From positions 53,012,001-53,076,000 of the forward strand of contig NC_086108.1 of NCBI RefSeq assembly GCF_963921235.1: DNA of 64,000 bases, in the 5' to 3' direction. Positions within the stretch are counted from its first letter, which is position 1. The number at the start of each line of letters is the position of its first letter. A model generated the notes under the pieces. It had not been told where the DNA came from. It ran no database searches and was given only the letters and a program-made list of their open reading frames with translations. Below are positions 1-64,000 of this stretch, piece after piece. Both the position numbers and the translations under genes were made by a program. This stretch comes from Mobula hypostoma. Taxonomy: Eukaryota.

Positions 1-55
1 AATGCATACATTTCTAAATGACAATAAATGAGGACTGAGTGTCCTCATAATCTAA
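1..55 (+). mobile_element. 3' end of a non-autonomous retroposon (same family as 10654-11337), cut by the window edge
   Basis: Near-identical to ~11280-11334 (atgcat..tttctaaatgacaataaatgaggacNgagtgtNctcataatctaa). Confidence 0.8.
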
Positions 56-589
56 TATTCTATTATTGCTTTTCCTTTTGTGCTACCTTGATATACATAC
101 TGTATATTTAGGCTGATCTGTATGGCTGACATGCAAAACAAAATTCTTAGCTCTGTCTCAATATGCGTGACAATAATTCAATTATCATATAGTTGATTGG
201 CCATTAGCTTCAAATCTAGATCTACTCCATACAGTCACTGACCACCCTAAAGACTACCATAAGCTTTGATCTTCTGAGGCAGATTTCCAAATTGAGATGT
301 CTCTAGCTACTTGTGCTGTAGAGGTTTGACAGGCTGGTGAGTGGAAATGGAATTTGCCAAAATGAATTTAATTACAAAAAATATTCCCTTTTATGTCATA
401 GAAATCAGGCTTATTCAATGTTTTGAGGATGGGACAAAGGGGAACCAACAAATACAATGCATTTCCAAAAGGTATTCTGCATGTACCACATAATAGCTTT
501 TGTGCAAATTCAGGAAAGAAGTGTTTGAATGAGAAAACAAGCAGTGGGGAAAGAATAATTGTTGTCAAATTTCAGGCAATCCAGTAGTA

Positions 590-1197
590 CAGTCTAAATC
601 AATCTGACACTGTCTCCTCTATCTTGTTCATGTGTTACATAGAGCCTTTTGATCAATCTATGGGAAAAGATGGTGGAAGATCCCAGGAAAGTGCTATGGT
701 TGAAGATTCCTATCCATGGACCATTTGTCTACCACTCAGATTCATAAACATCTGTGATCAATTTGAAGTGGTCTTGAATGCTAGAGTGAATTCCAGCAAA
801 AGCAAGGCCATGTTACTTAACAACTGGTTCAACACACAAAAATTATTTGAGGTGCTCAGTAGGTCAAACAGCATGAATGTCGTCACTTTGGGCTGAGACC
901 TTTCATCAGGTCATGACCTGCAGTCTCTCTTGAGTCTTACTTAATAACTGGTTAGCTTGGTCCTTTGTTCCCTTACTGTCAAATCTGATTACTTGAAGGT
1001 GCCAATGAAATGGGAACACATCTCAGATGACTTCCACAACGCAACTGTGGCACATTGAACAATATTGGGAAACATCTCAAAACTGTTGGCAAGGTTCTCT
1101 CCCACAGTGGAGATGGAATCCATTTTCTGCTTCACCTTGGCTGTGAGCTCCCTCCATTTCCTGTTGCATCCCCTCCTCCTACAAACCATATTTTCAA
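590..1197 (+). mobile_element. Degenerate Tx1/L1-clade LINE RT fragment; distal part (~1003-1197) inverted
   Basis: + strand reads LSPILFMCYIEPF, ICDQFEVVLNARVNSSKSKAM..NW and TVKSDYLKV. The expected continuation (IWF..CNRKWRELTAKVKQK..SISTVGENL) lies on the - strand. Resembles fish Tx1 RT motifs from memory. Confidence 0.65.
830..936 (-). mobile_element. Short PLE terminal-repeat insertion with decayed hammerhead motif
   Basis: aacacacaaaa..ctcag..ggctgagaccctttcatcagg matches the PLE end at 4556-4655. 17-bp TSD ttacttaa(c/t)aactggtt at 813-829 and 937-953. Confidence 0.7.
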
Positions 1198-1284
1198 CAC
1201 CTTCTAGAAATAAAGTTTCCCTTGATTCTTTCCTGAAGTAACTGGGTTGTCCTGTTAACGTTAAGCTGACTGCCCCAATACTAT

Positions 1285-1690
1285 GAGAATATTTAGAAGA
1301 TTGAGAGGAAGCCCCATTGAATCATTTTTTGTCTGAGTGGACTTGGCAGGACAGATGCTACAAAAATATTTGCCTATTGGGACATTCTAGAACCAAGACT
1401 ACAGTTTCAGGTAAAGGATTAACTAATTAAAACTTAGATAACGATGTATTCCTTCTTGCAGTTGGACATGAATGTTTGGAATTCTCTGTCCAAGGGAGCC
1501 ATAGATGTAGAGTCAAACTATATTTAAAGTATATTCAAGAATTTTAGATTGTAGCAGAATCAGGAATCATGGGAATGGGGCAGAAGAGTGGAGCTCAGCC
1601 CAGAGATCGGAAAACCATGATCTCACTGGGTGGAGAAGAACCTCTAGAATAGACCATATGGCCTACTCCTTTTTCTGTTTTAAACGTTGT
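1285..1690 (+). mobile_element. CR1 LINE 3' end, old
   Basis: Degenerate match to the CR1 3' ends elsewhere in the window (tttagaagattgagagg..ttctagaaccaag..ggcctactcct). Confidence 0.65.
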
Positions 1691-4619
1691 TACAAACTTA
1701 CTTGGATATCAGATGAAGATATGTCCCAGTGATAGAATCATCTTACTGAGATGATGCTGTGGTAGAAGGGCTTTCTTTCATTTGTTGTCCATTACTAAAG
1801 CAATGACTAAAAATGGAGGAATAGACATTTTGGTTGTGTACTGAAATGATTCCAGTATCAATGAGATAGTGTGTTAGCAAAGATGGGCATCTTCAGTAAT
1901 AGTCACAAACTCAGAAGAAAATGGCCTAGGAATTATTATTTTAACTTTAAAATAGCCGGTGTTATTAACATCCGTGCTGAGCAATTTTCATACTAGAGTG
2001 TAATAGCTTGCAATAATTCTCTTCAGTTTACTGCTTAATAGGCAAAGTCTTTTTAAGTTAAAGTACAGAGCAGAAAAAGGTTTTGACAACTAGTAGCCAA
2101 TGATGAAGAATGTCACATGAATGTGACCTTTGGCACCCAGGGTGCTTAGAGTACGGTAATATTAGTACAATGTAGTCGCAGCTGCTCTCTCAACCTGGAA
2201 GAAGTTCAGACAAACTAAGTATATAATCCACACATTCATCTGAGAGACAGAGAAAGAGTTGCTGGAATGGAAATCAGGCCAGCAGATGAAAACTGGATTG
2301 TGTGCACATCTGTCTCTCTTGTTGATGTTGGAGATTTCGTACCTTCACATCCACGCAAGGAAACAAGAAAGGTATGTGCCCTCAGAGCAGTGGCAATTCC
2401 TGTGAAACTGGCTGAGAAACGGTTTCCTTTGCTTTCCTTCCCTTTACCTCCAATGCTTGCCAGTTTCTTTTTTCTTGCAAGTTTTAACATTTGGTTACAG
2501 AAACCCTCAAAATAATCTCACACAAATAAGCAAATACAGAAAGATTTTAACTTGTTATCATTGTTAGTCCTCTAAAGAAGATTGATTTAAAATATTGTCC
2601 ATTGCCTAGTTTTGGTACTTTATAGTTTCTGATTGCTGGATTTCTGTGTCAGATGCTTTCTTGATTCTTTTTACAATTCTGTTTTATTTAAATTCCTTTA
2701 TCATTTTTATACTTTGTGAACAGCAACTGTATCACCACTAATTTCAATGTGTGGACCATTCCCAGCCAAAGACATTGATAAAAGTCATTTCTAACTTTAG
2801 ACCCTCTGAGTAGTCCAACAACTTACAAATATGATAGTTCCCTTCCTTAAACTACCACATCCAACTAGATCTCCAATGCAAATTTTTTTTCAGTACGCAG
2901 ATTAATGTGATGGAGTAATGTTTGTCCAGGTATTTGGTCTGGGATTTTTGTGGGGTAAATCTTTGCTCAAATTGTTTCACTTATAAGGAAACCTAAACCT
3001 GATTTTCTTGAAGACTAGAAAAAAAATGAAAATAGTTTAGTGTTTCGTAATGCTTCAAAGATAGGTCATTCTAATGTATTGTCTTTAAACAAATCTTAAA
3101 TTTAAGATCAAAAGATTATTCCTGTGTAACATACTTTTACATCGGAGCAAAAAAAAATGTCAGCGTTTAAGTTGTCCAAGCACATCTTCAATGAATATTC
3201 TATAATTTTATTAGTGGCAAGGTCAAAGTCAAAAATCCAGATTGTGAAAATCGAAAATTTATAAATTTTGCTTTTGTAAGAAATGAGCATTGAAAACATA
3301 ATGGTTGTTAGGAAATAGAGCTGTTTTAATCAATGCGTTACATTCACACATTTAATTGCAGACCCGTTCAATTAAATGGTGTTTTTACATCAGCTCACCA
3401 AAAGAACCAGAACAACTTTTTAAAAGCCATTTTAAAAATAACTTTTTTTTAAATAAAAAAATCTAGTGTTCATTTATTCCTGGAAGGAGAAATTGAATTC
3501 ATATTAATTTCCTTTCGAGGTTTTCTCTGTAGGTATTTTCTAATAACAGATCATTTCTTTTTTAACTTTAATCTGGTTCTGCTTGACAAGCTCCATTCTT
3601 TTCATTGAAGGGTAAGACCACTTAAAGAAAGGCCAATAAGCACTTGCACAACCCAGCTGACTGGGGTGATTTGTCACCCTGTGCTCTGGTGGTCACAGGA
3701 ATATATTTATCTCAAGGTAAATGGAGATGCTGAGGATTTGGATTCTGTAGTTGTGATTAAGCCCCCTCCCCCCACTTCCTCTCCATTACTACCACCAATC
3801 CTGTCTATTTTTTGTAGTCTTGATAGATGTTGCTTGTGTTTAGCTATTTGAAATGCCACTAAATCTGTGAATACAATATATAAAAAGATTGTCAGAGAAA
3901 AAAGTATATGATTTATGTAGGTAAAGAAAAGACAATGGAAAGCCAGTGAATTACTGAAAAACACCACTGTCAATAAGGGATGTACTTTTTGCATAAATGT
4001 TTCATTAAAATAAGCCCCCCAATGGGGTGATAGGCTTGGTAGTTTTCTTGCATTAATAGCCTGCTGTTGGACTCCTAAACCTGCACAACACCTGGACGTC
4101 ATTTGCTGTGTGTCATTCTCTGCCCTGACTGCGAATGGTGAGCATTTTAAGGCTTCAGACTCAGAATTATGACAAGTTATTAATTAGTGTCATTATCTGA
4201 AGCAGCATGGTTTGAGATCTCTGCTGCTCTCTGGAGGTAGGTTGTATGTGAATGACACAACTTGAAAAGGCGAGAACCAAACGCACTGAAGCAAAGTGTG
4301 CAATATTGTACCTCAGAAGGGATTGTGTGATTGTGAATAATTTATTAGAAAACATTTTTCTTTGTCTTTTCTGCGGAGCTACGTATCCTCTCCAAACCCC
4401 TTTATCAGGCCCAGAGATAATACACTCATACAGCAATAAAGGTTTATAAAAGATACTACAGAAGCCTAGTTGTCTGTAAAGGTCTAATGCAGACTGAGGA
4501 TTTGACTATTTAAGCCAAAGTGTTATCTATCTCCCAAGCAATTTAATGTTGTTGGAGCAACACACATAAAAGTTGCTGGTGAACACAGCAGGCCAGGCAG
4601 CATCTCTAGGAAGCGGTAC

Positions 4620-4655
4620 AGTCGACGTTTCAGGCTGAGACCCTTCGTCAGGACT
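4620..4655 (-). ncRNA. Minimal type I hammerhead ribozyme motif in the PLE terminal repeat
   Basis: - strand AGUC-CUGACGA-AGG(GUCUCAG)CCU-GAAACGUC-GACU: intact core boxes, stem I AGUC/GACU, stem II AGG/CCU, palindromic ACGU in place of stem III. Confidence 0.8.
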
Positions 4656-4949
4656 AACTGAAGGAAGAGTGAGTAAGGGATTTGAAAGTTGGAGGGGGAG
4701 GGGGAGATCCAAAATGATAGGAGAAGACAGGAGGGGGAGGGATGGAGCCAAGAGCTGGACAGGTGATTGGCAAAAGGGATACGAGAGGATCATGGGACAG
4801 GAGGTCCGGGATGAAAGACAAGGGGGGGGGGGACCCAGAGGATGGGAAAGGGGTATATTCAGAGGGACAGAGGGAGAAAAAGGAGAGTGAGAGAAAGAAT
4901 GTGTGTATAAAAATAAGTAACAGATGGGGTACGAGGGGGAGGTGGGGCA

Positions 4950-6413
4950 TTAGCAGAAGTTAGAGAAGTCGATGTTCATGCCATCAGGTTGGAGGCTACC
5001 CAGACAGAATATAAGGTGTTGTTCCTCCAACCTGAGTGTGGCTTCACCTTTACAGTAGAGGAGGCCGTGGATAGACATGTCAGAATGGGAATGGGATGTG
5101 GAATTAAAAAGTGTGGCAACTGGGAGATCCTGCTTTCTCTGGCGGACAGAGCATAGGTGTTCAGCAAAGCGGTCTCCCAGTCTGCGTCGGGTCTCACCAA
5201 TATATAAAAGGCCACATCAGGAGCACCGGACGCAGTGTATCACCCCAGCCGACTCACAGGTGAAGTGTTGCCTCACCTGGAAGGACTGTTTGGGGCCCTG
5301 AATGGTGGTAAAGGAGGAAGTGTAAGGGCATGTGTAGCACTTGTTCCGCTTACACGGATAAGTGCCAGGAGGGAGATCAGTGGGGAGGGATGGGGGGGAC
5401 AAATGGACAAGGGAGTCGCGTAGGGAGCGATCCCTGCGGAATGCAGGCGGGGGGGGAGGGAAAGATGTGTTTAGTGGTGGGATCCCATTGGAGGTGGCGG
5501 AAGTTACGGAGAATAATATGTTGGACCTAGAGGCTGGTGGGGTGGTAGGTGAGGACCAGGGGAACCCTATTCCTAGTGGGGTGGCGGGAGGATGGAGTGA
5601 GAGCAGATGTACGTGAAATGGGGGAGATGCGTTTAAGAGCAGAGTTGATAGTGGAGGAAGGGAAGCCCCTTTCTTTAAAAAAGGAAGACATCGCCCTCGT
5701 CCTAGAATGAAAAGCCTCATCCTAGAGCAGATGCGGCAGAGACGGAGGAATTGCGAGAAGGGGATGGCATTTTTGCAAGAGACAGGGTGAGAAGAGGAAT
5801 AGTCCAGATAGCTGTGAGAGTCAGTAGGCTTATAGTAGACATCAGTGGATAAGCTGTTTCCAGAGACAGAGATAGAAAGATCTAGAAAGGGGAGGGAGGT
5901 GTTGGAAATGGACCAGGTAAACTTGAGGGCAGGGTGAAAGTTGGAGGCAAAGTTAATAAAGTCAACGAGCTCAGCACGTGTGCAGGAAGCAGCACCAATG
6001 CAGTCGTCGATGTAGCCAAGGAAAAGTGGGGGACAGATACCAGAATAGGCACGGATCATAGATTGTTCCACAAAGCCAACAAAAAGGCAGGCATAGCTAG
6101 GACCCATACGGGTGCCCATAGCTACACCTTTAGTTTGGAGGAAGTGGGAGGAGCCAAAGGAGAAATTATTAAGAGTACGGACTAATTCCGCTAGATAGAG
6201 CAGAGTGGTGGTAGAGGGGAACTGATTAGGTCTGGAATCCAAAAAGAAGCGTAGAGCTTTGAGACCTTCCTGATGGGGGATGGAAGTATATAGGGACTGG
6301 ACATCCATGGTGAAAATAAAGCGGTGGGGGCCAGGGAACTTAAAATCATTGAAAAGTTTAAGAGCGTGAGGAGTGTCACGAACATAGGTCGGAAGGGATT
6401 GAACAAGGGGGGA
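4950..6413 (-). pseudogene. PLE reverse transcriptase + Cys-rich linker + GIY-YIG endonuclease, disrupted
   Basis: Motifs FTMDVQSLYTSIPH, GVAMGTRMGPSYA, YIDD, linker CKRNKCYTC and VIHCVRCS*CGLLYIGETRRRLGDRFAEH. Frameshift near 5720 and in-frame stop at ~5217. Confidence 0.9.
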
Positions 6414-8749
6414 TAATGTTGTTGGGTTTGATTTCTCTAGGAATGAATCATTTGACTGTGAAAAGTTCACTTAGACTTTAACACTTAGGTTCCCCCTCTG
6501 GTTGAGAGGGACATTTAACAGACAGCATTTTCAATGGTTCTTCCATCTGTGTTTTTTCTCTTGCAGTACAGTAGTTAAAATTTTAATTAACAACTGTAAC
6601 TAACATGTCACCATTTTCTGCCAAGGTGTGAACTATGGCAAAGACAAACTGTGAATGACATTATGTCACACTGATCTGGCTCTTCAAAGCTTGTACATGG
6701 AATAGAAAGCTGTGGTGTAAATTTCCAATGTTAACTCATTAAGAGATCTCTAATTGACAAAAGGTCTCCAATGATAATTCTATACAATTGCTGAAGCACC
6801 CAATTTTCAATACAATTAAAAAATGATTAGCACTTCTCTCTTAATTTATTCTGCATTCTATTATTCTCTCTTTTCCTTGTTTTGGTATCCTTTATCTAAC
6901 ACCATTCAACTCTACATTCCTTATCTTGTTTTCTATCTCTGCAGTTTTCCTAATGTCAGTTGAATGTACCATTATACAGGAGAAAGGGAGTGGTAAAAAT
7001 AATTCTTGGCAGAATGTCCTGTTCAGTTGTTGATAAAAGGTCTGGGTTAATACGGGCTCTCACTGCCTTGTGGACAAAGAAAAGTTTCCATTTCATCCTC
7101 CTCATTTCTCGCAGTTTTTTCAAGTAAACCCACTAAGAAAACAGGAAATTAGGATTTACCTGGACAGATTTTGGGACCTTTCAGGTTTGTGGAGTCCAGT
7201 AACAGTTAAGTGAATATATTGTCACCGCAATTATTTGCACTTAAAGGATGTGTGTGTGTGAGTGTGAAATATAATATACACATACACACACACTGTATAT
7301 ATGTTCTATTTCATAAGTGGCAAGAAGATCACTGGAAAATTAGAAAGGAGATATTGGATCCCTTTCCATTAATGGAGTTCACAGGAAAGAGTTTTAAATG
7401 CTAGGCTTGTGCTCAGGACTGTATGGATTAATAAACTTAATCTTGCTTAACTGCCTCAGTGCAGAGCAATAACAAGTTTCTGTAATTAATTGATCAGACT
7501 GTAACCACACATCACGGGATCAGATGCAAAGCACATGTAAATAAAATACAAGGAAATCACTAACTTTTAGGGAAGTTTGGGTCTAGACCCAGCTTGCCTA
7601 AGTTTCATTTCAGGGTTCACAGTTCAGATTGTTAAAATGATTTGGCACGATGAAGAATCTTTAGCATTTTCCTTAAAAAAACTGATAGATCTATGAATCT
7701 TCAGGGTCCATAATATACATTTTTGGCCTCACTATTGACCATTAGCTGAATGAAGCTGTTATCAGCAAACCTAATTGAGCACAGAAATGCATCCCAAAGG
7801 CATTTAATTATGTTAGAGCAAATTATTCTAACCTGGTATGGATATTTAGATATTCTATGTGGCTGTGGAAATTTTGCTTGTTATGGTTGGAGAAAATGTA
7901 TGGAATGTTGTCAAAGATTAAGACAAAATTTAGATCCTCAGATTATGAAAAGAAACATTAACAACTGAAACTGTTCTCATTGATGCAAAGCATTTTGAGA
8001 AGTTCCTTGCGTACTGAAAAGCACTGTAGATATGGATGCAAACAATGGAGTTAGAGGAAAAGAGCACAAAACTAACTAGCCTGAAGGATTAGTCCAAAGA
8101 TGAGAAAATGAGGCCTAGAAATTGAATTGCATGGCACTTGTTTGCTTGATGATTTGCAGTTCAATTTTGACTTTGCTCGGATTTGTAGCACTGGAAGTGA
8201 TCGGAGTGATATTGTGCCAGATACAAAAATTGGACTCTATTCATGTTAACATGCCTAAAATGTGCACGCCATATTACATCATTATTCACAATATTCCCAT
8301 GTTTGCCCTCAGCAATATAAATCAGAGCAGGAAGCTGCAACACAAGACCATTGTGGAACAACCTATTAGGACAAAGAACACTTTGTGTAATCCTTCTGCT
8401 TTTCTTCACTATTTCAAAAGGCACTTTGCTGACATCAAGAAATCTGATAGGGCGAGTTCAAAAGTACCTGAATATAGTTCAAAACTCCTTCCAAAGTCTA
8501 TGAAGAGGGTAATAGTTAAAAGTGGGTAAATTTCCCTAGCATGTATTTGCTGAGCTATTCATTTGACGAATGCCTGGAATGTAACTCCCTTGACTCACTT
8601 CATTACTGGAAGTGCTGCTATGACCAGTCATGCCCACTTGGAGTAGGTTGGGAACTTCAAGGTAGGAAGTAAGACTTGCCTAACTGTAACTAGTGTAGTC
8701 CCACAGATTCTTCAGGGATACCACATCCTAGCTACGTCACTCTGATGAA

Positions 8750-9520
8750 CAATGGATAAGCAGCCCCGGTTTTCCAAGGCTGTTATCTCTGAAGCACATG
8801 ATCTTCAGCCATGCCCTTAAGCCTGGTCTGCTCTCTCCATGGAGCTCAAGGTAATGTTCACTCTCAATGTCTTTGCCATAATATTTTTAAAACTGGTCTC
8901 CTCCATGTCTCCCAATTTGCTGCTCAAAGTTGCATCCGAGAAATTGTCCAGGATTTTATTGTAAAGAAATTATTTCAAATATTTTAACATCAGTGAAGGA
9001 CAGGTGGCACACTGGTACTGGAATCTGCCAACATCATTGGCTTCCCGCAAGTGCAGAGAGCCATGGTGAAAAGAGCTCCCTTGAAGAATCCAGGTCTTTC
9101 TTGAGCATCAAAATTTTCATTTTCCTCCGTTTCAGGTGGTAGTGGATTGCAAGAGTGATTTCTTCATAGTGAGTGCCATGTTTTCAGGAACTCCATTTCC
9201 TCAGACATTTTTGGACATTTTCAGTGCCTGATGTTGCCTAAAAGAGACCCTATACTATTGCTGTGGCACCAGCATGATCTCCATCCATGCCAACAAGACT
9301 TGAGAATCACAGTGGTACCAGGATTCGGTGGAAGATGCTTCATTACCTGCATCTGTCCAAGGATGCTCTGCAGTACACTCCCGGTAAGTGCACAGTCTTC
9401 ATCATCCTGTGCTGCATGGTGCACAATCTAGCAAGCAATAGACAGCAAATAGTCCTAGGAAAGAGCAGCAAGGAGACCCTGGCTGGAGATCCACAAGGTT
9501 GAAGAGCAGCAGGAGGAATA
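8750..9520 (+). mobile_element. PIF/Harbinger (HARBI1-like) transposase remnant
   Basis: KMLHYLHLSKDALQYTPGKCTVFIILCCMVHNLA followed by an acidic stretch resembles the HARBI1-type C-terminus. LKVMFTLNVFA upstream resembles an N-terminal motif. Heavily decayed. Confidence 0.55.
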
Positions 9521-9801
9521 AGAACATGTTGAAGAGGTAGTTATCATGTGGTCATTCCTATTCAGCACCCATAGCTTTAGGTCTCAAGTATTGGCCACAC
9601 AAGATATGGGACTCCCATGAGAAATGGGAAACATGGGAAATGATTTTTATGGAGAGATCAAGTGTTCCTCTCTACACTGTGATCCTTAGCACCAAGGATG
9701 TCCCAACAATCAGCCCAAATGAGTCAGAAGATCCACAGAATCCCCTCAATTCATGCTGTATCAACGTCCCTGTAGTTTCTGATGTATGGCATTTAATTCA
9801 A

Positions 9802-9930
9802 GAACACATGAGATTTTGCAGATGCTGAAAATCTTAAGGAACACAAACAAAGTGTTGGAGGAACTGGAGAAGCCAATCAAGCAGAGGAATAAACTGTAGA
9901 TGTTTCAGGCCGGGACCCTTCACCAGGTCT
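9802..9930 (-). mobile_element. Short PLE terminal-repeat copy, decayed hammerhead
   Basis: tgcagatgctgaaaat..ggaggaact..tgtttcaggccgggacccttcaccagg; core mutated to CUGGUGA. Confidence 0.7.
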
Positions 9931-10653
9931 CATTTAAGAAAGTCCTACTCTTGCTCATTAAATGGGTGCTAGCCCCTTTCATGTATTTGAATGGTGCATG
10001 GCCTCTTCCTGTTCCAGTTTTAGCATATAAGCACAGTACATTATTGAACTTATACTTGACTAATGGAAACAACATTCACTATATTGTAGCAGCTTCCCTC
10101 CATGATTCGAGTTCGCTCAATCATTTTCATATTGGTTTTTATACCTTGTCAACTTTTGGCATCCCTGCTCCCACCACTTACTACCATTACTACCTCTGCC
10201 TCTGAGGCACAGCCATCTGCTTGTCCCATCAAGTTGTAAACTTGAAACTTTAATACCCTACAGAAAACCAGCTGTTGTGAGCTAACTTTGACACATAAAT
10301 TCCACCTTCTGCCTGACACAGTTGATGGTTCATGAGCCATACTTATCAAACGCCTGAAAAGGAATCGTGTTTGAACAAGGTCAGCCAATTTTTATGCATA
10401 CATAAGGAATAAAAACACTACACACATCCTTGACATGAAAGGGGGGCCAAGTTATTTGTCTTCCACCACAAGAGCTGAAAGCTGTCTTTGGTAAAGATGG
10501 TATGGTGTAAAGTGTAAAAGTGCTCAGCAATTTAGGTCAGGTAGGATACAATAATATGGCCAGAAGGGTGGAATTGCATATTTCTGTATCAGGAAGAACT
10601 TTAAGATACTTTTGCTCCAGCCCATTACTCAACTCACCCGATTCCTCAACAAG

Positions 10654-11337
10654 GAGGAGGAGGAGAAGATGGCGGCGCGACGCAGCGCGTGCGGCCACTT
10701 CGGTGGTGATATCAGTTATTTGTCAAGTAGGGGACCGTGCACAATTCTGATTTGATGGTGAAAGACGTGAGCGTGCGGAGGAACATCTGGAGAAACTTCT
10801 GAAAAGCCCGCTTTGCTGCGACTGTTACTGTGTGGTCCGGAATCTCTGGAGAAGGTCCCGAATCCTCGGCTTTGCTTGTCTTGGTAGCCGGGATGAGGTC
10901 GAAGGCGCTGGGCAGAGGATGGTGCTCGGGAGGCTGTATCGGAGGGGCTGGTCAGACGCTCCAAGTTTTCGGATGGACAGACGCAGTGTCAGCTGTTGTC
11001 AGGTGCTTCCAATGCATCGACAGTTGTCGGTGCCTGGAGGTTTATGGCAGGGAGTTTCTCCCTTTGCCGCCTGCTATCGGGGACTTGGGAGTCGATCGAC
11101 TCGGGACTTTGAGACTTTTTTTTTACCGTGCCCATGGTCTGTTCTTTATCAAATTATGGTATTGCTTGGCACTGCTGTAACTATATGTTATAATTATGTG
11201 GTTCTGTCAGTGTTAGTCTTTGGTTTGTCCTGTTTTTCTGTGATATCACTCTGGAGGAACATTGTATCATTTCTTAACGCATGCATGCATTTCTAAATGA
11301 CAATAAATGAGGACCGAGTGTTCTCATAATCTAAAAA
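10654..11337 (+). mobile_element. Non-autonomous ~680-bp retroposon with a Rex1/Babar-like 3' end
   Basis: CpG-rich, starts with aagatggcggc and ends gacaataaa..taatctaa. Possible short TSD aacaag. A second 3' end occurs at 1-55. No recognisable coding content. Confidence 0.65.
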
Positions 11338-11469
11338 AACAAGCATTATAAGTTTACATTTAATAATAGTCTTTAATATCCTGAGGAATTTTCAAATTTC
11401 ATGTATAGAATCATTGCATCTTTGGTCCCACTTTCAGGTTTTGTTTCTTGGGTGACATGGTCAAATTTA

Positions 11470-11700
11470 ACAGTACATCACAGGAACAGAACTTTTTGAC
11501 CCACAATGTTGTGCCAAACCAAATAAATCAATGATCAAATAATCAACTAATCCTTATTCCTCCACAATCTCCAAATCCCTCTATTTTCCTCACATCCATG
11601 TGCCTATCTAAACGTCTCTAAAAGGCCCGAATATATCCACCTCTACCACCACACCAGGTACCAACCATTCTCTAAAAAACTTGCCTCTAATGTTTCTTTT
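11470..11700 (-). mobile_element. CR1 3' end fragment
   Basis: cccacaatgttgtgcc and ctctaccacc match the reverse complement of the CR1 3' end at 13700-13890. Confidence 0.6.
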
Positions 11701-12551
11701 AATGCCCAAATGTTACAATAATTTTGATATTTACCTGACAGTGATGAAAATTCATTATTTTTTTCCTTTTCATAAAATAGTGCAGAATCCTATCCTAACA
11801 AAGTAGTTATTATAGGTTTTCTTGAAAACAAAATTGTGCAAGAGATATTCAACAGCATTTCCAATTAACATTTATTAACATCTGCTCACCAATAACCCAG
11901 TAATCAACACTTAGTTCAAGTTCTGTCAGAAACATTGAATACCAGACATTGATTTGGATGTGGCCATGAAAGCTGATTGTCGGAGTGGCTGGTTTCAGCA
12001 GTGGCTGAGTTTAGCATCAAGGTGGCCCTGCTCAGGTGGGCTCAATGACAGTTACCGTTATGCCTGACATAAAGCAATATGATTTTATGATAGCTGAAAG
12101 CTAATCATAGCAGCACTAGGGTATCAGCAGACGTTCCTTCTGGAAATATCCTGGCTATAAACATCCTCAGACACTTTACCAAAGATTTTCCTTCACAGAA
12201 TAGTCAAGAGTGATAATTTCCCAGTGTTCAGTTCCAGTTCCAGGTATATCTCCTTTTACAATAATGCAGTCTAGGTCAAGTTATAGCACAAATATCAAGA
12301 TTTAGGCTGCACAGCGGGAGGTATCATTTCTACCATACTATCATCGAATAATGACCAACTGAAACAAGTGAAGGCAAGATGATCTCTGAAACCTTTTAAG
12401 AGCAAAGCCTCCATTACCTTTGTCCTCACTCAGTGCCTTCAAGAACACCATTAACCAGAAGCAGAATGTCTAAGCCATACAAACAGGATGAAAGGTAGAG
12501 ATTGCATGAGAGGCCTACTTCTGGATCCCGCAATAGTTCTTCATCATTTTA

Positions 12552-13891
12552 CTTCAATGGTGGGCAAGCTGTTGGAGAAGATCCTGAGAGGCAGGATTTA
12601 TGAGCATTTGGAGAGACATAATCTGATTAGGGATAGTCAGCATGGCTTTGTCAAGGGCAGGTCGTGCCTTACGAGCCTGATTGAATTCTTTGAGTATGTA
12701 ACAAAACACATTGATGAAGGTAGAGCAGTGGATGTAGTGCATATAGATTTCAGTAAGGCACTTGATAAGGTTCCCCATGCAAGGCTCATTCAGAAAATAA
12801 GGAGGCATGGAAACCTTGCTTTGTGGATCCAGAACTGGCTTGCCCACAGAAGGCAAAGGGTGGTTGTAGATGGTTCGTATTCTGCATGGAGTCGGTGATC
12901 AGTGGTGTTCCACGGGAATCTGTTCAAGAACCTCTCCTCTTTGTGATTTTTATAAATGACCTGGTTGAAGAAGTAGAAGGGTGGGTTAGTAAGTTTGCTG
13001 ATGACACAAAGGTTGGGGGTGTTGTGGATAGTCTGGACGGTTGTCAGAGGTTACAGAGGGACATCGATAGGATACAGAACTGGAATGAGAAGTGGTAGAT
13101 GGACATCAACCCAGATAAGTGTGAACTGGTTCATTTTGGCAAGTCAAATTTGAAGACACAATATAGTATTAATGGTAAGACTCGGCAGCATGGAGGATCA
13201 GAGAGGACTTGAGGTCCAAGTCCATAGGACACTCAAAGCTGCTACGCAGGTTGACAGTGTTGTTAAGAAGGCGTATGGTGTGCTGGCATTCATCAACCAT
13301 GGGATTGAGTTCAAGAGATGTGAGGTAATGTGACAGCTATATAAGATATTGGTCAGACCCCACTTGGAGTACTGTGATCAGTTCTAGTCACCTCACTATG
13401 GGATACTATAGAAAGAGTGCAGAGGAGATTTACAAGGATGTTGCCTAGATTGGAGAACATGCCTTATCAGAATAGGTTGAGTGAACTTGGCCTTTTCTCC
13501 TTGGAGCAACAGAGGATGAGAGGTGACCTGATAGAGGTGTATAAGAATGATGAGAGGCAGCGATTGTGTGGATAGCCAGAGGCTTTTCCCCAGTGCTGAA
13601 ATGGCTAACACAAGGGGGCATAGTTTTAACATGCTGGAAAATAGGTACCAAGGGGATGTTAGGGGTAAGTTTTTCCACACAGAGAGTGGTGGGTGCATGG
13701 AATGCACTGCCAGCAGCGGTTGTGGAAGCGGATACAATAGGGTCTTTTAAGAGACTCTCAGATGGGTACATGGAGCCTAGAAAAACAGAGGACTATGCAG
13801 TAGGGTATTTCTAGGCAGTTTCTAGAGTAGTCAACACAACATTGTGGGCTAAAGGGCCTGTAACGTGCTGTAGATTTCTATGTTCTATGTT
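12552..13891 (+). mobile_element. CR1 LINE, 5'-truncated (RT to 3' tail)
   Basis: DSQHGFVKGRSCLTSLIEFF, DFSKALDKVPH, FINDL..SKFADDTK; tail ttctatgttctatgtt. Several frameshifts and stops. Confidence 0.93.
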
Positions 13892-14048
13892 GTATTTTCT
13901 ATCAACCGGACTCCACATAAAGGCATGATGAAGCTTAATACAAGTTTAGATGCTACAGCTGCTAATCTTCATGTGAGCAAATTACTTTTGCAGATCTGTA
14001 TACAGTTGTCGTGTACTGTATCTACCAGTTCCAACTGTAATGCATTGT

Positions 14049-14647
14049 GGCTGCAGTGGCTCCTAAGGTTGTCATAGCCGGGGGTGGTAGTGGGGATAAG
14101 CTCCCACTACCTTTAAAGTGCTCCAAATGGTGTGCGACTCTAACAGCCTCTGAAAACCAGGTCCATCTCTTGGCCTTTACATGTGGCTTAGCTACTTGGC
14201 CCAGCAGAACTGTTTCTACTGACAAGAGAAGAGGAGAAGGTGGACCACTGGCTTCTCAAAACCAGTTGCTTAGTGCAGGTGGGGCTTGTTGGCCTTGGAT
14301 GGCAGCCAGCCTAGGAAAAGGAAAACTCTGATTTTAAACCTGCACAGCCTCGCGGCCATGCCCACCCATGGGAGTAAACCTTGAGGATGAAATCCGGAGC
14401 CGGGGTCTCTAAGGCAGTTTGATGTTGTTTGCAATTTCACTCTGGCAATCTCTACGACGACACTGGTGCCAAGCTGTATTGGCGCTTGCCCTTCCCTTTG
14501 ACTACATCAGTGATGTGGAGAGGGGGAGACCGCTGCACAGGCAACAGCCGGTTCTTCAAATCTTCCTGCCCAGGCTTGTGCCCGGGAGAGGACACAGTCC
14601 ACCAGAGGCACAAACCCGTGATCCCCTTGGATCAATGGCTGCCTACT
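14049..14647 (+). mobile_element. Non-coding RTE-related (SINE-like) retroposon
   Basis: Contains ggcagccagcctaggaaaaggaaaactctga, which resembles RTE 5' UTRs. 5' hairpin ggtagtgggg/ctcccactacc. TSD atgca(t/g)tgt at 14040-14048 and 14648-14656. Confidence 0.6.
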
Positions 14648-16204
14648 ATGCAGTGTATATGAATTACTGGTGTCACTTGTAGTAATTACCAGGTTACTCT
14701 GATGGCAACTCGCCTCGTAAGCTCTCCTGTGGTGCAGGTTAACAGCAACAACCTCATATGTAATCTGGCCTTAGAAATGCACATGTTTTTCTTGTTTTGG
14801 ACTGTGTTTTTATCTTATCCATCTAATATCGCTAATTTACTTACCGTTGTTTCAGTCTGTGAGGAATCCATATTAGCATTGGTTATTCTATCTCTTACTC
14901 ACAGATATTGTAACAATCTGTTTTTATCTTTGTTGACAGTATTTTCTTGCATTCTGCATTTCCTTTCCTTGTCAATGCCTTGATCCTCCAAAGCTGAATT
15001 CTGAAATGTTTACCAATCGCCAGGTTTAATGCTTTTTAGGTAAAATAACAAACCTTTGTGTAATTCTGTGCATAATTCCTCCTGACAGCTGTGACTGTGA
15101 CTGTATTATCTTAAAGGTATATATAATAATTGTAAAGTATCCACTAGATCTCTAAATGTTAGGCATTGAATTTTTTTAGTGTCATATCTTTTTAATGGAG
15201 TTTACCTATTGCCATTCTCACATGCCTTTGTAGTTGCCTTTATTCAGATTTAAGAAATTCATTTCTGATTCAAACTCATTTTCAGGCAAAATTGCATGAT
15301 AAACATCCACATCTATCATTAGCAAATTCACTTCCTTCATGCATTCAACACCTGTCATTATGCTTTCTCATCTACTCTTCCATAGGACAAAAGTGGAGTA
15401 AGCATAAGGAGAGATGTTGAAAAACAGGTACCCATCCCAAAATCTTGCTACCTGCCTACATACAAACATGCATTAGTAATAACAAGCCATATTCTTTACT
15501 GAGCTCCTCATTTTCTTCTGCATAGTTCTCCACTATTTCCAGGAGGTTTTCTGTGTCTCTGGTGGGGAGGAATAGGACCCTATGTCTATTTGATGCCTGA
15601 AGTCAATGACACCAATCCACAACACAGCACAATCTCATGTTGTCTTGAATTCAGCAGCACGGAAAATTATTATGAATGCATTAATAACTAATAAATAAAA
15701 GAAAGATGGAGAAAGGAACACAGTGCACTATAGACTTGTTCCCAATGAAAAGAATGGCCAGCTACAAAATTTCAAATTTGGATATTGAAGACATGGATTT
15801 CTTCAATTCTTCACTGGGGATTGCATACTTTAAAAGCCATCTTGAACAGGGTGCATGAAACCCTGGCCTTTGCGGCTTGCCAACAGCGGGTGGTGAGACT
15901 GCTGTGGGTGGGAATGCACAAGAATGATAACAGTGAAAAATTGTTGGAAGTGGAGATGACTGTTTGTGCTTACGCTTACCAATTCTCAATCTCCATCCAC
16001 CACTATTGGTCAATAAGGTACTTGTTGAGTAACATCCTGATAGCTGACTAACGCTGCTTGGGTACATGGAGAAGCCTACGTGGTGACACCCAATAGTCTC
16101 TGAGACTTGGGTGTATAAACTAAAAGCACCTCAGCTGTATAGAGCAGGAATATGAATAGACTACCTGTACCTCTGCTGAAACATTGCACCATGTAGTGCC
16201 ATGA

Positions 16205-16828
16205 GTTGGTGGTAAGGAAGACAAATGCAATGTTTGCATTGATTTTGAGAGCACTGGAATACAAGTGTAAGAATGTAATGTTGAGGCTTTATAAGGCATT
16301 AGTCAAACCACACTTGGAGTTTTGGGCTTCTTATCCAAGAAAAGATGTGTTGGTGTTGGAGAGGGTCCAGAAGAGGCTCATGAAAATGATTCTGGGAATG
16401 AAAGGGTTAACATATAAGTAGTTTCGATGGCTCATTAGAGCTTAGAAGAACAGGGGGAGATCTGATTGAAACCTATTGAGTATTGAAAGGCCTAGATAGA
16501 GTAGATGTGGAGAGGATGTTTCCTGTAGTGGATGAATCTAGGACCAGAGGGCATATACCAGAGGACGTCCATTTAGAACAGTGATGAGGAGGAATTTCTT
16601 TAGGTAGAGGACAGTAAATCTGTGGAACGCATTGTCACAGATGGCTATGGAGGCCTAGTCATTGGGTCTATTTAAATCAGAGGTTGATGTGCTCTTGATT
16701 AGTCAGGTCGTCAAAGGTTATGAAGAATGCGTTTGAGAGGGATGATAAATCAGCCATGATGGAACGATGGAGCAGACTCGATGGGCCAAATGGTCTAATT
16801 CTGCTCCTGTGTCTTATGTTCTTATGCA
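16205..16828 (+). mobile_element. CR1 3' fragment
   Basis: LYKALVKPHLE..LERVQKR; tail ctgctcctgtgtcttatgttcttatg. Confidence 0.88.
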
Positions 16829-16834
16829 GAAGAG

Positions 16835-17105
16835 ATTCAAAGATTCAAAGCACATTTATTATCAAAGAATGTACAAGTTATACACCATGAAATCTGTCTG
16901 CTTAGGCAGCTACAAAGCAAGAAACTCAAATAACCCAATTTTAAAAAGACCAAAAACCACTGAGCAGAGAACGAGAGAGAGAGGGAATGAAACACATCGT
17001 GCAAACAACAGAAGAAAGCCAACAGCATCAAGAACCAGACAGAGTCCCAGAGCAGCTAGAGTAGGCCTAAGCCAAGCCTCCATATACAGTGGGGCATAAA
17101 AGCAA
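16835..17105 (-). mobile_element. Non-autonomous retroposon 3' fragment with Rex1-like tail
   Basis: - strand ends ttgataataaatgtgctttgaatctttgaatc. Similar tails at ~17363, ~25043 and ~49133. Confidence 0.5.
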
Positions 17106-17783
17106 GGATGAGAAAAGCAAGAGGAAAGGCTTGTGGTTAAAATTATAGTCATACTGCTTGGGAATGGGCTCTGTGGCCCAACTAGTCCATGTCAACCAAG
17201 ATGCCCCATATAATCTAGCCTCATTTGCAAGTCTTGGGTTCATAATCTTCTAAATTTTTTCAATACACCTACCTGTCCAATTTTCTTTTAAAAGTTGTCA
17301 TTGTATGCCTCAACCACCTCCTCTGGCAGCTCCTTCCACATATATACCATTGCCTTTGTAAAAGTTCAAAGTACATTTATTATCAAAGTACGTTTACAGA
17401 GATTTGTCTTCTTGCAGGCAGCCACAAAACAAAGAAACACCACAGAACCTGTTTAAAGAAAAAACCCACACACAACATGAAATATCAAACTGCAGAGTCC
17501 CCAAAAGTAAGTTCACAGCCACACGCCACCAAGGTGAGTGAACCCTCTCAAATTTCCTATTAAATCTTACCCCTCTCACTATACTTATTCCCCATTTAAT
17601 TTTGGTCAATGATTCATCTTGATTGCCAAACCCTGGGGAAAATCCTGTGTGCACTCACCCCATCTGTGCCCCTCAGAATTTTATACACCTCTGTATGATC
17701 CCCTAGGCTCCAAGGAAAACAGTCCTAACCTGAACGACCTCTTCCTATGACTCAGTGCCTGGAGCCCTGGCAACATTCACGTA

Positions 17784-18189
17784 GAGTACTGTGTAAGAGA
17801 CTTGGGCATATGTAAAAAAAAGCGAAGATGCTTTCAAAAATAATGAATTTAAAAGTTTCTAAATATTAAAAGAATTACTATAAAGAGCAGTACACAATAA
17901 ACTAAATCAGAGCAGTACTTGGTGTGACCACACTTTCCCTTTAAAACTGCATCAATTCCCTTAGGTACACTGATGCAGTTTTATGAGAAAATAGGCTGGT
18001 AAGTTGTTCCAGGCATCTTGGAGAACTTGCCACAGTTCTTCTGCAGACTTTGGCTGTCTTGCTTGCTTCTGTCTCTCCAAGTAATCCCAAACAGCCTTGA
18101 TGATGTTGAGATCAGGGCTGTGTGGAGGCCAAATCATCTGAAACCATATTTTAAAAATCTAGCGTGTCTAAGACTTTTGCACAGAACTG
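17784..18189. mobile_element. Tc1-type internally deleted element (MITE-like)
   Basis: Imperfect TIRs gagtactgtgtaagagacttgggca / tgtctaagacttttgcacagaactg. TA on the left; interrupts CR1 sequence; internal WPPHSPDLN-like remnant on the - strand. Confidence 0.7.
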
Positions 18190-18489
18190 TTAATATTTTC
18201 TACACTCTTTCCAGTTTAATAACATTTTTTTCAACTGCAGTATGACCAAAACTGAGCATCATACTCCAAGTTCAGCCTCACTGGTGTCAACCACACCATG
18301 ACTCCCAGCTGTTATACTCACTGATGGAGGCTAGTGTGCCAAAAGCCTTCTACCTGTGATTTCATATTGAGGGAACCATGTACATCAATTCCAAGGTCCC
18401 TTCTGTTCTACAACACTCACTAGAGCCCTGCCATTCGCTGTGAAAGCCTTGCCTTGATATGACTTTCTAAAATGCCAATTCAGCTTATT

Positions 18490-18542
18490 GGAAACCAATT
18501 TCCCTCGGGATCAATAAAGTATGACTATGACTATGACTATGA
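18490..18542 (+). mobile_element. Rex1/Babar extreme 3' tail
   Basis: aaaccaatttccc..gggatcaataaag(tatgac)n; same tail as ~52505-52550. Confidence 0.8.
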
Positions 18543-18774
18543 ATTAAACTCTATATGTCATTCTATTTACTCAGCTGATCAAGATTCCTCTGTAATTCTT
18601 GATAATTTTTTCACCTTCCACTATACCACCTATCTTATTATGATCTGCAAACTTACTAACCATGCCTTGTACATTCTCATCCAAATCATTTAATACAGTT
18701 GACAAACAACAACGAGTCCAGCAGCAACCTCTGAGGCACAGCACTAATCATTGGCTTCCAGTTCAAGAAACAAT

Positions 18775-20643
18775 CTTCTTCTTCTTTTGACTTTTAATGG
18801 TGGTTGGCAATCCGACTTAAAGGTGTGTTACCACCACCAACTGGACTGAAGTGTGGTGCAGAGAACTGGAAAATAAAACATTAACTACTTCTATATTACC
18901 CCAAAAAGCCCTATGGGTTGTAAGTGAAAGACAATAATGTGAATTAAATCAAAGTCATTCCCATAACTTAATAAAGTTTTAAATGAAACTATCTACCCCC
19001 AAAGATTGTAATCAAATCTGTGTTTGATTTCTTTCAACCTTAAATGCTTCACCCTGCAATAGTATGTGTTCAACTGTTTCATAATAATGACAAATCTACA
19101 CAACCTAGAGTAATGTTTTCCAACAAGATATGAAGAATAATTAAGCATAGTATTCCCAATTCTGTTGAGTCAATATAATTCCTTTGTCATAAAGTGGGGC
19201 GCTGGGAGCAGACCCAAGTGCAAGACACAGACACTGAAGTACTAGGAACAGGACAGGACTTTAGGGACGTGACTGGATGCAGACTAGGAGCTGGGGCAAG
19301 AACACAGACTTGGGCTAGAACATTGGCTAGGCAAGTGGGACCAGGACAAGGAACTGGGAACTAGGAACCTGGGCTTGGACTCCGAGCCGGAGACCGGACA
19401 AGGAGATCGGACCTAGGTGAGGACATGACATGGCTACAGGACTGGACATGGCTTTGGTTCTTCATGGCTCGGGTACTTCGAGGTGAGGACATGACGAGGC
19501 TTGGGTTCTTTGAGGTGAGGACATGACGAGGCTTGGGTTCTGACTCCAAGCCAGAGACTGGACAAGGATCCAGAACCTGGGTCTTGACTTGGGCTCGGAC
19601 TCCAGAACTAGGCGAAGCCATGACGTGGTCTTGGGAGACAGGACTAGGCGAGGCTACAGGACAGAACGAGAGACTCCTGGGCAAGATGAGGGAACTCCAG
19701 CACAGGACGAGGGAACTCCAGCACAGGATGAGAACACGAAGCCTTGACTTGGTACTCAGGAACCACCGAGCCTTGGACTTGGGACGACAGGAACCTCGGA
19801 ACCCTGGACTTGGGACGACAGGAATGCAGAACACAGAGCCCTGGTCTTGGGGAGGACAGGAACACAGAGCCTTGGTCTAGAGCACGAGAACATGGAGCCT
19901 TGGACTTGAGAGACAGGAACACAGGGACATGGAACGCAGAGCCAGGACCCCTCCTTGGGAACAGGATTTAGGGCCGGGACTCGTACACGGAACACAGAGC
20001 TAGGACCCCTCCTTGGGAACAGGACTTAGGGCTGGGGCTCTACACAGAATGCTGAACATAACGAGACAGTTCCCAACACTAGGTAGCGGCAAACGGCCAG
20101 ACCTACCTAGCAAAGGCGTGGACACAGAGACGGTTCCCAACTCTAAGTAGCGGTAAACGGCCAGACCTACCTAGCGAAGGCGTGGACACAGCGACAGTTC
20201 CAACTCAACGATAGACAGTTCCTTATCTTGACACAACAAGGCTCCGGTCTCACTCCAGTGGTAGAACTTGACAATGTTGCAGTCAAAGGCTCCAGACACA
20301 GGTTGCAGGCAAGGCTTCAGAAGGAAGGGGAAGGGAAGGGAACAGTCCAGCCTCAGGGTAACAGCAAAGGCAGCCTGGCTTACCCTACAGAGGCAGGACA
20401 GGATACTGACGAGACAAACCAGCACCCACACTCGATCCCAGGGCCACTTATATTCCCAGCCCCAAGACAAGCATCAGGTGCCTATGATTAAGCCCAACTG
20501 AAACAAGGAACAACCGGAAGACCTGGAGTCCAGAGTCCACAGACCAGACCGTGGACCGGAATGCGGACTTCACGGAGCAGACCACGACATCCTTCCCTTC
20601 TTCGTTTTCCCCCTTGTCCCATAAACCCTACGTTTTTATGTAC
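18775..20643 (-). mobile_element. I/Nimb-clade LINE 3' fragment, interrupted by a solo LTR
   Basis: - strand RIGNTMLN..LVGKH..LC C-terminal remnant, 3' end ccagtccagttggtggtggtaa..(gaa)n. 8-bp TSD gaaacaat at 18767-18774 and 20644-20651. Confidence 0.6.
19185..20589 (-). mobile_element. Solo LTR (copy A), Gypsy-like, with internal tandem repeats
   Basis: TG...CA termini, 5-bp TSD tcctt (19180-19184 and 20590-20594). Ends homologous to 27549-28768 and 53809-55394. Confidence 0.88.
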
Positions 20644-21514
20644 GAAACAATTTTCCACCATCACTAGTTGCTCTCTACCATCAAGTCAATTGGGTATTCA
20701 ATGAGGCAGCTCTCCCTGGATTCTGTGCAATCAAACCTCCTAGTGTAGCCTATGAAAGGCTTTACTCAAGTCTATTATTAACCAAGTCTATGGGCCTGCC
20801 CTCATTAACTTTCTTTATTACTTCATCCAGAGACTCAATAAAGTTTGTAAGATATGATGTCTGATGAACAATACCATGCTGACTACTCCTAAGTAAGCCC
20901 TGTCTTTCCAGATGCACAGTATTTGTATCTCATCCCTTAGAGTCCTCTCCAGTCACTTACCCTCCACAGGTATTAGACTTACTGGACCATCGATTGCAGG
21001 CTTTTCTTTATAGCGTTTCTTAAATAAACAGAGAGCACTCACTACCCTACAGTCTATCGACTCCTCCCCTTGGACTGTCAGTGATGCAAATATCTCAGCC
21101 AAGGCTCCCGAAAATTCTTCTCTAGCTTCCCACAGCATTCTTGGATATGCCTGGTCAGATCCTGGACATTTGTCTGCCTTGTATATTTTAAGATATCCAG
21201 CACCACCTCTGTGGTAACACTGACTATCCCACAAGAATAATGTACTGTTTCTCTCATGATACTGACACTCACAATTTTTTTTTTCTCGGCTATTCCTTCA
21301 TCATGCACATTCTTGGTTAGTGCCTGGCTTTTTTACCTTATGAATTGCAAGACCCAAACTGGCCCTGAGGAATTAACAAGCAGTGGTAATTTCTTCTACC
21401 TGAAACTGATTGTTAAGACAATTGTTAGAAATTCTGCACTGAACTTTTCTTAAACAAGAATTAATGCTCTAATAGGGGAAGTCTTATTCCATTTGAAACC
21501 AAACATGGAATTAG

Positions 21515-21640
21515 ATTTTCCATCCTGAAGAAGCGCTTAAGGTGTCTTGACAGATTTAAAGGTGCCTTCAAATTAGAACATTCAGGGTCTCCAGAGTAGT
21601 TGTATGCTGAATTGTATACAATGTTCTACAGCATTCAAGG
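21515..21640 (+). mobile_element. Harbinger transposase trace
   Basis: ILKKRLRCLDRFKGAF resembles HARBI1-type LKxRFRCLDRSGGAL. Very short and decayed. Confidence 0.4.
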
Positions 21641-22318
21641 TTGAGCCTACAGAAGGACTAAGTTGCTTTTAACCCCACCCTCACTAACCTGCTTCCAACT
21701 AGTCTCGCATGACTTATAATTTTGTCCAATGTAGAAGCACACAATTAACATCCCCTTAGCTCTTTGAGATATTAAGATTCTGAAGAGTTTCAAGGGATAT
21801 AGAACCATGGCTTCAGGTAAGCAGAGAGAGTGAGCAAAGTAGCAAATAATGTACTGTGGATTACATTTACTGCAATGAGATGCATCCTGCAATGACCACG
21901 ATGCTGTTCTGCTTAGAGTGCCGACAGTGAGTAGCTGCCTTCAGTCAATAGCTCACTACAGCTTGACTAATTTAATAATCTGCATTCTCCATTGATCTTT
22001 GGAACTGTTTTGCGTGTATTTCTAATCTTGCATGAACTGTGTGTATGTATATTATTTTTATGAAATGAAGTATATAGTTCTGTAATAAAGAATATCTATT
22101 AGTGTACTCATCTCTAAATTAGTATGATCTGAGTTCAAGCTTCTATGGGTCTGGAAACTCTCCAGCATCTTATTATACCAAAGAGCAGACAAGGAGGCTT
22201 ATTGTGCTTTGAACAAAAATTCTTCCATTTCATTAAGACGCTGCATGGGTATTGCGTTATTAACAGCATTGGATCTTTGATGAGAATTGAGATTTTATCT
22301 GACCATTCATGTAGATGT

Positions 22319-22517
22319 CAGCCGGCTGGTGGCGTAGTGACATCAGCGCCGAGTTCGAATCCAGTTGGCTCTCTTGCACGCTTTTCATCTGTGCTGGGTT
22401 GAGCATCGAGCTAGCAACTCGGCCTTGTAAAAATAAGAAAGTCTGCTAAAAAAAACGCCGTCATGACGGCGTCCAGATGACTCCACTTGGAGTTAAGGGC
22501 TTTCTTCTTCTTCTTCT
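22319..22517 (+). mobile_element. tRNA-derived SINE
   Basis: A box tggcgtagtga (22330-22340), B box gttcgaatcc (22353-22362), (ttc)n tail. Perfect 14-bp TSD attcatgtagatgt at 22305-22318 and 22518-22531. Confidence 0.85.
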
Positions 22518-22569
22518 ATTCATGTAGATGTAACGAAAGACTTAATTGAAGGAGGAAGAGTGAGATAAA

Positions 22570-22775
22570 CATTTATCGAAGCAGAGCAAGGAAAACTGCC
22601 AAAGTCCTGGTAAACATTAATGCTTCAAAATACCAAAGACAGATCATTCATTTCTTTGCCACTTGTGAGATATTGCCATGCACAAATTGGCTGCCTTTAC
22701 CTGCACAACAACTGTACTTCATAAATAATTAATGCCTTGAGGGTGTGAAAGGTGCTTTATAAGTTAGATTCTTTA
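22570..22775 (+). mobile_element. Ancient Deu-domain SINE (SacSINE/AmnSINE-like) remnant
   Basis: tgtgagatattgccatgcacaaattggctgcc..gtgaaaggtgctttataa resembles the Deu-SINE core and tail as recalled. Confidence 0.5.
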
Positions 22776-25274
22776 TGCAAAAAAAGATACTTGAACATAT
22801 TATGCACAATACCTTTTCCTCAGAAGTTGCTCCTGTTATCCCCTAGTTACTTACTGCAGTGACGATTCATCATGTGTAAGTCCAGACAGGGAATGTCTGT
22901 CTATTATCTGACCACATTATAGCTGAGCCTATTACTGCCTAAGCTGTTGTGCACAAATGCAACCTGTCTTACAGAAATGACTGGATAAAAAAATGCAAAC
23001 TGTAGCTTTTTTTCTCCTCTTTTACTTTATGGATATGGAAATGAATTGTATCACTCTTACTGCAGCCTTGCCTGACATCAATTAACTTGCCCTACAACGT
23101 CATTTTGCTGGTGAGCGTGGCTCCATTTTGCACTGGGTAACATGTAGAGGTAACAAAGTAGAGTTCTATATATTATTTTTGGGGTGCAAAGGTGAAAATC
23201 TTTCCAAAGATTCTCTTGAAACAGCTATTCCAGAGTAAAGAGATACAAAAGCTTTTACTTTTTCTAATAAGGTGCCTTATATTGATCACAATGATTCAAT
23301 ATTCAGTCATTGGTTCATATTGAATGCTGAAACTCCATTCACCACAGTATCTCTGCTGTTCTTCATATTTTTCAACTATTTTCTTACCAATCATTATAAT
23401 CATGTTTCCTAATCATTTCCCAGAATGGCCTCCACTTTTTTTCTTGACATCCAAGGGATATAACATTGAGCATACCTGGTGAACTGGTTGCCTAACTGTC
23501 CGTCATCAGATAAGGGTTGACCATGTAAAGCTCTACCAAAATGGCCCATTGCTTATTCTGGGGAGTAAAAGTGATGCCAGACTCCTTAAACAATTTACTT
23601 CTAACCCCTATTATAACTGCTAATGTACGAAGAGTTCAGGTACTCCTCTTGATTCACCACTTTCCCTGGCATGGGAAATCTTGTCTGAGGCACTTCAGAC
23701 CTGGTCTGGACTAATTTTTTGTCAGATTTTTGTAGAGGAACTTGGATGTTGAAGGCAACATACAAGTACACTATGTCAGATTAAGTGATTGCAGAAAACA
23801 TTGATTTTGGGCTTTGCAATTAGTCTTGATACCCCAGCATATGGAAATGATAAATTTAACCATTACATATTGCTAGCCTGTGATTTAAGGTCAATCCTAG
23901 ATCAGATCAATTGACTCAAATATTAGCAAGTATTGGAGGAACAATTGCTCCTTGAGATGCAGGAATCTTTAAAGTGTGTTTGAAAAAAAATACTACTGAC
24001 CCAAAGGACTTGTGAAAGATGGAGATAATGATGTGTATTATTAGAAAGATTATTCCCTCAAAAATATTTACTTTGGAAGATTACTACAGTGATGATCCCA
24101 AAGGTACTTTTTTCCTCAGACATTTCAAATGCTAAAATAATTACTTGTGCTTACATGTCTAGTTCCCTGTTGTTATATTAGTATTTAAAATCTCAGCTTC
24201 TCCAAAATTATTTCACATCGCTTATTTTCTCCTGTTCTACCTTTCATTCCCTTTTTGCTTAATCTCCACGCTTCACATTCCCTCTTTTTCAGGCACCGTG
24301 AGGGATTTTGTGATGCAGTTACTGTTGCCAGGCGACAGGCATTCAGTGTGAAGACATTCAGGTCCATACGTCTTATACCTCAGGCTGTCATGGCCCATGG
24401 TGCCTCGCTTCCCTGGTGCTTGCTGTCGACAATGCAGACCTTTTGCATTGAGCATTTATCAAAGCACAGCATAGTAATGACCACTCACCAGAGGGGAAAT
24501 TGAGATGACCTATAGGCCAAAGCTGTTAGAAAGACTGCTGGGAAGGGCAATAGGGTCATGGCATCCATGTCCCACCCACTTAGTAGCCAGTTAGTACCAG
24601 AACAGAGAACAGCACTGCTCCGTTCCTCATTGTTTCAAAAAGCTCAAAATCAAATGACAAATATTTACTTGGCAGCTATAGCAGAACAAAGAAAGAACAG
24701 AAGTATAATTAACTCCGCATTGTCTTTACAATACTTTTTCCAATTACTCCACTACATTAATTGAAAATACTTTAGTCTCCTCTATGCTACTTCGAGGAAA
24801 AGAAATGAAACATAGCTATCCAAAGAAACTCTACAGTATATTCTTCTGTAAGTTACCTCTCAACAGACGCCTTTGCTTCTGGCACTATGTTTAAGGGGAG
24901 GTAGGAAGTCACAGGATCCTTTGTTAACAAAGTCTTTGATAGTAGTGAGATGCTTGGGAGTGTCTTGCTGACGTAACTTCTTTCTCGTCAAGAACGCGGC
25001 AATGATAAACAAAAACATAAGTGCACACACTTCGTCTCTTCAAAGTTCAAAGTTCAGAATACATTTACTATCAAAGTATGTATGTAGTGTACAACCCTGA
25101 GATATTGTACATTTTCCTTTAGAATCAATTTATTTTAAAATTTCTCAACTTCACAAGTTTTCACTTACGTTATTGAAAAATCTACAATATAAACTACATT
25201 TTTTTTTCAAAACTATACTGGAGCATTTTATTTAGGAATGATCATTCAGCGGAACAGATCATGGTTGTTTTGTA

Positions 25275-26465
25275 GCAAATCAGTTTATTATCACTATCTT
25301 GTATGACATGAAATTTGTTGCTTTTCAGTAGAGGTCCAGTGGAAAAACATTAAATTACAGAACTATAAATTACAAATTAAAGAGTGCAAGGTCGTGTTCA
25401 TGGGCTCATCTACCATTCAGAAATCTGAGCGCAGAGGGAAGAACTGTTTCTGAATCATTGAGTGTCATGTACCTCTTCCTGATAATAGTAACAAGAATCA
25501 GAATCAGGTTTATTATCACCAGCATGTGATGTGAAATTTGTTAGCTTAGCAGCAGCAGTTCAATGCAATATATAAACTAGCAGAGAGAGAGAAAAAATAA
25601 TAAATAAAATAAAACAATAATAAATAAACAAGTAAATCAAATACGTATATTGAATAGATTTTTTTAAATGTGCAAAACCAGAAGTACTGTATATTAAAAA
25701 AAAGTGAGGTAGTGTTCATAGGTTCAATGTCCATTTAGGAATTGGATGGCAGAGGGGAAGAAGCTGTTCCTGAATCGCTGAGTGGGTGCCTTCAGGCTTC
25801 TGTATCTCCTACCCGATGGTAACAGTGAGAATAGGGCATGCCCTGGATGCTGGAGGTCCTAAATAATGGACGCTGCCCTTCTGAGACACCACTCCCTAAA
25901 GATGTCCTGGGTATTTTGTAGGCTAATATCCAAGATGGAGCTGACTAGATTTACAACCCTCTGCAGCTTCTTTCGGTCCTGTATAGTAGCCCCTCCATAC
26001 CAGACAGTGATGCAGCCTGTCAGAATACTCTCCACAGTACAACTATAGAAGTTTTTGAGTGTATTTGTTGACATGCCAAATCTCTTCAAACTCCTAATAA
26101 AGTATAGCCGCTGTCTTGCGTTCTTTATAACTACATTGATATGTTGGGACCAGGTTAGATCCTCTTAGCTCCTGACACTGAGGAACAGAAAGCTGCTCAC
26201 TCTCTCCACTTCTGATCCCTCTATGAGGATTGGTATATGTTCCTTCGACTTACCCTTCCTGAAGGGGGTCTTTAGTGATGCAATCTGCTTTCTTAAGGCA
26301 TCTCCTTTTGAAGAGGTCCTCAGTGATGGGAGGCTTGTACCCATGAAGGAACTGGCGGAGTCTACAGCCCTTTGCAATCTCGTCTGATCTTGTGCATTGG
26401 AGCCTCCATACCAGGAAGTGATGCAACCAGCAAGAACGCTCTCCGCCGTACGTCTACAGAAATTA
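25275..26465 (-). mobile_element. Cluster of Rex1/Babar 3' fragments
   Basis: KRFGMSTNTLKNFYSCTVESILTGCITVWYG and ESVLAGCITSWYG; tails gataataaacctgattctgattct. Confidence 0.85.
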
Positions 26466-27011
26466 GATACATAGAAACACCACACAAACCACTGTACGCT
26501 GTTTAATGTACAATTATCAAAATAATTACATAGTTCTTTTTTAACCTCCCTGGCTTCCCAGTAAATACATCAATGTATTTCCCTTATCTGTATTAGGTTG
26601 TAGCACATTCGACACTCTAGCCATCCTCTTAGTTAGGAAATTTGTCCCGAATTTTTCATTTGATTTTGTTTAGTAACTACTTCCTAATTATGATTTGTAT
26701 TTTAAGGCCAATTCGCACCTTTATTTAGCTCAGATGATATAAAGTGAAATGTGTTAAATGGAACTTGGGAAGTGACCTTTTACCCCAGAATCAGCCATTG
26801 AAGGAAAGAAAAGCAGAAAAACCGAGAACTGTGATGATTTCAGAATTCAGAAATGGATGATGAAGGCAAGAACAGAGAAATGGGCTGGTGGAAAAGAAGA
26901 AAATAGATTGTAAGTGCTTCTTTAGAAGTATCATAGTGTCATAGAATTATACTGCACAAAATCAGGTCCTTTGGTGCAACTAGTCCATGTTGGTCAAGCT
27001 GTCTTCCAGAG

Positions 27012-27242
27012 CTAGTCCCATTTGCCTCGAAAACTTCCTATCCATAGACTTGTCCAAATGACGTTTAGCTGCTGTAAGTGGATCTGCTCTAGTCCCATTT
27101 TCCTCAAAACCTTCCTATCCATATACTTGTCCAAATGTCTTTTAACTGCTGTAATTGGATCTGCTCTAGTCCCATTTGCCTTGAAACCTTCCTATCCATA
27201 GACTTGTCCAAATGCCTTTTAACTGCTATAAGTGGATCTGCT
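27012..27242. repeat. Tandem triplication of a 77-bp CR1 3' segment
   Basis: Units beginning ctagtcccattt at 27012, 27089 and 27166. Confidence 0.9.
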
Positions 27243-27548
27243 TCTACCATTTCCTCTGGCAGCCCGTTCCATGTACCCTCTGTAAGCTGCAGGAAGAACT
27301 TGCTTCTCATGTCCCCTTGAAATCTTGTTTCCTTTCACTTTAAAGCTATGCCCTGTAGTTTTAGATTCCACTTTCCAGGGTTTAAGACCATAAGGCACAG
27401 AAGCAGAATTAGGCCATTCGTTCCATCAAGTCTACTCCACCATTCCATCTTGGCTGATTTATTATCCCTCTCAAACCCATTCTCCTATGTTCTCCTCATA
27501 ACTTTTGACACCCTGACAAATCAAAAATGTATTAACCTCCATTAAATA

Positions 27549-28768
27549 TATCATGGTCTGGTCCGTGAAGTCCGCATTCTGGTTCACGGTCCGGTCCATC
27601 AATCCTTGTTCCGGGTTTTCCTGTTTTCTCCCTTGTTCTGTTGGGTGCCTTAATTGAGGCACCTGATTCTCATTTCAGGCTGGCACATAAATACCACTCA
27701 AACCAAAGATCCTATGCTGGACTTTTTCCGTCCCCTTCCTTCTGAAGCCTTGCCTGCATCCCTGTGAAGTTCTTCCGCCAGAGTGAGATCGGAGCCTTGC
27801 ACGCCAAGATAAGGAACTATCTATTGTTGAGTTTGGAACTATCTCTTTGTGTCCCTGTGTTTAGTGTCCATGTCAAAGAACTGTCCTGGTCCTAGGTCCT
27901 GTTCCCAAGGAGGGGTCCTGACTTTGTGTAAAGCCCCAGCCCTAAGTCCTGTTCCAAAGGAGGGGACCTGGCTCTGTGTTCTGTGTTCCTCTGTTCCAAG
28001 TCCCAGGTGCCGTGTTCCAGTCCTGTCCAAGTCAAGGCTTCATGTTCTTGTCCAGTCCAGGAGTCCCTTGGCAGTTTACTTCGGCAAGTGTCCTCGGCAG
28101 TCATCCCGGCCCTACGTCCTAGAAAGGGTCCCAGCCCTACGCTCCAAGGAGGAGTCCTGGCTCTGTACCCAACAGCCTAACCAAGCTGAGTCCAAGAGCC
28201 GAGGCAAACCTAGTCCAAGAGCCTCGTCCTGCTCTGGAGTACCTCATCCAAGGCTCTGAGCATCCAGTCCATGTCCAAGGCTCTGTGTTCCCGTGTTCCA
28301 AGACCAAGTCTAAGCGCCGTGTTCCAGCCCTGTCCAAATCTGAGCTTTGTGTCCTCATCTAGTTCTGGTGCCTCGCCCAGCCCGGTGCTGGGGAACCTCG
28401 TCCTGTGCTGGGGTACCTCATCCTGTCCTGTAGCCACGTCCTGTCCTTGCCAAGATCTCAATCCCCAGTCCCAGCCTAGACCCGGGTTCCGGTTCCGAGT
28501 CAAGACCCAGGTTCTACGTCCTTGTCCAGGCTCTGTTCCGGAGTTCCCTGTTCCTAGTCCAGGCTCCTCGTTCCTAGTTCCCCATCTGGGTCCCGTGTCT
28601 CTAGTCCAAGTCCTAGCCCAGGCCCCGGAATCCTAGTCTCATCCAGGGCCTGTGTCACTGTTGTTTCTTCCTGACTCACCTTGCTATCTCAATAAACCTA
28701 GTCCTGTTCCTAGTACTTCAGTGTCTGTGTCTTGCACGTGGGTCCACTCCCAGCGCCCCCTTGTAACA
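27549..28768 (+). mobile_element. Solo LTR (copy B)
   Basis: TA(from TG)...CA termini, 5-bp TSD aaata (27544-27548 and 28769-28773). TATA-like cataaata at ~27686; aataaa at 28691-28696. Confidence 0.88.
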
Positions 28769-29151
28769 AAATATCCTCAATGACTTTGCCTCCACGGCCG
28801 TCTGGGGCAAGGAATTCCACAAGTTTTCTACTCCCGGTAAAGAAATTCCTCCTCACCTCTGTTCTAAACGAACATCCCGCTATTCTGAGGCTCCGAACTC
28901 TGATCGTATACTCCCTCTGTAGGGTATATCCTCTCTATATCTATCCAAGTTTTTCAACATTCAACAGATTTCAATGAGATCACCCCTCATTATTGTGAAC
29001 TCCAATGAATACAAGACCAGAGCCATTAAATAGTCCTCATACATTAACCCTTTCGTTCCCAGAATAATTCTTGTGAACCTCCTCTGGAGCCTCTCCAATA
29101 CCAGCACATCTCCCCTTGAATAAGGGGCCCAAAGTTCCTCACAATAATTCG

Positions 29152-29250
29152 ACAATCCTGATGAAGGGACTCAGCCTGAAAATGACGAGTTCCTCCAGTA
29201 TTTTGTGTGTGTTGCTTTGATTTCCAGCATCTGCAGATATTCCCTTGTCT
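29152..29250 (+). mobile_element. Short PLE terminal-repeat insertion, decayed hammerhead
   Basis: cctgatgaagggactcagcctgaaaa..gagttcctccagtattttgtgtgtgttgc..tccagcatctgcaga inside CR1. Confidence 0.75.
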
Positions 29251-30860
29251 ACAATTCTCCGTGCGGTCTGACCAATGCCTTATAAAGCCTCAGCATTACA
29301 TCCTTGCTCTTATATTTGAGTCCTCCTGAAATGAATGCTAACATTACGTTTGCCCTTCCTTACTACTGACTGTGGCAATCCATCTTATCTAAGCCCCTCA
29401 TGATTTGATAAACTTCTGCAATATCACCTTTCGGCCTCTCTTGCTCCACAGAAAACAGTTCCACGTGATCCATTTGGACAAGACATTGAAAAGACCTCAT
29501 TTGGAATATTGTGTTGAGTTTGGTTGTCCTGCTATAAGAAACACACCATTTAGATGGAAGAATTGCAGAGGAGATTTATGAGCATGTTTCACAGAACTTG
29601 AAGGACTACATTATGTAGAGAGATTGAGCAAGTTGGGACTTTATTCAGTGTCATGTAGGAAAATAAGGGATGATTATTTACAGTAGAGGTTCACATAATT
29701 ATAAGGGACATAGATGGGGGTCAGTGCACATAGTTTTTTTTTCAGGGTTGGGGAATCAGGACCTAGATATTGCTGACATCATGAATGTAATACACAATCA
29801 TTTAGAACTGAAATCATTGTTGATTTCAGAACACTTTAGGTTTCATAAGTGGAATCAAAAAGAAAGGGAGTTCATTTCAGCGTAGGTGGCTGAATTCAAG
29901 AGATTGTCTGACCATTGTCAGTTTGGTAATTGCTTAATGATAGACCAAGAGATTGTTTAGTTTGTGGAATCTTAAACGAAAGCATTCAAGAATGGCTCCT
30001 AACTGAAACACAGCTTATATTTAAAAGAGCAGTCAAAATCGCTGTTTCAATGGAAACCGCAGAAAGAGATACAATTGAGTTGAAGTCAGGAATGAAAGTG
30101 AGCATGAACAAAACTGCATCATCTAAACAGAAACCAGCCTGGCTGAACAAATCGTGTCACTGTTGTGACGGGCTCACATACACCAGACCAAGGCAGGTTT
30201 AAAGGCGAAATTTGCAAAAAATACAACAGGTAGGAAACATACAAACAGCATATTGGGCAGAGAAATATAACTGGACTGCTCAAGGAAGAGAGAAAGCTAA
30301 AAAGTCAAGTTGCAGTTTCAAAAATATCATTAATCTGCATGTTGTTGATGAAAAATCTAATAATGATGAGCGTGACACAAGATGGTATAACCTTGATATT
30401 TATAGCGAGAAAATATAACAATAGACAAGCAATATGGCTTATGCCAGAAGTGAACGGCAAATTAATTAAAATGGAATTGGACACCGGTTCAGCTGTGTCA
30501 GTCACTCCACAAAATGAATTTGAATGGCATTTCAAGGATACTGAACTGAAACCTGCAGATACTCAGCTCAGAACTTATGGTGGAGAAAAGATAAATTCAG
30601 TGGGAATGACATTTGTAACATTGAAATACAATAGTCAACAAGCCACATTGAGCTTGTATGTGGTAAAAATAGGAGGGCCAACATTGTGGGGACGTGATCG
30701 GTTGAGAGAACTAAAACTAGATTGGAGATCCATCCAACAATTTCATGCCACATCCCCTGCAATGAAGCCATTTGAAAGTGAAGTAAGGAAGATACTAGAT
30801 GATGCCACAACTGTCTTTATAACAGACACCATGAACCATTGCCCAATAGAGGACAAGCAG

Positions 30861-31409
30861 GTATTGGTGCCAACCTCTGTGTCTCTGGTTAGAATGCATA
30901 TTGGGCTAAAGAAGGACCATGCTGCTCAGAGGATCATGAAAGTGTCGAAATCAGTGGTCTGACTACAACAGTTTTGTAGGCAATATATCTGAGAAAGCTA
31001 CTGATATGTTAATCAGGCAGTTACTTGCAAAATGTGGGGTGGTTTTAAGCTGGCAGAGAGTTCAAAGAGACTCAGGAAGTTTGCAAGCATTTGGCTTTTG
31101 TGAGTGTATAAAGAACCAGAATCTACTCTGCTTGCATTAAGGTTATTGCATGAACTTCAACTGGAAGACAAAAAAACTGCTTGTAAAAGTAGATGCAAAG
31201 ACCAAAGCCCAGCTGAATGAATGGAAGGCCAAAATGAAAGGAGTCAATGAAGCTAAGAAAACAAAGGATTCATCTGACAATGCTGTGGATGAGGAAACCA
31301 AGAGGAGAGATCAGATCATACGGGAGCAATAGAATGATTATTAAGAGAATACTCCAATGAACTAAATGTACCTTTCCAAGATCAGGATGCACAAACCAGA
31401 AGAAGAAAG
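30861..31409 (+). pseudogene. RBM25: Processed fragment of RNA-binding motif protein 25 (N-terminal RRM region) inside the Gypsy relic
   Basis: Across frameshifts: VLVPTSVSLV..KKDH, VGNISEKATDMLIRQLLAKCGVVLSWQRVQ..LQAFGFCE, YKEPESTLLALRLLHELQ, KKLLVKVDAKTKAQLNEWKAK, DEETKRRDQII, REYSNELN. Collinear with vertebrate RBM25 as recalled; no intervening sequence. Confidence 0.9.
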
Positions 31410-31720
31410 GTGGCTATCGCTGTCAGAACCACTTCCTGCAGTATCAGAGTCAACTCCTGTAATCACCATGGAGGAGGCCCCAGAAATGGAGATTGTTTCA
31501 CAGCCATAAGTCTCACCTGCCAAGCAGAATGATTCCTCTTGTCAGGAAAGGCATTATCCCACAAGAGTAAGAAATCCTCTTCAGCAATTAAATCAATGTG
31601 TCAAATTAAAGTTTACTGTGCTGTGGATGTCTGTATATAACGGTTGTATTATATAACACACTGTGTATATAGTTAAGATGCATTCTCTTGAGTTGGAGTT
31701 TATAGCTAAGAAGGGAGGAG

Positions 31721-31983
31721 TGTTGTGCATTTCATATTTCAGTAATACTTGAGTAATCTTGTATTTATAAACTGTAGATTGGTTGATTAAGCATTCTTAT
31801 TCATTTAAATAATTAATTACAGGCTATATGCATGAATACATGAACTGCATACAGTATATCATCACGCTACCACGGGACATGTACGCACTGCGGTTAAAGT
31901 AAACGCAAAGTTAAACTTGTATTCCCGGACTCCCATATCTTCCTTTGAATTAAGTTAATATTTTGAAGTTACAAAACAATACA
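31721..31983 (+). repeat. 3' LTR of the Gypsy relic
   Basis: Starts TG directly after the polypurine tract and ends ..acaaaacaataca, where CR1 sequence resumes. 3' end approximate. Confidence 0.75.
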
Positions 31984-32122
31984 GCTACCCTTTGTCTTCT
32001 ATGGGCAAGCGAACTCTGAATCCAAATTGCTGAGTCACCATCGATCCCATGTATCTTAATCTTCTGGATGAGTTTCTCATGAAGGACCTTACTAAGATCC
32101 ATGTGGACAACATCCATAGCTC

Positions 32123-32190
32123 TACACATAAAAGTTGCTGGTGAACGCAGCAGGCCAGGCAGCATCTCTAGGAAGAGGTACAGTCAACGT
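32123..32190 (-). mobile_element. 68-bp PLE terminal fragment
   Basis: Near-identical to ~4562-4629; stops within a few nt of the predicted hammerhead cleavage site. Confidence 0.8.
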
Positions 32191-33010
32191 ACCATAGTTA
32201 CCTTTGTTACGTCCTCAAAATTCAATCAGGTTATTAAGGCATCAGGTGCCCTCCACGAAGCCATGATAACTGTTCCTAATTAGGGAATGGTTTTCCAAAT
32301 GCTCTTAGGTCCTATCCTTAAGGATCTTCTCAATAGCTTCCCTACCACTGATGTGAGACTAACCAGTCTGTAGTTTCCAGGATTATCCTCAGGTCCTTTC
32401 TTGAATAATAGAATAACAATAGCTACTCGCCAGACCTCCAGGTCCACCTGAAGCTAGAGCAGACACAAAGATCTTGCTCAAGGCCCCAGCAATCTCATTT
32501 CCTGCCTCTCTCAATAATCTGGGGGACATCCTGTCAGACCCTGGGGGACACATTTACCTCAACATTCTTAAAGGGTTGCAATACTACTTTGTTCTTTATC
32601 TCGACATGTCCTAGTGTATTAGCACACTTCACACTGATCTCATTATTCTCCATGTCCTTCTCCTTGATAAATACCAATGCAAAGTACTCATTCTGGGGCT
32701 CACCGACATCCTCTGTCTCCAAGCACATTTTCCCCCCTTTATCTCTTTGTTGTCCAACCCTTTCCTGGTAATCCTCTTGCCTGATGTACAGTTGAAGTCA
32801 GAAGTTTACATACATCTCAGCCAAATACACTTAAACTCAGTTTTTCACAATTCCTGACATTTAAAAAACATTCCCTGTTTTAGGTCAGTTAGGATCACTA
32901 CTTTATTTTAAGAATGTGAAATTTCAGAATAATATTAGAGAGAATGATTTATTTCAGCTTTTATTTCTTTCATCACTTTCCCAGTGGGTCAGAAGTTTAC
33001 ATACACTTTG

Positions 33011-33975
<965 letters not shown>

Positions 33976-34170
33976 TGACATCATTTTCTGATCTCAATCT
34001 GATAGAAAGTTTGTGGGCAGAACTGAAAAAGCATGTGCGAGCAAGGAGGCCTACAAACCTGACTCAGTTACACCAGTTCTGTCAGGAGGAATGGAACAAA
34101 ATTCCAGCAACTTACTGTGAGAAGCTTGTGGAAGGCTACCCAAAACATTTGACCCAAGTTAAACAATTTA

Positions 34171-34492
34171 TCTAACAGTTTCTTCCCCCAAGCCATCAGA
34201 CTCCTCAATACCCAGAGCCTGGACTGATACCAACCTACTGCCCTCTACTGTGCCTATTGTCTTGTTTATTATTTATTGTAATACCTGCACTGTTTTGTGC
34301 ACTTTATGCAGTCCTGGGTAGGTCTGTAGTCTAGTGTAGTTTATGTGTTGTTTTTACGTAGTTCAGTGTAGTTTTTGTATTGTTTCATGTAGCACCATGG
34401 TCCTGAAAAACGTTGTCTCATTTTTACTGTGTACTGTACCAGCAGTTATGGTTGAAATGACAATAAAAAGTGACTTGTCTTGACTTGACTTG
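34171..34492 (+). mobile_element. Rex1/Babar 3' fragment nested in the Tc1
   Basis: NSFFPQAIRLLN, caataaa and (gactt)n tail; splits the transposase codons QVKQF|KGNATKY. Confidence 0.85.
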
Positions 34493-34862
34493 TAAAGGCA
34501 ATGCTACCAAATACTAACAAAGTGTATGTAAACTTCTGACCCACTGGGAAAGTGATGAAAGAAATAAAAGCTGAAATAAGTTATTCTCTCTACTATTATT
34601 CTGACATTTCACATTTTTAAAATAAAGTAGTGATCCTAACTGACCCAAGACAGGGAATGTATTTTAAATGTCAGGAATTGTGAAAAACTGAGTTTAAATG
34701 TATTTGGCTAAAGTGTATGTAAACTTCTGACTTCAACTGTATGTATAGAATGCCTTGGAATTCTCTTTAATCCTATTTGCCAAAGACTTTTCACGGCCCT
34801 TCCTGGCTCTCCTGATTTCCTTCTTAAGTTCTTTTCTAGCTTTCTTATTCTTGAATTCTTTC

Positions 34863-35654
34863 AACACACAGAAAATGCTGGTGGAATGCAGCAGGCCAGG
34901 CAGCATCTATAGTAAGAAGTACAGTCAATGTTTCGGGTCGAGACCCTTCGTCAGGACTAATGGAAAAAAGAGGTAGTAAGAGATTTGAAAGTGGGAGGGA
35001 GAGAGGGAGACCCAAAAGGATAGGAGAAGACAGGAGGGGAAGGGATGAAACCAAGAGCTGGGAAGTTGATTGGCAAAAGGGATACAAGGCTGGAGAAGGG
35101 GGAGTATCATGGGACAGAAGGCCTTGGAAGAAAGAAAGGGGGAGGGGAGCATCAGAGGAAGATGGAGAACAGGCAAGGAGTTAATGTGAGAGGGAAAGAG
35201 AGAAAAAAAATTATAATAATAATAAGTAATAAATTAGGGATGGGGTAAGAAGGGGATGAGGGGCGTTAACGGAAGTTAGAGAAATCAATGTTCATGCCAT
35301 CAGGTTGGAGGCTACCCAGATGAAATATAAGGTGTTGTTCCTCCAACCTGAGTGTGGCTTCATCTTGACAGTAGAGGAGGCTGTGGATAGACATATCGGA
35401 GTGGGAATGGGATGTGGAATTAAAATGTGTGGCTACTGGGAGATCCTGCTTCCTCTGGCAGGCAGAGCATAGGTGTTCAGCAAAGCGGTCTCCCAAACTG
35501 CATCGGGTCTCACCAATATATAGAAGGCCACACTGGGAGCACTGGATACCTGCCCCTACACCTCCTCCCTCAGTACCATTCAGGGCCCCAGACAGTCCTT
35601 CCAGGTGAGGTGACAGTTCACCTGTGAGTCTGCTGATGTGATATACTGTATTCG
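34863..35654 (-). mobile_element. Neptune-type PLE 3' fragment with inverted 5' segment (35549-35654)
   Basis: CSQCGLLYIGETR..NIDFSNFR; homologous to 4556-5335. Hammerhead motif at 34923-34958. Confidence 0.9.
34923..34958 (-). ncRNA. Minimal hammerhead motif, partly decayed
   Basis: AGUC-CUGACGA-AGGGUCUCGACCC-GAAACAUU-GACU: core boxes retained, ACGU palindrome lost. Confidence 0.55.
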
Positions 35655-37148
35655 GCTGGGTCCAAGGGTCGATTTTAACTGACATTTTGATGACAAACTC
35701 AGCCACCTTCAACAGGAATGATGCATAGGCATGTCTAGTCTGGTGGTATACTCAACTTCCATTCTCCATTCCTCCTGATTGATTAGTCCTCAACCAATCA
35801 GGTTTCCACTGTCCCACCTTGTTTAAAATCGTATTCTAATTCTTACTTGGAGCAAGACCTTCATCTTTGCAAAAATTCTTTTATTCTAGTCTTATTTCAA
35901 TGGCTTCTTTCACCAGGTGGTCCCAAAAGCCATTGGTGTAACACAGTAGTTCTGAGCCTTCAAAGTTAATCCTGTGGTCATTGCGTATGCAATGGTCTGC
36001 TGTCACTGATTTCTCTGGATAACCCAAACAGATTAACCTCCTACACTCCTTGATGATGGTTTCCAACGTGTGTCCCATCTGGCCGATATACGCTGCTCTG
36101 TATTCTCAGGGAGTCCTGTAAACACCAGTCGTCCTGAGTCCCAGGTCATCTTTGACCTGCATAAGCTGTGACTTGAACTTCCTTATGGGTCTGTGGTTGG
36201 TATTTATCCAGTATTTCTTCAGGATTCTGGCGATCCTTCCAGAAATCGTGGAAGTATAGGAAACACAGGTGGTAGAGACGGGTTCCTCCTCGTTGTTAGG
36301 TTTCCTGATTTTTCCATTGGCCCTTTTAAGAACCCAATTGATTTCCTGCACCCTGTAGCCATTCTGTAGGAACGTCACACGTAATCATCTTATTTCCTTG
36401 TGGAGACTCTCCAGGTCTGAAATGGTTTTCACGCAGTTTATCGAAGTAGAAAGAACTGCACCACACTGGGAGGTGCGATGGTGGCTGTTATTGTCGAGGT
36501 ATAAATCCGTGTGGGAGGGTTTCCGATAGACACCATGCCACAGTTTCTAAAAGGATTGCCAGGATCTTGAAGAAATACTGGATTAGAGCCATCCACAAAC
36601 CCTTCGGAAAGCTCAAAATCTAGTTTATGCAGGTGAAAGATGACCTGGGATTCAGGATGGCTGTCATTTACAGAATTCCCTGGGAATGCAGAACAACATA
36701 TATTGGCCGGACAGGGCACATGGTGGAAACACGCATCAAGGAGCATAGGAAGTGTATCCATTTGGGTTACTTGGAGAAATTGGTGGCAACAGAACATTGC
36801 TTACACCATGACCACGGGATTGACTTTGATGACACAGAACTACTGTGCTATGCCAATGGCTTTTGGGACCACCTGGTGAAGGAAGCCATTGAAATACACT
36901 AGGGGATAAGAATTTCAACAAAGACAAAGTTCTTGCTCTAAGTAAGAACTTGAATACAATTTTATTTCCACTGGGACAGTGGAAACCAGATTGGTTGAGG
37001 ACTAATCAATTAGGAAGGATGGACACAGGAGTTGGGTATATGTACCACTGGACTATACATGCCTAGGCATCATCCCTGATAAAGATGGTGGAGTTTGTCA
37101 TTTTAAATCGACACTCTGACCTGGCTGGAAGCTCGCGAAGAGTTTATG
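35655..37148. mobile_element. Second PLE family (Poseidon-type): two 5'-truncated copies joined head-to-head at ~36538
   Basis: - copy: GVYRKPSHTDLYL, GVYRTP..YIGQ, KEAIEI. + copy: VIYRIPWECRTTYIGRTG..KEH..KEAIEI. Each is followed by the same 3' repeat. Confidence 0.85.
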
Positions 37149-37249
37149 CATACCCTGACAGGTTGCATTTCACCCCTGCACGGAAATTACCCTGCTCTGG
37201 GCTGTTGGAAGCTTCAGAGAGGGGTAAGCACTGCCCAGTCAGAAGCTCA

Positions 37250-37670
37250 TCACATCCTTCGATCTAGTCCATCTTCACAGTCAGGAAGACTAATGTATCG
37301 TCAAGGATGTCAGTCATTCTGACCAGATAAGAGAAGATACAGGAGCTTGAAATCTCAGACACTCAGACTCAAGTACAGGTTCTTCCCCCACAGCTATCAG
37401 ACTTTTGAACCAATCACCTTTCATGTCCCCATCCTGGTGGTGTTGCCACATACGCTCTCAAACCCTTAATTCTACTTGTGTTATGTCACTTTAGCATTAC
37501 CGGTTACACCACCTCAGTTTGGATGTCTATACTTTGCACCATTCTATGCCTTTACGCAGGTCACTATTTATTGTTCTATTAATTATTATCATGTACACTT
37601 TTACACTTTGGGTAAGCAAGAAATTTCTTTGCACACTTGAGTTAATGACAATAAACTAACTTGAATCTAA
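37250..37670 (+). mobile_element. Rex1/Babar 3' fragment, old
   Basis: agaagatacaggagcttgaaa..ttcttcccccacagctatcagacttttgaac..gacaataaact. Confidence 0.65.
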
Positions 37671-37699
37671 ACTCATCTGAATTAAGGAAATGGTACAGG

Positions 37700-39805
37700 G
37701 TTCTAGAAAAATGATAATAAGATTGAACAGATAATGTTTGACAAATCTTTTAGAATTTTTTGAAGTTGTAGTTATCAGAATAGATAACTTTGAAACAGTT
37801 TATGTGTTGTATTGGACTTTCAGAAAACCATAAACAAAATGTGAGACAACAATATTAAGAGTGATATACTGGGGTGATATGAGGATATGTTGATAGGCAG
37901 AAAATAGAGTAAAAGGGTAAATGGATCATTTCTCAGGTTGGGAGGCTGTGACTAGTGAGGCACCACAGAGATTGGCACTAGATTTCCAGCTGTTTGCAAT
38001 CTATGTCAATGATGGAGATGAAAGGATTGAGTACAATATATGCAAGCAAGCTGACGATACTAAGCTAGGTGGCAGCGTAGGCTGTGAGGAGCATTCAGAG
38101 TGGTTTCAGGGGGATATAAATAGTGCAATCATGACAGAGAAAATACAATGTGAAAAAGTGAGGTCATCCTTTTTATTCAAAAAGATAGAAAACAGTAGTG
38201 TTCTTCAAATTATGTGTAATTAAAGGGTGCTGGTGTTCAGGGGAATCTAGGTACCAATGTATATGAAGCATTGAATATTTACGTGCAGGTGTGGCAGTAG
38301 GAAGTCAAATGGTATATTAGCCATTTTTTAAAGAAGGACTTGAGTATGTCTTGCACCAATTATATGGACTGATGGTAACACTGCATATGAAAAATAATGA
38401 ACAGGCCTGGTCTCCCTACCTAAGGAAGGATGGCATTGCAATAGAAGGTGAAATGAAGATTCATCAGATTGATTACTAGGATGTCAGGTTTATTGAATAA
38501 AGAAATATTGATCCCATTGAGTCTATAGTCACTTGATTTTACTTGAATAAAAAGTGATCACATTGAAGCATACAAAATTCTTAAGGGGCTTGGTGGGTTA
38601 TATGTTGAATGGACACTTCCCTGGCTTAGGTCCCAGGAAGCCAGAGATCACAGTCTCAAAATAAGGGCTCAGTAATGCAGGACTGAGATGAGAAGAAATT
38701 TCTTCACCCAGAGCATGATGAATCTTTGGAGTCCAAGAAGACTATGGAGACCTGGTGGCTCAGTATATTCAAGAGATTGATCGCCAGATTTTTAGATATT
38801 AATAGAAGCAAGAGGCATGGGGGGCTTAGGACAAAAGAATTGGAACTTAGATAAAGCATCTGGCTTGATATCATTGAAAGGCAGAACAGACCTCTGTACC
38901 ATTTACCTAAAAGAAAAATGCAGCTCCCCCTCCTCTCTCTCTTCCGTCTCTATCTGCCTCAAGCATCTGTACCCCAGGGCGTTAAGCTTCCTGTCCTGTC
39001 CCTCCCTTAGCCATGTTTCTGTCATGGCCATACTATCCCAGTCCTGTGTAGCTATCCAAGTTTATCTGCTTTACCTTTCAGATGTCTTGCATTGAAATAA
39101 ATGCAATGTAATCCAGTAGACTTTCCTCACTCCCTGCCTCTAAGATCCATTCAACTTGCTGTCATAGATGTCTGCATCACTTCCCTGCCTCTCATTTGCC
39201 TCCCTGATGCTTAGGATCACATTCCCCTGCCAATCTAGTTTAAACTCACCCTACAGCCGCCTTCATCAATCAGCTCCAAATTTAGAGCACCTGGATTTGG
39301 AGGAAATATATCACTGTGGTTGAGAGTAGGTTAACAGATAGAAAACAGTAGGAATAAACAGATCTTTTTCATGCAGGAATGCTATGATGTGGGTAGCTTA
39401 GAAATCAGTGCTTGGGCCACAATTATTTATAACCTATTTTGAACTGACCAAGATGAGAAAATGTAGTATTTTCTTGTTTGCTGATGAAATGAAACTAAAT
39501 GCAAGTGTGAATAGAGATGAAGGTGCAAAGGGGACATTGGCAAACTGAGCAACAGCGTGACAGATGGACTGTAATATTGTACGATGTGTGGGTTTTCACT
39601 TTGGTATAGAAAGATAGTATTGATGATTTCTTTCAACTGGTGAGGAACTGGGACATAGTTGTCCGGTGACAAAGGTTACTGTAAACTAACAGGCAGAAAC
39701 AGAAGGCAATTAGGGAAACAAAGTACAGTAATATGTTGTCCCTAACTGCAAGAGAATTTCAGTACAAGATGAATGATGTTTTATGACATTTGTATACAGC
39801 CATGG
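37700..39805. mobile_element. Degenerate CR1 fragments (+ ~37700-38900, - ~38905-39250, + ~39260-39805)
   Basis: LFAIYVND..ADDTKLGG; gagatgagaagaaatttcttcacccagag. Confidence 0.7.
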
Positions 39806-39839
39806 CCAAAATTTACTTCTACAGCCACATCTTTGCCTC

Positions 39840-40410
39840 TTCTGGTAAGATGGCAGCATGCTCGGACACAGCGATCTCTAAGGGGCTGACCAAAGTTGCT
39901 AATGTCATTTTTAAGACACTTTTGGACATTAAGAACTTCAAATACTGCAGGTTTACCCCATCACCGAATTGCTCATTGGTTTAGGAACCGGAGGAGCTAG
40001 ACATGGTGTTGCCTGCTATAGAAAAACTTCGGAGTTGGTATGCAGAGGCGGTGTGCGGCCTAACAGTGAGTGATTGTCTTAGTCACTTTTCTTGTGATTG
40101 GAAGACTCAGTTGGCCAATTGTAGTATGGAATATGTTTCGTGGTTTATTAACGGGACCAACGGCAGAGTAGCTGGGTGGACTCGGTTGTACCGCGGACTA
40201 GACCTCAAGCCACAGTGTTGCCTGTTTGCAGCTGCAGCGTGGCACAGCGCCCACACTGGCATCACTGCTCCTCTCCAGTGCTTGCTTGGTGGAAGACAAG
40301 CTGGATTGCATTCATCTGCAGATTGTTACAGGCTTCCTCTTGCCGACAACATTCATAGATTCAGGAACTTGGGCAATGTTGTATTTTGTTTTGTGTGGCC
40401 ATATGTTTAA
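39840..40410 (+). mobile_element. Probable non-autonomous retroposon starting aagatggc
   Basis: GC-richer non-coding block beginning ggtaagatggcagc, organised like 10654-11337. Boundaries uncertain. Confidence 0.4.
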
Positions 40411-40823
40411 TTCTATAATGTTGAACACGCTAGAGAAAACAGAACAAGTTTATTATGGCTAATACTCTCTAATCCAGGTACCATGCTGGTGAGCTCCTTC
40501 TGTACACTCTCCAAAACGTCCTCGTTCTTCCTGTAATGTGCTGACCAGACATGCACATAGTTCTTTTAATGTTGCTTAGCAACATGTTATCCTGGTTAAA
40601 TAAAACATTTTAAATAGTTTACTGAACCCATTTTCAGAGATAGGCTTTTCTTAAAGAAATTTAAAAAGTAGCTGTAATATGATTGCAGTGAGTAAATATC
40701 TAAACATGTATGTTTGCATGGTCAAAGATATTTTTCTTGATGACACAATGACTAAAGGCATAATTTCTATGACATGTTGACTAACATCATTGTGTCCAAG
40801 ATTCCATGCTGGCACCTGCAATA

Positions 40824-43360
40824 CATAAGACCATAAGACCTTAAGCATTGGAGCAGAATTAGGCTATTTGGCCCATCAGGTCTGCTCCGCCATTTCGTTA
40901 TGGCTGATCAAATTTTTCTTTCAGCCTCAATCTCCTGCCTTCTCCCCGCGTCCTTCATGCGCTGACCAAACAAGAATCTATCAACCTCTGCATTGAATAT
41001 ACACAAAGACTTGGCCTCCACTGTTGCCTGTGGCGCAGAATTCCACAGATTCACCACTCTCTGGCTAAAGAAATTCCTCCTCATCTCCATTCTGAAAGGA
41101 TGCCCCTTTATTTTAAAGCAGTGTCCTCTGATCTTCGACTCTCCCACCATAGGAAACATCCTCTCCACATTCACTCTATCAAGGCCTTTCACCATTTGAT
41201 AGGTTTCAATGAGGTCACCCCTCATTCTTCTGAATTCTAATGAATACTGGCCCAGAACTATCAAATATCCTTCATATGACAAGCCATGCAATTAGGGAAT
41301 CATTTTCATGAACCTCTTTAGAACCCCCTCCAGTTTCAGCCCACCCTTTCTAAGATAAGGGACCCAAACTGCTCACAATACTTCAAGTGAGGCCTCACTA
41401 GTGCTTTATAAAATCTCAACATTACAACATTACTTTTATATTCTAGTTCTCTTGAAGTGAATGCTAACATTGCATTTACCTTCCTCACCACAGACTCAAC
41501 CTAGAAATTAACCTTTAGGGAATCCTGCACAAGGACTCCCAAGTCTCTTTGCCTTTCCTTTTTTTTTTGTATTTTCTCTCCAGTTAGAAAATAGACAAGC
41601 CTTTCATTTCTTCTACCAAAGTACATAACTAGACACTTCCCAGCACTGTATTCCATCTACCATTTCTTTGCCCCTTCTCCTAATCTGTCCAAGTCCTTCT
41701 GTAGCCTCTCTACCTCCTCAAAGCAACTGGCCCTCCACCTATCTTCATATCATCTGCAAACTTCACAAAAAAGCCATCAATTCCATTGTCCAAATCATTG
41801 ACATATAACGTAAAAAGAATCAGTCCCAACACAGACCCCTATGGAACATCACTAGTCACTGGCAGCCAGCCAGAAACAGCTCCATTTATTCCCTCTCTTT
41901 GCCTCCTGTCAATCAGCCTCTGCTTTATCTATGCTACAATCCTTCCTGTAATACCATGGGCTCATAGATTGTTTGGCACATGTGTGACAGCTTGTCAAAG
42001 GCTTTCTGAAAATCCAAGTACACAACATCAACCGACTCTCCTTTGTCTATCCTGCTTGTTATTTTTTCAAATAATGGTAACAGACTTGTCAGGCAAGATT
42101 TTCCTTGAGGAAACCATGCTGAATACGGTCTATTTTATCACATGCCTCCAAGTACCCTGAGACCCTTATTGACTCCAACACCTTCCCAATCACTGAGGTC
42201 ACACTAACTGGCCTATAGTTTTCTTTCTTCTGCCTCTCTCCCTTCTTGAAGAATGGAGTGGCATTTGTAATTTTCCAGTCTTCTGAAACTAATCCAGATC
42301 CTAGTGATTCTTGAAAGATCATTACTAATGCCTCCATGATCTCTTCAGCCACCTCTTTCAGAACCCTGGGGTGTACACCATCTGGTCCAGGTGAATTATC
42401 TAATTTTAGACCTTTCAGTTTCCCAAGAACCCTCTCCCTAGTTATGGTAACTTCACACACTTTATGACTCCCAACACCTGGAACTTCCACCTTACTGCTA
42501 ATGTCTTCTACAGTGAAGACTGACGCAAAATACTTATTCGGTACATCCGCTATTTACTTGTCCCCCATTACTACCTCTCCAGCATCGTTCTCTAGCGGTC
42601 CGATATCCACTCTCACCTCTCTTTTACACTTTATGTATCTGAAGAAACTTTGGATACCCTCTTTAATATCATTGACTAACTTACTTTCATATTCCATTGT
42701 CACCTTCATAATGACTTTTTCAGTTGCCTTCTGTTGGTTTTTAAATGCTTCCCGATCCCCTTACTTCCCACTAATTTTTGTTCTGTTATATTCCTATGCC
42801 CTCTCTTTGGCTTTTACGTTGGTTTTGACTTCTGTTGTTAGCCATGGTTGTGTCATCTTTCCTTTAGAATACTTCTTCCTCTTTGGGATGTCTGTATATC
42901 CTGTGCCTTCTGAACTGCTTCCAGAAGTTTCTGCTATTGCTGCTCTGCCGTCATCCCTGCCAGTGTTCTTTTCCAAGCACTTCTGGCCAACTCCTCTATC
43001 ATGCCTCTGTAATTCTCTTCTCCACTTTAATACTGATACATCTGATCTTAGTTTTTACTTCTCAAATTTCAGGGTGAATTTGATCACTTTCCCCGAAGGG
43101 TTCTTTTACCTTAAACTCTCTAATCAGTTCTGGTGGGCTGTAGTGGGCTCAACCATGAGCTGTTCTAAAAAGCCATCTCATAGGCACTCTAGAAATCACC
43201 CCCCCAGCCCCGTTGGAATCCAGCACTAACCTGATTTCCCTGCATATTGAAGTCCCACATTTTTGTTGTAACATTGCCTTTTGGCATGCATTTTCTATCT
43301 TCCATTGTAATTTGTAGGCCACATTCTTACTACTGTCTGGGGGTCTGGATAAAATTCCCA
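40824..43360 (-). mobile_element. CR1 LINE ORF2 (endonuclease end to 3' tail), disrupted
   Basis: SPGPDGVHPRVLKE, ENYRPVSVTS, QHGFLK, RRNFFSQRVVNLWN; tail (cataagac)n on the + strand at ~40824. Confidence 0.92.
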
Positions 43361-44879
43361 TAAGAGTGCATCCGTATTCTTGTAATGTTTTAAAAATAAT
43401 CTTTATGATATTTACTGTTGGTTCCAAAACAAACAATAACAATCATTAAGCAGTTCTGAATCTCTTTGTTTCTATGGTCTGTAATGCTTACAATTTTTTG
43501 TGAAAATGTCCAGTTAATATATTTGTGGAAAGAAAAGCTATCAAATCTCCCGATCAGTTGGTAAATATATATTATATTGTGCATTAATAAAGAATGTTCT
43601 AGAATAAAATCAAATTTCTGTTGAATTAGCTAATGTCAGCTATTTCAGAAGTGGGCAACATAACTACTTTCATATATTTTCTAGATGCCAAAAAGGAGAT
43701 CTATATAAAGCCTTAACATAATTTTTTGACATTTACTGCAAAATGTAATGGTTAAGTAATGGTTAGAATCGTCTTTGTATTAATGCATGATTTCGCAATG
43801 TAGACACAATACGGTTATGTTGTAGTTTTTGATTTGCATTTTGTTCATGGACAGTCGAACAGAGAATTTATGTACTACTTAAAATATCTGTGGAAATTTG
43901 TTTTTCAAAATAATACTGCAAACTGTTCTTTGCATAAACTATGTTTGTTCAAAGTGACCAGTTAACCAAACAAAAGAGCTCTGTATAAACAATGTTTGAG
44001 GGGGTGTACAATTATGCATAGCCTTTGGTTCAAAATCAACTAGCTTGAAATTCTCCATTATGCATTATTACATCTGTACTGCCAACCCTGCTTCGTTCAG
44101 CAATTGCTAATGCACTAGTTATGTTTGAATATCAATATTTACATTTGCAGTGATTTATTTGAAAATGCTTATTGGGTAAAATATGCCTTCCAGTGTACAA
44201 TAGAGCCATGTAAGCCAGCCAGGTTCCCGATTCCGATCCTGACAATGACGAGTTGGCAGCTTGTGGAATGCTGTAAATTGGCAGCACTGCTCATTGGTGT
44301 TTGAGAACACAGGCTGGACTCCTGTTATTGATTGTCATTGTTCTCCTGTTGGAAAGTGTGTTTATCAAAGAAAATGAAAGATAACAGAATATTGTTGCTT
44401 ATTGCAAAGAAACTGAATGCATGTAGAGAGAGATTGTAATCAGCTATACGGGCATTGGTAAAGCAAGTCTGGAGAACTGTGTACAGTATTGGTCTCCTTG
44501 TTTGCGGAATGATGCAAATGCATTGGAAGCATTTCAAAGCTTTGCTATTCTAATACATAAAGCAGGCAGATTGCCTTATGAGGAGATTTTAGAAGAGAGA
44601 GATGGGACTTGATTGACGGATCCTTCTGGGTCTTGACAAAATGAATATGGAGAGGAGTTATCTTACATAAGAATCTAGAACTAGGGGGAGTCACAGTTTA
44701 AAGAAGCCATCATACTTCAACAGAAGTATTTTGAATGCTGACGCTAAAGCTGTAAAATTCTGAACACAACAGATTCTCAACCTGTTATATCTGGATAACT
44801 TTTACATGCCCTATTCTCATCTAATTCGTGCATATCAACAAAACTTTTCCTAAAATAACCAGTAGCTGGAATAGGCACA

Positions 44880-46388
44880 CATGTCAACAGATAGAGGTCA
44901 TTCTACATGTTAGTACAAATGATGTAGGTAGAATAAAAGATGAGGTCTTGCAGATTGAATATAGGGAGCTGGGTAAGAAGTTAAGAAGCAGGACCTCAAG
45001 AGTAGTGATGTCTGGATTACTCCAGGTGCCATGTGCGAACAAGGCCGGAAATAGAGGTTGGCCTAGATGAAGTAATGGCTGAGAAACCAGTGCAGGGGGT
45101 AGAGATGCAAGCTCTTTGACAGTTGGGATCTTTTTCGGAGTAGAGGTGAGCTGTACAAGCGGGGGGAGGGGTTGCACTTGAACCAGAGAGGGATCAATTT
45201 CCTTGTAGGGACATTTGCCTGAGGTGCATAGGAGGTTTTAAACTAGACTGGCAGAGGGAGTGGAACTCTGAGTGGGAGAAAATAACGGGACCAAGCAGTA
45301 GTCAGTGAGAACAAGTCTAGTAATCAGGATAGACAGTAAAGGCAGGGAAAGGAAATACTCAGTTAAACAAAGCTCTAAGTTTGGCAGGTAAGGCAAATGA
45401 CCTCAGAGTTTGCATTGGCTCTGAAGACTGGGATCTTATAGACATAACGAAAACATGGCTGAGAGAAGGACAGGACTGGCGGCTCAGTCTTCCAGGATCC
45501 TAATGCTACTGGTGTGTCAGAGGTACAGGTCAACAAAGACCAAGTGTAGCCTTTTTGATCTACTTAGAGATGACATTCTTGGCCTATTATCCAGTCAGGT
45601 CATGGAGGTGGAACTTAGAAACAGGAAAGGATAGAGCACTCTAATGGGGCCTCCAAATACTTAATGGGAACTTGAAGAGCAGGTGTGCACAGAAGTTGCT
45701 CCTAATTGTAAGAATAATAGGTTAAATTAGTGGGAGATTTTAATTTCCCATGTGTTGTCTGGACTACCCAGAGTGTTGAGGGCCTGGAAATGTGCCCACT
45801 AAAGTTTCCTGAGTCAATATATAGGGGATCTTACTCAGGAGGGTGCAGTATTGGACCTTCACTTAGGAAATGAGCAGGGCAGGTATCCAAAGTGTTGCTC
45901 ATTGGAGCACTTTGGCTCTTGTGACTATAGTTGTATTAGCTTTAAAATAGAGATGGAAAAGGATAGGGCAGATGCACAAATTAGGGTCCTAAACCGGAGA
46001 AAAGCTAATTCTAGTTGGAATTAGACAAGACCTAGCAGAGGCTAATTGGGAGAGCCTATTTGAAGGAAAAGAACGAATGGCTTTTAACAGGGTGATATCA
46101 ACTGTCCAGAAGCATCATGTTCCTGTTACGGTGAGGTTTAAGGAACGTTGGCTAAGAAGAAATATTGAGGCTCTTGTCTAAAACAAGAAGGAAACAAACA
46201 TTGGGTTTAGGCAGTCAGGATTGAGCAAAGACATTGATGACTATAAAAACATTAAAAATACTCCTGAGAGAATTCAGGAGGGTAAAGCAAAAGTATGAGA
46301 CAGATCAGGTAGGTAAAGTTAAGGACGATCCTAAGAGATTCTATAGCTACATGTATTAAGAGTATAAGGATAGCTATGGAGAGAGTCC
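44880..46388 (+). mobile_element. CR1 5' region: ORF1 SGNH-esterase remnant and ORF2 endonuclease remnant
   Basis: EVILHVSTNDVGR..RELGKKLRSRTSRVVMSGLL; later ITKTWL, VGDFNFP and LDL..GN motifs. Confidence 0.8.
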
Positions 46389-47170
46389 AAAACAAAAGAG
46401 CTGGTCATTGAGTTCAGAAAGTGGGTGGTGCACATGCTCCTGTTTACATCAACAATGTTGAGGTTGAGCGGGTTGTCATCTTCATGTTCCTAGTTGTGAA
46501 CATCTCCAAAACCCCGTCTTGGTCCAACAACATTGATGTCATGGCTAAGAAAAATTACAAATGCTTCTACTTCCTCAAGAGACTAAAGAAATTTGACATA
46601 TCCCCATCTACCCCAACCAATTTTTATCAATGCACCATGGAAAGCCTTCTAACTGGATACATAATGGCTTGGTGTAGCAACTGCTCTGCATGTGAGTGCA
46701 AGAAACTGTAGAGAGTTGTGGACACAGCTCAGTACATCATGGGAACAAGTCTCTCCTCTGTGGACTCTGTCTATAATTCTCACTGCCTTGGTAATGCAGC
46801 GATCATCGTCAAAGACCCCACCCAGCTCAGACATTCCCTCTTCTCCCCTACCCCATCAGCCAGAAGATACAGAAATCTGAAAGCACATACCACCAGGCTC
46901 AGGGACAGTTTCTGTACTTCTATTACCGGACTCTTGAATGGACTTCTTGTATGATAAGATAGACTCTTGACCTTACAATCTACCTCATTATGATCTTCAC
47001 TTCGTTGTTCACCTACTGCACTTTCTCAGTAGCTTTTACACTTCATTCTGCATTGTTATTATTTTTATCTTGTTCTTCCTCAATGCACTGTGTAATTATT
47101 TGATCTGTATGAATACTATGCAAGACAAGCTTTTCACTGAGTCTTGGTACATGTGACAATAGTAAACCAA
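46389..47170 (+). mobile_element. Rex1/Babar 3' fragment
   Basis: TKELVIEFRK, FLKRLKKF, FYQCTMESLLTGYIMAW, HTTRLRDSF; gtacatgtgacaatagtaaacc tail. Confidence 0.88.
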
Positions 47171-47927
47171 CACCAGTCGCTGCTGAAGCCACATTTGGAG
47201 TACTAGGTACAGCTTTGCTCATCGTGTTACAAGAAAAATGTGAATAAACTGAAAAGCGGGTAGAGAAGATTTATGAGGATGTTGCCAGGATTAGAGGGAA
47301 GGATTAGACAGGCTAGGTCTCCATTCCTTGGAATGTAGGAGAGTGAGAGATGACCTCATACTAAGTAACTTAGAAGGCTTAAATGTGGATACATTCCCAG
47401 GAGTTGACAAGTATTTCAGCTGCTATACAGGAACTAGAGGAGACTGCTGCAGCCCTGAGAGAGAACCTTAAGTGTTCACTGGCTACAGGGGTCAGATGAC
47501 TGGAAAACAGCAAATGTGTCACCATTATTCAAGCAGGCCGCAGGATAATGTTTGAATAAGCATTCAAGCATTCAAGTCTGGTAACTGCAAAGCTGTGAGC
47601 CTGGCATCGGAGGAAGGGAAATCACTGGAAAAATTCCTCGAGAATAGGATTAATATAAGTTTGGAAAGGCAGGAATTAATCAGAAATAGTCAGCATAGCT
47701 ATGTTTTTGAATGACCAACCTGAGCATATTTTTTGAGGAGGTAACCAAATGTGTTAACGGGGCGGTGCAGTTGATGCAGTCCAAATGGATAAGCTCATGT
47801 AAGGGAGAGTGGTCCAAAAATGTGAGCCCATGAGATCCAAGGCAACTTGGATCTAAAATTGGCTTGGTGATAGGAGAAAGAAGGAGATAGTGGGGGGTTG
47901 TTTTGTAACTAATCCTGTACCACAGTA

Positions 47928-48025
47928 ACATATATCAAAGTTGCTGGTGAACGCAGCAGGCCAAGCAGCATCTATAGGAAGAGGCGCAGTCGACGTTTCA
48001 GGCCAAGACCCTTCGTCAGGACTAA
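47928..48025 (-). mobile_element. 98-bp PLE-derived insertion: hammerhead plus 3' terminus
   Basis: Perfect 13-bp TSD ctgtaccacagta at 47915-47927 and 48026-48038; near-identical to 4560-4657. Confidence 0.9.
47988..48023 (-). ncRNA. Minimal type I hammerhead ribozyme motif, intact core
   Basis: AGUC-CUGACGA-AGG(GUCUUGG)CCU-GAAACGUC-GACU. Confidence 0.8.
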
Positions 48026-51000
48026 CTGTACCACAGTACTTGTGTTTGTGAAAGTATCATAAAAGGACCATGCACAGCCTACAATACTTTCCAAGAGTTT
48101 GGAATATCTTTACACTTCACTTGGTTCATATTGACACCAACAAAACCATTCACTTTTAGCAACTTTGCCCATTATAAGGTCCAGTCATAGATTGGGAACC
48201 AGAGTGCCAGAATATTGGAGTGATTGTGGAACCAGAGTGCCAGAGAGATTGTGGAGACAGATGTTGGTAAGACCTCAGACAAAGTCAGGAATCAAAAGGT
48301 TGAGCATGGTGTAACTAATGTCTGGAGCTGCATATATTTCAATGCAAGAAGTATCATAGGAAAGGCGGATGAGCCCAAGGTATGGATCAACACCTGGAAT
48401 TATGATGTTGTAGCCATTAGTGAGACTTGTTTGCAGGAGGGATAGGACTGGCAGCTGAAGTTACCAAAACTAGAGAGAAGGTTCTTGGGAAACTGAAATG
48501 TATGAAAGTAGATAAGTCACTTGGACCAGAGGGTATACAGTCCAGGATTCAAAAAGAAGTGGTTGAAGAGATCGTGGAGGCATAAGTAATAATCTTTCAA
48601 GAATCACTAGATTCTGCAATAGTTCAGGAAGACAAGAAGGGAGAGAGGTTGTAGAAAGGAAATTATAGGCCAGTTAGTCTAACTTCAGTGGCTGTGAAAA
48701 TGTTGCAGTCTATTATTAAGGATGAGATCTCAGGGTACTTGGAGGTACCTGATAAAAAAAGGTCGTAGTCAGCATGGTTTCCTCAAGGGAAAATCTTGCC
48801 TGCCAAATCTGTTGAAATTCATTGAAGAAATATCAAGCAGGATAGACAAAGGAGAATCAGTTAATGTCATGTACTTGGATTTTCAGGAGGCCTTATAACA
48901 AGGTGCCACACATAGGCTGCTTAACAAGCTATAAGTCATCGGGTTTTCAAGGAAGTTACCAGGAAAGTGGATAAAGGCAAGGCAGTGGGTGTTGTCTGCA
49001 TGGCCTTCAGTTTGACAAGGTCCCGCATGAGAGGCTGGTCAAGAAGGTTCAGTCGCTCGGCATTCGGGATGGGGTAGTAAATTGGATAAGACTTTGGCTT
49101 TGTGGGAGATGCCAGAGAGTGGTAGTAAACAGTTCTATTTAATGTCAGAGAACGTATACAATGTACAACCTGAAATTCCTATTCACCGCAGACATCCTCA
49201 AAACAGAAAAAAAAAAGAATAACAGAAAAAAAGATGCAAGAACCTCAAAGTCCCCTGCCCCCTCCCACACACAAGCAGCAGCAAGTAGCATCAACCCTCC
49301 CCCCCCTCCAAATTATTCTACCATAAAGCAACAGCAAAGCCCCCAAAGAGAGACCTTGGTCTATAGTCCATTAAATACTCTCTGACTGGAGGCCTGTGGC
49401 TGGTGAACTGCTGCAGGGATCAGTGCTGGGTCGTTTGCTGGTTATCATCTATATCAATGATCTGGATGATAATGTGGTTAACTGGATCAGTAAATTTGCA
49501 GATGGCATCTAGATAGGGGTGTAGTGGACAGTGAGGAAGACATCATGGCTTGCAGGGGCTGGAAAAATATGCTGAAAAATGGCAGATGGAATTTAATGCT
49601 GATAAGAGCGAGATTTTGCACTTTGGTAGGACCACCCAGGGCAGGTCTTACACAGTGAATGATAGGGCACTAAAGATTGTGGTAGAATGAGGGGATCTGT
49701 GAATACAGATCCATAATTCAATGAAAATGGTGTCTCAGGTAGGTAGGTTCAGACTGTATTTTTTTGAACATGGAAGATTGAGAGGAAATTTGATAGAGGG
49801 ATACAAGATTATGAGGGGTATAGATAGAATAAATGCAAGCAGGCTTTTTCCACTGAGGTTGGGTGGGACTATAACCAGTCGTCATGTGTTAAGGGTGAAA
49901 GGCGAGAACATGAAGGGGAAACTTCTTCACTCAGAGGGTCGTGAGAGTGTGGAATGAGCTGCAGCACAAGTGGTACCTGCAGATTTGATTTCAACATTTA
50001 AAAGAAGTTTGGATAAGTATATAAATAGTTGAGATATGGAGGGCAATGATCCCAGTGCAGATCAATGGGAGTAGGCAGCTTAAATGGTCTTGGCATGGAC
50101 TAGATGGGCCAAAAGGCCTGTTTTTGAGCTGTACTTCTCTATAACTTCCAAGAGAACACCACACTGTTCAATTAATAATCTGCACTGATATTGCCTTTCA
50201 CTCCTAATCCTTCCTTCACTGAATGTTCTCCTGTTACCAACATCCAACCCCTCTATCACTATCTCATCTCTCCCACTCTACTATTCCAAGTTATCTGCTC
50301 TTTTTCCCCTCCTCGCCATGACCCCATGCTTACGCAGTCTTCAGCTATCTACTTGCTGCCTTGTGAGATGAGACATCTCTGCAGCCATTAGTTGTCCCTG
50401 TTCTACTGCATGATGCCAGCAGCAAGTCACCGAGACCATGGAACGCCCAATGTTTTCCACAGGCTCAGGCTGCACATCTGATATTGTGGCAGGCAATGGC
50501 AGGTGAGCAGCGTCTGCTGGTTAAATCTGACCCATAGTTTAAGAACTACTGTTATAATTCAACACAAGCCTCAAGGACAATTTAATTCAGGGAAACCTCC
50601 ATTGACACTCAATATCTAGTCACCTCTCTCTGCCATGCAAAGACCTCTGAAGAAACTATGACTAAAATAAAGACAAACTGACAGGGGTAGGCAACTGTGG
50701 CTGACAAGAGAAGTTAAGGACTACATAAAAGCCAAGGAAAGGGCATATAAGGTAGCAAAAGTGAGTGAGAATGTGAATGATTGAGAAGTTTTTAAAATCC
50801 AACAAAAGGCAACTAAAAAAGCTATATGAAGGGAAAAGATGAAATATGAGGGCAAACCAGTCAATAATATAAAGCAGGGTATTAAAAGTTTTTTCAGTTA
50901 TATAAAGAATAAAAGGGAGATGAGAATTAAGATTGGACCACTGGAAAATAATGCTGGTGAGGTAGTAATGGGGGACAAAGAACAGATTATTTTCTAAATG

Positions 51001-52202
51001 GAGAGAAAATTCAAACATCAGAGGTACAGAGGGACCTAGGAATCCTCGTGCAAGACTCCCAGAAGGTTAATTTACAGGTTGAGTCTGTGGTAAAGAAGGC
51101 AAATGCAATGTTGGCATTTATTTCAAGGGGAATAGAACACAAAAGCAAGGAGATAATTCTGAGCCTCTATAAGACACTAGTCAGGCTGCACTTGGAGTAC
51201 TGAAAACAGTTTTGGCCAGAGTTACACAGTTTTGCACAGAGTTGGTATCACAGGCAAGCAGCTACGAGATTTCCATCCTGGGGATCCAAGAACACTCATG
51301 TACACCCTGACGAAGAGATAAGGTTCACAGAGGTAGAGGGGATGCACCTCATCACCTGGTCTGCATGGAGAGAGCCGACGACGATGTCAGCACAAGGTGG
51401 AGTAGGGCTGATGTTAAACCGCAAGGTGAAGAAGGCACTGAGGGGCATAGTCTCAGTCAGTGACAGAATCCTTACTGCGGAATTCGACGGAAACCCGGTG
51501 ACCCCTGTCATCCTCTGTTACTCCCCGCACAACTGCAGCGAGGAGAAGGAGGTGGAGGCCTTCTACAGTAAACTTGACAAAGCTGTCACTTCAATACCAG
51601 CACATAACTTCCTCGCTGTGCTCGGCAATTTTAATGCCCAGGTCGGACTGGACGATATTCCATACTCATACCAAGACTTCACCAACAGAAATGGACAATA
51701 TCTAGTTGATTTCATCCAGGAACACAGTCTCATTGCCGCCAACACACAATTCAAGAAGTGAGCTGGTAAACTGTGTACATACGAAAACAGAGCCTCCATC
51801 TACAGGAAACAGCTCGACTACATCCTCGTAAGAACAAAATGGCGTAATTGCATGATCAACACAGAAGCCTACAGCACCTTCAATTCAGTCAGTTCTGACC
51901 ACAGAGTATTGTCAATGCAAGTGAGACTGAGCCTGCGGCAGCCTAAAGCCACAGGTCTCAAGGAGAAGGTAGACTGGAAGGAATTCTCCTCACAAACTAT
52001 TCTTCAAGCCCAAGACACATTGGAGGAGAGAAATCGCTTTGGCCCACTGGAAAGGGAAGAGGAAGAGACTGCCACTGACTGCTATCAAGGGCTCATAGGC
52101 GCACACACAGATGCAACAAAGAGTTTGCCTACTGTGAAACGAATCAAGAAGAGCTGGATTTTGAAACAACCTGACATTGTCGCAGCAAGAAGTGTGGTCT
52201 AC

Positions 52203-52550
52203 CTCTGTCCAAGTTGCATGCCATCTTGGACAATGTCTCCCATCCACTACATAATGTACTGGGTGGGCACAGGAGTACATTCAGCCAGAGACTCATTCCA
52301 CCGAGATGCAACACTGAGCGTCATAGGAAGTCATTCCTGCCTGTAGCCATCAAACTTTACAACTCCTCCCTTGGAGGGTCAGACACCCTGAGCCAATAGG
52401 CTGGTCCTGGACTTATTTCATAATTTACTGGCATAATTTGCATATTACTATTTAACTATTTATGGTTCTATTACTATTTATAATTTATGGTGCAACTGTA
52501 ACGAAAACCAATTTCCCCTGGGATCAATAAAGTATGACTATGACTATGAC
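52203..52550 (+). mobile_element. Rex1/Babar 3' fragment nested in the RTE
   Basis: AILDNVSHPLH..TERHRKSFLPVAIKLYN; caataaag(tatgac)n tail. Confidence 0.88.
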
Positions 52551-54321
52551 AATGCTTGTCATGCAGAAGGCGAAAAACAGAAGAGCTAAGAGACAAGTTC
52601 AAGACAGCAAAGAAGAATCTCTTTGCCACCTACAACCGACTGAAGGAAGAGGAACTAGCTGAGAGGATTAGAGAGGTAGAGGCCACTAATGAAGACAAGC
52701 AGCATGGAGAAACATGGCGCCTAATCAACGAGATCAACAGACAGAAGAAGTCCCCATCAGGTCAAATAAGTGGTAAAGCAGAAGAGGACCATGTCCAGAC
52801 ATGGTTTACCCAATTTAAGAACCTGCTGGGAAGCCCTCCAATGATCACGGAAGAAAAAGAGGACATACCCACGTTACTAACACAAGTCGACATCGATGAT
52901 GGCCCATTCACCATTGAGGAACTGAAGAGGGCTAAATATGCACTCAAACAGGGTAGGAGCACTGGACCAGATGGGATACCACCAGATGTCCTGAAGAACT
53001 GTGACCTGGATGACATCTTGCTGGACATATGTAAATCGGCACTGATGAAAGGCGACAAACCAGAACAGTGGTCACTCTCAAACACTATCCCAGTCCCCAA
53101 GTCTGGATCCCTCATGAAGACAGATAACTACCATGGTATCAGCTTGACCTGCATCTTAGCAAAGCTATACAATCGGATGATCTTGAACAGGATCCACACC
53201 GCCATTGACCCTAAACTAAGATTCAATTGAATGGTTTTCGGCAGAAACACACAACAGTAATGCAAATTCTTGCTCTCCATAGAGTCATCCAGGAAGTCAA
53301 GAAGAATGACTTACCAGCCGTGCTTACTTTCATCGATTTTCACAAAGCTTTTGACCATTCACCGAGGGAAAATGCTGAAGATCCTGAAAGCTTACGGAGT
53401 GCCAGACCATCTACTGAGAGCAATAGAGTCCACCTATACCAAAACCATGGTGAAAGTTGTATCACCAGATGGAGAAACAGCAGTGTTCGAGTTCCTAGCT
53501 GGTGTGCTGTAAGGAGACACTCTGGCACCCTATATCTTTATAATCAGCCTTGATTATGCTCTACGTCAAGCTACCAAAGATCATGACAAGCTTGGTTTTA
53601 CCATAAAACCAGGACGAACCAAAAGGGTCAAAACAGTTATGCTCACAGATCTCGATTTTGCAGATGACATAGTCCTGCTCTCTGATCAGATGGAGGAAGC
53701 ACAGCAGCTACTGAGAAAAGTGGAAATTGTGTGCAATAAAGTTGGACTTCATCTAAACGCTAAAAAGACAGAGTACATGGCGTTTAACTGTGACGAAGGT
53801 ACTCTCAATGTCACGATGGTGGGGGCATTGGGAGCAAGGGTGGACCCAAATGCAAGACACATCTTGTGAGGTTAATTAAATTTAGTTTAGTGTTTGATAC
53901 CAGGAGAGATAGGCAGGAGCAGGAGTAGCGAACTGGACAAGGACTGAGGACTACGACTAGGCTGGGACCAAGGGTCTGGGCTAGGACTTGGAATCGGCTC
54001 CCAGAACTAGAGGAGACATGAAGAGGCTAAGGTATGGACTATGAGCCAGAGACTGGGCAAGGACCCAGTACCTGGGTCTAGCCTCGGCCTCGGACCCCAG
54101 AACCAGGCAAGGACTTGACATGGGCTAGGGAGAGAGGAGGAACATGGAAACACAGAGCGTTGGTCTCAGGGAGCAGGTACATGGAACCATGGACACATAC
54201 ACAGAACACAGAGTCGGGACTCCCCCTCCTAGGGCACAGGACATAGGGCCGGGACCCGCACACAGAACAGAGAGCTGGGACCCCTCCTTGGGTACAGGAC
54301 ATAGGGCCAGGACTCATGACT

Positions 54322-54604
54322 CATGACCCTCCGCGGGGCAACAGCAAGACGGCCTGACTTACCCCACAGAGGCGAGGACAAGACGAGACAAGACATGACT
54401 CTCCGCAGGGCAACGGCAAGACAGCCTGACTTACCTCACAGAGGCGAGGACAGGACAAGACAAGACATGACTCCCCGCGGGGCAATGGTAAGACGGCCTG
54501 ACTTACCCCATGGAGGCAAGGACAAGACAAGACATGACTCCCCGCGGGGCAACGGCAAGATGGCCAGACTTACCCCACAGAGGCGAGGACAGGACAAGAC
54601 AAGA
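54322..54604. repeat. 4 x 67-72-bp tandem array within LTR C
   Basis: Units start catgac at 54322, 54394, 54466 and 54533. Confidence 0.92.
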
Positions 54605-54750
54605 CCAACACGAATGAACACCAGACAGTACCTATCTAGATCTGGTGATGGAACTAGACCAAAGTTCAGGCAGGGGCTGCAGACGAGGGCGAGAGGCGAG
54701 AGGGGCAGAGAAGGGATTCAGACAAGGGGGTAGGACAGGAATCACAGACC

Positions 54751-54990
54751 GCCAGGGCCAGGACTTGACATGGTACTTGAACGCCACCAGGGACAGGACT
54801 TGACATGGTACTTGAACGCCGCCAGGGCCAGGACTTGACATGGTACTTGAACGCCGCCAGGACCAGGACGTGACATGGTACTTGGATGACGCTGGAGCCA
54901 GGACATGGACGTGGTACTTGGATGCCGCCAGAGCCAGGACGTGGACGTGGTACTTGGACGCCACCGGAGCCAGGACGTGGTGCTTGGAAC
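54751..54990. repeat. ~6.5 x 35-36-bp minisatellite within LTR C
   Basis: Unit gccagggccaggacttgacatggtacttgaacgcc, drifting progressively along the array. Confidence 0.92.
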
Positions 54991-56009
54991 TTCCGGGTAG
55001 TGCCGAGCTCTTGACCCGGCCTGGGAACAGTAGACAGCGGCTCTTGGTTCTCTCCGGCGGGTTAACTGATGGACCCACCTTGATGAGGAAACTTTGCAGG
55101 CTCGCTTCGGCGAGGTAACTGGACAAGGTTGCTCTGGTGAGGAAAAGCGAATTACCGACACTCGCTTTGGGCGGAGACAAGGCTTGCTCCGGCCAGATGA
55201 CGTTGGCATGCCGTACCTTTGCAGATGTTCCCGCCCGAATGGCTGAAAGCCGGAGACTATAAACTACCGGTTCAGCCGAGTGTTAATTGCCTCTAATCAC
55301 CAAAGTCGAGGGACATGGGAAAACAGGGAATTAACGGTCCGGATCGTAACATAAACAAGGTAAATTTAAAGGGACCCCGATCCGGACCATGACACTCAAG
55401 ACCGTAAAGAATGATACCATTAAGAAAGTCTTTGACTTTAAGTACCTTGGATCAAGAATGATGAGTTCGGAGGACATAAAGATACGGAAGGCACTGGTGT
55501 GGAGGGCTATGAACAACATGAAGGAAATTTGGAAGTTGAACCTGACCAGAGGGCTTAAAAGGAGGATCTTCATAGCAGTCACAGAGTCCATTCTCATGTA
55601 TGGTTGCAAGACGTGGACACTCACCAAGACTATGCGAAAGTCTCTAAATGGTTGCTATACACGAATGCTCTGGATGGCTCTTGATATGAGTTGGCAACAG
55701 CACATGACGAACGTCGAGCTCTATGATGACCTACCGATGCTCACCACTAAAATTGAGGCGAGAAGACTGCAACTAGTGGGACACTGTCTACGCCAACCCG
55801 AGCTACCTGCCAGCCTAGTCATCATATGGGAGACCAAGCATGGGAGGATGAACCCTGGGCGTCCACCCAAGACTATGGTCAACACACTCCTAGAAGACAG
55901 TGGTGCGGCTAATGTAGATGAACTGAACACACTGATGAGGGAGAGGGAAAAATGGAGAGTCCGTCATCGTGCCGACAATGGCCCCCTATGCCTGAGTCGA
56001 CATAGTGGT

Positions 56010-56528
56010 AGTTTGGGCCCCTTATTTCAAAAAAGATGTATTGTCATTGAAAAGAGTCCAGAGGAGGTTCACGAGGATGATTCCAGGAATGATGGGGTTA
56101 AGATATGAGGTGTGTTTGGCAGCTTCGGGCCTGTACTGACTGGAATTTAGAGGAATGCATGAGGATCTCATCTACTGAATGCTGAAAGGATCATATAAGG
56201 TGGATGTGGAGAGGATGTTTCCTCTGTTAGGGGTATCCAGAACTAGAGGGCACAGCCTCAAAATTGAGAGGCGACCTTTTAGAACAGAGTTAAAGAGGAA
56301 TTTTTTTTAGCCAAGGAGTGGTGAATCTGCCAGACTGTGGTGGAGGCCAAGTCAGTGGGTTTATTCAAAGTGTAAGTTGATAGATCCCTGATTGGTCGGG
56401 GCATCAAGGGATATGGTGAGAGGGCAGGTGAATGGGGTTGAGTGGGATCCAGGATCAGCCATGATGAAATGGCAGAGTGGACTTGATGGGCTGAATGGCC
56501 TAATTCTGCTCCTATGTCTTATGGTCTA
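56010..56528 (+). mobile_element. CR1 3' end (continuation of the fragment ending at 51217)
   Basis: gtttgggccccttat..gtccagaggaggttcacgagg..ctgctcctatgtcttatggtct. Confidence 0.88.
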
Positions 56529-59500
56529 AGGAAAGGCACTAAAAAGACACTAAACGCATGTTGTCAGACAACAGATTAGATTTTCTTTATTCCCAAGCGG
56601 CCTTCATGGTGTGCGAGTTGAAATAGTGAGCAGGCAGCTTCTTTGCTGAAAGCATGAAATACATTGTACTGACACTGGGACTGTCATAACACCACCAATA
56701 TTCACTTCATTTTGACATTGTTAAAATCTATGGTCACATTCGTATCTTGCTGCCTCGTGAAGTGGACTGAAGGCTGATATCATGGAATTCTGTTTACAGA
56801 GCTATTCTTTATTGTAATATCATTTTTTTTCAGGTTAGATAATTTCTCTGTGATTTTCTGTATAGGCTAAACCTGTTGCAGAATAATTTCCTATGGCACT
56901 GATCGAACATTAGTCAAGTTATCAAAATCTAATCTACATTTTAAATATTCCTCTCTGCCTTCCTTCTGTAGTTCACATTTAATGCACCATGATCAGGATT
57001 TGCACTCTGAGCTGAAGTTGTAATCACATTGAAAAAAAATCCTTTGCAAACAGATTGCAAATGTAAGGCCCATTTGGAATATTGAATGGAGCAGATTTTC
57101 CAGTAGGTACCAGGAAAAAATTGCTGAATTCCCAAAGTGTTGTATCAAGGCTTCTTTTTGAAGCATTTAGTTCTTAAGTAAACAGGACAAAATTCAGATC
57201 AGTATGAGGGCTTATGACCTTGTTCCTGTTATTTCATCAATTGTGAGTACACAAGGTTAAGGCAAATCAATTTCAATATAGCTATGAAATCATCTACAAT
57301 AGAGTAAAATAGATAAGATTAGTTTGCACTCTAAATGAAGAAAGGCTTGACACAAATAGACTTTGGGACTGAGATACAAAGATCAGTAAAATATTCAGAT
57401 AGGTAGATAAAATAACCTAAAGTGCCCCTTATATTTAGAGGGTTGTCTTACAAGGGGATGGAAGTTAAGGTGTACTAATCAAAGCCCAGGTTAGATCATT
57501 GCTGGACCATTGAAGTACCAGGCCCTTAGAAGAAGTCCATCTCTCCCTGGACCTCTGGGGTTAAAGAATAGAGAGAACATTCAGGTATTAAATTTCTTGG
57601 AATTTAAGGATTTAAGGTTTGATTTGATCACTGCTTTTGAGATCTTAGAGGGGATTTATATTATTTCCTCTCATTTGGTTTTAAGGGACATTGCCAAAAT
57701 ATCGGAGCAACATGTTTTTTCGGAAATTAAGCGCTTTTTTTATTGCATAATACTTCTTCCACAATGGTTGTTGTTAATTTAAAAAATTGAATTAAGGAGG
57801 GCTATTAAGGTATAGGCAGTAAATTAGGTTAGCGAATAAATACAAATACAGACTTATACCAATCTCAGCAGAGACCTTTAATAACCTCTTGTGTTCTTGT
57901 GCTACCGTGAGACTGCACCAGATCTCCATATCTGCAAAGATTGAGAAACAAAGTTCATCAAAGAAAACTCTTGTGATTGCAAAAATTTGTAAAAATCGAA
58001 GAGTTTGTTAATCTGTTTATACTGTACGTTCTCTAGTCAGATCATCTGCAGTTAACAAGCTTTACATGCCCTATATCAGCTAGCAGCACCACCACTTACA
58101 TCACATTTTCTCTTAGCTGCATCGCTAACATTGGTGTTCCCTTTGTTTCTTCACTCCTTTTCCATTTTCTACAATGTAAAGCATACTCGCTTTCTAACTT
58201 TGCCTGAAATATTATCTCTGCTTCTCTCTACACATTTGCTGCCTGACCTGTTGAGTACCCAACGCATTTTCTGTTTTGATTTCCTAAACACAGCCTGTTG
58301 TGATGCAGCAATGATTTTGATTCTTATCTGTAATGGGAGAGATCTTGTTTCTGAGAAAAGAATACCTTGTCCATGATTTCAGTCCTTCCAGATCTGAAGA
58401 AGTTGATCTGCCTTTAATTCTTTTTTAATTGGGAAGTAATTTGTAACCATAACAACAAGGTGTGCTGCAACATCATTTCTAATGAACGTTGTTGCATACG
58501 CTATGTGCTGAAAGACTGAAAGATTTGATTTGCATCACCTTGCATAGTTAAATCCCACTTTCACTTCTAATCTAATCATATGTTACACAAACGGGATCTT
58601 GCAATTTGCTCCACTCTGCCACGACATTGCCATAAGTGGCAATATTCTTTTAAAACTTTGAAGTTAATAAATAAAAAGAAGAAAAACATATAAAGCTTCT
58701 GATATTACAAAGAGTAATACTGGGCATTGGTATTATCTAGTAATGAGTTGTTGATTCAGGGCTTTTCAAGCAGTTATTTAAACTGAGTATGTGCTTTAGG
58801 TAACAATGTATAAACATTATAATTATATACTGTGTTATAGGACATGTATTGCAATGATTGATGGTAGTGTTATTTATCAGTAATCTATGCCAAATTAAAC
58901 TATAATGATTGTGTAATGATAGCAGCACAGATGTAATGTTTCAAGGAACTGTTTTCTGGTACCAACCAAGAGACCACCCTGTCAGGAATTTATGCCAAAA
59001 TTGCTTTGGCATGGAAAAATAAATTCTAATTTTATTCTTTTGGATAAAAGTAAGCAGCTATGTAGATTTTTTTTCTGTAAGAACACACAGTAGAGTGGTC
59101 ACAGTCAAAATCACTCTCTCCCTAGAATTTTATTGACAATAGACCTCTCATGGTTTAGGATACTGTTGAAATTACTAAATGAGACTACTTTCATCTAATC
59201 ATTCCCATTTCACCTATTATTCATCAATGATCCTGATAAATAGACTCTATCTGCCTTAAGTAACCTGCTTGTTTATATTTAAGTGTTTTATTGCTTTATG
59301 TGATACATTGAATGTAGTAGCACATTTTCTTCTTCAGTTGCTGGCAATATTTGACCCTGAAGTGATCATCATTTAGACTAAAAGTCTAAAAGTTTAAGTT
59401 TCCCCCAGTTCTCTATTCCCATTTTTTATGTTCATAACTCTTTATTGAAGATGCACAATGGGTCTGATTCAATATCTGTTGGTAGCTTGTGGTAGAACAT

Positions 59501-60529
59501 TCAAGTGCCACACTTTACATGTTGGTCTGGCCATTGTGCAGTTACTCTAGTATTGGTGGGCGATAGATCTAAACTCTCAATCTTGTTCTCACTAGATGTA
59601 TGAACATGCAAGGTATCATCGCACAATGAAAGAGAGAGGAAATAAGGTTGATTATTTTCCTTCCATAATTTTATTTTCTATCCAAGTGATACTGAAACTG
59701 GTTACATTGCTCCAGCTAAGATCAGTCTTTTAGTACACTCTGAAAATCAGATTATGAGAACTTCCTACTTAGTATGACTCTGTTTAGAACCCTCAAAGAA
59801 CATAATTCAAAAACAGTTTTAAACGGAAATAACAAACAGCCAAAACCAAGAGAAAGGAATTACAAACTCAAATGTGCGTCTCTTTGGAAAAAATATGCAA
59901 TATATTCGATTTATGAAAATGCTTATTTGAGCAGTTGCTTCAGGCCATGGTGATACAATTGATAGAACTTAATAAATAATATGCAAAATGAAAAGATGAT
60001 AGAATGTAGAAGACATGAGTCAGAGTATAAAAATGCCTATTTTTTCCCTCTGAAAACGCTCTTTGTTGCAACAAAAAACAACATTTTTTGTGTGTTTGCT
60101 CTTTTATATTACATCCCATCATTCCAAGGATGTGGCTAATTTGGATCTGAATGATTCCCATTATTCCTGCGTTCTCCTTGTAATATGCCAGATACAAACC
60201 AGAGAAGGCCACAAACAGTCTTCAGTGTTAAGTAAAAAGAAGGCTTTGGGACTCATCTGTTTAAAGGGTTAATGTCATTCACACCCACTCAAGGTTGATT
60301 CATCGGACAATGAACCTTCTGTTGGCCATTCTGGGACAGCTGGTTGAATTGCAGAAGTTTGAATCCTTTGTAGGCACAAGTGAAAAAAAGTCAGGCTTTG
60401 TGAATTTTTCTTACAGAATGTTCTACAAAGTGCCTATTTGTAACAGTTAGGGTATCAGAATTTCAACTGTACTGAAAAAAGTTTGTTTAAGCTTAAGATA
60501 TTTCTTGTAGGTTGGTGCCTACGAGCATA

Positions 60530-61205
60530 TCAGAATCAGAATCAGATTCATTATCACTAATTTGTATGATGTGAAGTTTGTTGTTTTGCAACAGCAGTAT
60601 GTCAGAGATATAAAATTACTATAAGTTACAAAAATAAATAATAGTGTAAAAACAGGAATAACGAGGTAGTGTTTATGATTTTATGGACTGTTTGGAAATC
60701 TGATGGCAAAGGGGAAGAAGCTGTTCCTAAAATGCTGAGTATGGGCTTTGAGACTCCTGTACCTTCTTCCTGATAGTAGGAATAGGAAGAGGGCATATTC
60801 CAGGTGGTGAGGATGCTTAATGACTGCCTCTGCCTCTTGAAGGTGTCCTTGATGTGGGAAGGGTTGTGCCCATCATGAAACTAGCTGAGTCGACAACCCT
60901 CTGCAGCCTCTTGTGCTCCTGTGCTTTGGAATATCTATATCAGGCTGTGTGCAACCAGGCAGAATGCTTTTCACCGTACATCTATAGAAATTGCAAGAGA
61001 CCCTGGTGACATGCCAGATCTCCTCAAAATCCCAGTGAAGTAGAGCTGTTGGTGGACATTGAGTATGAGGTTGTCATTGTGACACCACTCAACCAACCAG
61101 TTTATCACATTCCTGTCTGCCCCCTCGCCACTATCCGAGATGCCACCAACAGTGCTTTCACTGGTGAATCTATAGATGGCATTTGAGCTGTGCTTAGCCA
61201 CATAA
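60530..61205 (-). mobile_element. Rex1/Babar 3' fragment
   Basis: (aatcag)n tail on the + strand at ~60530; - strand AKHSSNAIYRF..WLVEWCHNDNLILNV. Confidence 0.8.
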
Positions 61206-61274
61206 GTGAAAGACTTAAAGAACCAGGAAAAGGAAGAACATTTATCCATTTATAATCTGCACCATCTTAAAAAA

Positions 61275-62322
61275 GGATCTAGTGTTTTCGCGGCATACAT
61301 GACAAATAAACTCTTCTCGGCTCTCAGCCGGGTACAGGTATCAATTTTAACCAAGAATCTGCTGCCAAACTCATGGAAATGGAGAAGAATGGTTGCCTCC
61401 TGTTCCTGGACATTCTAATATGATGAAAACTGGATGATAGCCTTAGACATGGAAACTCACTCACATGGACTTGTACCTCAACAATAACAGCCACTATCAT
61501 GCCTCCCAATGTAGAGTGGCTCTTTGTACTTTGACTAACTGTGCAAAAACTATTTCAGACCTGGAGAACGTCCATGAGAAAATACGACAATTATGCACAA
61601 CTTTCCTACAGAATGGCTACAAGGTGAAGGAAATCAATCAGGACCTTAAAAGGGCCGAAGAGAAAACCTAACAACCAGGAGGAACCCATTGCTACTGGCA
61701 GTCTGCCCTATATTTCCACAGTATCTGGAAGGATCACCAGGATCCTGAAGAAATACTGGATTAATACCATCCACAAACACATAAGGAAGCTGAAATCACA
61801 GCTTATGCAGGTCAAAGATGACCTGAGACTCAGGTTGGCTGGAATTTACAGGGTTCCCAATGAGCCTGAAGCAGCATAGATCAGCCAGACAGTGGAAACC
61901 TGCATCAAGGAGGACAGGAGATGCATCCGTTTGGGTTACCTGGAGAAATAGCTGTAACAGAACATTGCATTTGCAATGGCCAGGGAGTTGACTTCAGTGG
62001 CACAAAACTAATGTGCTGTGCCAATGGCTTTTGGGACCACCTGGTGAAGGAAGCCATTGAAATAAAACTAGGGGAAAAGAATTTTAACAAAGATGAAAGT
62101 CTCACTCTAAGTAAGAACTGGAATTCAATTGTAAACAAGTGGGACAGCAGAAACCTGACTGGATGAGGATTAACCAATCTGGAAAGATGAATGATGGGAT
62201 ATAAATACCACTGGAACAGACATGCCCTGGCATTGTCCCTGATGAAGATGGCAGAGTTAATTATCAAAACGGCAGTTAAAATCAATACCTGTACATGAAT
62301 GAAAGCCCAAGAAGAGTTTATC
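61275..62322 (+). mobile_element. Poseidon-type PLE, 5'-truncated, preceded by an inverted copy of its own 3' terminus (61275-61352)
   Basis: MEMEKNGCLLFLDI, DLYLNNNSHYH, GIYRVP, KEAIEIKL; homologous to 35655-37148. Confidence 0.85.
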
Positions 62323-63447
62323 TGCATCATCTTAACCGCAAATCTTGGAATTTAGCACTTTTCTTATATTATACTGAAATTTCATTTCTGTATTCTAACC
62401 ACAAGTAATAGTACAGAGAGATGTGGGCCAAACACAAGAAAATGTGATTATTTTGGTTGACACCTGGGTTGGGATAGGTATTTTGGGCAAAAGGCCCTGT
62501 ATCTGTGTTGTATAACTCTATAATTCTGTGATTGACACTGCCCACTTTTGTTAGGTTAGTTTCTAGGTGCCTAAAATTTAGTAGGTAATTACTACATGGC
62601 TTAAGCTACATAATTTCTTTCCATTGGCTGAGTTACCATCAGGTGAATCAATGGAAAAGTACTGTCATGATATTTAATTTCTTCAGTCGGGGGTGGCAAA
62701 CCATTTTGAGAGCATATGCTCAAATTGGCAGTAATCTTCTCAAAAAAATTCTCTTGCATGCCATGGTAATTCTGAGCAGCGATGATCATTGATTAATGAA
62801 TTAGTAACAATAATTAAGGACTTTTTTTAAGCAAGAAGGATGAGTTCTATTGCTTACTTGTGTTGTATTCATTGTTGGACAATTAACAAAGGTATAAGAG
62901 AGACAGACTGAAATAAATAAAGTACTTTAGAAAACCTGTCCAAAAAAATTAATGTTAATCCTTCACAAAGGCAATTGAAAAATAAGTATTCATGGAGATA
63001 TTAAAGGAAATACAGTATTCATCGTTGTCATCCAGTGTTCACTCGCAAATGACAAAACAAAATATAAACAGAGTAAAGCCAATTCCAGCTGGCCCAACAG
63101 TTTACTATCCAAATGCTGATGTGTACACCAGGTCTGCAAAGAGTTCAAAATATATCAGTCAACATCACGTGTTCTTGCAACCATTTACCTGGCATCAAAC
63201 TGATGTGACGCATTTCCTGTAAAAACGTTTCGCCACACATGGGATGTAAAAAATAACTTGCTGCTTCATTTGGCAGTACATGAAATCATTATGTATCTTT
63301 TTTTTTATTATGGATGGGGTTTAAAGAATCAAGGGGTGGCACATCAAGCTGCATGCAAACAAAATGATTTTTTGTGCCACCTTGGGCATAGGTTTCATAA
63401 GTTCATCATCCCTGCCTTAGGATAAGGAATGTTTAAGATTAGAAACT

Positions 63448-64000
63448 AAGACACAAGTGACTGCAGATGCTAGAAGAACTCAGCAGCAGGAGCTTCATCT
63501 GAAGAAGCAAAGGATGGTTGTTTGTTTTATGGGCATGGCAGAAGGCAGAGTGGTAGGGAGAGTTTTAATACAAAGGCTGGTGGGCGATAGATGGAAACAT
63601 AAGAAAAAATGGCAGATGGAGGACAGATGGGTAAAGGTAAAGACTGAGGCTGGTATCTGATAGGTGGAACCAGATAGTGGAGGGATGATAGAGATATTAA
63701 CTCATGGGGGAAGGTTAGGAATGGTGAACCAAGGGAGAAGAAACCCAGATGGGTAGGTCTGTGAGTGATGGGCAGATGGAAACTAGTGGACAGGGATGAA
63801 TCGAGGTAAGAAGTTGTGGGCAGCGTGGGGTGGGGGGAGGTGATGATGCAGTGGCTTGGGATGGAAAAACTGGACAAAGGATGAGGGAAACTGGGTGAAC
63901 TGTTGGCAGTGGAAAGGGACCTCAAGGAGCTTTGTTACATCAACATGGAAAATTCAGTTTTCATATCATTGGCCACTTGGCTACCCAAGAGTGGAGAAGG
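63448..64000 (-). mobile_element. Old Neptune-type PLE 3' region running off the window
   Basis: ctgcagatgctagaagaactcagcag, purine-rich tract, then ggaaaattcagttttcat..ggctacccaag, like 4960-5010. Confidence 0.6.

Follow-up and report, generated by a model that had tools for sequence, protein, structure and literature searches.

The stretch of DNA analyzed here (the window) is 64,000 nucleotides long and holds, on its plus strand between 29770 and 31983, the remains of a Gypsy retrotransposon. Its parts follow one another in the order gag remnant, protease, RRM-coding insert, pol tail, polypurine tract, and 263-bp LTR. An earlier note on this DNA had described the same succession in one orientation, with RBM25 as the source of the insert, and the parts were recovered as described. 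Neither RT, RNase H, integrase, nor poly(A) was found within the window copy (29770-31983), as had also been reported.

The gag region (29770-30422) is 5' truncated and decayed, with 73 to 82% identity to sister copies from 29770 onward. It is followed by the aspartic protease region of Gypsy pol and a linker (30423-30802), for which the match to PF00077 had an E value of 7.6e-4, just under the cut-off. Downstream of the insert, the C-terminal tail of pol and the 3' untranslated region (31409-31707) are 76 to 82% identical to two other copies, L084 and L076, in the part that lies downstream of their integrase region. The polypurine tract (31708-31720) was assigned by its sequence and occupies the same position in other copies. 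The 3' LTR (31721-31983; 263 bp, TG...CA) shares 72 to 76% identity with the 5' LTRs of four other copies. No second LTR and no tRNA genes were found in the window. The window copy is without the 5' LTR, primer site, and gag start, corresponding to a loss of about 0.7 kb; in nine loci, the distance from the LTR start to the point matching window position 29770 was 519 to 719 bp. Because the 5' LTR is lost, the target-site duplication (TSD) of the window copy itself is out of reach. Contigs from the related organisms B, C, and F bridge the truncated 5' edge at 29770, with 10 differences in 531, 42 in about 487, and 7 in about 110 positions, respectively, so the insertion is older than the splits from these organisms.

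The window copy is flanked on both sides (28770-29769 and 31984-32550) by fragments of abundant LINE-like repeats, which, judging by motifs, we take to be of the CR1 type; a Pfam search of these flanks gave no support. A very high-copy 67-bp piece lies at 32124-32190. Further downstream, an apparently nested Tc1-like DNA transposon with long inverted repeats extends from 32787 to 34741 and contains a DDE_3 match on the minus strand (33074-33661), and a large inverted repeat with arms approximately 80% complementary was observed at 35690-37101. Upstream of the copy, a 77-nt unit is repeated three times in tandem (27012-27242; 90 to 92% alike), and degenerate pyrimidine-rich repeats with long open frames on both strands occupy 27830-28700.

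Identity of the insert and its parent family

The named best relatives of the insert were RBM25 proteins, the outcome that the earlier note had anticipated for a protein comparison, and PF00076 was matched over the cut-off. When aligned to the spliced host message, window positions 30803-31408 corresponded to message positions 41 to 647, with 524 of 610 columns identical (86%). The insert had previously been placed at 30861-31409; its RBM25 identity holds, whereas its start lies 58 bp earlier and the true extent includes a cassette exon. The segment (the cargo) begins with the last 10 nt of a host RBM25 exon (30803-30812, plus strand; host G000:C1:99838488-99838439), continues with a 48-nt in-frame cassette exon (30813-30860, plus strand; host G000:C1:99832633-99832586), and ends with four further spliced exons of the RRM region (30861-31408, plus strand), which are decayed and 81 to 89% identical to the host exon by exon. 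Six indels relative to the host message were located near 30933, 30975, 31106, 31176, 31319, and 31399, in keeping with the at least three frameshifts noted earlier.

As the earlier note had proposed, the segment crosses exon junctions and the true RBM25 gene lies elsewhere. Five junctions are crossed in the window, after 30812, 30860, 31029, 31087, and 31251, where introns of 5.8, 3.4, 1.7, 2.8, and 4.8 kb, respectively, are absent. Comparing the insert with 160 kb of the host RBM25 locus, exon after exon was matched at 81 to 89% identity with no intronic match, and all of the host exon borders had AG/GT ends. The host gene was located by a C-terminal protein query on the minus strand of contig C1; the window belongs to contig C50. 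A search with PF01480 for the host gene had returned three other PWI loci, which were rejected for having no RBM25 match. The cassette exon was identical in 14 of 14 residues in a protein of the shark Heptranchias (P0022), the only one of 120 fetched homologues in which it was seen; it is possibly specific to cartilaginous fish. The host RBM25 was nearly identical to shark RBM25, cassette exon included, and on this ground we take the host for a cartilaginous fish.

Other copies preserve more of the message. In one of them (L116), message positions 41 to 1113 aligned in one piece made of nine exon pieces, crossing eight junctions, and a second copy (L081) also retains most of the full-length cargo. 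The introns missing across the junctions of the window copy and L116 range from 1.1 to 6.1 kb. Each of the five window junctions is crossed in 35 to 44 of 45 copies. The original cargo thus comprised nine exon pieces, approximately 1.07 kb in all. The C-terminal end of RBM25 was not detected in intron-free form, the C-terminal search having matched the host locus only. The cargo differs from a LINE-made processed pseudogene in being internal, ending in a coding exon, and having no A tail, and from a functional retrogene in that it carries six indels here; an intact frame under purifying selection was not seen. Among the 150 intron-free RBM25 matches scored out of 5,555 candidates, none exceeded 85% protein identity, and 13 were stop free at 70 to 80%.

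A protease search of the genome gave 17,633 first-look candidates, of which the best 150 were scored and 40 loci were fetched (ranks 2 to 21, together with 20 loci from the last 21 ranks, the remaining one being already in the set). RBM25 cargo was present in 15 of these 40 loci, and 25 were cargo free. The cargo-free sisters encode RT, RNase H, and integrase downstream of protease, in Gypsy order: RVT_1 was matched in L070, and RT_RNaseH followed by rve in L084, all downstream of protease. Ty3-G Gag-Pol was among the two best solved-structure matches, and by its gag and primer-site motifs the parent family may be Mag-like within Gypsy. About 2.4 kb separates the two joint points in L076 and L084, and in the latter this interval includes RNase H and integrase. 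The RBM25 cargo replaces approximately 2.4 kb of RT, RNase H, and integrase sequence that sister copies still keep. We regard the window copy with high confidence as a dead, 5'-truncated member of a Gypsy subfamily with RBM25 in place of these three domains.

Joints between Gypsy and cargo

At the 5' joint (30803-30809, plus strand), Gypsy pol and the host exon have the 7-nt stretch TGCCACA in common, and the two reading frames meet in phase. The 7-mer was present exactly in 10 of the 25 cargo-free sister copies; the chance of random position pairs reaching 7 nt is about 7e-4. Within 51 cargo-bearing loci (49 distinct), the cargo started at message position 41 in 36 and earlier in none, and this common 5' start points to a single capture.

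The 3' joint of the window copy (31398-31412, plus strand) falls in a purine run, where the earlier note had placed it. As a capture joint, it did not stand: RBM25 sequence in other copies extends further, by as much as about 465 nt, so the window joint is a later, secondary deletion of about 465 nt that ends at the original return site. At that site, Gypsy and the host exon have GGAGAAGAAA in common, with an overlap of 9 to 10 nt and a chance of 2e-5 to 5e-5. Among the nine parent tails compared, GGAGAAGAAA was exact in two and matched at 9 of 10 letters in a third, and several of the nine are deleted there. By our own reading of the frames, the original 3' joint does not rejoin the pol frame.

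Shorter cargoes form a nested series. One intermediate deletion is common to six copies on five contigs, and most other copies are short. Of the 41 copies that were measured, some of them with a poorly matching anchor, 11 fell into the shortest class, to which the window copy belongs. It should be noted that the first 30 loci were chosen by likeness to the window, so the sample favors short forms. Five cargo-free copies (L060, L061, L064, L070, and L073) carry internal pol deletions that rejoin at or near the tail site of the cargo, and at this site in L060, about 20 purine-rich bases are similar to the cargo end. The use of one tail site by cargo and cargo-free deletions suggests a return hotspot like that of BLASTOPIA. 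One hybrid (L113) contains a tandem internal duplication of the protease-RBM25 segment.

The 3' joint also bears on a different founding event, in which RBM25 mRNA was copied into a Gypsy element resident in the genome, either by a LINE-type reverse transcriptase or during break repair; the reaction would have been primed at an A/G-rich stretch with the deletion of 2.4 kb, and the product would later have spread as an LTR element. That the 3' shared stretch lies in A/G-rich sequence counts against template-switch capture, since purine-rich sequence could anneal for target priming and start a LINE-type reaction. Abundant LINE-like repeats adjoin the window copy, their type being taken from motifs, with no Pfam support, and short shared stretches at joints also arise outside LTR template switching. 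Such a founding is nevertheless unlikely. The cargo is internal and in sense orientation, without the mRNA 3' end or poly(A), and the tail site of the cargo is also where deletion variants without cargo rejoin. In addition, pol was replaced rather than interrupted, with shared stretches at both ends, which is the template-switch pattern in the portion of Tan et al. (PMC5131818) available to us. The preference of the earlier note for LTR-mediated capture over a LINE retrocopy agrees with the missing poly(A) and mRNA 3' end and with the shared stretches at both original joints. That note had also named three outcomes that would speak against LTR gene capture, namely, a best match other than RBM25, a segment that is a single exon or part of the true RBM25 locus, and a TSD or poly(A) marking an independent retrocopy. 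All three turned out otherwise, and LTR gene capture is supported.

Copy number, integration, and age

A 701-bp query spanning both joints gave 3,838 candidates, and the insert was covered in all of the 40 loci that were scored. A 25-nt motif of the hybrid 5' joint, allowing at most two mismatches, was found at 913 genomic places, and the motif of the unmodified parent joint at 1,953; the controls gave 0 in both cases. Among fetched loci, the hybrid motif detected 23 of 45 hybrids and the parent motif 15 of 25 parents, with no cross-match. From the motif counts and this sensitivity, we estimate approximately 1,500 to 1,800 hybrid copies, about a third of the total. Four sequencing runs that may be RNA, but whose kind is not on record, contained diverged contigs spanning Gypsy and cargo, and no conclusion is drawn from them. 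In four DNA-type runs, the cargo had a summed contig depth hundreds to thousands of times that of the flank, a figure that does not translate into a copy number. In protein database searches, no protein extended across the Gypsy-RBM25 joint, and matches were confined to the RBM25 side, which is weak evidence: one joint-protein search gave no match, shark RBM25 was the sole match in a second, and a third gave seven matches on the RBM25 side only.

The hybrid copies are located on many contigs and in both orientations, and similarity between loci ends at the LTR end. Of 60 loci, 16 had two recognizable LTR ends, and 13 of these were hybrids. In the 5-bp flanks of these 16 loci, 56 of 80 letters agreed, compared with 23.6 in shuffled flanks, and none of 5,000 shuffles scored as high; 4-bp and 6-bp flanks of the same loci gave no signal. 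As for individual hybrids, 8 of 13 matched at 4 or 5 of 5 letters and 5 of 13 at 3 or fewer; the latter, and the small share of loci with both ends, count against the capture view. These 5-bp duplications at separate loci imply that the hybrid integrated repeatedly as an LTR element. Amplification of one hybrid locus by segmental duplication, which could likewise be imagined to have made the many copies, was rejected as having next to no probability: no point in its favor was found, similarity does not extend past the LTR end, flanks and 5-bp TSDs are distinct from locus to locus, and copies occur on many contigs in both orientations. The earlier note had suggested that the chimera spread as a nonautonomous family and that identical junctions with different flanks would reveal it; the 913 junction matches, the end of similarity at the LTR, and the separate TSDs provide this evidence.

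Distances between hybrids, between hybrids and parents, and between parents were all about 0.20 to 0.21, and the tree was largely a star. In the gag-protease tree, hybrids did not form one clade and required 12 label changes; the tree is poorly resolved and its bootstrap not settled. This scattering, together with the exact 10-mer in only two of nine tails, counts against the capture view. Paired LTRs of nine hybrids differed by at least 13 to 21%, the values being lower bounds from local alignments. Hybrids and parents spread in one old burst. With slow substitution rates of the kind we assume for sharks and rays, it would have taken place, to an order of magnitude, 100 million years ago.

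Differences from the host that are common to more than 70% of the copies comprised 19 synonymous and 2 nonsynonymous changes (0.15 per synonymous site), a pattern that continued evolution of the host gene under constraint would produce. Among the copies themselves, non-CpG variants present in four or more copies comprised 25 synonymous, 87 nonsynonymous, and 1 stop, with about 29% synonymous expected without selection. Divergence was equal, about 10%, at codon positions 1 and 2. Cargo variation among copies thus gave no sign of selection, in a test that is low in power because the tree is a star.

These values are relevant to whether the cargo was more than a passenger, such that an in-frame Gag-protease-RRM fusion or a host-like RNA aided export, packaging, or escape from silencing. 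The 5' joint is in frame, hybrids make up about a third of the copies with this element part (913 versus 1,953; 15 of 40), and the shared deletions seen drop the purine-rich part and keep the RRM-coding part. Yet an in-frame joint has a chance of 1 in 3, purine repeats slip by themselves, cargo-free deleted variants exist too, and the shared non-CpG variants have no excess of synonymous changes, within the low power just mentioned. A benefit of the cargo, although compatible with template-switch capture, is currently without support and appears quite improbable. The same holds, at similarly low probability, for two bolder versions: that the RBM25 message made a crippled Gypsy element a leading form of its family, with the in-frame Gag-protease-RRM fusion or the host-like RNA helping in packaging or screening it from small-RNA silencing, or that the 1,500 or more fragments now give rise to small RNAs by which the parent gene is adjusted, in the manner of Pxyfem in a moth.

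Origin of the hybrid and comparison with known systems

Taken together, template-switch capture of an RBM25 mRNA, followed by spread of the hybrid as an LTR element copied in trans, is very probably the history of this family. The reverse transcriptase would have left the Gypsy RNA just after protease inside a particle, jumped onto a copackaged RBM25 mRNA, copied about 1.07 kb of it, and returned near the end of pol at short shared stretches. In the hybrid product, the two LTRs would have been retained along with the primer site and the polypurine tract. Intact sister elements may then have supplied RT and integrase in trans, giving copies at more than 900 sites, and the purine-rich cargo may have lost parts by slippage deletions in later rounds. 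We infer from the sequences a single germline founder and a cargo that was probably a neutral passenger.

As a dated fossil, the copies preserve a single RBM25 transcript of the germline together with its cassette exon, which was found in 1 of 120 fetched homologues, and their nested deletions provide a natural record of reverse-transcriptase slippage. In practical terms, the numbers of RBM25-like annotations, retrocopies, and mapped reads will come out too high in these fish because of the copies. An RBM25-Gypsy family was not found in the literature covered, and "RBM25" is absent from the main text of the VGP preprint (PMC13320880); the family may already be catalogued in Repbase, Dfam, or supplementary tables (Table S8 of Tan et al. 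and VGP Table S13).

LTR-mediated retrocopies were described in flies, mosquito, zebrafish, chicken, and mammals by Tan et al. (2016, Genome Res; PMC5131818). According to the sections of that article at hand, two fly retrocopies occur at more than one site, from which remobilization was suggested, the shared stretches at switch points have a median of 6 bp, and the BLASTOPIA case shows a preferred return site. Like those retrocopies, the RBM25 hybrid has a partial spliced mRNA in place of the internal open reading frames of an LTR element, short sequence identity at each of the two switch points, a cargo bordered by neither poly(A) nor a TSD, remobilization as a nonautonomous element, and a preferred return site. 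Both LTRs likewise surround the hybrid, in 13 of 60 loci examined, the window copy being without its 5' LTR. It departs from the cases seen in those sections in that its joint was counted at 913 places, its deletion subfamilies are nested, and its copies differ from one another by about 20%.

In Pxyfem of the diamondback moth (PMC9674220), of which part of the account was available, 11 tandem W-linked copies give silencing RNAs against the parent gene. There, too, a multi-exon piece of host mRNA adjoins the gag remnant of an LTR element, with a short run of shared sequence where the two meet, and is multicopy; the RBM25 hybrid differs in that its copies are dispersed by integration and no function was seen. 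Maize Bs1, as presented in the excerpted review (PMC13317346), is an LTR element that combined three genes into an expressed chimeric gene. The RBM25 hybrid resembles it, and plant LTR capture generally, in carrying transduced host gene pieces, but its host sequence comes from a single donor gene, and decay was seen in every copy examined. With Ty3/Gypsy elements, the parent family has in common the protease-RT-RNase H-integrase order, TG...CA LTRs, a polypurine tract, and 5-bp TSDs, whereas the hybrid is without the RT, RNase H, and integrase core. Judged by the parts of these publications compared, the mechanism is already known from Tan et al., and the scale is unusual, beyond the published examples: the remobilization of LTR-captured mRNA that they suggested can, in a vertebrate and by a path other than the usual LINE one, produce a subfamily whose copies number well above a thousand.
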